Position numbers and translations under genes: made by a program | Notes under the pieces: generated by a model | Told to the model about the DNA's origin: nothing | Databases searched by the model: none | What the model saw: the letters and a program-made list of their open reading frames with translations, nothing else | DNA from: a virus | Taxonomy: Duplodnaviria > Heunggongvirae > Uroviricota > Caudoviricetes | Reading direction: 5' to 3' (one strand) | IMG/VR virus record: IMGVR_UViG_3300010885_065725 | DNA length: 27,458 nucleotides | In this document: positions 1 to 27,458 of the stretch, piece by piece | Layout of the letters: each line of letters starts with the position of its first letter | Numbering within the stretch: the stretch's first letter is position 1

Positions 1-123
1 GGAATAATTTCAGAAGCATATAAATGTTCTATTAAACGAGCAATAGAATATTCGAAATTATTATCTCCAGAACAAATCAAAATATTATCTTCTAGATTAG
101 ATAAAGGTGGAGTAATAAAGTAA
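1..123 (+). CDS. gp62: Clamp loader small subunit, 3' end only
   Basis: Frame 1 reads GIISEAYKCSIKRAIEYSKLLSPEQIKILSSRLDKGGVIK*, like the T4-like gp62 C-terminus (LSxEQ...LxKGG); directly upstream of regA as in T4 synteny. Confidence 0.7.
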   Translation, partial: GIISEAYKCSIKRAIEYSKLLSPEQIKILSSRLDKGGVIK

Positions 124-233
124 AAAGACTTCTTTCTTTGTTTTTATTTTTACATAAATAATACTAATATGGTAATTTTTCCATAGGATACTTGTGTTTA
201 TACAATAATAAAATAAGGGAAGAGGTAATCATA

Positions 234-665
234 ATGGGATTCGACCATAATGAACGTGAATATTTTGATGGCTGGGTTCCTAGTGATATGTTAGAAATTA
301 CGTTCGAACAAGAAAATGATTTTTTGAAGATAAAGGAATCTCTTACCAGGATTGGTGTAGGATCATATAAGGACAACTCCCTTATTCAGTCATGTCATAT
401 TCTACATAAGAAAGGTAAATATTATCTTATGCAGTTTAAAGAATTATTCTGCTTGGACGGAAGAGATACTGATATCACAGTAGATGATATCGCAAGAAGA
501 AATACTATTGCTCTGTTGTTACAAGAATGGGGAATGTTGAAAATAGTAGATATGCAAAAGGTAGAATTACGAACTAATCTATCAAGAATAAAAATTGTAC
601 CATTTAAAGAAAAATCAAATTATAATTTGATCAGTAAATATACAATTGGAACAAAATATAAATGA
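234..665 (+). CDS. regA: Translational repressor RegA
   Basis: DFLKIKESLTRIG, QSCHILHKKGKYYLMQFKELF, RRNTIALLLQEWG. Start moved to ATG 234, which follows GAGGT at 222-226. Confidence 0.95.
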   Translation: MGFDHNEREYFDGWVPSDMLEITFEQENDFLKIKESLTRIGVGSYKDNSLIQSCHILHKKGKYYLMQFKELFCLDGRDTDITVDDIARRNTIALLLQEWGMLKIVDMQKVELRTNLSRIKIVPFKEKSNYNLISKYTIGTKYK

Positions 666-673
666 AAATTTTT

Positions 674-681
674 TATAAATA
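674..681 (+). promoter_or_regulatory. T4-type late promoter (TATAAATA) for hsp20
   Basis: Exact TATAAATA in the intergenic gap upstream of hsp20. Confidence 0.6.
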
Positions 682-683
682 GA

Positions 684-749
684 AATGTACTGCCATCTGG
701 GGTACATTAATTTTAATATACACTTGCTTAAATTTAAGGAGTAACAATG
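684..749 (+). promoter_or_regulatory. ROSE-like RNA thermometer in hsp20 5' UTR
   Basis: Hairpin AATGTAC(684-690)/GTACATT(702-708), then CTTGCTTA-AATT-TAAGGAG (723-741), in which UUGCU pairs with the AGGAG SD leaving a bulged G; ATG at 747. Confidence 0.65.
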
Positions 750-1196
750 TCTATACCAACAAACTTTATACCACCAAATTATAAAACCGCTGATTTTTCA
801 GGGTTCAATATTTTAGATATTCTGGACGCTGCAACTAATTCAAAGATCTCAACTGATACATCTTTTCCACGGTATAATATTATACGTGAAAATGATATGA
901 ATTATAGAATTGAATTGGCAATTGCTGGGTTTTTTCAAAATGAAATTGAGATTACCGAAGAAAAAAGAATTCTTTCTGTGGTAGGAAAGAAACGGTCTAC
1001 AACAGTAGATGAAATTCAATATGTATACAAAGGAATTTCTTCTAAAGATTTTATCAGAACATTTACACTTGCCGAATCTGTTGAAGTGGTTAGTGCAAAA
1101 ATACTCAATGGGGTTCTTGTTATTCGATTAAAGAAATTTGCTTCCGAATCCAAAAAGAAATATATCCCTATTGGTGGTGAAACCCCAATAATTTAA
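747..1196 (+). CDS. hsp20: Small heat shock protein (IbpA/Hsp20 family)
   Basis: FPRYNII, YRIELAIAGF, KGISSKDFIRTFTLAE, NGVLVIRL, C-terminal IPI motif. Confidence 0.95.
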   Translation: MSIPTNFIPPNYKTADFSGFNILDILDAATNSKISTDTSFPRYNIIRENDMNYRIELAIAGFFQNEIEITEEKRILSVVGKKRSTTVDEIQYVYKGISSKDFIRTFTLAESVEVVSAKILNGVLVIRLKKFASESKKKYIPIGGETPII

Positions 1197-1199
1197 TAT

Positions 1200-1352
1200 A
1201 TGCCGTATGTCACATGGGAAGATGGGGCTTATTGTAAATTTTCTGATGTTGAAGAATATATAGAAAAAAATAATAAGACTGATAACTATGAAATAGTATA
1301 CTTTGATTCTGAAGAAGAATTATTGGATAACTATATTGAAGAAGAGAAGTAA
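1200..1352 (+). CDS. Small acidic hypothetical protein (50 aa, absent from ORF track)
   Basis: MPYVTWEDGAYCKFSDVEEYIEKNNKTDNYEIVYFDSEEELLDNYIEEEK*; starts 3 nt after the hsp20 stop and fills the gap to the terminator. Confidence 0.5.
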   Translation: MPYVTWEDGAYCKFSDVEEYIEKNNKTDNYEIVYFDSEEELLDNYIEEEK

Positions 1353-1359
1353 AATACTG

Positions 1360-1386
1360 AGGGGATCATTTTTGATTCCCTTTTTT
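1360..1386 (+). terminator. Intrinsic terminator
   Basis: AGGGGATCA-TTTT-TGATTCCCT stem followed by a T run. Confidence 0.75.
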
Positions 1387-1412
1387 ATGTGTAATAAATC
1401 ATGAGGAATAAA

Positions 1413-1823
1413 ATGAAAGATTTAAATGAATATCAAGAATTTGTAGAATTCACTATTTCTAAACCATCTAGTCATTTTGGTGTTTTGTCCCATAGATTAT
1501 GTGAACTAGAAGAAAGTGGTGGGTTATTGGGAGTAAAGATTCCGGAACTCATGACTTCTGCATTTGGATTGACAGCAGAAGCTGGAGAATACACTGAAGT
1601 TGTGAAAAAAATTGTTTTCCAAGGCAAACCATTGAATGATGAAAATATCTTCCATATGAAGCGAGAATTGGGCGATATTTGTTGGTATCTTGCTGTTGCA
1701 TGTTCTGCACTAAATGTCTCCTTAGACGAAGTTTTTCAGATGAATTTTGATAAACTTAAGGCAAGATATCCAGAAGGTTTTACAGTAGAAAAATCTGAAA
1801 ATAGAAAAGATGGTGATGTGTGA
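1413..1823 (+). CDS. mazG: MazG-like nucleotide pyrophosphohydrolase
   Basis: GLTAEAGEYTEVVKK, KRELGDICWY, NFDKLKARYP. GAGGA at 1403-1407 favours ATG 1413. Confidence 0.85.
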   Translation: MKDLNEYQEFVEFTISKPSSHFGVLSHRLCELEESGGLLGVKIPELMTSAFGLTAEAGEYTEVVKKIVFQGKPLNDENIFHMKRELGDICWYLAVACSALNVSLDEVFQMNFDKLKARYPEGFTVEKSENRKDGDV

Positions 1824-2779
1824 GTAAAAAAATATCAGCATCAACAAAAAATACTGTCTCTTCTAATGGCAGTCTGATGGAAAGAATGATGAAGGCAAGT
1901 ACAATAGAATCTTCTGATGTATTGTCCGAATCTAAATTTTTTACTAAAGCAGACATGATTTCTACTTCTATTCCTGCAATAAATGTTGCACTATCCGGAA
2001 AATTGGATGGTGGGTTTGTGCCTGGGTTGACATTGTTTTGTGGTCCTTCGAAACATTTTAAAACAAGTTTTTCTTTGGTGCTTGCGAAAGCATATATGGA
2101 AAAATATGCAGAATCAGTTTTACTATTTTACGATTCTGAATTCGGGACACCACAAGATTATTTTAAATCATTTGGTATCGATACCAAAAGAGTATTGCAT
2201 ACTCCTATTACCAATATCGAAGAATTAAAATTTGATATTATGCAACAATTAAAAGAAATTGATCGAGGATCAAGAGTAATTATTGTCATTGATTCTATTG
2301 GAAATCTTGCATCAAAAAAAGAATTTGATGATGCAATGGACGGTAAATCTGTTGCCGATATGTCAAGAGCAAAGGCATTGAAAGGTTTGTTCAGAATGGT
2401 AACTCCACATCTTACCATGAAAGATATTCCTATGATTGCAATTAATCATACATATCAGACCCAAGAATTATATTCTAAGGCAGTAGTGTCTGGTGGGTGT
2501 TTAATATCAGGAACAAGAATTAAAATGTTTGATGATTCTTTAAAAAATATTGAAGATATACAAGTAGGTGATTTAGTTATCACATTAGATGGTCCAAAGG
2601 TAGTGACGCATTCTTGGAATCCAGATACTTTAGAAGATGGTGAACCTGAATGTTATAAAATTACATTTGAGGATGGTTATGAAGTAATTTGCTCAGATGA
2701 ACATCCATTTCTTATAAATGAAAAATTTGTGTATGCTAAGGAGCTTTGTATTGGGGATGAGATAACCACAATTAAGTGA
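1820..2779 (+). CDS. uvsX: UvsX recombinase N-extein (226 aa) fused to split-intein N-half
   Basis: P-loop GPSKHFKT, YDSEFG, IDSIGNLASKKE, ADMSRAK; homology stops at VVSGG and CLISGT begins. Confidence 0.95.
   Translation: MSKKISASTKNTVSSNGSLMERMMKASTIESSDVLSESKFFTKADMISTSIPAINVALSGKLDGGFVPGLTLFCGPSKHFKTSFSLVLAKAYMEKYAESVLLFYDSEFGTPQDYFKSFGIDTKRVLHTPITNIEELKFDIMQQLKEIDRGSRVIIVIDSIGNLASKKEFDDAMDGKSVADMSRAKALKGLFRMVTPHLTMKDIPMIAINHTYQTQELYSKAVVSGGCLISGTRIKMFDDSLKNIEDIQVGDLVITLDGPKVVTHSWNPDTLEDGEPECYKITFEDGYEVICSDEHPFLINEKFVYAKELCIGDEITTIK
2498..2776 (+). mobile_element. Split intein N-fragment in UvsX (93 aa)
   Basis: Block A CLISGTRI, IEDIQVGDLV, block B CSDEHPFL, ends AKELCIGDEITTIK*. Confidence 0.93.
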
Positions 2780-2854
2780 ATTTTCAATTCTTATATATGG
2801 ATGAATGGTGCTATTGTCAGAAAAAAATTAAAACTATTAAATAATGGGGTATAA

Positions 2855-2959
2855 ATGAAAATTACAAATATTGAAAAAGTTGGTAAACAAAAAGTTTATG
2901 ATATTACAGTGGCAGATAATCACCAATATGTGCTTGAAAATGGAGTAGTAACTCATAAT
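2855..2959 (+). mobile_element. Split intein C-fragment in UvsX (35 aa), Thr+1
   Basis: MKITNIEKVGKQKVYDITVADNHQYVLENGVVTHN|T: block F VYDITV and block G HN. Confidence 0.93.
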
Positions 2960-3400
2960 ACAGGAATATATTATTCTGCCAGCAATATTTTTATTATCGG
3001 CAGACAACAAGAAAAAGAAGATACAGAAATTGTTGGATATAATTTTATTATAAATGTAGAAAAATCTAGATTTGTAAAAGAAAAATCTAAAATTCCTGTT
3101 TCTGTTCTATATGACGGAGGAATTTCTACATGGTCTGGATTATTGGAAATGGCACTGGATTCTGGTCATGTTGTCAAACCTTCTAATGGATGGTACAGCA
3201 AGGTAGATGTTGCTACAGGTGTAATAGAAGATAAAAGATATAGAATAAAGGATACAAACACAAAAGACTTCTGGATGCCTATTTTGATCGACAAGACATT
3301 CAGAGATTGGACAGAGAATACATATAAATTAATTTCTGCAGAGATTATTTCTAATAGTGAACTAGAAAAAGTTGCAGAAGAAATGGCAAAGACATCTTGA
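2855..3400 (+). CDS. uvsX: Split-intein C-half fused to UvsX C-extein (146 aa)
   Basis: After THN the sequence resumes UvsX: TGIYYSASNIFIIGRQQEK, VEKSRFVKEKSKIP, KPSNGWY. GGGGT SD at 2846-2850. Confidence 0.93.
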   Translation: MKITNIEKVGKQKVYDITVADNHQYVLENGVVTHNTGIYYSASNIFIIGRQQEKEDTEIVGYNFIINVEKSRFVKEKSKIPVSVLYDGGISTWSGLLEMALDSGHVVKPSNGWYSKVDVATGVIEDKRYRIKDTNTKDFWMPILIDKTFRDWTENTYKLISAEIISNSELEKVAEEMAKTS

Positions 3401-3425
3401 CATATTATTAAAAATACGTTACAAT
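3397..3425 (+). promoter_or_regulatory. Sigma70-type (early) promoter
   Basis: TTGACA-17 nt-TACAAT upstream of ORF 3461. Confidence 0.7.
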
Positions 3426-3460
3426 ATCATTTTAAATTAATTGAATGTGAGAAATACATT

Positions 3461-3646
3461 ATGAATAATGAAGAAAAAGTGACATATGAAGATGTATTAA
3501 ATACTATTGCAGACGAAGACGCATTTTTGCTTACAATGAAAAACTATCTTCCTATTGCAAAAGAACAGCAATTATATGATATAATCAAAAGATTAGATTC
3601 TATTATAGAAAATATGGAAAAAAATGGGGTTTATTATGGAATATGA
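3461..3646 (+). CDS. Hypothetical protein
   Basis: 61 aa ORF downstream of the promoter, overlapping the next ORF. Confidence 0.6.
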   Translation: MNNEEKVTYEDVLNTIADEDAFLLTMKNYLPIAKEQQLYDIIKRLDSIIENMEKNGVYYGI

Positions 3647-3947
3647 AGAATTTGAAAAAATGTTTTGTTGTCTTCAGAAAGAAATTGAAAATAGAAATAA
3701 CTTTTATGAATCAATACCAAGTTCTTTAAGGGAAGCATTTTTTGATAATGAAACCATCGAATCATACGAAAAAGAAAAGAATGCAATAATGAGATTTGCT
3801 TTTTCTGAAAATATGTATTATGATATAGAATATTTTTTATATGAATGGAAAAGTGGATATCAAATTATGGAACATACAAAGGAATATGTTATCAATACTC
3901 AGGATGAAATATTAAATTATTTTAAGGAAATATATTTTAATGATTAG
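3636..3947 (+). CDS. Hypothetical protein
   Basis: Acidic ORF; GGGGT SD before ATG 3636. Confidence 0.65.
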   Translation: MEYEEFEKMFCCLQKEIENRNNFYESIPSSLREAFFDNETIESYEKEKNAIMRFAFSENMYYDIEYFLYEWKSGYQIMEHTKEYVINTQDEILNYFKEIYFND

Positions 3948-4215
3948 AGAATCGTATGAATTTGCACCAGTTGGTGTATCAGAAGACAATAAAATTATTT
4001 TTTTAATTGACGACAAAGAATATGGCGGATATTCTATTGCAATAAAAATAATGGATGCAGAAGACAATAATCTAGATCCAAAAGATTGTACTATTCCGGT
4101 AGAATATGATTTCTTGTCAGATGGAGAAATTGATGTCCCTATTGAAAGACAGCAATCTGTGGTATTTGATATAGTAGAAACTATAGTAAAACAAGCAATA
4201 AATTTTGAAGAGTAA
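3940..4215 (+). CDS. Hypothetical acidic protein at the T4 gp40 position (between uvsX and gp41)
   Basis: 91 aa coupled ORF. The gp40-like suggestion rests on synteny and size only. Confidence 0.55.
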   Translation: MIRESYEFAPVGVSEDNKIIFLIDDKEYGGYSIAIKIMDAEDNNLDPKDCTIPVEYDFLSDGEIDVPIERQQSVVFDIVETIVKQAINFEE

Positions 4216-4227
4216 ATAGTCAACGAC

Positions 4228-4268
4228 ACCCCTCACGCATCCCGTAGGATCTGCGCACCATGAGGGGT
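4228..4268 (+). other. GC-rich stem-loop upstream of gp41
   Basis: ACCCCTCA(4228-4235)/TGAGGGGT(4261-4268) outer stem; inner CGC-ATCC-CGTA-GGAT-CT-GCG. Confidence 0.6.
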
Positions 4269-4295
4269 TACTTTTATGATAATGATAATGTGAAT

Positions 4296-5705
4296 ATGCA
4301 AAGAAAAATAGAAGAAGTAATATTAACAAATCTTGTAATGGACGAACTCTTTACAAGAAAAGTTCTCCCATTTCTCAAAGAAGAATATTTTAGTGAGACA
4401 TGCGAAAAAGTTTTATTCAATGAAATCAATGAGTTTGTAGAAAAATATAATACTATTCCCACAAAAGAGGCACTTTCTATTCTATTGAGCAACAGAACAG
4501 GAATAAATTCTGGTGATTTTGCCTATGCAAATTCATTTGTCGAAAGTGTCGATGTAGAATATCAGCAACCTAATCTTGATTGGTTAATAGATGCATCAGA
4601 AAAATTCTGCAAGGAGGCGGCACTAAATAATGCGATAATGGAATCGATATATATTATCGAAGGTAAATCAAAGGAACATTCTAAAGATGTCATTCCTCAG
4701 ATTCTTTCTGAAGCATTAGGAGTAAGTTTTGATCATGATATTGGTCATAATTATATAGAAGATGCAGAAAAAAGACATGATTTTTATAATGCAGACGAAG
4801 AAAAACTTCCATTTGATTTGAATATTTTTAATAAGATCACAAAAGGTGGATTGAACAGAAAGAGTCTCACATGTATATTAGGACCTCCAGGAGGCGGAAA
4901 AACTATTGCATTGTGTCATTTTGCGGCATCCTATCTTGCTTCCGGAAAAAATGTTCTATATATTACACTGGAAATGGCAGAAGAACGTATTTCTGAAAGA
5001 ATAGATGCAAATCTGATGAATATTCCTATGGACGATATGAAAAATCTTAACAAAGAAAAATTTCTTTCGAAGATAGTGAACATTAAAAATAAGACTAATG
5101 GTAAATTGATAGTAAAAGAATATCCTACTGCGGCTGCACATTGTGGACATTTCAAGGCATTAATAGATGAATTGAATCTGAAGAAAAATTTCAAACCAGA
5201 AATTCTTATTGTAGATTATCTGGGAATTTGTGCCTCTGCAAGATATAAAAATGGTTCTAATATAGGAAATCATTTATATGTTAAAAGTGTCGCAGAAGAG
5301 CTTCGGGGGCTTGCAAAGGTATATAATATTCCTGTTATTACTGCTCACCAATTAAATAGAAGCGGAAGCGTCAGTTCTGACCCAGGAATGGATTCTACCG
5401 GAGACTCTTTTGGTATTCCTGCGACATGTGATCTATTTCTCACTATTATAACAAGTGAAGAAATGGATGGAATGAATCAAATAATGTTCAAACAATTGAA
5501 AAATAGATTCAACGATTTAAATTATTATCATAGATTTGTTGTGGGTATCGATAAGAGTCGTATGAAATTATATGATTTAGAAGATTCTGCACAAATGGAC
5601 AGACCGACAGCCAAAGATACACAGGAACAATATACTCCAAAAGACAGTAACAGTATTTTTGGAAGTACAAAAAGTAAACGTGATTTCTCACAATTTCAAG
5701 TATAA
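4296..5705 (+). CDS. gp41: Replicative DNA helicase (DnaB-like)
   Basis: Walker A GPPGGGKT, VLYITLEMAEERISERIDAN, VKEYPT, IVDYLGI, KQLKNRF. Alternative start at 4260. Confidence 0.96.
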   Translation: MQRKIEEVILTNLVMDELFTRKVLPFLKEEYFSETCEKVLFNEINEFVEKYNTIPTKEALSILLSNRTGINSGDFAYANSFVESVDVEYQQPNLDWLIDASEKFCKEAALNNAIMESIYIIEGKSKEHSKDVIPQILSEALGVSFDHDIGHNYIEDAEKRHDFYNADEEKLPFDLNIFNKITKGGLNRKSLTCILGPPGGGKTIALCHFAASYLASGKNVLYITLEMAEERISERIDANLMNIPMDDMKNLNKEKFLSKIVNIKNKTNGKLIVKEYPTAAAHCGHFKALIDELNLKKNFKPEILIVDYLGICASARYKNGSNIGNHLYVKSVAEELRGLAKVYNIPVITAHQLNRSGSVSSDPGMDSTGDSFGIPATCDLFLTIITSEEMDGMNQIMFKQLKNRFNDLNYYHRFVVGIDKSRMKLYDLEDSAQMDRPTAKDTQEQYTPKDSNSIFGSTKSKRDFSQFQV

Positions 5706-5719
5706 AAAAGGAATACAAG

Positions 5720-6004
5720 ATGGAAGAGATAAAAGAACCAGTAATTATTAATCCTTTATTGCATGATCCAATAAAATTTTCTCAGTATATAGAAACTGCC
5801 GCATCAAAATCAGATACTACATATTTAGATATTATGATAGATTTCTGCGAAAAAAATGATGTGGAATATGATGTAATAATAAAATATATTACTCCGACAT
5901 TGAAACAGAAGATACGATATGAGAGCGAGGAATTGAGATATTATAAAAAATCTATTAAATCATTATTTGATAAACAGAAACCTAAGAAATCTGGATTTAT
6001 TTGA
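5720..6004 (+). CDS. gp33: Late transcription coactivator
   Basis: FSQYIE, YLDIMIDFCEKNDVE, LKQKIRYESEELRY pattern. Confidence 0.8.
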   Translation: MEEIKEPVIINPLLHDPIKFSQYIETAASKSDTTYLDIMIDFCEKNDVEYDVIIKYITPTLKQKIRYESEELRYYKKSIKSLFDKQKPKKSGFI

Positions 6005-6016
6005 GGAAATAATTTA

Positions 6017-6024
6017 TATAAATA
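6017..6024 (+). promoter_or_regulatory. T4-type late promoter
   Basis: Intergenic TATAAATA upstream of a small ORF and a structural-like gene. Confidence 0.55.
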
Positions 6025-6059
6025 ATATAATATTATAATTGTTTTTGTTATTAGAATTT

Positions 6060-6221
6060 ATGGTAAATAAACTTAATCCAGATCAGAAAGAAGCACATTT
6101 CCATATGATGTCTGCAATAAAAAACAGCAAGTCATTTAAAGATAAATATGGGAAAGATTGGAAAATTATTGCGAATGGTATAGCACATAGGCATGCAATA
6201 AATTTCGATAAGAATAAATAG
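6060..6221 (+). CDS. Small basic His/Lys-rich hypothetical protein (possible internal head protein)
   Basis: MVNKLNPDQKEAHFHMMSAIKNSKSFKDKYGKDWKIIANGIAHRHA...; ATG 6060 preferred over TTG 6039. Confidence 0.55.
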   Translation: MVNKLNPDQKEAHFHMMSAIKNSKSFKDKYGKDWKIIANGIAHRHAINFDKNK

Positions 6222-6267
6222 ATTATATATCAATTTTAATATACAAATAAACAAGAGGAACGATATT

Positions 6268-6993
6268 ATGTCACTTTGGGGCAACGGAACAAAAGGTAAA
6301 GAAGACAAACCTAAATGGTTGACTGGACAGTATTCTCCAGAAAACTGCTATATTACCAAGAAAGGTTGGGTATACCGATGGCCTGATGGTCATGAAGAAG
6401 TAATTGCAGCAATCAATTATAACCATACAGCATTTAATGGTTCTAATGTATCAAGTCTTGCATGGGTAGCATCAAATACATATAAAAATAATGCTGCACA
6501 GACTGTATATGTTTCTTTTAATGAAAAAGTAATTGTTAGTGGTCTTGCTCCAACATTTGCAATAGTTGGTGGTGGAACTCCTACTGCAACATATTCTGCT
6601 CCTACTATTACAGGTACTGTCACTACTGTCACTACTTCTAATGTTGTTACTGGCTCAGGAACTAAATTTAAAACTGAATTGAAAGTTGGCGATTATATCT
6701 ATAATGCGTCTGGAGCAAAAGTTGGTTTTGTTGCATCTATACAATCTGATATTGTTGCTACATTAACAGCAAATGCTCTGGCTGCAATCACTGCTGCTGC
6801 ATATTTGAAATCAGAAAACAAACTTGCTTTCACTTTTACTCCTACTGCAACAGGTGCAATTTCTATTGCTGCAACTGCATTTGCTACTAACAGTGCAAAC
6901 ATTAAATCGTTTGATGATCTTTCTGCTATTGATACTACATCATGGACTGCTGCAGTAAATACTAAGTTAGGTAGTAAAACAATAATTGCATAA
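6268..6993 (+). CDS. Probable virion structural protein (Thr/Ala/Gly-rich)
   Basis: MSLWGN..KPKWL..GWV..FNEKV, a pattern I associate with T4-like structural proteins; GAGGA SD. Confidence 0.65.
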   Translation: MSLWGNGTKGKEDKPKWLTGQYSPENCYITKKGWVYRWPDGHEEVIAAINYNHTAFNGSNVSSLAWVASNTYKNNAAQTVYVSFNEKVIVSGLAPTFAIVGGGTPTATYSAPTITGTVTTVTTSNVVTGSGTKFKTELKVGDYIYNASGAKVGFVASIQSDIVATLTANALAAITAAAYLKSENKLAFTFTPTATGAISIAATAFATNSANIKSFDDLSAIDTTSWTAAVNTKLGSKTIIA

Positions 6994-7003
6994 TATTATT
7001 TGA

Positions 7004-7011
7004 TATAAATA
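7004..7011 (+). promoter_or_regulatory. T4-type late promoter
   Basis: Intergenic TATAAATA. Confidence 0.45.
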
Positions 7012-7023
7012 TATTTGTTGCGT

Positions 7024-7058
7024 AAAAGGGAAGTATTTTTTTATACTTCCCTTTTTTT
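7024..7058 (+). terminator. Intrinsic terminator, possibly bidirectional
   Basis: Perfect 13 bp stem AAAAGGGAAGTAT/ATACTTCCCTTTT with a T6 loop and a T run. Confidence 0.8.
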
Positions 7059-7080
7059 ATATTTGAAGAAAAAGAATAAT

Positions 7081-7437
7081 ATGGAAATAGATAATTTTAT
7101 AGTAGAATGTATTAGACATTATAATAGTTATGATACAGAATCATTTTTTATAGAATATAAAAGATTGAAATCTGTAAAAAAATTATTATGTAAATATGAA
7201 AGAAGTGGTATTTTGAATGAAAGATTGTTATTGAACCATATTATAATCCTTTATAACCTTTTCGATGAATTTGCGACATATATGTTGTTCAAATATATCG
7301 ATGTGGCACATTGGAAATATCTTTCGACAATAATTATATATTTGAATAGAGTGCCCAATAAAATGCCATTTGGGAATAAAAATTTTAGTGATATTGGCAT
7401 AGATAACACAATAGTAAATAAATTAAGAGAGTTATAA
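7081..7437 (+). CDS. Conserved T4-like hypothetical protein
   Basis: KRLKSVKKLL, LNERLLLNHIIILYNLF; start set at ATG 7081 because TTG 7015 would run through the terminator. Confidence 0.75.
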   Translation: MEIDNFIVECIRHYNSYDTESFFIEYKRLKSVKKLLCKYERSGILNERLLLNHIIILYNLFDEFATYMLFKYIDVAHWKYLSTIIIYLNRVPNKMPFGNKNFSDIGIDNTIVNKLREL

Positions 7438-7439
7438 AA

Positions 7440-7622
7440 ATGATAAATATAAAGACTTTTAAAGAATTTATCTTATATTCTGAAGATGTTGCTGCAAATG
7501 CTGTAGGTGATGGATCAAAAGTGGCTGGATTGACCGGAGCACCGAATAAAAAAAAGGGTCTTTTGTTTTTAGCCAAACGCAACACAAAAAATAATAAAAA
7601 TATTGATACTTGTACTAAATGA
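7440..7622 (+). CDS. Small protein with capsid-targeting-like N-terminus
   Basis: KTFKEFILYSE|DVAANAVG. Confidence 0.6.
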   Translation: MINIKTFKEFILYSEDVAANAVGDGSKVAGLTGAPNKKKGLLFLAKRNTKNNKNIDTCTK

Positions 7623-7666
7623 TGAAATTTTTATAAATCATTTAACTGTAGACGAAGAAGAATAAA

Positions 7667-8092
7667 ATGTTATCATCAGAGCAAAAAACAATGCAAAAAT
7701 TGACTATAGATGTAGAATTGTTGAAGCAAGAAAATGTTCATGCTAAAGAGTCTTTTGATAAATTAGATGTTGCAATAGAAAAGATTAGTGATGTTGCAAA
7801 TAACATTTCAAAAATTCTTTCGTTACATGAACACAAAGTGGCAACTTTAGAAAGTGATTTAAATAGTGTAGCAAGTGATGTAGATAAAGTCAACATAAAT
7901 GTCTATGCAGTCAAACAAGAAATAGAAAAATTAATAGACGATGATAGAGATGAAATTAATATTCGTTTCTCTAAAATAGAAAATGACTTATCTGAATTAA
8001 ACAAATACAAATATTATATATTTTCTGCTCTTGCGATAGCATTCATTGTACTAGATAATCTAGAAAAAATTACTACAATATTTAATAATTGA
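7667..8092 (+). CDS. Coiled-coil protein with C-terminal transmembrane segment
   Basis: Heptad-like body, then YYIFSALAIAFIVL. Confidence 0.7.
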   Translation: MLSSEQKTMQKLTIDVELLKQENVHAKESFDKLDVAIEKISDVANNISKILSLHEHKVATLESDLNSVASDVDKVNINVYAVKQEIEKLIDDDRDEINIRFSKIENDLSELNKYKYYIFSALAIAFIVLDNLEKITTIFNN

Positions 8093-8135
8093 CAATATTG
8101 GTAGATATTGATATAATATCTTTTTTATATCAATA
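8089..8135 (+). promoter_or_regulatory. Consensus sigma70 promoter with inverted repeat over -10
   Basis: TTGACA(8089)-17-TATAAT(8112) with extended TG; inverted repeat 8106-8116/8125-8135. Confidence 0.8.
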
Positions 8136-8148
8136 ATCAGATAATACT

Positions 8149-9156
8149 ATGTCAATATGGATAGATAAAACATATATAAACAATATTTCATATTCTTTAT
8201 TAAATTTTAAATGGAAATCTTCTGTCCTTGGAAATTGTAGTTGTCCAATATGTGAAGAATCAAAAAATAAGGCACGAGGATATTTTTATATAATCGGAGA
8301 CAGATATCGATATATCTGTCATAATTGTTCTTTCTCTTCGACATTCTCCTATTTTTTGCAAGTATATAATCTGCCTTTGTACAAAGATTATATTGTAGAG
8401 ACATTCAAAGAAAGTAATCACAATAGAATAGAACCACCAAAAGCTTTCCCCAAGACACAAGACATGTCTGCTATGGTAGAAAGAAACAAATGCCCTATTT
8501 CTGCCCTTGTTTTAGTGTCCTCACTGGACAAAAATCATATTGCATACCGATACATGGAAAATAGGAAAATTCCTTTTGATGACGTATATTTTTGCGATAA
8601 TTACTTTAGATGGGCAAATACTGTTGCACCAGAAAAGAACTATAATGATTCTATTGTACAAGAAAGAATTGTATTTGTGTACAGAAACATACAGGGGAAA
8701 TTTTCTGGATATTCTGCGAGAGCATTGTCTGCAGAACATGTCCCCAAATATTATACATATAAGGAACAACCTGATGCAATATTTGGTATTAACAAAATAG
8801 ATTTTTCTAAGACGATATATGTAGTAGAGGGACAGATAGATTCTCTTTTTATTGATAATTGTGTTGCAGCAGGTTCTTCTGCGTTGCACAAGACAATCGG
8901 TATTCCAAAAGAGAATTGTGTATTAATTCCTGATGCAGATATCAGAAATAAAGAAATCATGAAATTAGTAAATAAATTTATTGTAGAAAAATTTGCAGTA
9001 TGTTTGTTGCCATCTAAAAATTTCCCATATAAAGATATAAATGAGGCAATTGTTGCTGGAATCAAAAAGGATGATATTATGGATATCATCAAATGTAATA
9101 CATATACTGGAATCAGTGCTATGTTAAATTTTAATAAGTGGAGGAAAGATGAGTAA
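8149..9156 (+). CDS. gp61: DNA primase
   Basis: Zn motif CPIC...CHNC, ARAL, TOPRIM VVEGQIDSLF, KDINE. Confidence 0.93.
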   Translation: MSIWIDKTYINNISYSLLNFKWKSSVLGNCSCPICEESKNKARGYFYIIGDRYRYICHNCSFSSTFSYFLQVYNLPLYKDYIVETFKESNHNRIEPPKAFPKTQDMSAMVERNKCPISALVLVSSLDKNHIAYRYMENRKIPFDDVYFCDNYFRWANTVAPEKNYNDSIVQERIVFVYRNIQGKFSGYSARALSAEHVPKYYTYKEQPDAIFGINKIDFSKTIYVVEGQIDSLFIDNCVAAGSSALHKTIGIPKENCVLIPDADIRNKEIMKLVNKFIVEKFAVCLLPSKNFPYKDINEAIVAGIKKDDIMDIIKCNTYTGISAMLNFNKWRKDE

Positions 9157-9337
9157 ATATAGAATTAGACATTCTGCAGAAGGTAGTTGTATTGTATATA
9201 TCCCAGAAAGAAAATATATGGGGATATTTTGGCTACCATGTGAAGATATAATATATTATGATTATGCATCGGCAGAGTTACACATCAATAGATTAAAGGT
9301 TCAGGATAAGATTAAAGACTCATTCACGTACCTATAA
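9149..9337 (+). CDS. Hypothetical protein
   Basis: 62 aa ORF with GGAGG SD, overlapping the primase stop. Confidence 0.65.
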   Translation: MSKYRIRHSAEGSCIVYIPERKYMGIFWLPCEDIIYYDYASAELHINRLKVQDKIKDSFTYL

Positions 9338-9340
9338 ATA
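9333..9340 (+). promoter_or_regulatory. T4-type late promoter upstream of thyX
   Basis: TATAAATA overlapping the previous stop codon. Confidence 0.45.
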
Positions 9341-9375
9341 GAACACCCCCATAACATTATTAGTGAAAATTTACA

Positions 9376-10221
9376 ATGAAAAATCAAATTGAAGTAAAAA
9401 TGATAGAAGATTCTTTATGTGGAAATGGCTATGGTCCTAGACTAATTACTTTACAATTGAAATATCACAGATATATTCATAGTGAATTCATGACACACAG
9501 AGTATTCAGCAGATCAGCAAGCAGTTCCAGAGCAGTTCCAATAAAGAAAATTATTAAACAAGTATGGGATGATCCTGCAATGCCAGTACATTGGGGTGCT
9601 AATATTTCTGGAATGCAAGCAAAAACTGAATTGACAGGATGGAAATTATTTCAAGCCAAGTTAATTTGGAAATTATCTTCTAAAGTTGCATGTGTTTTGG
9701 CTCTTGCATTATATAATATCGGATTGCATAAACAAATTGGTAATAGAATATTAGAACCGTTTTCTTTTATCAATGTTATTGTTACTGCAACAGAATTCGA
9801 TAATTTTTTTGAATTGAGAATTCATCCTGATGCACAACCAGAGATACATGAATTAGCAAAACTGATGAAAAGTTGTATTGACAATTCTGTTCCTAGAAAA
9901 ATTTCAAATTACAATTTCGGAAGAGAGCAGGATTACTGGCACTTGCCATACATATCAGAAACAGAAAGAAAAATCTATTCTCTTGAAGTTTTATTGAGAT
10001 GTTCTGTTGCAAGATGTGCAAGAGTGTCTTTTAATAATCACGATGGTACTTCCCCTTCTATAACCAAAGACATAGAATTACACGATATTTTGGTAGGTTC
10101 TGTTCCTTTGCATGCTTCACCTGCAGAACATCAGGCAACACCTGCCAGTTCTCTGCATTCGTTCCATAAAAACTTTAGAGGATGGAATCAATACAGGACA
10201 GAATTAGAAGAAAATTTTTAA
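9376..10221 (+). CDS. thyX: Flavin-dependent thymidylate synthase
   Basis: HSEFMTHRVFSRSASSSRA, LRIHPDAQPEI, HASPAEHQA. Confidence 0.92.
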   Translation: MKNQIEVKMIEDSLCGNGYGPRLITLQLKYHRYIHSEFMTHRVFSRSASSSRAVPIKKIIKQVWDDPAMPVHWGANISGMQAKTELTGWKLFQAKLIWKLSSKVACVLALALYNIGLHKQIGNRILEPFSFINVIVTATEFDNFFELRIHPDAQPEIHELAKLMKSCIDNSVPRKISNYNFGREQDYWHLPYISETERKIYSLEVLLRCSVARCARVSFNNHDGTSPSITKDIELHDILVGSVPLHASPAEHQATPASSLHSFHKNFRGWNQYRTELEENF

Positions 10222-10245
10222 AACACAAAAGAAAAGAGGAATACA

Positions 10246-11238
10246 ATGATCAGGATATTATCTCCGAAATCCGAATATATTACAGACTATCCTATTGCTA
10301 TTGAGTTTGCCAAACAGCAAGCAGAAATCATATGGTTTCCTGATGAGATAGAAGTTGAAAAAGACCTACACGACCTTAAAACAAACTGCACTAAAGCAGA
10401 ATACCATGGAGTTATATCTACACTAAAGCTGTTTACTCTTTATGAATTAAATGTTGGTAATGACTATTGGCAAAATTATGTATCTAAGGTGTTCCCACGA
10501 CCCGATATTCAGAGAATGGCAGCTACCTTTGCATTTATGGAAATTGGCGTACATGCACCCTTCTACAACAAGATTAATGAGGTTCTAGGACTGGATAATG
10601 AAGAATTTTATAATTCTTACAAAGAAGACGAAGTTCTTGCCAATAGAATAGCATGGCTTGGAAAAAGAACAGAAAAGAGGGATACTGTTTATAATATCTT
10701 AAAATCTGTTGGTATTTTTAGTATGATTGAAGGAGCTATTCTGTACAGCTCTTTTGCCTTTCTTAAACATTTTAATAGCGCAGGTAAGAATAGTTGTATT
10801 AATATTAATGCAGGGATTAATTTTTCTGCAATAGATGAGAACCTCCACTCTACTGCTGGAGCTTGGTTGTTTAGAACGCTGCTACAAGAAGCAAAAGATG
10901 ATGGTCAAGTCACATCTATTTTTCTTGAAGAATTAATTAGAGAACTAGAAGAGACTGCAAAAGTCATTCTCGAACATGAATCAATTATCATTGATAAGAT
11001 ATTCGAGAAAGGTTCAATTAAAGGGATTACAGCTAATCAGTTAATACATTTTGTTGGATCGAGATTAGATGTTTGTTTGGTTAATCTAGGATTTAAAGGT
11101 ATATTTAACCCTAAAAGAAATGTTATTGCAAAATGGTTTTATAAGGATGTAGAATCTACGGGAATCCTACATGATTTTTTTTCGAGCCAAGGAAGTTCTT
11201 ATACTAGATCTTGGAAAGAAAAATCATTTATTTGGTAA
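10246..11238 (+). CDS. nrdB: Ribonucleotide reductase class I beta subunit
   Basis: WFPDE, TLYE, EIGVHAPFY, IEGAILYSSF, DENLH. Confidence 0.95.
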   Translation: MIRILSPKSEYITDYPIAIEFAKQQAEIIWFPDEIEVEKDLHDLKTNCTKAEYHGVISTLKLFTLYELNVGNDYWQNYVSKVFPRPDIQRMAATFAFMEIGVHAPFYNKINEVLGLDNEEFYNSYKEDEVLANRIAWLGKRTEKRDTVYNILKSVGIFSMIEGAILYSSFAFLKHFNSAGKNSCININAGINFSAIDENLHSTAGAWLFRTLLQEAKDDGQVTSIFLEELIRELEETAKVILEHESIIIDKIFEKGSIKGITANQLIHFVGSRLDVCLVNLGFKGIFNPKRNVIAKWFYKDVESTGILHDFFSSQGSSYTRSWKEKSFIW

Positions 11239-11244
11239 ATACTA

Positions 11245-11892
11245 TTGATATACTTATATTTAAAAACTCATAAAAATACCGGACTAAAATATTTAGGGAT
11301 GACAATTAAAGATCCTTTTAAATATAGAGGTTCTGGAATATATTGGGTTAAACATATTAAAAAATATGGAAATAATGTTGATACTGAAATTTTGTCTATA
11401 TGTAATACTAATGCAGAAATAAAAGAATTAGGTTCATATTATTCAGAATTATGGGATATAGTTAATTCTCCACAATTTGCAAATTTAGTTCCCGAATCAG
11501 GAAATGATAGTAGCGGTATGCTTAATAAATTTCATAGCAAGGAAAGTAAAGAGAAAACAAGACAATCACTATTGGGACACAAGGTATCTGATGAAACTAA
11601 ATATAAAATTAGAACAACTAGAGAGAATAACCATATAGAACCATGGAACAAAGGTAAATATCAAGAATATACCATGTTTGATGAAGAGTATAAAAAAGAA
11701 TTATCTATAAAATATACTGGGGAAAATAATCCATTTTATGGAAAACAACATACAGATGATTTTAAAAATACACAAAGAGAAACCCAAAAACTACAAATAA
11801 AATGCCCATATTGTGATAAAATGGGGGCAATGAGAATTATGAAAAGGTGGCATTTTGATAATTGTAAACACAAAATTTTAGAGAATATATGA
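11245..11892 (+). CDS. Free-standing GIY-YIG homing endonuclease (Seg-like, NUMOD3-type tail)
   Basis: IYLYLKTHKNTGLKYLG, YRGSG, HSKESKEK, PWNKGK, GENNPFYGKQH, CPYC..KRWHFDNCK. Start codon uncertain. Confidence 0.88.
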   Translation: MIYLYLKTHKNTGLKYLGMTIKDPFKYRGSGIYWVKHIKKYGNNVDTEILSICNTNAEIKELGSYYSELWDIVNSPQFANLVPESGNDSSGMLNKFHSKESKEKTRQSLLGHKVSDETKYKIRTTRENNHIEPWNKGKYQEYTMFDEEYKKELSIKYTGENNPFYGKQHTDDFKNTQRETQKLQIKCPYCDKMGAMRIMKRWHFDNCKHKILENI

Positions 11893-11893
11893 T

Positions 11894-12481
11894 ATGTTGA
11901 ATGAATTAAATATTTACGAAGAACTTGGCGAAGAACGCAAAGCACTACAAGAACAAGGATTACTTCCTGAATGGGTGACTACTGCTGCATGGCAGATGCT
12001 CAAAGAAAATTATCTTTCTCCAAAGTATCCTGATTTAAAATGTGTATATACTAGAATAGCAAAACATGCTGCAAAATATATGGCAACAGATCCTGAAGTA
12101 TGGGAAGACAAATTTTTTGAAATCCTCTGGAAAGGGTTTCTTGCTGCATCTACTCCAGTGCTTTCTAATATGGGAACTGGAGTAGGATGTCCTGTAAGCT
12201 GCTTTGTTGCTGGAACAATGGTTAATACAAAAGAAGGTCAAAAGCCTATAGAGAAGCTAACTATAGGCGATATGGTATTGACACATACAAATTCTTATAA
12301 AGAAGTTATTGATATAATGAATAGAGTATCAGATGATCTTTATGAATTAGAATTTAATGGAGAAGTTTTTGTTGTAACAGGTAATCATTTAGTTCTAACG
12401 AAAGAGGGTGGGTGGGTTCCGGTGGATGAACTCGATCCAAAAGTCCACAATATTGTTCAAATTTTGGATGATCTTTTGTGA
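11894..12481 (+). CDS. nrdA: NrdA N-extein (102 aa, no ATP cone) fused to split-intein N-half
   Basis: LWKGFLAASTPVLSNMG, GCPVS|CFVAGT. Confidence 0.93.
   Translation: MLNELNIYEELGEERKALQEQGLLPEWVTTAAWQMLKENYLSPKYPDLKCVYTRIAKHAAKYMATDPEVWEDKFFEILWKGFLAASTPVLSNMGTGVGCPVSCFVAGTMVNTKEGQKPIEKLTIGDMVLTHTNSYKEVIDIMNRVSDDLYELEFNGEVFVVTGNHLVLTKEGGWVPVDELDPKVHNIVQILDDLL
12200..12478 (+). mobile_element. Split intein N-fragment in NrdA (93 aa)
   Basis: CFVAGTMV, IEKLTIGDMVLTH, block B VTGNHLVL. Confidence 0.93.
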
Positions 12482-13328
12482 TCATATAAAACCCCAATTG
12501 CGAGAATGTCATACCTTTAACTTTATTAGATATTATAGAAGTTCCTTTGGTGTGATGACTATTTATAACTGTGTTTTCTTTTTCAGAAAACCTACAAAGA
12601 GGTTTATGAACAGTAGAAAACACTCCAATTGGTGTTACGTATAATCGGAATGATTTTAATGATTTTCTAAAGTTTATATCTGCTTTTTTGATTTTATTTG
12701 ATAAAGAAATCTTTGAAGACACTTCTTTTGACAATGGTATTCCAGTTCTAGATTTATTTAATGCTATAAAACGTTCTGATGCTAATTTATCTGCATTGGT
12801 ATAAGCATCAGACGCTCTTATTTCTTTACATTGTTCTATGTTTTCGGGGTTTGAATAATATTCAAACTTTTGTTTTGAAAGTAAATCTTTAGTCGATTGT
12901 TTTACATTTGGAGTTCCATCTTCGAGATAACCTCTTGTAAATACTCCTTTTTTGTTAATTTTAACTTGATCTGATGCTAATTTTAATAACTTTAAAGAGT
13001 CTTTTTTATCAAAACTTCTTTGATGTATTATTCTAGAAACTGCTTCCCACATACCCCAAGTGTTATAACTTTTAGCTAAAAGATAATGGGATAAAATATG
13101 TTGTCGTCTAGTTAGTTTTATACTATTCCAAGGAAATATTTTAAGGTTGGTATATTCTGGAAAAAGATCTTTTGCTTTAGGACAAATGTGGTGATTTTCT
13201 TTATAATCACTTTTTGATAAGTTTTTATTAGCCAATGTGCATAATAAAATAAATTTATAATATCTATTAAGATAATGAGGATTATGTGGTTTACTTGAAA
13301 GTGTGATATAAATATAGTTGCTGGTCAT
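12354..13328 (-). CDS. HNH homing endonuclease (Mob-like), antisense within split nrdA
   Basis: ENHHICPK...NSIKLTRRQHILSHYLLAKSY HNH core; basic C-terminal region. Confidence 0.88.
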   Translation of the reverse strand: MTSNYIYITLSSKPHNPHYLNRYYKFILLCTLANKNLSKSDYKENHHICPKAKDLFPEYTNLKIFPWNSIKLTRRQHILSHYLLAKSYNTWGMWEAVSRIIHQRSFDKKDSLKLLKLASDQVKINKKGVFTRGYLEDGTPNVKQSTKDLLSKQKFEYYSNPENIEQCKEIRASDAYTNADKLASERFIALNKSRTGIPLSKEVSSKISLSNKIKKADINFRKSLKSFRLYVTPIGVFSTVHKPLCRFSEKENTVINSHHTKGTSIISNKVKGMTFSQLGFYMITKDHPKFEQYCGLLDRVHPPEPTHPLSLELNDYLLQQKLLH

Positions 13329-13361
13329 AATAGTCTCTTAGATTGTTTTAGAATGATTAGA

Positions 13362-13424
13362 GTTAGTGGGCTCCTACACCGCGACTAACGCCTTTTATAC
13401 ATATATGTACATAATGTATTTATA
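13362..13424 (-). promoter_or_regulatory. Late promoter plus GC-rich hairpin in HNH gene leader
   Basis: - strand TATAAATA (13424-13417), then GTTAGT-CGC-GGT-GTAGGA-GCC-C-ACTAAC (13389-13362). Confidence 0.6.
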
Positions 13425-13452
13425 TAAATTTGAATTTCAAGGATAAAATATA

Positions 13453-13560
13453 ATGAATTTTAAGGTCATAAAAATTAATAAAAAAGATACTGTATATGAC
13501 ATTACAGTAGATACGGATCATTCCTTTACAATTGGAGATTCGAAAGTAGTGGTACATAAT
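13453..13560 (+). mobile_element. Split intein C-fragment in NrdA (36 aa), Cys+1
   Basis: MNFKVIKINKKDTVYDITVDTDHSFTIGDSKVVVHN|C. Confidence 0.93.
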
Positions 13561-15456
13561 TGCAGCGGAAATTACGTTAAAGATTCTGTCTATGCATTTT
13601 ATGATTCTCAGAAGGAAGCTGCAGTACTTTCTAAGAATGGATTTGGCACTTCCGGATATTTGGGTTCTATTAGATCGCGTGGATCAAAGATTGCTGGAAT
13701 GAAAGGTTCTGCATCTGGTGTGCTTCCGGTATTTAAAGATTTTGTTCAAATGTCAAGAGATATTTCTCAAGGCTCTCAACGCAGAGGGGCATGGGCAGGA
13801 TATATAGAAATTGAACATAATGATTTCTTTGAGTTAATTAATTTTATTCATAAGAATCCGGACGATGCAAATATCGGTTGGAATATTTCTGATAAATTTA
13901 TTGCTAGACTAGATGCAGGAGATAAAGATGCCATTGATCGCTATCAGAAAGCTTTAAAATTAAAGATGATAACTGGCAAAGGATACTTCAATTTTATTGA
14001 TAGAGTCAATCGTCAGAACCCTAAGATGTATGTTGACAGAGGATTGACTGTTAAGGCAAGCAATCTTTGTTTCTCTGGTGATACAATGGTTGCTGTTGCT
14101 GATGGTAGAAATGCAGTCTCAATAGCACAATTGGCAGATGAATCTGACCACGGTACATATAAATTTCCTGTTTATTCTTCTAGATGGAATGATACTAAAA
14201 AAATATGGGTTAATGAAGTTAAAGAGGCAATAGCATTTAAAACTGGAGAACATCAAACAATAAAATTAACATTATCTGATGGCTCTACCTTTAAGTGTAC
14301 TCCTGATCATAGAATTGCAATGTCTGATGGTAATTATATTGAGGCATCTTTATCATTAGGAAAACATTTACAACCATTTTATACTATATCAGAGAAAAAA
14401 GAACTATATTCAGTACAAACATTAAGTGTAATTGCTATAGAGTATGGTGAAATAGAATCTGTGTATGATCTTACTGTTGAGGATAATCACAATTTTAACA
14501 TAATTACATCAACTCAAGATGATGCGTATCTTCAGTGTTCTGGTATATTAGTGCATAATTGTACAGAGATAGCATTATTTTCTGATGATGATCATACATT
14601 TTCTTGTGTATTATCTTCTATGAATGCCTCTAAGTATGATGAATGGAAAGATACAGATGCTGTTTTTGTTGCGACATGTTTTCTTGATTGCGTCAATCAG
14701 GATCTGATTGAAATTGGTAAGACTGTTGCAGGTATGGAAAAGGTAGTACGATTTGCCGAGAAAAGCCGAGCATTGGGTTTAGGTTTGCTTGGGTTTCATA
14801 CGTATCTACAAGAACATATGATTGCATTTGAATCTTTTGAAGCACATCTAAAGAATGTAGAGATATTCAAACATCTGGATGCAGAATCATTGAGGGCATC
14901 ACAATGGATGGCATATCAATATGGCGAACCTTTTTGGTGTAAAGGATATGGACTAAGAAATACCCATAGAATTGCAATTGCTCCAAATCTTTCTTCTGCA
15001 TTGATATGTGGATCTGTTTCTCAAGGTATTGAACCAATATATAAAAATGCATATGTACAAAATACTGCTGCAGGAAAGGTAGATAGAGTTAATCCTACTT
15101 TACTGAAAATTATGAAAGATCGAGACGTATATAGTGAAGAAACTATCACAGATATTATTAAGAATTCTGGATCAGTACAGCATGTATCTTGGCTATCGGA
15201 CGAAGAAAAACCAGTATTCAAGACTGCATTTGAGATTGATCAGATGGTAATTATTAAACTTGCTTCTGTTAGGCAGAGATATATAGATCAGGCACAGAGT
15301 ATTAATCTATTCTTTTCTGCAGATGAGTCAGAAGAATATATTTCTCAAGTACACAAATATGCATTTAAGGATCAATATATAAAAAGTTTATATTATATTA
15401 GATCTGAGACTGGAGTAAATGTTAATAAATCTGAGTGCACTAGCTGTCACGGATAA
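13453..15456 (+). CDS. nrdA: Split-intein C-half + NrdA middle extein + cis mini-intein + NrdA C-extein
   Basis: HN|CSG, GFGTS, QGSQRRGAWAGY, SNL|intein|CTEI, FSCVLSSMN, AIAPNLSS, SLYYIRS, terminal CTSCHG. AAGGA SD. Confidence 0.95.
   Translation: MNFKVIKINKKDTVYDITVDTDHSFTIGDSKVVVHNCSGNYVKDSVYAFYDSQKEAAVLSKNGFGTSGYLGSIRSRGSKIAGMKGSASGVLPVFKDFVQMSRDISQGSQRRGAWAGYIEIEHNDFFELINFIHKNPDDANIGWNISDKFIARLDAGDKDAIDRYQKALKLKMITGKGYFNFIDRVNRQNPKMYVDRGLTVKASNLCFSGDTMVAVADGRNAVSIAQLADESDHGTYKFPVYSSRWNDTKKIWVNEVKEAIAFKTGEHQTIKLTLSDGSTFKCTPDHRIAMSDGNYIEASLSLGKHLQPFYTISEKKELYSVQTLSVIAIEYGEIESVYDLTVEDNHNFNIITSTQDDAYLQCSGILVHNCTEIALFSDDDHTFSCVLSSMNASKYDEWKDTDAVFVATCFLDCVNQDLIEIGKTVAGMEKVVRFAEKSRALGLGLLGFHTYLQEHMIAFESFEAHLKNVEIFKHLDAESLRASQWMAYQYGEPFWCKGYGLRNTHRIAIAPNLSSALICGSVSQGIEPIYKNAYVQNTAAGKVDRVNPTLLKIMKDRDVYSEETITDIIKNSGSVQHVSWLSDEEKPVFKTAFEIDQMVIIKLASVRQRYIDQAQSINLFFSADESEEYISQVHKYAFKDQYIKSLYYIRSETGVNVNKSECTSCHG
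14068..14559 (+). mobile_element. Contiguous mini-intein (164 aa, no endonuclease domain) in NrdA
   Basis: CFSGDTMV, CTPDHRI, VYDLTVEDNHNF, ILVHN|C. Confidence 0.95.
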
Positions 15457-15464
15457 AATTCTTC

Positions 15465-15507
15465 TTGACAGATGACATACTTCTGCCATATAATATATAT
15501 GGCAGAA
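15465..15507 (+). promoter_or_regulatory. Sigma70 promoter with 12 bp inverted repeat centred on -10 (may double as nrdA terminator)
   Basis: TTGACA(15465)-18-TATAAT(15489); TTCTGCCATATA-ATA-TATATGGCAGAA. Confidence 0.7.
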
Positions 15508-15531
15508 TTTTAAATACATAAGGAATATATA

Positions 15532-15888
15532 ATGAGTTACGATATTGATTTACGTGATCCAGTCACAAAAGAAACAATATTTTTTGATGAATCACACCAA
15601 ATTAGAGGTGGTTCATATCCGATTGGTGGAACAAATAAGGCAGAATTTAATATCACTTATAATTATGCTCCAGTTTATTATAAATTAATGGGAGAAAAGG
15701 GCATTCGCACAATATATGGTATGTCCGGTGCAGAAAGTATTCCTGTGATAGAATCTACAATTTCACAATTAAAAAATGATATTTCTGATGATTATTGGGA
15801 ATCTACAGAAGGGAATGCAAAGAGGGCATTGTATGGTTTGCTTGCCTTTGCAAAAATGAGACCTGACGGAATATGGGATGGAGATTGA
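15532..15888 (+). CDS. Conserved phage hypothetical protein
   Basis: AAGGA SD; NITYNY..GAES..YW..TEGNAKRAL..PDGIWDGD. Confidence 0.8.
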   Translation: MSYDIDLRDPVTKETIFFDESHQIRGGSYPIGGTNKAEFNITYNYAPVYYKLMGEKGIRTIYGMSGAESIPVIESTISQLKNDISDDYWESTEGNAKRALYGLLAFAKMRPDGIWDGD

Positions 15889-16589
15889 TGGCAACGAAAC
15901 ATAAAAAAAGTATTGTTACTATTGTATATGGTGACGAATTGTCATATGACACAAATAAAACTTATTCTATGACAGAATTTATTTCTGCATTGAATTATTA
16001 TAATTACACTTGTAATCATGAAAATATAAAGAATTTTGTACTTGAATATGCAGATATTTATCGTACAGCAGAAGAATATGGTATTTTGGCAGATCTGAAT
16101 AAGACATCATTCAAGGCAACTACAGGAGCAATGTGTAGAATGCATAAATTGAATTTTCCTTTTTCTGAAAAACAATTGATACAGATAAAGGATCAAATAG
16201 ATCAATTATTGGAACTTGCAAAACTTAAGGCAGGTAAACCTGTTTCTACAACAACAATTTCTAAGAAAAAGGTAGATGTTCTTGATACTGTAATATTAGA
16301 TATTGATATTCATATCGATTATTGTGTGACTAAAAGTAAATTTACAAAATTTAAAGCAGAAGAATATATTACAAAACACAAAATAAATTATGTTGTTTCG
16401 CAACAGGTCGCAGAATATTATAGAGGCAGAATAGATACTATTGGTGATAAGGAAGGATATAATGGAAAAATGTATGAACAATATCTAAATTATTTGAATG
16501 AAATTGTCAATACATTTTCTACTTTCAAAAAGAAAAGAAAAGAACGCACAAAAAAAGTTGTTGTTGTTGCTGTTGATCCTTCTAAATAA
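15888..16589 (+). CDS. Hypothetical protein
   Basis: Long ORF; TGATG overlap favours start at 15888. Confidence 0.7.
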   Translation: MATKHKKSIVTIVYGDELSYDTNKTYSMTEFISALNYYNYTCNHENIKNFVLEYADIYRTAEEYGILADLNKTSFKATTGAMCRMHKLNFPFSEKQLIQIKDQIDQLLELAKLKAGKPVSTTTISKKKVDVLDTVILDIDIHIDYCVTKSKFTKFKAEEYITKHKINYVVSQQVAEYYRGRIDTIGDKEGYNGKMYEQYLNYLNEIVNTFSTFKKKRKERTKKVVVVAVDPSK

Positions 16590-16603
16590 AAGGAATATAT
16601 ATT

Positions 16604-17467
16604 ATGTTATTGATAGATTTTGGGCAAATAATTATTGCGAATGCATTTTATATGAAAAAAAATGATGTCAATATTTATTATAGTACAAAAGAACAGACAT
16701 TGTATCATCTTGTATTCAATAGATTACGAGAGATTCGTAATAAATTTCCTTCTTCAGAATATGGAGAATTGGTGATTTGTTGTGACGCAAAAAATTATTG
16801 GAGAAAAGAAATATTTCCTCAATATAAATCTAAAAGAGAAGGAATGCGAGACAAGGACAAAGAAACATGGGAAATGATATCAAAGCAGAAAATAATAATA
16901 GAGAATATTATTGCAGAAAATTTTCCTTATCGTGTCCTGAAAATTGATAGACTTGAGGCAGATGATATTATTGCTGCACTGATAAAAAGATTTTATAACT
17001 ATAGGCATATGATTGTCAGTAGTGACGGAGATCATATACAGCTTCAGAAATATTCTGATGTGCAACAATATTGTCCAAGAAAGAATACTTTTCTAAAGGC
17101 AGAGATGCCGATAGATCAATTCATTCAGGAACATATTATAGAAGGAGATTCTTCTGATTCTATTATGAACATAAAAATGCCTGACAATACATTTATTGAC
17201 GGAATACGTCAGAAATCTATTACAAAGGTATTCAAGGAACAGGTGAGGAACGCAGAAAAATTGTCTGATGTTCTCACAGAAGAAGAATTGAAGAATTATG
17301 AAAGGAATAGAAACTTGGTAGATTATGATTGTATTCCGATAGATATTCTTAAGATGGTACTAATGGAATATAGGACAATAGAGATACAAGGAAACAAAGA
17401 AAAAATTATGAAATATTTTATTTTACATGGATATAGAATGTTATTTGATTCTATATCCGATTATTAA
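16604..17467 (+). CDS. rnh: T4-type RNase H / 5'-3' exonuclease
   Basis: LIDFGQ, CCDAKNYWRK..YKSKR, EADDII, SSDGD, GDSSDSI. Confidence 0.93.
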   Translation: MLLIDFGQIIIANAFYMKKNDVNIYYSTKEQTLYHLVFNRLREIRNKFPSSEYGELVICCDAKNYWRKEIFPQYKSKREGMRDKDKETWEMISKQKIIIENIIAENFPYRVLKIDRLEADDIIAALIKRFYNYRHMIVSSDGDHIQLQKYSDVQQYCPRKNTFLKAEMPIDQFIQEHIIEGDSSDSIMNIKMPDNTFIDGIRQKSITKVFKEQVRNAEKLSDVLTEEELKNYERNRNLVDYDCIPIDILKMVLMEYRTIEIQGNKEKIMKYFILHGYRMLFDSISDY

Positions 17468-17485
17468 CAAAAAAAGGAAACAAAA

Positions 17486-18472
17486 ATGTCACAAAACTTA
17501 TATGAAATATTAGAAAAAATAAATTCTGCAAATACTCCTGACAAGGATATTAAATCAGAATTGCGGAAACAATCAGAAAATTATGCGTTGAAGCAATTAT
17601 TTGTTATGGTATATGATATCAATTTTACTGGATTTGATTTGGCAGAAGGTACGCCAAACTATAAATTTGATACAAAAGAACCATATGGATATGCCGAGAA
17701 TCATATTACAAAAGAGATCAGAAAATTATATATTTTCCTGAATGATTATACTACTATTGACAGAGAAAAAAAGGAACAAAGGTTTGTTCAGTTATTAGAA
17801 AGTCTGCATTACAGAGAAGCAGAATTACTTATTGCAGTAAAAGATAAAGATATCAGTTCAATATTTCATGGCATCAATGAATGTCTGATAAGAGAAGTAT
17901 TTCCTGATCTACTTTCTCCTTTGCATACCACAAATTATATGGATTGTGCAATTATCCATGGGTTTGGAAATTATGAAAATACAGATAATCTTGTATATTC
18001 CAGATATACGATTAACGAGGTAAAACGGGCAGCAAAGAAGAATACTATTGTATTCTTTGATTATGAGCATGCAAAACTTGCAGGAATAGAAAATCTTTCT
18101 TATGACTATATTCCATATATCGACAAAGAAAAGAATATCGAAGTCATTCTGACAAAAACTGTATTCGGAAAAGAGATGGTCATTCGCACATGGGTGCCTA
18201 TCGAAAATATTGCAATGAGTAAAAAGGCAAGCGAATTGCGGTTCGTGGATATCGAACGAGCAAAAGAATTGGGTATCGATCACTACGAAGAAAATAAATT
18301 TCAATCATATCTGAAAGGCAATGCAGATAAAAGAGAAATAAAGGCAGCAAAAAATGCTTCTGCTGATGGAGAAGCTGTTATTGTACCCAAAGTAAAGGTT
18401 TCTACAAAAGTCTCTGCAGATGACATCATTCGTCCTGCAAGGAAACCTAAACCTGCAATGAATAAAAAATAA
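17486..18472 (+). CDS. Conserved T4-like protein typically next to rnh, with long C-terminal extension
   Basis: GTPNYK, KEIRKLYIF, FVQLLESLHYREAELLIAVKDK, EVFPDLL end near aa 140; about 190 further residues unassigned. Confidence 0.7.
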   Translation: MSQNLYEILEKINSANTPDKDIKSELRKQSENYALKQLFVMVYDINFTGFDLAEGTPNYKFDTKEPYGYAENHITKEIRKLYIFLNDYTTIDREKKEQRFVQLLESLHYREAELLIAVKDKDISSIFHGINECLIREVFPDLLSPLHTTNYMDCAIIHGFGNYENTDNLVYSRYTINEVKRAAKKNTIVFFDYEHAKLAGIENLSYDYIPYIDKEKNIEVILTKTVFGKEMVIRTWVPIENIAMSKKASELRFVDIERAKELGIDHYEENKFQSYLKGNADKREIKAAKNASADGEAVIVPKVKVSTKVSADDIIRPARKPKPAMNKK

Positions 18473-18474
18473 TA

Positions 18475-18528
18475 TTGACATTGTTCGGTATAATAGATAT
18501 AATAATATTTTTTTATTGTACCGAACAA
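18475..18528 (+). promoter_or_regulatory. Consensus sigma70 promoter bracketed by a 15 bp inverted repeat
   Basis: TTGACA(18475)-17-TATAAT(18498); arms 18481-18495 and 18514-18528 match at 14/15. Confidence 0.8.
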
Positions 18529-18538
18529 AAAATATACT

Positions 18539-19168
18539 ATGAATACTGCTGATATATTAATAAAATATGCGTCCCAATATCCTGTCTTACATAAAAGTGA
18601 AGAACTGGAACTTGTAAGAGATTGGAAAACCAACAACACAAAAAAATCTTTCGATACCATAATAAATTCTAATATAAGATTTGTTACTCTTATTGCAATG
18701 AAATATAAATCTAAATTGCCTCTAGAAGATCTTGTTCAGGAAGGCATCATTGGCATGATAAAATCATTAGAAAAATTTGATCCTGATATGGGATTTCGTG
18801 TCGTCACATTTGCAAAAATGCAAATAAAAAATGAAATATACAAATATATAATAAGAAATAAAATTGACTTTATTTCTTTTGATGAATATGATGCTATAGA
18901 AAAAGCTGAAATCGATCAAAAAAATGTATGTGAAGAGATAATAAGAGAAAATGCTATTTCTACAAAAATGAAAGATATCTATAAAATAATAGATGAATTG
19001 ACAGAAATAGAAAAAAGGATTATAATTAATTATATAATGTACGAAAAGGAATCTTTCGATAATATCGCAAAAATATATGACATAAAGAAACCAAAAGTAA
19101 ATAAAATATATAAATTGGCAATACGCAAATTGAAAATGAAGATGAGCAACATTTTACGTGAGGAATAA
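18539..19168 (+). CDS. Sigma70-family factor (short, regions 2 and 4)
   Basis: SNIRFVTLIAMKY, EDLVQEGIIGMIKSLEKFDPDMGFRVVTFA, LTEIEK..IAK..AIRKLK. Confidence 0.88.
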   Translation: MNTADILIKYASQYPVLHKSEELELVRDWKTNNTKKSFDTIINSNIRFVTLIAMKYKSKLPLEDLVQEGIIGMIKSLEKFDPDMGFRVVTFAKMQIKNEIYKYIIRNKIDFISFDEYDAIEKAEIDQKNVCEEIIRENAISTKMKDIYKIIDELTEIEKRIIINYIMYEKESFDNIAKIYDIKKPKVNKIYKLAIRKLKMKMSNILREE

Positions 19169-19169
19169 T

Positions 19170-19982
19170 ATGGGAATAATGAGACTACAAGAAACAGATT
19201 CTTTTGATGCATATATGAGGAGTATCAAAAGAATTCCTAGACTTTCAAAAGAAGAACAACATCTTCTTGCAATACGATACTACGAAAATAATGATATGGT
19301 CGCATGCAAACAATTGATAGAATGCAATCTCAGGTTTGTTGCATATATCTCTAGACGATTCGATGGCTACAATATCTCTATGATGGACATTGTACAAGAA
19401 GGGAATTATGGATTGATGCAGTCACTGAAGAATTATGATCCGTATTCTGGAATGAAACTGATGACATTTTCGGTGTACTACATAAAATATTATATTCTTG
19501 AATATGTCAAAAAGAATTTTGGTATCTTCAAGATAGCTTCGAAAAGTCAAAATAAAGTATTCTTTAATATCAAAAAAATGACCAAAGAAGAAGATATTTC
19601 TAATTCTATATCAGAAAAGACAATAGAAAGAATTTCTTCTGCACTCAACGTATCAAAGAAAAGTGTGATAGATACTCACAAAAAAATGTATTGTCGTACC
19701 ATAGAGGCTTCTGGTGACGATTTTGTTATTGAAACAGAAGATATATACTTTGGAATAGAAAGAGAAGAAGAAGAAAATATCAAACAGGAAAAATATCAGA
19801 AAATAATCTCTGCAATAGAAAATCTGAACGAAAGAGAAAAAACTATTCTCGAAAGAAGATTTTTAAAAGAAATTCCTGATAAACTACAAGAGATCGCAAA
19901 GGAACAAGGATGCTCTCTTCAAAGAATTTCTGAGATAGAAAAGAGAGCAATCAAAAAGATACAAAAGGTCGTTTTATTCTAA
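19170..19982 (+). CDS. rpoH: RpoH (sigma32)-like sigma factor
   Basis: NLRFVAYISRRFDGY, DIVQEGNYGLM, RpoH-box-like QNKVFFNIK, LNEREKTILERRF. GAGGA SD favours ATG 19170. Confidence 0.8.
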   Translation: MGIMRLQETDSFDAYMRSIKRIPRLSKEEQHLLAIRYYENNDMVACKQLIECNLRFVAYISRRFDGYNISMMDIVQEGNYGLMQSLKNYDPYSGMKLMTFSVYYIKYYILEYVKKNFGIFKIASKSQNKVFFNIKKMTKEEDISNSISEKTIERISSALNVSKKSVIDTHKKMYCRTIEASGDDFVIETEDIYFGIEREEEENIKQEKYQKIISAIENLNEREKTILERRFLKEIPDKLQEIAKEQGCSLQRISEIEKRAIKKIQKVVLF

Positions 19983-20534
19983 TAGATTTTTATCTGTGTC
20001 ATGTGCATACTTGCACATATAGAATGCATCTATAATATCAGAGACAGGACTAGAAAGAACATTCGAAGGAAAGAATTTCATTAGATCTACTCCTGTCTCT
20101 TCTACAAATGCAGTATACATTGCTTCCTTGTTCGCATTCCCTTTTCCTGTAGCAAATTTTTTTATCGAAGAAGGAGCAACAACATCAAATAATATCTGCC
20201 TATGGAACATCTTATGTTTAAGTACTCCAGTAAGTTCTCCTATATGGAATACTGTACCTTTCGCGCCCATTGCATATCCTTCCATGACAACACAATCCTT
20301 TCTTGTAAGTAATTGGAGTGCCCAATTGCCAATGAAATCGAATCTTTTTTCATTGAAAGTATATTCTTTGTGTGCAGAACCAATGATGTTGTTATGCAGT
20401 CGTTCTACTAATTTTTTCTTGTCCGTAAGATAAAAACAAGAACAATTCTCAAATTTAAATTCTTTTTCTTTTGGAATTGTGACAATTGCAGGAGATCTCA
20501 TAGAATAATCTATTCCGACATAATTTCCATTCAT
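19974..20534 (-). CDS. RuvC-like nuclease / Holliday junction resolvase
   Basis: VGIDYS, VVMEGY, IKKFATGKGNANKEAM, SDIIDAF. Confidence 0.85.
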   Translation of the reverse strand: MNGNYVGIDYSMRSPAIVTIPKEKEFKFENCSCFYLTDKKKLVERLHNNIIGSAHKEYTFNEKRFDFIGNWALQLLTRKDCVVMEGYAMGAKGTVFHIGELTGVLKHKMFHRQILFDVVAPSSIKKFATGKGNANKEAMYTAFVEETGVDLMKFFPSNVLSSPVSDIIDAFYMCKYAHDTDKNLLE

Positions 20535-20546
20535 AATATATATTTC

Positions 20547-20951
20547 CTAATTTATATTTTTTATATTTGCTTCAGTAATTTCTTTTAACATCCTGCTCAG
20601 ATCATTCGTGGAACCCACGAAAAGATTCTGAGTGACATTGTTCGAATTGTCCTGCAGAGGAACTAATTCTGTGGACGATGTGCCTACAGAATTCTTTTTG
20701 GAATGAATATGGATCATATTCATGTTTATGTCACTTACTGTTTTCAATAATGTCGCAAAAGTTTCTATTGCTCTCGGACTATCGCTCTCTTTCACAAGAT
20801 TCAATGCAACATCGAGACCTTTCATCCCCATTGCAATAAGATCCTGCATAGATTCTCTCGAAGTCTCAAAATCTTCTTGTGCCTGTGAAGGGACTACAGT
20901 TTGTTCTGCAGTCTCTTCATTTTCATCAATTATAATTATTTCATTTTCCAT
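20547..20951 (-). CDS. gp16: Terminase small subunit
   Basis: DFETSRE, SDSPRAIE, QNLFVGSTNDLSRML. Start set at ATG 20951. Confidence 0.85.
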   Translation of the reverse strand: MENEIIIIDENEETAEQTVVPSQAQEDFETSRESMQDLIAMGMKGLDVALNLVKESDSPRAIETFATLLKTVSDINMNMIHIHSKKNSVGTSSTELVPLQDNSNNVTQNLFVGSTNDLSRMLKEITEANIKNIN

Positions 20952-20956
20952 ACCAC

Positions 20957-20964
20957 TATTTATA
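20957..20964 (-). promoter_or_regulatory. T4-type late promoter immediately before gp16
   Basis: - strand TATAAATA, 5 nt before the ATG. Confidence 0.55.
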
Positions 20965-20967
20965 CTT

Positions 20968-21753
20968 CTATAGTGGTGTAACAGGGGTGACATTTCCTTC
21001 CAATTCTTGCCACATTTCATCGATAGTATAATATTCGTCTTTTGTTGCTTCTAATGGATTTACTTCTGCAGTATAAATTTCAGAAATTGGTGCAGAAGTA
21101 TCGATATCATTTATTATATTTGTTGTTACATGCTTTATAATAGATTGTTTCTTTATTGGACCGTACAGATTAATTTTTGCAGTAAATTCTAATGTATACA
21201 TTATTCTTCTTTCTTCTGACCAATCTGCATCATAATTATCCGAAGAAGTGACATTATGTAATGTAACAGGAACATCCTGTAATATTCCCATTTCTGGAAT
21301 AGAATTCACTGTTACATTGAAAGATGGAGTAAAAAATGGTAATATTTGTTCTATTATTTGTAATATGTCATCATTTGATTTTGATATTACATTTAATTCA
21401 AAAGAAAGAATATATGGAACAGGAGCATACAAAGAATTCAATCTATTTGTGTCTCCAGCAACAATATTAGAAAATTGATTTGTACTATTCAATTTTCTTT
21501 CTGGATCATATCTCAAAGTTGTCATATCGAATGCCATCCTTGGTAGTGTCATCATTGTAGATTTATTCAGATCAGGATTCTGATTTATTCTTGCCATCCA
21601 TTTTTCTTTTGAAGAATATGCTATAGGCACAGCGACCTGTTGTATTTCTACTCCAGCAGAATTCTTTCTTGAAATACGAAGATTAGAAAATAAATTTCCG
21701 AATACGACAATAGTATTTTTTATGGTCTGATTATAGAACTGTGTGCTGAACAT
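20968..21753 (-). CDS. gp15: Tail sheath stabilizer / tail completion protein
   Basis: FGNLFSNLRI, VPIAYSSKEKW, TLPRMAF, QIIEQILPFF. Confidence 0.93.
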   Translation of the reverse strand: MFSTQFYNQTIKNTIVVFGNLFSNLRISRKNSAGVEIQQVAVPIAYSSKEKWMARINQNPDLNKSTMMTLPRMAFDMTTLRYDPERKLNSTNQFSNIVAGDTNRLNSLYAPVPYILSFELNVISKSNDDILQIIEQILPFFTPSFNVTVNSIPEMGILQDVPVTLHNVTSSDNYDADWSEERRIMYTLEFTAKINLYGPIKKQSIIKHVTTNIINDIDTSAPISEIYTAEVNPLEATKDEYYTIDEMWQELEGNVTPVTPL

Positions 21754-22268
21754 TATTCACCTTCAATATGAGGCACAATCTCTTTTTGCCAGTAACTTCT
21801 ATTACCAATTTTTTTAGAAACATTAGGATCATTTTTTAATTTTTTTACTTTTTCTACTGCTGCAGTGTATTGTACTTGTCTTCTTTTACTTCTTTCCACA
21901 TCGAACCCTTTATAATCTGATCCAACAAATTCATGTTTTTTATGATATATATTTGGATCTGCTTTAGGTTTGAAATATTTCGATTCTCCAGAAGGTTTCA
22001 CAATCACAGAGTCTTTTATGTGAGGCTCATGTTCTGTGTCCCAATCCGGAGAATGTAAAAAAGATATGTTATTACTTTTTTTATTATATTTTACTATGGT
22101 ATGCGTAAAATCTGGATGTTCTTTGTGCAACACAGATAATGCTGACGCATGAACATCTGCTGGGATATCCGGATGACCTTCTACATAATCCTTATGTACA
22201 TACAAATCATCGCCCATACGTTTACCAACTTTTTTATCTTCTAATAGAAAAGTAATAAAAGATTTCAT
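21753..22268 (-). CDS. His-rich protein resembling the C-terminal domain of DNA-phosphorothioation-associated methyltransferases; capsid-targeting-like N-terminus
   Basis: MKSFITFLLE; GKRMGDDLYVH, ISFLHSPDWDTEHEP, PNIYHKKHEFVGSDY, IGNRSYW. Family match recalled, not searched. Confidence 0.6.
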   Translation of the reverse strand: MKSFITFLLEDKKVGKRMGDDLYVHKDYVEGHPDIPADVHASALSVLHKEHPDFTHTIVKYNKKSNNISFLHSPDWDTEHEPHIKDSVIVKPSGESKYFKPKADPNIYHKKHEFVGSDYKGFDVERSKRRQVQYTAAVEKVKKLKNDPNVSKKIGNRSYWQKEIVPHIEGE

Positions 22269-23011
22269 TATTTTTGCCTAATAATAATATGACCACTTTT
22301 TACAGAAACATCATGAGTTTCTTCTGGAAATACTTTTTTTATTTCTGGTAAATATGTATCAGTTTTTGCATGATTTTGCCATGAACTGCCTCTACCTTTG
22401 TCATTTTTAGTTTGTCTAGCATTACCAGTCTTATCACCTTCATATACAGTTATATGAGCAACACCTGTTTTAGGTTTCATAAAAGACTTTACTTTATGAT
22501 ATGCTGCTATTCTGTGTTCAGGTTCTTTAATTACATTTGCAACATTATTTAAACTTGTATAATCAGCTTTTCCTTCAGTCTCTTTGTCTACATTAGCATT
22601 ATGTTCTTCTGATCTATTAAATGGATCAGAAATATGTAATTTCGCGCCCTTTACATTACTTTCTACATGTTCTTTACCAGCATCATATTTACCGCCACCA
22701 ACATCAACATTTACACTATTTGGTTGTATTAGTCCTGTTTTTACTGCATGTTTTAAACCTGCAGAAACTTGATTCAAAGAAGTATCTGCACTAGTATGTT
22801 CTTGTGATTCTTTTATTGCATATTTTGCTTTCCATGCTGCAGATCTTGCTGCCATTTCAGTGTCTGCTTTCGCATGACGCTTTTCCATTTCAGATTTTTG
22901 AGAAAGTAATTCCTCTTCCTTTTCTTTTGTTCCAAATCCTTGTGTCTTTAATTTTTTGGAAAGAGCTTCTCTTCCAAAAACTTCCGCAATAATTTCTTTA
23001 TATGTTTTCAT
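22268..23011 (-). CDS. Class I SAM-dependent methyltransferase-like protein with capsid-targeting-like N-terminus
   Basis: MKTYKEIIAE; motif I VDVGGGKYD, DPFNR, NNVANVIKEPEHR, ITVYEGD, WQN. Confidence 0.75.
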   Translation of the reverse strand: MKTYKEIIAEVFGREALSKKLKTQGFGTKEKEEELLSQKSEMEKRHAKADTEMAARSAAWKAKYAIKESQEHTSADTSLNQVSAGLKHAVKTGLIQPNSVNVDVGGGKYDAGKEHVESNVKGAKLHISDPFNRSEEHNANVDKETEGKADYTSLNNVANVIKEPEHRIAAYHKVKSFMKPKTGVAHITVYEGDKTGNARQTKNDKGRGSSWQNHAKTDTYLPEIKKVFPEETHDVSVKSGHIIIRQK

Positions 23012-23014
23012 TTT

Positions 23015-23737
23015 TTATATAGATCCAAATATATTATTTTCGTCAAAATTTTGAATGCCAGTATTATCTGTTGTCAACTCATTATTTATATTGTTTTTGT
23101 CTATCGGAAATTCTATATTATTATTTTTCAATTGTTCTTTTGGTGCATATAATATATTTTCTCCTGCAGCAAGGAAAGGATATTTTAAATTATCTAGTGC
23201 AGCAGGAACAGCAATATCTACTTGTTCTGCACCTGTCTCAATTATTTCACTGCCATATTGGAACAATGTGCATTCTAATTTATAAGAATAATAATCATTC
23301 AATTCATAGAAAGGATCTTTGTGATCAACAAATTTTATTTCAAAAATTTTATTTGCAGTAGGATAATATATTAAATCTCCTTCTGTAGGACGATTGTCTA
23401 ATATTGCGACACCTGTACTTCCGATACTGTCTTCCCATCTCCTTCTGGAAACTCTGAATATCGCCTCTTCCTTGTTTTCTACTCCAAATCTTGTGAATAT
23501 TTCATTCTGACCACCGAAACGATCAAATGATTCCAGATACATTTCTATAATAATAAATTGTTTGAAATAAGAGAGATTGTCTTCCCCAAATAACATATCA
23601 GGATTGACCAAAGTTCTCGGAAGATAATATACGTCTATGCCCATTATCTGGATAGATTCGTCAATAAGATCTTTTACAAGATTTTTCTCGTTTCTTCCTC
23701 CAATACCACTTCCACTTTGAAATCCACTTCTGATCAT
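23015..23737 (-). CDS. gp14: Neck protein
   Basis: GIDVYYLPR, IEMYLE, RPTEGDLIYYP, FEIKFVD..PFY. Confidence 0.93.
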   Translation of the reverse strand: MIRSGFQSGSGIGGRNEKNLVKDLIDESIQIMGIDVYYLPRTLVNPDMLFGEDNLSYFKQFIIIEMYLESFDRFGGQNEIFTRFGVENKEEAIFRVSRRRWEDSIGSTGVAILDNRPTEGDLIYYPTANKIFEIKFVDHKDPFYELNDYYSYKLECTLFQYGSEIIETGAEQVDIAVPAALDNLKYPFLAAGENILYAPKEQLKNNNIEFPIDKNNINNELTTDNTGIQNFDENNIFGSI

Positions 23738-23747
23738 TTTACTTTTT

Positions 23748-24704
23748 TTATCCTATTAAGAAAACTGCAGGAACTTCAAATCTAGATTGGATATCTGTCT
23801 CTATTTCTTGAATTTCTAGCACTGCCTCCTGATACATCTCTCCACCACGTAATTTTACTCCTCCAGGAAGTGAAATTTGAGAAAATTTTCCAAGATTATT
23901 TCCCCATTGACGTTTTATGTATGCAGTAACCAATTTTTTAAAATTCATGTCATTGAATGTTTTCGTGAATTCTGCAGGATCAAGAATTGCATAACATTCC
24001 AGAACTATAAAATCTCCTGGTCTAAACATGTGCCAGTCTGCATCAATATATACTTTTCCGGTATGCCTATTGAATCTTATAGGTGTCTGATTATTACCCA
24101 GAACATCCTCTAACATATTCAATTGTGTCATTACTTGACTATAATATACAATAGAAGATCCGGTAATACTGAAAATATCATTCATGAACATCTGATACTT
24201 TGCACTAAACATATTCAAATCAAGAGAAGAAGAATTTTGATTAAAATTTAGTACTTTAGTTACTGATATTACATTATCAGGAACAGGTATAGAATGTGTC
24301 TGCGTGTCTCCAATAACAACAGAATTTACTATTGCAGTTGCTCCAGATTTTTGACCAGTAATTGTTTCTCCTACAATCAAATCTCCTTGCACAATAGACA
24401 CAGAAAATAGACTTGTAGAACCAATAGAAAATATTTTAAAAGTCGATTTTGTTATATCAGAAATAACATATTCTTCTGTTATAAATGCGCCATTCAAAGA
24501 ATTAAATATAATTTCATTTGCTGTAATCGCACGTTTCAGAAAAATATGTTGCGTAAAATCAGAATCAAACATCTGCACAAATTGCAATGCATCATCTACT
24601 GCCTGATTCAATTGATCTTCTGTAACATTAATGTCTATCATCCCGTTGCCGAGACGTATCAACGAATAATCTATCAATCCTTGTCTGCTACTTATCTGTG
24701 CCAT
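23748..24704 (-). CDS. gp13: Neck protein
   Basis: RLGNGMIDINVTEDQL, KRQWGNNLGKFSQISLPGGVKLRG. Confidence 0.93.
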   Translation of the reverse strand: MAQISSRQGLIDYSLIRLGNGMIDINVTEDQLNQAVDDALQFVQMFDSDFTQHIFLKRAITANEIIFNSLNGAFITEEYVISDITKSTFKIFSIGSTSLFSVSIVQGDLIVGETITGQKSGATAIVNSVVIGDTQTHSIPVPDNVISVTKVLNFNQNSSSLDLNMFSAKYQMFMNDIFSITGSSIVYYSQVMTQLNMLEDVLGNNQTPIRFNRHTGKVYIDADWHMFRPGDFIVLECYAILDPAEFTKTFNDMNFKKLVTAYIKRQWGNNLGKFSQISLPGGVKLRGGEMYQEAVLEIQEIETDIQSRFEVPAVFLIG

Positions 24705-24760
24705 TTATATCTACACCTTTATTGATGAAATAATAAAAAAACTTCCTTGTTAATATTATT

Positions 24761-25249
24761 TTATGGTCCTAATTGAATCAAAGATGTAGTTGCCCCAACT
24801 GCTGGCATAGTAAGACTGAATGCAGATGCAGTTATTGTAGTAGAACCAAAATTAAATACTGCAATAGCTTTATTGCCTTTACTAACATTATATAAAAGAA
24901 CAGCATCAAAAGCTGTTGCGCTCAAACTTGACCATGCTATTGCTGCAGAAGGTTGCCATGTTGCTGTAGTACCAGTAGTTACTGGCATCACAACAGGAGC
25001 ATTCGCATTTGTCACAGCAACTCCTCCGACAGTATAACCACCACTAACAGTAGGTAATTCAATATTAGCACCACTTACATATACTGTAGTAGTAGCATCT
25101 AAATTAGCCGCAGGATAATATAATGCAGCATTAATTGTGTCTGTTGCTGCAGCAGGAACATTAGTCATGCCAGAAGGTTTTCCTAAACAATGTACACCAC
25201 ATAAAAGTTCCAATTTAAAACTAGTGCATATTTTTGATACATTTGCCAT
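24761..25249 (-). CDS. Probable virion structural protein
   Basis: CTSFKLELL, AALY, GYTVGG, AFDAVLLYN..KAIAVFNFG pattern of a widespread phage protein; GAGGA SD. Confidence 0.7.
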   Translation of the reverse strand: MANVSKICTSFKLELLCGVHCLGKPSGMTNVPAAATDTINAALYYPAANLDATTTVYVSGANIELPTVSGGYTVGGVAVTNANAPVVMPVTTGTTATWQPSAAIAWSSLSATAFDAVLLYNVSKGNKAIAVFNFGSTTITASAFSLTMPAVGATTSLIQLGP

Positions 25250-25300
25250 TTTTTATTTCCTCAGTTTTTTTTGTTAATTAAAATTTTTGTTATATAGACA

Positions 25301-25308
25301 TATTTATA
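25301..25308 (-). promoter_or_regulatory. T4-type late promoter
   Basis: - strand TATAAATA at the upstream gene's stop, 51 nt before the ATG at 25249. Confidence 0.5.
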
Positions 25309-27457
25309 TTAATTTAATATTTAATATTATTTCCTTATCAAATATTGCATTATATTCTTCCGTAGCAACCAAATTACTTTTCAATATTATTTCTTTATCA
25401 AATATTATATTGTATTGAGTATTTATATCAAACCCAACAAATAATTTTTCTTCATCAAAATATGCAAATAATATACTTTCTGCAGAATAATTATAAATAT
25501 ATTTTGAAATTATGCCATTGCGAACACTAATAGGATTAGAAACTAAACGTATGGATGGTCTATGTTTTCCAACAGATGCAGATATTATTAATGGTGATAT
25601 ACTATTATTTGATATATCAGAATATATCCCTCTACTAATTCTAAATTTAGATTTATTTCCTAATAGTGGTGTCAATGTTGCCAATTCCATTGGCGAATTT
25701 GTTATATTTACTAAAATAGGATTTGATTGTAAATTATAATTTATTTTAGTAGATATTGCTCCATTTCTAACAGTCGCAGAAACACCTTTTATCTCTATAT
25801 AAACATTATTTCCAATGATTCCATAATTTATATATGAATTCAATATTGTCTTGGATATTAAGGTTCTAATATTTTTTTGATCTATTCTTCCTGCAGAAGA
25901 AGAAATAATTTTTCCTGATATACTATTATTGTATATATGTGGAGAAACATTTCCAGCAATAGAAATTATTTCTGCAGGAGTTTTTTTGTAATAATTTTCT
26001 GAATATAAAAAATCTGCATAATATGTATTACTTAATATTTTATATTCTTGATGATATAATCTTTCAACAGTAGAAACTTTTATAATAGTTTCAAAGGCAG
26101 AAGGCGCATATGGATATTCTGCATAGTACGGATCTGCATAATATGTCCCATCAAATGCTCTTTCTATTACTACCTTTAATTCACCGAGAGTAGCAAATGC
26201 TGTCTGTCCTCTAACTCCTGCAGATAAAAAATTAAAATTTGCAGAAATAGCAATACCATTTAATCCGATACTATTAGAATTTTTTATTTCTCCTACAATA
26301 GAATCAAATTTATTTCCTGTAATAGATATACTTAGTTGTACATTATTACTATTTGTAGATATTGTATTACCGAATAATTCATTACTTAAAATAGGTCGTC
26401 TAAGTAATCCTATATTATTGTTAATTTGATATGCACCAAATTCTTTTTCTATTTTTGTAGTTATTGCTCCTATTCCGGAAGTTGTATATATTCCTGTTAT
26501 AGGTTTTGTTGGTATTAAATTGTTTAATGATGAATTTATTGCATATTTAGATATTTCAAAAGAAATATTAGAAACCGGAGATCCTAAATTAATTGCAGAA
26601 GAAATTTTATTTATAGATATAGAAGTACCAAGAACATTTTTTATAGCTGTTATTGATATTCCTACCAATTCTTTAGAAATTTCTACAGGTAATATGCCTA
26701 ATAATACATCAATTTTTGCTGCATATATTTTTCCATCAAATCTTCCTTGTGTTGATGTAATTATAATACCAGACTGTTCTTTTTGGATATTTGTTCTTAA
26801 AAATCCTGTTGTTGTTGTTATTGGGTCAATATTTATAGATTTTTCTTGCCCAAAAATACCAGAAGAAATTTGTGATCTATTTCCTGCCAGAGCTTTAATA
26901 GTAAGAGGAGTTCCAGTAATAATTCCTATATTAGTAGATATAGAAATTCCACTTAATGAATTTAGTAATATACCTGATGCAGCAGTTATTGAATGTGAAT
27001 TGTATATATATATGGGATTTACATATATCGGATCTACATATACACGATCTTTTAAAAGTGTTTCAATATTTGCAACAATATTTCCGATATTAGATGATAT
27101 TAATTTTCCTACAATTTGTTGTGGAAAACTATATTGATTTGCCTGTATACCAATTCCATATAGTGTACTAGATATATCAATAGGAATATTTGTAGCAATA
27201 GTAGAAGTTATTTTATTTGGTAATAATTCAAAAGATATTTTGGACAATATATCCTTATAATATGCATTAAATAAATTTCCTGTTAAAGTGTTTTGAATAT
27301 CAATTCCAGGATTATTTCCTATATTAGAAGATATTGCAATACCAGAAGAAATATTATATGTATATGTATTACCTGATTTTGTTGGAGATCCTAATGCAGA
27401 AGATATTGCAATACCAGAAGAAATATTATATGTATATGCATTGCCTGAATTTGTTGC
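25304..27457 (-). CDS. Large Ile/Ser/Gly/Asn-rich repetitive structural (fibre-like) protein, 5' end outside window
   Basis: The frame stays open from TTG 27247 to the window edge (ATNSGNAYTYNISSGIAISSALGSPTK...), so the ORF is at least 717 aa. Confidence 0.7.
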   Translation of the reverse strand, partial: ATNSGNAYTYNISSGIAISSALGSPTKSGNTYTYNISSGIAISSNIGNNPGIDIQNTLTGNLFNAYYKDILSKISFELLPNKITSTIATNIPIDISSTLYGIGIQANQYSFPQQIVGKLISSNIGNIVANIETLLKDRVYVDPIYVNPIYIYNSHSITAASGILLNSLSGISISTNIGIITGTPLTIKALAGNRSQISSGIFGQEKSINIDPITTTTGFLRTNIQKEQSGIIITSTQGRFDGKIYAAKIDVLLGILPVEISKELVGISITAIKNVLGTSISINKISSAINLGSPVSNISFEISKYAINSSLNNLIPTKPITGIYTTSGIGAITTKIEKEFGAYQINNNIGLLRRPILSNELFGNTISTNSNNVQLSISITGNKFDSIVGEIKNSNSIGLNGIAISANFNFLSAGVRGQTAFATLGELKVVIERAFDGTYYADPYYAEYPYAPSAFETIIKVSTVERLYHQEYKILSNTYYADFLYSENYYKKTPAEIISIAGNVSPHIYNNSISGKIISSSAGRIDQKNIRTLISKTILNSYINYGIIGNNVYIEIKGVSATVRNGAISTKINYNLQSNPILVNITNSPMELATLTPLLGNKSKFRISRGIYSDISNNSISPLIISASVGKHRPSIRLVSNPISVRNGIISKYIYNYSAESILFAYFDEEKLFVGFDINTQYNIIFDKEIILKSNLVATEEYNAIFDKEIILNIKLI
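25321..25416 (-). repeat. Coding 60 bp-period duplication (YNxIFDKEIIL x2)
   Basis: Near-identical 36 nt blocks at 25321 and 25381. Confidence 0.8.
27326..27438 (-). repeat. Coding 72 bp-period tandem repeat (YTYNISSGIAISS x2)
   Basis: Identical 41 nt at 27326-27366 and 27398-27438. Confidence 0.9.
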
Positions 27458-27458
27458 A

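Follow-up and report, generated by a model that had tools for sequence, protein, structure and literature searches.

Organization of the split uvsX locus

The uvsX locus described here comes from a freshwater T4-like phage and lies within a stretch of 27,458 nucleotides (IMG/VR record IMGVR_UViG_3300010885_065725), the whole of which is called the window below. The UvsX recombinase is encoded there by two adjoining open reading frames (ORFs), with the following features; L005 is the IMG/VR contig IMGVR_UViG_3300022305_000337, and X2 is an independent freshwater run.

1820 to 2497, plus strand: UvsX N-extein, 226 amino acids (aa) from GTG 1820, with the Walker A motif GPSKHFKT and the last residues VVSGG
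2498 to 2776, plus strand: IntN, 93 aa, with the Cys1 codon at 2498 to 2500, block B S66-D-E-H69 and a net charge of -12
2777 to 2779, plus strand: TGA stop closing the N-half gene, the same in an X2 contig
2780 to 2795, no strand assigned: left part of the spacer, common to L005 upstream of its endonuclease gene and including a repeat copy at 2787 to 2795
2796 to 2854, plus strand: remnant of a homing endonuclease gene, its final 19 codons (IWMNGAIVRKKLKLLNNGV) and TAA 2852
2855 to 2959, plus strand: IntC, 35 aa, with block F Asp16 and terminal His34-Asn35, ending in VVTHN
2960 to 3400, plus strand: UvsX C-extein, 146 aa, beginning with Thr+1 (TGIYYSAS), with the stop TGA at 3398 to 3400

The first ORF (1820 to 2779, plus strand) encodes 319 aa, the N-terminal part of UvsX followed by IntN, and its C-terminal region reads SKAVVSGG / CLISGT...ITTIK; the second (2855 to 3400, plus strand, starting at ATG 2855) encodes 181 aa, IntC followed by the C-extein. 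Both 1820 and 2855 are 2 mod 3, so that the two ORFs share one frame, and the only in-frame stops separating them are TGA 2777 and TAA 2852, with a spacer of 75 nt (2780 to 2854) in between. A preliminary description of this DNA, which had given a 93-aa IntN, a 35-aa IntC, a 75-bp spacer, both stops and a single frame, was right at every coordinate, and its account of an acidic IntN (20 D+E versus 8 K+R), a basic IntC N terminus (net +2.5 over the first 13 residues, the entire IntC being roughly neutral) and Thr as the +1 residue directly after VVTHN agrees with the sequence as well. The exteins sum to 226 + 146 = 372 aa, provided that GTG 1820 is the start; this codon shares a GTGA overlap with the stop of the preceding ORF (1401 to 1823). 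The alternative start ATG 1877 (Met20) gives 353 aa and fits the N terminus of T4 UvsX about equally.

No endonuclease gene lies between the halves, as had been stated earlier: the 75 nt hold no ORF of at least 25 aa on either strand in an ORF scan. IntC does have a ribosome-binding site of its own, the GGGGT at 2846 to 2850 already proposed for it, 4 nt ahead of ATG 2855 and inside the endonuclease remnant; L005 has a stronger site, GAGGT. A mini-ORF of 17 codons opens in frame at ATG 2801, and its TAA abuts ATG 2855. A terminator-like site (1359 to 1382) and a promoter-like site (3397 to 3425) flank the uvsX locus, and a site scan placed neither kind within the spacer; the two halves most likely share one mRNA and are separately translated. 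The predicted RNA fold of the spacer (-11.3 kcal/mol, z = +0.43) is not better than those of shuffled sequences. A T4-late-promoter-like sequence, TATAAATG at 2850 to 2857, was rejected as a promoter of the C-half because it overlaps the ATG.

A canonical split intein within UvsX

The host protein is identified from its sequence as a UvsX/RecA-family recombinase with a RecA core carrying Walker A and a T4 UvsX C-terminal domain. The N-extein matches Pfam RecA (PF00154) at 33.2 bits and the C-extein matches T4_UVSX_C (PF21134) at 65.2 bits (cut-off of 27 for both), and the two match T4 UvsX (3io5) with E values of 2e-65 and 7e-37, respectively. Where T4 UvsX reads SKTVMGGG/TGPMYSADT, the window reads SKAVVSGG/intein/TGIYYSASN, the exteins being colinear after exact excision. 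Among relatives without the intein, the closest ones (L022, L023, and L025 to L029; N-extein identity of 84 to 86%) have N- and C-extein matches that adjoin directly.

The full class-1 splicing set is present: Cys1 right after VVSGG, S-x-x-H, Asp, His-Asn and Thr+1. C1, S66 and H69 of IntN are invariant across 14 aligned relatives, and so are D16, H34 and N35 of IntC and Thr+1 (T36) across the aligned relatives (n = 14). When both stops are read through, Pfam Intein_splicing (PF14890) scores 49.0 bits against a cut-off of 35.8, with either half by itself under the cut-off; IntC matches TIGR01443 (intein_Cterm) at 32.2 bits (cut-off of 15.6), and the N-half by itself reaches 20.4 bits for TIGR01445, slightly under the curated cut-off of 24.5. 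The best PDB likeness of IntN is the gp41-1 intein (6qaz, E value of 2.9e-7), and IntC matches the Npu DnaE IntC (4lx3_B, E value of 0.004). We took a canonical split to mean separate ORFs divided at the endonuclease-insertion loop, with an IntN of about 90 to 125 aa and an IntC of about 35 to 40 aa; the window has 93 and 35 aa, with TGA at 2777 and ATG at 2855.

A modeled complex of IntN and IntC scored 0.70, compared with 0.00 for the best of three controls, and passed a mark that was attained by 58 of 80 complexes with solved structures and by 2 of 110 mismatched pairs; contact agreement between runs was at least 96% and partner pLDDT at least 78. The model supports a predicted association of the two halves, although the score may stem from resemblance to split inteins of known structure rather than from binding by this copy, because similar complexes (gp41-1 and Npu DnaE) are solved. 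With its splicing residues, its likeness to gp41-1 and Npu DnaE, the HMM matches above cut-off (PF14890 on read-through and TIGR01443), the exact restoration of UvsX and the predicted docking, the locus bears out the earlier assignment to the canonical split inteins as far as sequence can tell.

The spacer is the tail of a lost endonuclease gene

In L005, the gap between the halves (854 nt) holds an intact 260-aa endonuclease ORF of GIY-YIG-like/NUMOD3 type (NUMOD3 motif at 30.7 bits, cut-off of 20.4), which is 41% identical to annotated homing endonucleases of Proteus phage PM2 and Vibrio phage EniLVp02. Positions 2796 to 2854 of the window match the 3' end of this ORF (L005 5229 to 5287) at 57 of 59 nt, and residues 238 to 260 of the L005 endonuclease match the spacer in tblastn (E value of 5e-7); elsewhere in the window this protein has only weak matches (E value of 0.01 or worse). 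The remaining spacer, 2780 to 2795, is identical to the L005 upstream flank at 15 of 16 nt. L005 carries 9-bp direct repeats (ATTCTTATA / ATTCTAATA) at 4441 and 5220, spaced 779 bp apart, and the window keeps one copy, ATTCTTATA at 2787 to 2795, at the deletion junction. A 779-bp deletion between the repeats leaves exactly this arrangement, with 16 nt from the upstream flank followed by the terminal 59 nt of the gene. What lies between the stops is 25 codons of endonuclease tail and not intein loop; of the two origins previously offered for the spacer, a lost endonuclease gene stands and a leftover of the intein loop finds no support.

The same comparison could be read in the opposite direction, with the 75-bp spacer as an ancestral empty site into which the L005 endonuclease gene was inserted later, its ORF running into the old spacer. 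The near-identical 9-bp repeats flanking the L005 insert could then be an insertion duplication, and the L005 endonuclease is without the C-terminal CxxC...RWHNxNC module present in homologues. However, endonuclease homologues align with the L005 protein to about residue 252, and those of L006, L013, L133 and others reach residues 245 to 255 of 260, within the segment that the window retains. Homing endonucleases propagate through the repair of double-strand breaks and are not known to produce target duplications. Graded decay in independent lineages also argues against an empty site: the gaps measure 919 nt in L006, 561 nt in L008 and 165 nt in L012, and the 3' end is always retained. We therefore consider an ancestral empty site very unlikely and read the spacer as what a deletion left behind. 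The endonuclease 3' end survives in the window, L012, L015, L016 and L018, where it provides the C-half with its ribosome-binding site and start codon.

L005 is close to the window in the intein (protein identity of 92% for IntN and 94% for IntC; nucleotide identity of 93 to 94%), whereas the uvsX exteins share just 63 to 87% nucleotide identity, so that the close relationship is one of cassettes and not of phages. No near-identical sibling with the endonuclease gene turned up when IMG/VR was scanned for the exact pattern of either junction. The one metagenome scan gave an L005-like contig and nothing else; this contig shares 94% identity with L005 and 83% with the window and breaks off within the endonuclease gene.

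Both alleles occur in independent metagenomes

The two stops, which the preliminary description had singled out for inspection in the reads, recur in contigs of other runs. One Logan contig of X2 has no differences from the window over 1800 to 2839, spanning TGA 2777 and the deletion junction, and another has none over 2841 to 3084; a contig of X4 is without differences over 2803 to 2953, spanning TAA 2852 and ATG 2855. A Logan contig of X3 is identical over 2487 to 2795 and then runs into the sequence that precedes the L005 endonuclease gene; the closer endonuclease-bearing sibling is known from this contig alone. The X3 and X4 contigs cover the uvsX stretch in part, and no single contig extends across 1800 to 3450. 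Since the contigs of X2 and X4 carry one allele and that of X3 the other, both the deleted and the endonuclease-bearing alleles circulate in lakes. The deletion looks recent because X3 has an identical IntN alongside the endonuclease gene. Contigs of X9, an RNA library, were rejected as expression evidence for this allele; they belong to a relative of about 90% identity that carries the endonuclease gene.

Two halves in the same frame with just two stops between them might also point to sequencing or assembly errors, or to recoding or read-through, either of which would yield a single uninterrupted precursor whose intein would be 154 aa long. We give this reading almost no credence. The matches without differences in independent runs confirm that the stops and the junction are not an assembly artifact; the stops are unlike codons, TGA and TAA, and the codons between them encode endonuclease tail. 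The shared frame is a matter of chance, since 779 bp is not a multiple of 3 and the parent is out of frame, and separate ORFs, whether in the same frame or not, occur at more than 70 related loci.

The UvsX split-intein family and selection on the halves

The window belongs to a family of 192 IMG/VR hits and 44 cultured-phage records that share one UvsX site, with Thr+1 in nearly all members whose two halves were both read. The endonuclease gene is whole, decayed or absent, and a few members are unsplit, with contiguous mini-inteins at the same site. Phage genomes and metagenomes that are public already hold this family in abundance, yet it is apparently unpublished: our literature search found no paper describing it, and the split uvsX goes unmentioned in the Morganella/Pm5461 paper. 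Aeromonas phage PX29, considered as a cultured phage bearing IntC without an endonuclease gene, was a false lead, since its uvsX is a contiguous 411-aa gene with no room for an intein. The window phage also has split inteins in terL and nrdA.

Between the window and L005, dN/dS is 0.15 for IntN and 0.11 for IntC. Sixteen loci with spacers of at most 165 nt keep the catalytic residues in all cases, with pairwise dN/dS of 0.06 to 0.21. Because the deletion appears to be recent, the low dN/dS of the window lineage tells little about selection after the loss. That recency also leaves room for halves that no longer splice, UvsX being either a two-piece enzyme held together noncovalently by the intein halves or a fresh pseudogene; trans-splicing in the window is predicted from sequence, and Aeh1 NrdA, as cited in PMC2677866 and PMC3045599, is a precedent for noncovalent rescue of an endonuclease-split gene. 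Such an outcome seems improbable, given that the catalytic residues are whole in the window and in all relatives without the endonuclease gene, that frameshifts are absent and that dN/dS is far under 1. Moreover, the site splits the conserved GG/TG of the RecA core, where a 128-aa HINT domain left in place would be likely to disturb the filament. Trans-splicing of the window halves is accordingly the reading that we prefer, as a prediction.

Comparison with known split inteins

In the fractured-gene model of Dassa et al. (2009), gp41-7, which is without an endonuclease gene, represents step III (PMC2677866). Like gp41-7, the window has a T4-like DNA-metabolism gene interrupted by a canonical split intein at a conserved site, with the halves adjacent on the same strand and the endonuclease gene lost (PMC2677866). 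It differs from the loci of that study in three respects: the host gene is uvsX, UvsX figuring in that study as no more than a neighboring ORF (PMC2677866); the +1 residue is Thr instead of Ser; and both states are at hand, the intact gene in L005 and a 779-bp deletion defined at the nucleotide level. A fractured gene in the strict sense has a free-standing endonuclease gene between its halves, and the window has 75 nt with the gene tail only. Judged by sequence, the locus matches the postloss state, step III, as in gp41-7, and not the canonical fractured form.

Cultured members of Straboviridae have a split uvsX with the same site (..GG/C...HN/TG) and split type, namely, Proteus phages PM2 and Pm5461, Yersinia phage TG1, Escherichia phage HY03, Shewanella phage Thanatos-1, and Vibrio phages vB_VmeM-32 and EniLVp02. 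Their IntN and IntC are 40 to 69% identical to those of the window, and in the cases inspected about 500 to 1,000 nt with an annotated homing endonuclease gene separate the halves, compared to 75 nt and no gene in the window. The window is therefore a clean further example of a known arrangement and not a new kind of system.

Some VidaL inteins derive from UvsX genes, and our literature search turned up no atypically split (VidaL) UvsX inteins. Those mentioned in the preliminary description would differ in split type, because the window IntN has 93 aa; a split of the VidaL/AceL-TerL type is ruled out by this length and by the position at the canonical endonuclease-insertion loop. Atypically split inteins have an IntN of 15 to 30 aa and are split after beta2 or alpha1 (PMC13014065), as in VidaL, AceL-TerL, GOS-TerL and PolB16 OarG, which are likewise natural split inteins of phages and metagenomes. 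The Npu and Ssp DnaE inteins and the Neq Pol intein are canonical and without an endonuclease gene, as in the window, but their halves lie at distant loci (step IV), compared to halves 75 nt apart and Cys1 here. A natural Thr+1 split intein is not new, as the Neq Pol intein is a natural Ser1/Thr+1 case (PMC11766414); that intein is thermophilic and has Ser1, while the window has Cys1.

Proposed history and implications

Taken from its sequence, the window uvsX is very probably a fractured gene whose product is united by a canonical class-1 intein (Cys1/Thr+1), naturally split and with its endonuclease gene deleted. A cassette of intein and endonuclease, 93 to 94% identical to that of L005 in nucleotides, would have entered the uvsX gene, and the deletion of 779 bp between the repeats ATTCTTATA and ATTCTAATA would then have taken out the endonuclease gene. 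The halves would be carried on one mRNA, with the C-half translated from the ribosome-binding site and ATG at the surviving endonuclease 3' end. IntN, which is acidic, and IntC, whose start is rich in Lys, would pair into a HINT fold, and splicing would proceed from the Cys1 thioester through attack by Thr+1 to cyclization of Asn35. The predicted product is a UvsX of 372 aa (or 353 aa) with the native junction VVSGG-TGIYY.

Loss of the endonuclease from a fractured gene is seen here at the nucleotide level, as a 779-bp deletion between 9-bp repeats, and the retained 3' end with the C-half ribosome-binding site and start supports the gene-breaking proposal of 2009 on the origin of free split inteins such as DnaE. 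More speculatively, and with the odds well against it, the split intein may be something beyond a stranded selfish element and may have been kept after the endonuclease loss as a posttranslational gate, with the endonuclease tail (the 17-codon mini-ORF and its TAA-ATG junction) serving as a leader for translational coupling and setting the IntC:IntN ratio. If so, UvsX would be active only at a sufficient concentration of the halves or under permissive redox or temperature conditions, and the gate would time recombination-dependent replication. The gp41-1-like Cys1/Thr+1 family, with its many natural variants, could be screened for fast, mesophilic, Thr+1-tolerant ligation tools, and the relatives known from cultured coliphages and Proteus phages open its biology to experiment.

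The uvsX gene is divided by a split intein

The recombinase gene uvsX lies in the window as two half genes that share one reading frame:

1820-2779, + strand: N-terminal half of uvsX, 319 aa; RecA/UvsX core, then the N-terminal intein half (IntN)
2855-3400, + strand: C-terminal half of uvsX, 181 aa; C-terminal intein half (IntC), then the C-terminal part of UvsX

TGA 2777 and TAA 2852 are the only in-frame stops between them, and the spacer between the half genes is 75 nt (2780-2854), the layout that the preliminary description had read from the ORFs. The N-terminal ORF matches Pfam RecA (33.2 bits in a profile search) and T4 UvsX (3io5, E 2e-65 in a structure-database match) and enters the intein at residue 227 (CLISGT...). 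The first 35 residues of the C-terminal ORF end in VVTHN and are followed by TGIYYSAS... and the C-terminal domain of T4 UvsX (PF21134, 65.2 bits; 3io5, E 7e-37). At the splice site, SKTVMGGG-TGPMYSADT of T4 UvsX aligns with SKAVVSGG-[93 aa, stop, 75 nt, 35 aa]-TGIYYSASN of the window; with the insert taken out, the two proteins are exactly colinear, and Thr+1 is a native residue of UvsX. In intein-less uvsX genes of IMG/VR contigs (L022, L023, L025-L029), whose N-extein is 84-86% identical to that of the window, the matches to the N- and C-exteins adjoin with zero gap.

The split layout with both stops is no artefact. Logan contigs from X2, an independent freshwater run, match 1800-2839 and 2841-3084, and a contig of another run (X4) matches 2803-2953, all with 0 differences; jointly they span TGA 2777, the deletion junction described below, TAA 2852, and ATG 2855.

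IntN (93 aa) carries Cys1 and the block B S66-x-x-H69, and IntC (35 aa) carries the Asp of block F and ends in His-Asn, with Thr next; these splicing residues and Thr+1 are invariant across 14 aligned relatives. Outside UvsX, IntN has its best structure match in the gp41-1 split intein (6qaz, E 2.9e-7), and IntC matches the Npu DnaE IntC (4lx3_B, E 0.004). Neither half by itself reaches the cut-off of Pfam Intein_splicing, and the 154-residue read-through of both stops scores 49.0 bits (cut-off, 35.8). In the HMM search that the preliminary description had advised, NCBIfam intein_Cterm was likewise above its cut-off (32.2 versus 15.6) and intein_Nterm slightly below (20.4 versus 24.5). By these sequence criteria the insert is a canonically split intein, as first proposed. 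IntN is strongly acidic (net charge, -12) and the N terminus of IntC basic (+2.5 over residues 1 to 13), also as first noted; an electrostatic part in association has been proposed for such charged strands (Dassa et al., PMC2677866). Complex prediction from a 14-row alignment for each half gave 0.70 for IntN plus IntC versus 0.00 for the best control (contact agreement, ≥96%; partner pLDDT, ≥78), the mark for this score being reached by 58/80 solved complexes and 2/110 mismatched pairs. Since solved split-intein complexes exist, this prediction indicates likeness more than proof of binding.

The spacer is a remnant of an endonuclease gene

The closest intein relative, L005 (IMGVR_UViG_3300022305_000337; protein identity, 92% in IntN and 94% in IntC), has 854 nt between its intein halves, with a 260-aa ORF (4505-5287) that contains a NUMOD3 motif and is 41% identical to the homing endonucleases annotated in the gap of the split uvsX of Proteus phage PM2 and in that of Vibrio phage EniLVp02. 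This ORF ends in ...SNIWMNGAIVRKKLKLLNNEV and a stop; the window spacer, read in the same frame, gives ...SYIWMNGAIVRKKLKLLNNGV and a stop. Window positions 2796-2854 match L005 5229-5287 at 57/59 nt, and 2780-2795 match the 16 nt 3' of the L005 IntN stop at 15/16. L005 carries two direct repeats, ATTCTTATA (position 4441) and ATTCTAATA (position 5220), which lie 779 bp from each other; the window has a single copy (2787-2795), and its spacer is shorter by the same amount (854 - 75 = 779). The matching flanks, the single repeat copy and the 779-nt difference indicate that the window spacer is the product of a deletion between 9-bp direct repeats in an endonuclease-bearing form, in agreement with the earlier proposal of a lost endonuclease. 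An alternative, that the spacer is an empty site, was rejected because related endonucleases at other loci can be aligned to the 260-aa L005 protein as far as residues 245-255, which fall within the segment that the window retains.

A contig of a third run (X3) equals the window over 2487-2795 and then continues with sequence found 5' of the endonuclease gene in L005, and a relative in an RNA library (X9), ~90% identical, has the same endonuclease-side continuation at both sides. Both alleles are thus in circulation, and the deletion looks recent. Nucleotide identity between the window and L005 is 93.2% in IntN and 94.3% in IntC, versus 75.6% in the N-extein (dS ~2) and 63-87% in 30-nt bins of the C-extein, falling directly past the splice site; the intein with its endonuclease gene and the host gene have separate histories, as homing predicts.

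Expression and predicted trans-splicing

A terminator-like hairpin (1359-1382) lies 5' of the gene preceding uvsX, and a near-consensus sigma-70-like site (3397-3425; TTGACA, 17 nt, TACAAT; 11/12 matches) overlaps the uvsX stop. In the spacer, a site scan gave neither a promoter-like nor a terminator-like site, and a folding scan gave no RNA structure of significance; hence, the halves are probably cotranscribed and translated separately. The ribosome-binding site of the C-terminal half, GGGGT as in the preliminary description (GAGGT in L005), and its ATG sit inside the 3' end of the endonuclease gene; supply of both by the end of this gene has been proposed for an invading element (Dassa et al., PMC2677866). 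Downstream of the promoter-like site are small ORFs and then an unsplit DnaB-like helicase gene (4260-5705).

Two start codons are candidates for uvsX, GTG 1820 and ATG 1877, the latter matching the T4 N terminus about equally; the spliced protein would have 372 or 353 aa, respectively. GTG 1820 shares GTGA with the stop of the upstream ORF (1401-1823), which suggests translational coupling. Cyanophage matches to this stretch are annotated as MazG-like pyrophosphatase.

The conserved residues imply a route in which the halves would associate, Cys1 would form a thioester that Thr+1 then attacks, and Asn cyclization would complete splicing. The feature is real and its first interpretation supported, with trans-splicing predicted.

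A family of split inteins at one UvsX site

Scanning IMG/VR with the IntN alignment returned 192 stretches; the best 80 all lie at one UvsX site, (V/I)(V/I)(S/G)GG|C ... HN|TG. Three of these contigs end before IntC, leaving 77 loci, not dereplicated.

State of the gap between the intein halves (77 loci, from the best 80 of 192 stretches)
Endonuclease ORF of ≥229 aa (GIY-YIG-like or HNH): 44/77
Partial endonuclease gene or remnant: 11/77
Spacer of ≤165 nt: 19/77
Contiguous mini-intein of ~130 aa (L114, L115, L155): 3/77

Endonuclease-free loci have at least 12 distinct spacer lengths (23-165 nt), and all keep the catalytic residues (pairwise dN/dS, 0.06-0.21). Three loci with near-identical intein halves display stepwise decay of one endonuclease gene, from 292 aa in L006 (gap of 919 nt) through 98-aa and 52-aa fragments in L008 (561 nt) to the 52-aa tail alone in L012 (165 nt); the part left over is the endonuclease 3' end, as in the window. 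In INPHARED, 44 records have the N-extein plus IntN, and in those inspected an annotated homing endonuclease separates the uvsX halves.

The mini-inteins (L114:2501-2890, L115, L155:2501-2896; ~130-132 aa) sit unsplit at the same UvsX GG|TG site, contain neither a stop nor an endonuclease gene, and pass Pfam Intein_splicing (50.4 bits); they may be either the preinvasion ancestor or re-fused derivatives. At L137:414-905 (contig shared with L058), a 98-aa IntN is followed by one in-frame TAG and one codon before the IntC frame, and the IntC ORF begins 25 residues 5' of the usual Met; this is a nearly contiguous intein broken by a single stop. At L018:4122-4445 (contig shared with L117), the IntN ORF reaches 107 aa because the remnant of an endonuclease zinc finger (...NLNRWHNENCKHKME) is fused to it in frame, so that a decayed endonuclease tail now belongs to the IntN protein. 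Gap ORFs of six loci (L006, L013, L020, L030, L015, L016) end in a CxxC...(K/R)WHN(D/E)NCK module common to GIY-YIG-like and HNH endonucleases, that is, one module on two different nuclease domains, and, in a different frame, the codons of this module overlap the start of IntC (KDGIM..VKGK..M).

Relation to known split inteins

The window uvsX is arranged as a fractured gene in the sense of Dassa et al. (2009; PMC2677866), a paper in which UvsX features only as a neighboring gene; here uvsX itself is split. No published description of a canonical UvsX split intein was found in the literature searched. A natural split intein with Thr+1 was already known in Neq Pol, which has Ser1/Thr+1 (PMC11766414); the window intein has Cys1/Thr+1, a frequent pairing across inteins generally (PMC11766414). 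In atypically split inteins, such as VidaL, IntN is 15-30 aa long (PMC13014065), which places the window intein, whose IntN has 93 aa, outside that group. It is an added candidate in a large, uncharacterized family of gp41-1-like Cys1/Thr+1 split inteins, and its locus offers a clean before/after record of endonuclease loss.

This phage has further split inteins in terL and nrdA. The UvsX IntN and IntC weakly match the nrdA inteins (12200-12283, 13459-13560, and 14236-14496), an IntC-like segment of which, FKVIKINKKDTVYDITVDTDH...VVVHN, is 42% identical to the UvsX IntC; these weak matches are relevant to the orthogonality of the split inteins of the phage.

Follow-up and report, generated by a model that had tools for sequence, protein, structure and literature searches.

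Ribonucleotide reductases (RNRs) interrupted by multiple inteins are already known. The closest described relatives of the locus analyzed here are the fractured genes of Dassa 2009 (PMC2677866), which comprise the loci gp41-1, NrdJ-1, IMPDH-1, and NrdA-1 to NrdA-7. As in our locus, these phage and metagenomic host genes are broken in place with their original order and orientation retained, the halves of a split intein lie at the break, and a free-standing endonuclease gene is found between them. A second relative is nrdA of Aeromonas phage Aeh1, a T4-like nrdA split by a Mob-type HNH gene (nrdA-a / mobE / nrdA-b, the "genes in pieces"; PMC3045599) whose late regulation also resembles what we observed. 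Here, we describe an nrdA locus that is probably a composite selfish element: the halves of a split intein flank a Mob-type HNH gene on the opposite strand, the enzyme would be matured by trans- and cis-splicing, and the whole would home as a unit.

The locus is carried by a stretch of 27,458 nt (hereafter the window) from an uncultured, T4-like freshwater phage in which the catalytic subunit NrdA is encoded by two genes. Its features are as follows:

10246..11238, + strand: nrdB, RNR small subunit of 330 aa, the upstream partner gene, identified from Pfam alone (Ribonuc_red_sm, E 4.8e-39)
11245..11892, + strand: Seg-like (GIY-YIG/NUMOD3) free-standing homing endonuclease gene (PHROG 314, E 3.2e-19; Pfam NUMOD3)
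11894-12481, + strand: nrdA-N ORF, 195 aa plus stop, a 102-aa extein followed by the 93-aa IntN (...GCPVS/CFVAGT...)
11894..12199, + strand: nrdA N-extein, 102 aa, ending in ...GCPVS (ORF and alignments)
12200..12481, + strand: IntN, 93 aa plus stop (Pfam Hint_2, PDB matches, alignment of 14 loci)
12354..13328, - strand: antisense endonuclease ORF, 324 aa, putatively Mob-type HNH (PHROG and fold matches)
12354..12481, both strands: convergent dual-coding overlap of IntN and the endonuclease, 128 nt
13453-15456, + strand: nrdA-C ORF, 667 aa (IntC 36 aa, extein 169 aa, cis mini-intein 164 aa, extein 298 aa)
13453..13560, + strand: IntC, 36 aa, with a Lys-rich N-terminus and the C-terminal junction VVVHN/CSGNY
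13561..14067, + strand: nrdA middle extein, 169 aa, first residue Cys equivalent to E. coli C225, last residues ...KASNL
14068..14559, + strand: putative cis-splicing mini-intein, 164 aa (CFSGDT...TPDH...ILVHN; Pfam Intein_splicing)
14560..15456, + strand: nrdA C-extein, 298 aa plus stop, first Cys equivalent to E. coli C439 (CTEI), with equivalents of C462, the YY pair, and the C-terminal CxxC
15481..15507, + strand: intrinsic-terminator-like hairpin directly 3' of nrdA-C

The ORFs and boundaries given in a preliminary description of this DNA proved exact to the base. The three ORFs are separately translated, with a start codon and a ribosome-binding site for each; Pfam assigned Ribonuc_red_lgN and Hint_2 to the first and Ribonuc_red_lgC and Intein_splicing to the third. 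The Seg-like gene, located between nrdB and nrdA-N, is absent from most relatives, in which nrdB and nrdA overlap by 4 nt.

Joining the exteins yields 102+169+298 = 569 aa, the product length that had been claimed. We aligned this sequence with intein-less relatives: the 41 closest NrdA sequences in IMG/VR abut the three extein pieces in frame without gaining or losing a residue at site 1, where none of them (0/41) carries an insert, and identity between the exteins and intact relatives is 70-88%. The best PDB matches were the class Id NrdA structures 6DQX (1.4e-97) and 6DQW, whose alignments are interrupted exactly at both junctions. With both inteins removed, the product is a class I NrdA without ATP-cone, closest to the class Id alpha structures. 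In a MAFFT alignment with E. coli NrdA, residues 103 and 272 of the spliced product, which are the +1 positions of the split and the cis intein, fell opposite C225 and C439, respectively; this agrees with the proposal that both +1 cysteines are the equivalents of these catalytic residues. The equivalents of N437, E441, C462, and Y730/Y731 are also kept and a C-terminal CxxC is present, such that all expected catalytic features were found: the YY pair, the redox and the C-terminal Cys pairs, and the thiyl Cys in its N-x-C-x-E motif. Alternatively, nrdA might be a decaying gene overrun by selfish elements from which a working enzyme is no longer made; four such elements do reside in a single operon, and a degenerating, intein-ridden nrdA has been discussed for Campylobacter phages (PMC3653736). 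However, every ORF is intact, C225, C439, and the other catalytic residues named above are retained, the exteins remain close to those of intact relatives, and the arrangement persists across deep divergence, which makes decay very improbable.

The 164-aa cis intein proposed at SNL/C was recovered as residues 206-369 of nrdA-C (ASNL/CFSGDT...ILVHN/CTEIAL). It is a deletion derivative of a 333-aa intein bearing HNH_3: in one homologous locus (L009), flanks 78% and 64% identical to it surround an HNH_3 insert, and a further contig (P0003) carries the long form.

The split intein had been described as halves of 93 and 36 aa, and the expected residues (C1, TxxH, HN, and C+1) were all found. Cys1 of IntN directly follows the N-extein and is invariant in 14 loci, as is block B (T60-G-N-H63) in the alignment of the same number of loci, while H35, N36, and the +1 residue C37 of IntC are invariant in 15 loci. 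IntN has a net charge of about -9, and its PDB matches are the gp41-1 intein and a BIL domain. We then predicted the structure of the IntN-IntC complex, which scored 0.65 as compared to 0.01 for the best control; agreement between runs was no lower than 92% of contacts, and the partner had a pLDDT of 74 or more. The mark used for such scores is reached by 58/80 solved complexes and 2/110 mismatched pairs, counts that are only rough because the alignments were those of the analysis itself. Since split-intein complexes such as gp41-1 have been solved, this pass may reflect likeness to them. The two halves are thus predicted to associate. Invariance of the splicing residues in 14-15 homologous loci and the predicted complex lend strong backing to the inference that both a trans- and a cis-splicing event are required to make the enzyme.

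Predicted binding of IntN to IntC would equally be expected if the NrdA fragments assembled non-covalently, with the intein halves acting as mere docking domains and no splicing taking place, as in NrdA-a/NrdA-b of Aeh1, where the split enzyme works without ligation (PMC3045599). It is, however, difficult to reconcile this scenario with the invariance of all splicing residues across 14-15 diverged loci. Moreover, the active site would then harbor an intein of 129 aa placed directly on the C225-equivalent redox Cys, and the break occurs exactly at the site where contiguous, necessarily splicing inteins are found. We therefore consider non-covalent assembly improbable and retain trans-splicing as the preferred reading.

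Matches to PHROGs, BLASTP, and predicted folds agree with the earlier claim of an HNH-type endonuclease on the opposite strand. The protein matched PHROG 655 (6.7e-15) and PHROG 12434, annotated as "HNH endonuclease" (4.6e-9), and BLASTP linked it to a same-strand Mob-like HNH protein in another locus (L046, E 4e-7). Full-length homologues formed 26 clusters. Residues E44, H46, H47, N68, H77, and H81 are invariant in the family, with H46/H47, N68, and H77/H81 invariant or nearly so across 57 sequences, and the model (N-terminal domain pLDDT 91) shows strands 44-47 and 69-72 and helix 74-88, in line with the beta-beta-alpha-Me pattern of a general-base His on the first strand, an Asn, and metal-binding His on the helix. 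Fold matches in BFVD were phage MobE, HNHc, and homing endonucleases (TM 0.55-0.87, E 1e-11 to 3e-3), including MobE of Campylobacter virus IBB35 (E 1.9e-5, TM 0.70), a T2 homing endonuclease (TM 0.70), and T4 MobB (E 3.2e-3); the best match in the Swiss-Prot AFDB was the C. moewusii psbA intron-1 ORF (P09753). No Pfam HNH match was obtained (PF01844 reached E 0.38 in 1/26 members), and searches of the PDB with a sequence profile, Foldseek, and VIA-align gave no match either, so that the assignment to HNH draws on PHROGs, the motif residues, and matches to predicted structures. On this basis, we judge the antisense gene to be a probable Mob-type HNH homing endonuclease.

The spacer between the endonuclease gene and nrdA-C contains several candidate expression signals:

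13362..13396, no strand assigned: conserved hairpin in the endonuclease 5' UTR, with a GTTAGT...ACTAAC stem and an invariant CGCGG/CCC core
13417..13424, - strand: TATAAATA, a T4-type late promoter without mismatch, located 88 nt before the endonuclease ATG
13423-13430, + strand: TATAAATT, a 7/8 late-promoter-like motif preceding the IntC start codon
13439-13443, + strand: Shine-Dalgarno AAGGA preceding the IntC start codon

The same late-promoter motif was found in the endonuclease direction in 10/15 homologous spacers, and nearly all loci have a purine run resembling a Shine-Dalgarno sequence ahead of the IntC ATG. The hairpin shows two compensatory stem changes in an alignment of four loci, with weak fold energies, and is followed by a T run on the + strand, making it terminator-like on the nrdA-sense strand. 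In the sense direction, nrdA-C is thus preceded by a terminator-like hairpin and only a 7/8 late-promoter-like motif.

At least 20 independent contigs of metagenomic phages were found to carry the cassette of IntN, antisense endonuclease, and IntC, including deeply divergent nrdA hosts, and the endonuclease lies on the minus strand in all of the 20-plus homologous loci. All eight full-length endonuclease homologues that were looked up (8/8; 84-40% identity) are antisense between NrdA-N+Hint and NrdA-C, and at least 14 further IMG/VR loci present the same arrangement. Within a divergent group (L048-L062), identity to the window is only 27-42% for the host exteins and 25-30% for NrdB, as compared to 55-60% for IntN, about 50% for IntC, and about 40% for the endonuclease. 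The cassette is more conserved than its host genes, which points to horizontal spread and indicates a widespread rather than one-off element. In a derivative pair of loci (L101/L102), the endonuclease has been lost except for its dual-coded tail. The source is an uncultured freshwater phage and the support comes from contigs, not raw reads, so that an assembly artefact or chimera of the metagenomic contig might be suspected. Yet the same arrangement occurs in independent contigs from ENA, JGI, NCBI, Logan, and IMG/VR, and Logan contigs of two freshwater DNA runs show 0 differences from the window across both the IntN/endonuclease overlap and the region of spacer and IntC. The arrangement is no assembly artefact, the probability of one being practically negligible.

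IntN codons 52-93 (+ strand) are read in antisense as the last ~41 codons of the endonuclease (~283-324, - strand), and an overlap of 119-161 nt was present in 16/16 loci examined. It is possible, if doubtful, that this overlap is a passive by-product without functional or genetic significance, in which the endonuclease frame would merely continue until it meets a stop codon and its apparent conservation would be no more than a reflection of selection on IntN. The IntN frame is indeed the more constrained, with codon positions 1 and 2 less diverse than position 3 throughout, and the tail frame is still open in L101 despite deletion of the endonuclease gene. The amino-acid conservation of the tail also mirrors IntN in part: the same IntN segment, VTGNHL..T..GWVRVD, is conserved in contiguous inteins at this site that contain LAGLIDADG domains in frame and lack a long antisense ORF. 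On the other hand, the antisense frame is open at every locus, whereas synonymous resampling left it open by chance in only 2-14% of cases per locus. IntN third-position diversity is approximately halved in the overlap (0.585 to 0.32), a moderate fall in synonymous diversity, and the tail is modelled at pLDDT 85-90 within the folded C-terminal domain. With roughly 40 codons of an intein block and a nuclease domain encoded in antisense to each other, the locus provides an uncommon example of overlapping genes that are jointly constrained.

The opposite view, in which the conserved overlap on the antisense strand serves a function and is no accident, seems to us rather unlikely in either of two versions. 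In the first, the dual-coded tail would be an essential part of the DNA-recognition domain of the endonuclease, and nuclease and intein would be genetically welded into one inseparable homing unit. In the second, the late endonuclease transcript would be antisense to the 3' end of nrdA-N and early nrd transcripts antisense to the endonuclease, forming a reciprocal RNA switch that silences the nuclease early and shuts off RNR synthesis late.

For the composite element that we favor, we propose the following mechanism. NrdA-N-IntN and IntC-NrdA-C would associate via their intein halves and trans-splice Ser102 to Cys103 (E. coli C225 equivalent), while the 164-aa mini-intein would cis-splice, afterwards or in parallel, Leu271 to Cys272 (thiyl C439 equivalent). 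The outcome would be an active, cone-less class I alpha subunit of 569 aa, partnered by the adjacent NrdB. The endonuclease, mostly driven by its late promoter, would nick or cut intein-free nrdA alleles of co-infecting phages, and repair would copy IntN, the endonuclease gene, and IntC as a single unit. The antisense orientation may keep the nuclease out of the early/middle nrd transcript, and the shared codons may tie nuclease and intein together genetically.

The contiguous inteins inserted before the same C225-equivalent Cys (metagenomic proteins P0153, P0163, P0164, P0188, P0191, P0216, P0217, and P0232) share 39-46% identity with IntN over their N-terminal half, including the segment cited above. 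Unlike the element in the window, they are single-chain, either minis of ~140 aa or inteins of ~345 aa that contain a LAGLIDADG-like domain in frame and lack a long antisense ORF. A natural series is available at one site, from contiguous mini- and LAGLIDADG-bearing inteins to a split form with antisense endonuclease and to an endonuclease-deleted split form, which renders the gene-breaking route to split inteins testable. If the overlap is functional, this family of mini, LAGLIDADG, split, and deleted forms would constitute a natural series for the origin of split inteins. The naturally split gp41-1 intein (PDB 6QAZ/6RIZ) resembles ours in size (88+37 versus 93+36 aa), close split point, Cys1, and phage origin, but it is only weakly similar in sequence (E 7.5e-4), interrupts another host protein, and has a same-strand endonuclease gene. 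The family also supplies many diverged Cys1/Cys+1 split inteins of 93+36 aa. As a further split intein, located in UvsX, is encoded by the same phage and bears only weak similarity to that of nrdA, these inteins are candidates for orthogonal protein-ligation tools.

The antisense layout recurs, and it represents a variation on the known "fractured gene" theme for which we found no description in the literature. It shares with the loci of Dassa 2009 the T4-late-type endonuclease promoter, the acidic IntN, and the basic IntC. In those loci, however, all three coding regions are on the same strand, the endonucleases are GIY-YIG or Vsr-like instead of Mob-type HNH, and the endonuclease 3' end overlaps the 5' end of IntC by 6-69 bp, whereas here it overlaps the 3' end of IntN by 119-161 nt. 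NrdA was broken only at the thiyl Cys in Dassa 2009; here, the split intein occupies the C225-equivalent Cys and the thiyl site holds the cis mini-intein. Aeh1 differs further in having no intein, a same-strand endonuclease, non-covalent halves, and another position in NrdA (PMC3045599). These comparisons extend the fractured-gene model: an intein can be broken by a free-standing HNH endonuclease gene on the opposite strand, the break can fall at a catalytic site of NrdA other than the thiyl Cys, and the resulting cassette appears to persist and spread as a unit.

The nrdA locus of this freshwater T4-like phage comprises three open reading frames:

11894-12481, plus strand: nrdA-N, an ORF of 195 aa with a Pfam RNR all-alpha domain and a Hint domain
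12354-13328, minus strand: the antisense (endonuclease) ORF of 324 aa, without any Pfam match
13453-15456, plus strand: nrdA-C, an ORF of 667 aa with a Pfam RNR barrel and an intein splicing domain

The pieces are, in order, an extein of 102 aa followed by the intein half IntN (93 aa), the half IntC (36 aa) followed by an extein of 169 aa, and a cis intein (164 aa) followed by an extein of 298 aa; the three exteins sum to a spliced NrdA of 569 aa. The closest solved structures were the cone-less class Id alpha subunits 6DQX and 6DQW, whose alignments break at ...PVS/C in nrdA-N and restart at HN/CSGNY in nrdA-C; a second break falls at ASNL/C, with the restart at residue 370 (CTEIAL) of nrdA-C. 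ORF coordinates, Pfam domains and alignment breaks thus confirm the three-ORF, two-intein arrangement that the preliminary description had placed at 11894-15456, and its overall interpretation of an enzyme assembled by one trans- and one cis-splicing event was supported. The surroundings form a T4-like phage replication and nucleotide-metabolism block (split uvsX, gp41-type helicase, thyX, nrdB, nrdA and a T4-type RNase H) in DNA of ~30% G+C, and freshwater metagenomes contain sequence near-identical to the window. A Seg-like GIY-YIG/NUMOD3 homing endonuclease gene (11245-11892, plus strand) lies between nrdB and nrdA-N and brings the selfish elements of the operon to four; most relatives have nothing between nrdB and nrdA, which share 4 nt there. 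Directly past the nrdA-C stop (15465-15507, plus strand), a 12-bp terminator-like hairpin shares part of its sequence with a perfect sigma-70 consensus (TTGACA, 18 nt, TATAAT).

Scanning IMG/VR with the nrdA-N ORF returned 42 loci. Alignment with intein-less relatives had been proposed as a check on the arrangement, which it bore out: the three extein pieces, ~70-88% identical, are colinear and contiguous at the C225 site (E. coli NrdA numbering) in 41 of the 42 loci, with no base between them, so that the empty site is precisely defined. The earlier claim that the +1 cysteines of both inteins are the equivalents of E. coli C225 and C439 proved correct as well, C225 aligning with spliced residue 103 (+1 of the split intein) and C439 with spliced residue 272 (+1 of the cis intein). 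N437, E441, C462, Y730/Y731 and the C-terminal Cys pair are also conserved relative to E. coli NrdA, and the spliced product looks functional by these comparisons. An Rfam scan of 10000-16000 with E values up to 1 gave zero matches, and there is therefore no sign of a group I or group II intron or of RNA-level joining in this region. A third NrdA insertion site lies ~140 residues into the C-terminal extein, where the related loci L020 (4378-5337), L023 and L037-L039 carry inserts of 0.4-1 kb.

IntN and IntC carry Cys1, a block B Thr-Gly-Asn-His, the terminal His-Asn and Cys+1, all of which are invariant in 14-15 homologous loci. The predicted IntN-IntC complex scored 0.65 against 0.01 for the best control, with contact agreement of at least 92% in the prediction runs and partner pLDDT of at least 74. 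Of 80 solved complexes, 58 attained the mark for this score, as did 2 of 110 mismatched pairs (rough counts, for which our own alignments were used), and the pass of IntN-IntC may partly reflect likeness to gp41-1-type split-intein complexes, which have already been solved. The cis intein retains every splicing block. Its flanks are 78% and 64% identical to a 333-aa HNH_3-bearing intein at the same site in the related locus L009, and it is present in long form in the contig of P0003, whose arrangement as a whole is closely related; these long forms indicate that the window's 164-aa intein is a mini-intein that has lost its endonuclease domain. The split uvsX (1820-3400, plus strand) contains a split intein without an endonuclease gene between its halves. 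The uvsX and nrdA intein halves are weakly similar (34% over 29 aa and 44% over 27 aa), and given this weak similarity the two split inteins may be orthogonal.

The antisense gene is a probable Mob-type HNH homing endonuclease, judging from its sequence and predicted fold. It matches PHROG 655 (homing endonuclease, 6.7e-15) and PHROG 12434 (HNH endonuclease, 4.6e-9), and its core HH-I-x-P ... N ... LT-x-R-x-H-I-x-x-H-x-LL aligns with the same-strand Mob-like HNH protein of the related locus L046 (E 4e-7). Residues E44, H46, H47, N68, H77 and H81 vary little or not at all, and the AlphaFold model of residues 1-112 (pLDDT 91) places them on two short strands and the helix that follows. BFVD matches of the model were phage MobE, HNHc-domain and homing endonuclease proteins, with E values down to 8e-11, as well as T4 MobB (3.2e-3). 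Searching the Swiss-Prot AFDB gave one clear match only, the C. moewusii psbA intron-1 ORF P09753, which we take to be the I-CmoeI gene. I-CmoeI is an H-N-H homing endonuclease and the product of a C. moewusii psbA intron ORF, described without naming the intron or the accession (PMC2761285). PHROGs, motif residues and predicted-fold matches together favor the HNH-type gene originally proposed for the opposite strand. The assignment is only probable because the Pfam and PDB-based searches were empty: Pfam gave no credible family for the antisense ORF or any of its 26 homologues, profile searches of PDB sequences with whole-protein and N-domain alignments yielded chance matches only, and neither Foldseek against the PDB (whole and N-domain models) nor VIA-align against 48,161 chains gave a match above background. 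In the PDB structure searches, the helices probably overwhelm the small beta-beta-alpha-Me core. In a tblastn search of 50,697 deposited phage genomes, only the N-terminal ~90 aa were matched and the full protein was found in none.

Homologues of the endonuclease formed 26 full-length clusters in a large protein collection. All eight that were looked up (84% to 40% identity) are on the strand opposite nrdA; seven sit between an NrdA-N+Hint ORF and an NrdA-C ORF, and the eighth (L044) stops at the contig edge and contains the antisense of IntN. An IMG/VR scan added at least 14 further loci with the cassette of IntN, antisense endonuclease gene and IntC. In each of the 16 loci measured, the last 119-161 nt of the endonuclease ORF overlap the IntN ORF at its 3' end, and in the window the two are superposed as follows:

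12354-12481, both strands: IntN/endonuclease overlap, IntN residues 52-93, including block B, being the endonuclease tail read backwards

The window's tail, antisense to these residues, is ...HPPEPTHPLSLELNDYLLQQKLLH; few other parts of the endonuclease are as well conserved in the alignment of homologues, and it is modelled inside the C-terminal domain with pLDDT 85-90. The contiguous inteins found at this NrdA site share the IntN peptide segment, so much of the amino-acid conservation of the tail mirrors IntN, and we conclude that IntN is the dominant constraint in the overlap. The shared segment, together with the absence of a long antisense gene from L130, the one contiguous intein whose DNA was read, would fit a passive run-on of the endonuclease frame. 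We consider this the less likely reading, however, since the antisense frame is open at all loci but in only 2-14% of random synonymous recodings that keep the IntN protein fixed at each locus, and third-position diversity in IntN is 0.32 within the overlap compared with 0.585 elsewhere. The endonuclease frame in the overlap is probably also under selection, and such conserved antisense dual coding of IntN and an endonuclease is unusual.

Loci L048-L062 carry the cassette in a different NrdA lineage, with exteins 27-42% and NrdB 25-30% identical to the window and a +1 context of CFL or CYL versus CSG. Their cassettes are 55-60% (IntN), ~50% (IntC) and ~40% (endonuclease) identical to the window's, and the 41 closest NrdA relatives all lack the cassette. 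That it is better conserved than its L048-L062 hosts and missing from close relatives is evidence that the cassette moves between hosts. In loci L101 (4250-4870) and L102, both intein halves are kept, but only the dual-coded tail of the endonuclease gene is left, plausibly an end state like the endonuclease-less uvsX split intein of the window. Contiguous relatives of the IntN/IntC intein at the same site are either mini-inteins of ~140 aa or inteins of ~345 aa with an in-frame LAGLIDADG-like domain. L130 (1837-2865) has a contiguous 343-aa intein in a class Ia-like host, with LAGLIDADG-like motifs unscored by Pfam; a hidden antisense endonuclease, considered for the ~345-aa inteins, was ruled out there, the insert being the in-frame domain. 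The NrdA of L130 also bears a second, LAGLIDADG_3-bearing intein at the thiyl (C439) site. The forms found at the C225 site constitute a clean natural series for split-intein origin, and the cassette loci a stock of diverged natural split inteins.

Every ORF of the locus has its own start, with AAGGA ~9 nt 5' of the IntC ATG, and at nearly all loci an SD-like stretch of purines lies ahead of both IntC and the endonuclease. The spacer of the window contains two candidate signals:

13362-13396: hairpin from a four-locus alignment, terminator-like and followed by a T run on the nrdA-sense strand, part of the endonuclease 5' UTR when read on the opposite one
13417-13424, toward the endonuclease: perfect motif match to a T4-type late promoter, TATAAATA

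The promoter motif occurs in the endonuclease direction in 10 of 15 homologous spacers, and toward nrdA-C the window has a 7/8 match only. The spacers of L101 and L102 at the C225 site still contain TATAAATA. The hairpin of the window's subgroup has a core, CGCGG/CCC, that does not vary, and a stem with two compensatory substitutions in an alignment of four loci. It folds weakly (z -0.4 to -2.8); a terminator and a 5'-UTR element are both candidate roles. Lake metatranscriptome contigs (X5) are identical to the window at 13111-13261, 13361-13567 and 14404-14594, although they carry neither strand nor end information and are possibly DNA-derived. Read-through across the antisense endonuclease gene and a promoter of its own are both candidates for the expression of nrdA-C.

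In the fractured genes defined by Dassa et al. 2009, all three coding regions are on one strand. The endonuclease genes encode GIY-YIG or Vsr-like enzymes and extend at their 3' ends 6-69 bp into the start of IntC, and the only break point in NrdA lies immediately ahead of the thiyl cysteine; it was predicted that HNH nucleases might fracture genes too (PMC2677866). Aeh1 nrdA-a/mobE/nrdA-b possesses a Mob-type HNH gene without an intein (PMC3045599). The window's cassette family differs from these systems in strand, nuclease type, overlap partner and insertion site, and the window phage additionally has the cis mini-intein at the thiyl site and the Seg-like gene between nrdB and nrdA. Same-strand canonical fractured nrdA genes with a Mob-like HNH at the thiyl site were found in the relatives L017 and L046. 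In L017 (5980-9028), the Mob-like HNH gene (288 aa) overlaps the IntC ORF by 56 nt, a nuclease type not seen by Dassa et al. 2009. In L046 (1084-5450), nrdA is in three pieces, with an antisense-endonuclease split intein at the C225 site and another split intein at the thiyl Cys; the Mob-like HNH gene of the latter (278 aa, same strand) extends 14 nt into the start of IntC. We found no published description of an opposite-strand endonuclease in a split-intein locus, in a literature search that covered subscription journals thinly and where absence is not proof. The C225 site of this phage NrdA is thus occupied by a mobile split-intein cassette whose probable Mob-type HNH gene runs backwards and shares codons with IntN, and the C439 site by a degenerate mini-intein; the cassette is a variant of the fractured-gene layout rather than a categorically new one.

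Follow-up and report, generated by a model that had tools for sequence, protein, structure and literature searches.

Two overlapping genes of a T4-like phage, ORF A (a predicted class I SAM-dependent methyltransferase) and ORF B (a conserved domain of unassigned fold), each start with a ten-residue leader resembling the capsid targeting sequence (CTS) of T4, and on balance we lean towards reading the pair as late-expressed, CTS-tagged cargo that is injected into the host and acts jointly there. The window analysed (the whole stretch of DNA, 27,458 nt) and the features of the locus are summarised in Table 1.

Table 1 Positions of the features of the ORF A/ORF B locus within the window
Feature	Coordinates	Strand	Description
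gp14, neck protein	23015-23737	minus	PF11649 (E 7e-30); phrog_460
TATAAATA	23083-23090	minus	Late-promoter consensus of T4, within gp14 3' end; ORF A lies 72 nt downstream
ORF A	22268-23011	minus	247 aa
ORF A leader, residues 1-10	22982-23011	minus	MKTYKEIIAE; CTS-like putative propeptide ending in I-A-E cleavage motif
ORF A insert, residues 11-68	22808-22981	minus	Basic helical insert ending in second candidate site, I-K-E (alignment, AF2)
ORF A core, residues 69-247	22271-22807	minus	Predicted class I SAM-dependent methyltransferase core (motifs, fold)
ORF B	21753-22268	minus	171 aa
ORF B leader, residues 1-10	22239-22268	minus	MKSFITFLLE; ends in L-L-E
ORF B domain, residues 11-171	21756-22238	minus	Conserved domain corresponding to C-terminal domain of TIGR04096 (profile match, AF2)
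gp15, tail sheath stabiliser	20968-21753	minus	PF16724 (E 2e-72); start overlaps ORF B stop

The sequence TAATG, a 1-nt stop/start overlap, was found at both the A/B and the B/gp15 junctions, and the end of gp14 was separated from ORF A by a gap of 3 nt. The coordinates and starts assigned to the two ORFs in the initial annotation, together with their coupling to each other and to gp15, were all borne out by the sequence, and residue counts confirmed 12 histidines in each protein (4.9% of A and 7.0% of B, against a window median of 1.7%). Through its translational coupling to gp15 the pair belongs to the block of neck and tail genes, which is a late context. The count of the late-promoter-like motif TATAAATA in the window (14 seen versus 7.8 expected) does not amount to significant enrichment, and its occurrence near ORF A is for this reason a weak hint only. 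The earlier placement of the pair between neck and tail-completion genes holds for this phage, in which gp14 and gp15 flank it, but the site is not conserved among relatives: the same position was seen otherwise only in locus L004, while in L003 the pair sits amid replication genes. Because the pair lies elsewhere in genomes G001 and G002, we rejected the idea of gp14/gp15 as a conserved site of insertion.

The CTS of T4 is MKTYQEFIAE (PMC8442874), in which, according to T4 genetics, positions 4 and 7 serve targeting and positions 8 and 10 serve processing (PMC9026906). Comparison with the published sequence (PMC8442874) confirmed that the ORF A leader is identical to it at eight of ten residues, and the runner-up among the 62 first-Met N-termini of the window reached 4/10. 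The targeting residues are Y4 and I7 in A and F4 and F7 in B, and positions 8-10 conform to L/I-x-E in both proteins (I-A-E in A, L-L-E in B). Across 56 A and B homologues, position 4 was F/Y in 100%, position 7 was F/Y in 88% and F/Y/L/I in 100%, position 8 was L/I in 91% and position 10 was E in 89%; the leader MK[ST]F..FL.E was kept in 16/20 B homologues. In the AF2 model the B leader had low pLDDT and stood apart from the fold. Homologues of A without a leader begin right at the conserved core, and the existence of such leaderless forms suggests that the leader is an add-on.

Lysine, threonine and phenylalanine codons at N-termini are favoured in AT-rich genomes, which could inflate the number of leader-like starts; an internal-Met control spoke against inflation of this kind.

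Relatives of the phage carry both a candidate processing enzyme and other tagged proteins. A gp21-family Peptidase_S77 was identified in G001 (E 4e-37) and G002 (E 8e-20), and in the former (136 kb) the same leader was present on nine ORFs, including a 648-aa ADPrib_exo_Tox protein (a T4 Alt-like ADP-ribosyltransferase with no tblastn match among cultured phages), a NUDIX enzyme and a DUF6321 protein. Conservation of the functional positions of T4 and the tagging of proteins such as the Alt-like enzyme lend good comparative support to the capsid-targeting interpretation of the leaders, which had been put forward from the window's sequence. A T4-type head-loading tag on both proteins would make it probable that A and B are injected with the DNA.

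The insert of ORF A was missing from most homologues; in the alignment only P0022 and P0024 have it, and a tblastn match in L004 also covers it. It has a pI of 9.7 and was modelled by AF2 with a long helix spanning residues 29-69. The second cleavage site postulated ahead of the enzyme domain is present as I66-K-E68, immediately before S69, and aligns with the leader L/I-x-E of shorter, 189-aa homologues. The core that follows contains the motifs DVGGGKYD (motif I), DPFNRSxxHN, NVxNVI, YEGD and WQ; D103-x-G105-G-G107 and D129, in agreement with the Gly-rich motif I and the acidic residue following strand 2 in the seven-strand Rossmann-like fold of class I enzymes, are invariant, and all family invariants are kept. 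Trm9 was matched by Foldseek (E 7e-7) and an Rv0560c-type methyltransferase by VIA (Z 13.7, rmsd 2.9 over 148 residues), and PF13489 was found in A homologues. Neither A nor B matched a Pfam family at E up to 1, and a PDB sequence search with the profiles of both yielded nothing meaningful. The best 50 structural matches of A comprised small-molecule, sugar-nucleotide, peptide and tRNA methyltransferases, and no DNA methyltransferase was among them. From its fold and invariant residues, A is predicted to be a class I SAM methyltransferase that is intact and belongs structurally to the small-molecule/tRNA type. The reported lack of a DPPY/NPPY motif was verified, no [DNS]PP[YFW] occurring in A or B; both also lack cysteine, so that there is no catalytic Cys in a PC motif. 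Without (D/N/S)PP(Y/F/W) and Cys, neither protein shows the catalytic signatures of an N6A, N4C or C5 DNA methyltransferase. A tblastn search of A against cultured phages returned a single match, an uncultured 485-kb phage.

ORF B was modelled by AF2 with a pLDDT of 92.6, and its family consists of 1135 cluster representatives in which K16, H25, D75, E81-P82, H109, K111, G121-F122, R130 and W160 are near-invariant. Comparison with PDB structures gave a best Foldseek E of 0.1 and a best VIA Z of 4.4 against 48,161 chains, and no ASCH/PUA-like match was seen, which is an absence of an assignable fold and no proof of a new one. A language-model atlas search with B gave no usable match, and among cultured phages tblastn detected B in KVP40-like vibriophages only. 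B is a conserved module, probably catalytic or substrate-binding. A further domain, to which B is joined in P0012, P0111 and P0112, had no PDB sequence match; for a likeness to ParB the only lead was an atlas match (score 0.94) to clusters bearing ParB_N.

Both ORFs had been likened to TIGR04096 (NCBIfam 'DNA phosphorothioation-associated putative methyltransferase', dnd_rel_methyl; 478-residue model, curated cut-off of 150 bits). For B this comparison held: residues 8-162 match model positions 317-461 (E 5.3e-10, 38.6 bits), and TM values of 0.71-0.77 were obtained to atlas clusters, two-domain 'DNA phosphorothioation-associated' ones (TM 0.71-0.75) among them. For A the relationship is only distant, with no match to the model at E up to 10 for either the whole protein or the core alone, an hhalign probability of 69% (E 4.5e-5) between the A family and a genuine TIGR04096 member, and a match of one A homologue, P0102, to model positions 30-100 (E 4.5e-6). 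Neither A nor B is a member of TIGR04096, both being below 150 bits. Proteins that score as genuine members (590-613 bits) occur in Planctomycetota and Armatimonadota, where a second copy of B is either their neighbour or fused to them, and the bacterial members adjoin DndB-, DndC- and DndA-like genes. No dnd/ssp genes were present in the window, which held only phage structural genes, and a PADLOC search gave no defence-system match. Our literature search found no paper describing the function of TIGR04096.

A survey of co-occurrence in relatives, recommended in the initial annotation, was carried out and showed an A-type methyltransferase fused or adjacent to B in 38/150 B representatives, the two domains lying 3-73 residues apart in either order, giant proteins included. 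Natural A-B fusions are exemplified by P0087 and P0140, A adjoins B in L003, L005-L008, L013, L014 and L041, and in an unrelated jumbo phage (L002) the two are ~600 bp apart on the same strand. The idea that the proteins work together is favoured by the number of such fusions and adjacent pairs, but most occurrences of A have no B: about 66/83 viral-contig loci had none nearby, and most giant proteins with A likewise lacked it. Another 54/150 B representatives were solo, and other partners of B include other methyltransferases and a GNAT. Since most A loci are without B and so many B domains are solo, the two are not obligate partners. A complex prediction for A (63-247) with B (12-171) scored 0.00, which counts neither for nor against binding. 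The A domain was also found within ORFs of 1000-3900 aa, and the largest phage protein containing B has 5587 aa. Among the giant proteins with an A domain that were tested, some carry ART-PolyVal, LPD23, LPD39 or HIRAN, and one giant B-bearing protein showed a sub-threshold ART-PolyVal match. Polyvalent proteins are predicted to be delivered along with DNA (PMC5512222). What appears to be the same A+B dyad is found in fused form in the polyvalent proteins of phages and, at a greater distance, in TIGR04096 proteins encoded in bacterial phosphorothioation islands.

In the course of events that we favour, a T4-type CTS on A and on B would dock each protein to the prohead scaffolding core, and a gp21-type prohead protease would trim the leaders after I-A-E in A and L-L-E in B, with a second cut possible in A after I-K-E68. 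The mature proteins, predicted to be basic (pI about 9), would remain in the head and exit with the DNA at infection. Once in the host, A, as a SAM methyltransferase, would act jointly with B, most likely on a nucleic acid or nucleotide and not at a canonical adenine-N6, cytosine-N4 or cytosine-C5 DNA methylation site.

Both proteins could be packaged and injected by means of the leader and still be independent, A as a self-sufficient methyltransferase and B as a separate effector in the same mobile cassette, and this would agree with the loci and giant proteins that have A without B, with the solo B domains and those joined to a GNAT or other domains, and with the clustering of leader-bearing cargo genes in any case, as seen in L013 and G001. 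We regard such independence as unlikely: when A and B share one polypeptide they are always directly adjacent, in both orders, even in proteins of 2000-4000 aa, and the fusion architecture is old enough to be common to bacterial TIGR04096. Rather less likely is that the leader does not work as a tag and is a module for recombination or the initiation of translation in AT-rich T4-like phages. A and B would then act late, before packaging, in the cell that produces the virions, their targets being, for instance, phage DNA or virion proteins. Placement in a late structural operon would be equally compatible with a late cytoplasmic role, replication genes surround the pair in L003, the conserved DNA of the leader might be used in cassette exchange, and we infer packaging of A and B from sequence. 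However, conservation is at the protein level and falls exactly on the targeting and cleavage residues of T4, the leader is also borne by the Alt-like ADP-ribosyltransferase, whose T4 counterpart is proven to be packaged, both domains are within the repertoire of polyvalent delivered proteins, and the leaderless homologues show the leader to be an add-on.

Two further proposals concern what the pair would do after delivery. Head-packaged P1 DarB protects DNA in cis (PMC5512222), and with this precedent and bacterial relatives in DNA phosphorothioation islands, A+B might methylate bases of the incoming phage DNA as a shield from restriction. The missing (D/N/S)PP(Y/F/W) and Cys, the lack of any DNA methyltransferase in the top 50 structural matches, and the absence of a helicase partner make such self-protection the least probable of the readings considered. 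We would give a small chance, about that of a non-functional tag, to A+B being an undescribed effector of phage-host conflict, in which B would be a new catalytic fold and, jointly with a methyltransferase of small-molecule type, would chemically modify a defence-relevant target at DNA entry, phosphorothioate-marked DNA or an immune/nucleotide signal being candidates. The TIGR04096 proteins of dnd islands would then be the cellular counterpart, of which T4-likes would deliver a split, tagged form and other phages a fused one.

If the leaders work as they do in T4, the injected cargo of uncultured T4-like phages could be read straight from sequence, and this cargo would include an enzyme pair with widespread relatives, represented for B alone by the 1135 clusters. 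To our knowledge, no relatives of the pair have been studied, in either phage polyvalent proteins or bacterial phosphorothioation islands, and the two-gene phage version offers the simplest handle on the role of the methyltransferase and its partner domain. The pair also connects two delivery strategies, namely separate tagged proteins and giant fused proteins.

With the CTS-bearing proteins of T4 the pair shares the ten-residue leader (aromatic at position 4, hydrophobic at 7, L/I-x-E at 8-10), basic mature proteins (here predicted from the genes), the use of one leader on unrelated cargo, a T4-like backbone and, in relatives, a gp21-family protease. Unlike in T4, where the cargo consists of small DNA-associated inhibitors, it is here a predicted methyltransferase plus the B domain (enzyme/enzyme-like), the genes are located inside a neck/tail operon, and a helical segment of 58 residues, with a second candidate cleavage site, is additionally present in ORF A. 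Our literature search found no paper on CTS leaders in marine or cyanophage T4-likes. Like P1 DarB, A would be a methyltransferase carried in the head and delivered with the DNA, as its leader suggests, whereas DarB is a 2255-aa N6A-MTase/helicase loaded via DarA and Hdf instead of a CTS, and the NPPY-type motif is missing from ORF A.

The large polyvalent proteins discussed by Iyer, Burroughs, Anand, de Souza and Aravind (2017, PMC5512222) are similar in that A and B domains occur inside phage giants, and that paper places solo domains near late genes, as with the solo A and B in the late structural operon of the window. The methylase dyad of that paper, in contrast, is an N6-adenine MTase with an SNF2 helicase of the DarB type; term searches of the paper surfaced neither the methyltransferase class of A nor the B domain, and B matches no Pfam family, LPD families included. 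The bacterial TIGR04096 proteins appear to have both modules, likewise with the methyltransferase first, the B domain being common to the C-terminus and DxGxG, DP..R and VLNVIE..ER being shared by the methyltransferase cores, whereas in the phage two separate genes with capsid leaders encode the modules, dnd neighbours are absent and the ~150-residue middle region of the model is missing. Overall, the locus points to the known delivery strategy of T4, here with different cargo.

The initial annotation had placed two coupled, histidine-rich ORFs at 21753–23011, and both are real. ORF A is a putative SAM methyltransferase gene and ORF B encodes a domain like the C-terminal part of the TIGR04096 family; the stop of A overlaps the start of B and the stop of B overlaps the start of gp15, with TAATG at both junctions. 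Twelve His residues in each product give the pair ranks 1 and 3 for His content among the 37 ORFs of the window. Upstream lie gp13-like and gp14 neck genes, the latter ending 3 bases from A, and downstream follow gp15, the small terminase and a RuvC-like gene (window G+C content, 30.5%). A sigma-factor-like ORF converges on the RuvC-like gene 3' of the small terminase, and no large terminase gene adjoins gp16 in the window. Two further ORFs were seen upstream of gp13, one with Ile/Ser/Asn-rich repeats and one rich in Ala, Thr and Val; Pfam and PHROG searches with the latter returned no significant match.

Coordinates of features in the window, in the relative contig G001 and in other loci (L-numbers)
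Feature	Location	Coordinates	Strand	Length
ORF A	window	22268–23011	minus	247 aa
ORF B	window	21753–22268	minus	171 aa
Sigma-factor-like ORF, GTG start	window	19158–20534	plus	
Ala/Thr/Val-rich ORF and ORF with Ile/Ser/Asn-rich repeats	window	24761–27247		162 aa and 647 aa
Seven ORFs besides A and B with MK[TS]FKEF..E leader	G001	L086 3643–4496, 11857–13241; L090 8385–10331; L092 12591–13625		
B-like then A-like ORF	L002	2786–4477	same strand	
DUF5856 protein	L003	2710–3102		
KVP40.0371	L001	3929–4891		320 aa
TIGR04096 genes beside or fused to a second B copy, Planctomycetota and Armatimonadota	L106–L173	e.g. L130 6098–8570, L113 6426–8582		

Both proteins begin with a leader like the T4 capsid targeting sequence, MKTYQEFIAE (PMC8442874). 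The prohead protease gp21 cleaves after L/I-x-E, and T4 suppressor genetics linked residues 4 and 7 to targeting and residues 8 and 10 to processing (PMC9026906). A is identical to the T4 tag at 8 of 10 positions, the runner-up among the 62 first-Met N-termini of the window reaching 4, and the leader pattern was fitted by A and B only in the 27 kb. Across 56 leaders, F/Y occupied position 4 in 100% and position 7 in 88%, position 8 was L/I in 91% and position 10 was E in 89%; a leader of the MK[ST]F..FL.E type was kept in 16 of 20 B homologues. Homologues of A, mostly 189 aa long, have a conserved QEHTSA.TS core directly after the leader, and since distant leaderless homologues begin right at this core, the leader is an add-on. 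AF2 models of A and B show it as a short helix that is poorly anchored and lies outside the fold. In the window A, a basic helix of 58 residues separates the leader from a second I-K-E site, which aligns with the leader cleavage motif of the short forms. His content was ~5–11% in leader-bearing A homologues (P0021–P0110) versus 0.6–3% in leaderless distant ones, and 4–7% in B homologues; His enrichment seems to go together with capsid-tagged forms.

The A-B pair is also carried by two IMG/VR contigs, G001 (135.7 kb, 29% G+C) and G002 (210 kb, with terminal repeats), which were analysed over their full length; each encodes a Peptidase_S77 of the gp21 family. The leader occurs on nine G001 ORFs; besides A and B they encode a 648-aa ADPrib_exo_Tox protein, a NUDIX hydrolase, a DUF6321 protein and four other products. 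The ADPrib_exo_Tox protein is the same type of ADP-ribosyltransferase as T4 Alt, an enzyme proven to be packaged and injected (PMC5512222). Of the 201 first-Met N-termini of G001, 7 reached at least five identities to the T4 tag; the 592 internal Met positions gave 2, of which one is probably a true start. Leader-bearing genes were clustered in locus L013 too. In L003, where the A-B pair sits among replication genes, a DUF5856 protein (phrog_858, 'starvation-inducible transcriptional regulator') starts with MKTFKQLISE.

The gp13-gp14-gp15 genes are uninterrupted in G001 and G002, with the A-B pair located elsewhere, and the gp14-A arrangement of the window was common only to L004; the A-B pair is thus a mobile cassette, inserted in the window phage into the late neck/tail operon. 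A and B were adjacent in L003, L005–L008, L013, L014 and L041, and natural fusions of the two occur (P0087, P0140). An unrelated phage, the uncultured 485-kb high-GC jumbo phage LR745208 (L002), has leaderless B-like and A-like ORFs ~600 bp apart, in reversed order relative to the window. Among 150 B representatives, 38 contain an A-type methyltransferase, always directly adjoining B (gaps of 3–73 residues, both orders, also in proteins of 2000–4000 aa), some others have a divergent Methyltransf_23 or GNAT domain beside B, and 54 are solo. With ~66 of 83 viral A loci likewise showing no B, the partnership is frequent, not obligate.

The AF2 model of A (mean pLDDT 88.4) has a class I methyltransferase core (Foldseek E 7e-7 to Trm9), and its best VIA match was the heterocyclic-toxin MTase Rv0560c (Z 13.7, rmsd 2.9 over 148 residues). 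PF13489 was found in A homologues, and the window A retains every residue invariant across the 83 viral loci (Q70, S74, T77-S78, D103, G105-G107, D110, D129, N132-R133, H137-N138, N156, N159, Q212 and F228). No DNA methyltransferase appeared among the best 50 VIA matches; the ranking was flat and comprised small-molecule, sugar-nucleotide, peptide and tRNA methyltransferases. A sequence scan of A found neither a (D/N/S)PP(Y/F/W) motif nor Cys. The structural class predicted for A speaks against ordinary methylation of DNA bases.

For B (AF2 model, pLDDT 92.6), no convincing solved relative was found (Foldseek best E 0.1, VIA best Z 4.4). In the ESM Atlas it superposes (TM 0.71–0.77) on four clusters named 'DNA phosphorothioation-associated putative methyltransferase' and on one part of a viral cluster (348 aa) in which Methyltransf_23 is present in a quarter of the members. 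A profile search gave 1135 cluster representatives, and G15-K16, Y23, H25, D75, E81-P82, H109, K111, Y119, G121-F122, R130 and W160 were near-invariant in 167 domains, a pattern more suggestive of an active site or ligand pocket than of a passive adaptor. Three B homologues of 293–391 aa (P0012, P0111, P0112) have an additional C-terminal domain with a DG.HR-like motif, for which a PDB sequence search gave no match and an atlas lead (score 0.94) pointed to viral clusters bearing ParB_N. P0112 has an internal MKTFKDFINE leader at the junction, as though two tagged genes were joined. KVP40.0371 of Vibrio phage KVP40 consists of a B domain and a ~160-aa C-terminal half, and the genes on either side of it are both annotated as prohead protease inhibitors.

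The initial annotation had noted a likeness of both ORFs to TIGR04096. B matched positions 317–461 of the model (E 5.3e-10, far under the family cut-off of 150 bits), the A family aligned to the N-terminal core of one genuine member (E 4.5e-5; common motifs DxGxG, DP..R and VLNVIE..ER) and the A homologue P0102 matched the model (E 4.5e-6). The proposed architecture was therefore right, although the phage proteins are distant relatives and not members. A second B copy accompanies genuine members (590–613 bits), as a neighbour or as a fusion partner, mostly in Planctomycetota, and some of these bacterial loci have DndB-, DndC- and DndA-like (cysteine-desulfurase-like) neighbours.

A and B would be packed into the head via the tag, have their leaders trimmed and be ejected, as the initial annotation proposed, and would then work as a pair at an early stage of infection. 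B's partners are methyl or acetyl transferases and NUDIX, with ParB-like domains a possible lead; from these and the dnd neighbourhood of related bacterial genes, a nucleic acid or nucleotide might be guessed as the target.

Many A domains sit inside ORFs of 1000–3900 aa, some with ART-PolyVal, LPD23, LPD39 and HIRAN, and the largest B-containing protein has 5587 aa. These giants belong to the polyvalent proteins described by Iyer et al. 2017, predicted to travel in with invading DNA, with solo versions of their domains next to late structural genes (PMC5512222). Leader-tagged domains in the window and G001 include B and three enzymes, namely the methyltransferase, an ADP-ribosyltransferase and a NUDIX protein. 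On the most economical reading, the window phage lineage puts the T4 address peptide on single effector domains, the same domains being fused into giants in other phages; the tagged-cargo strategy is already known, and its A/B cargo is widespread.
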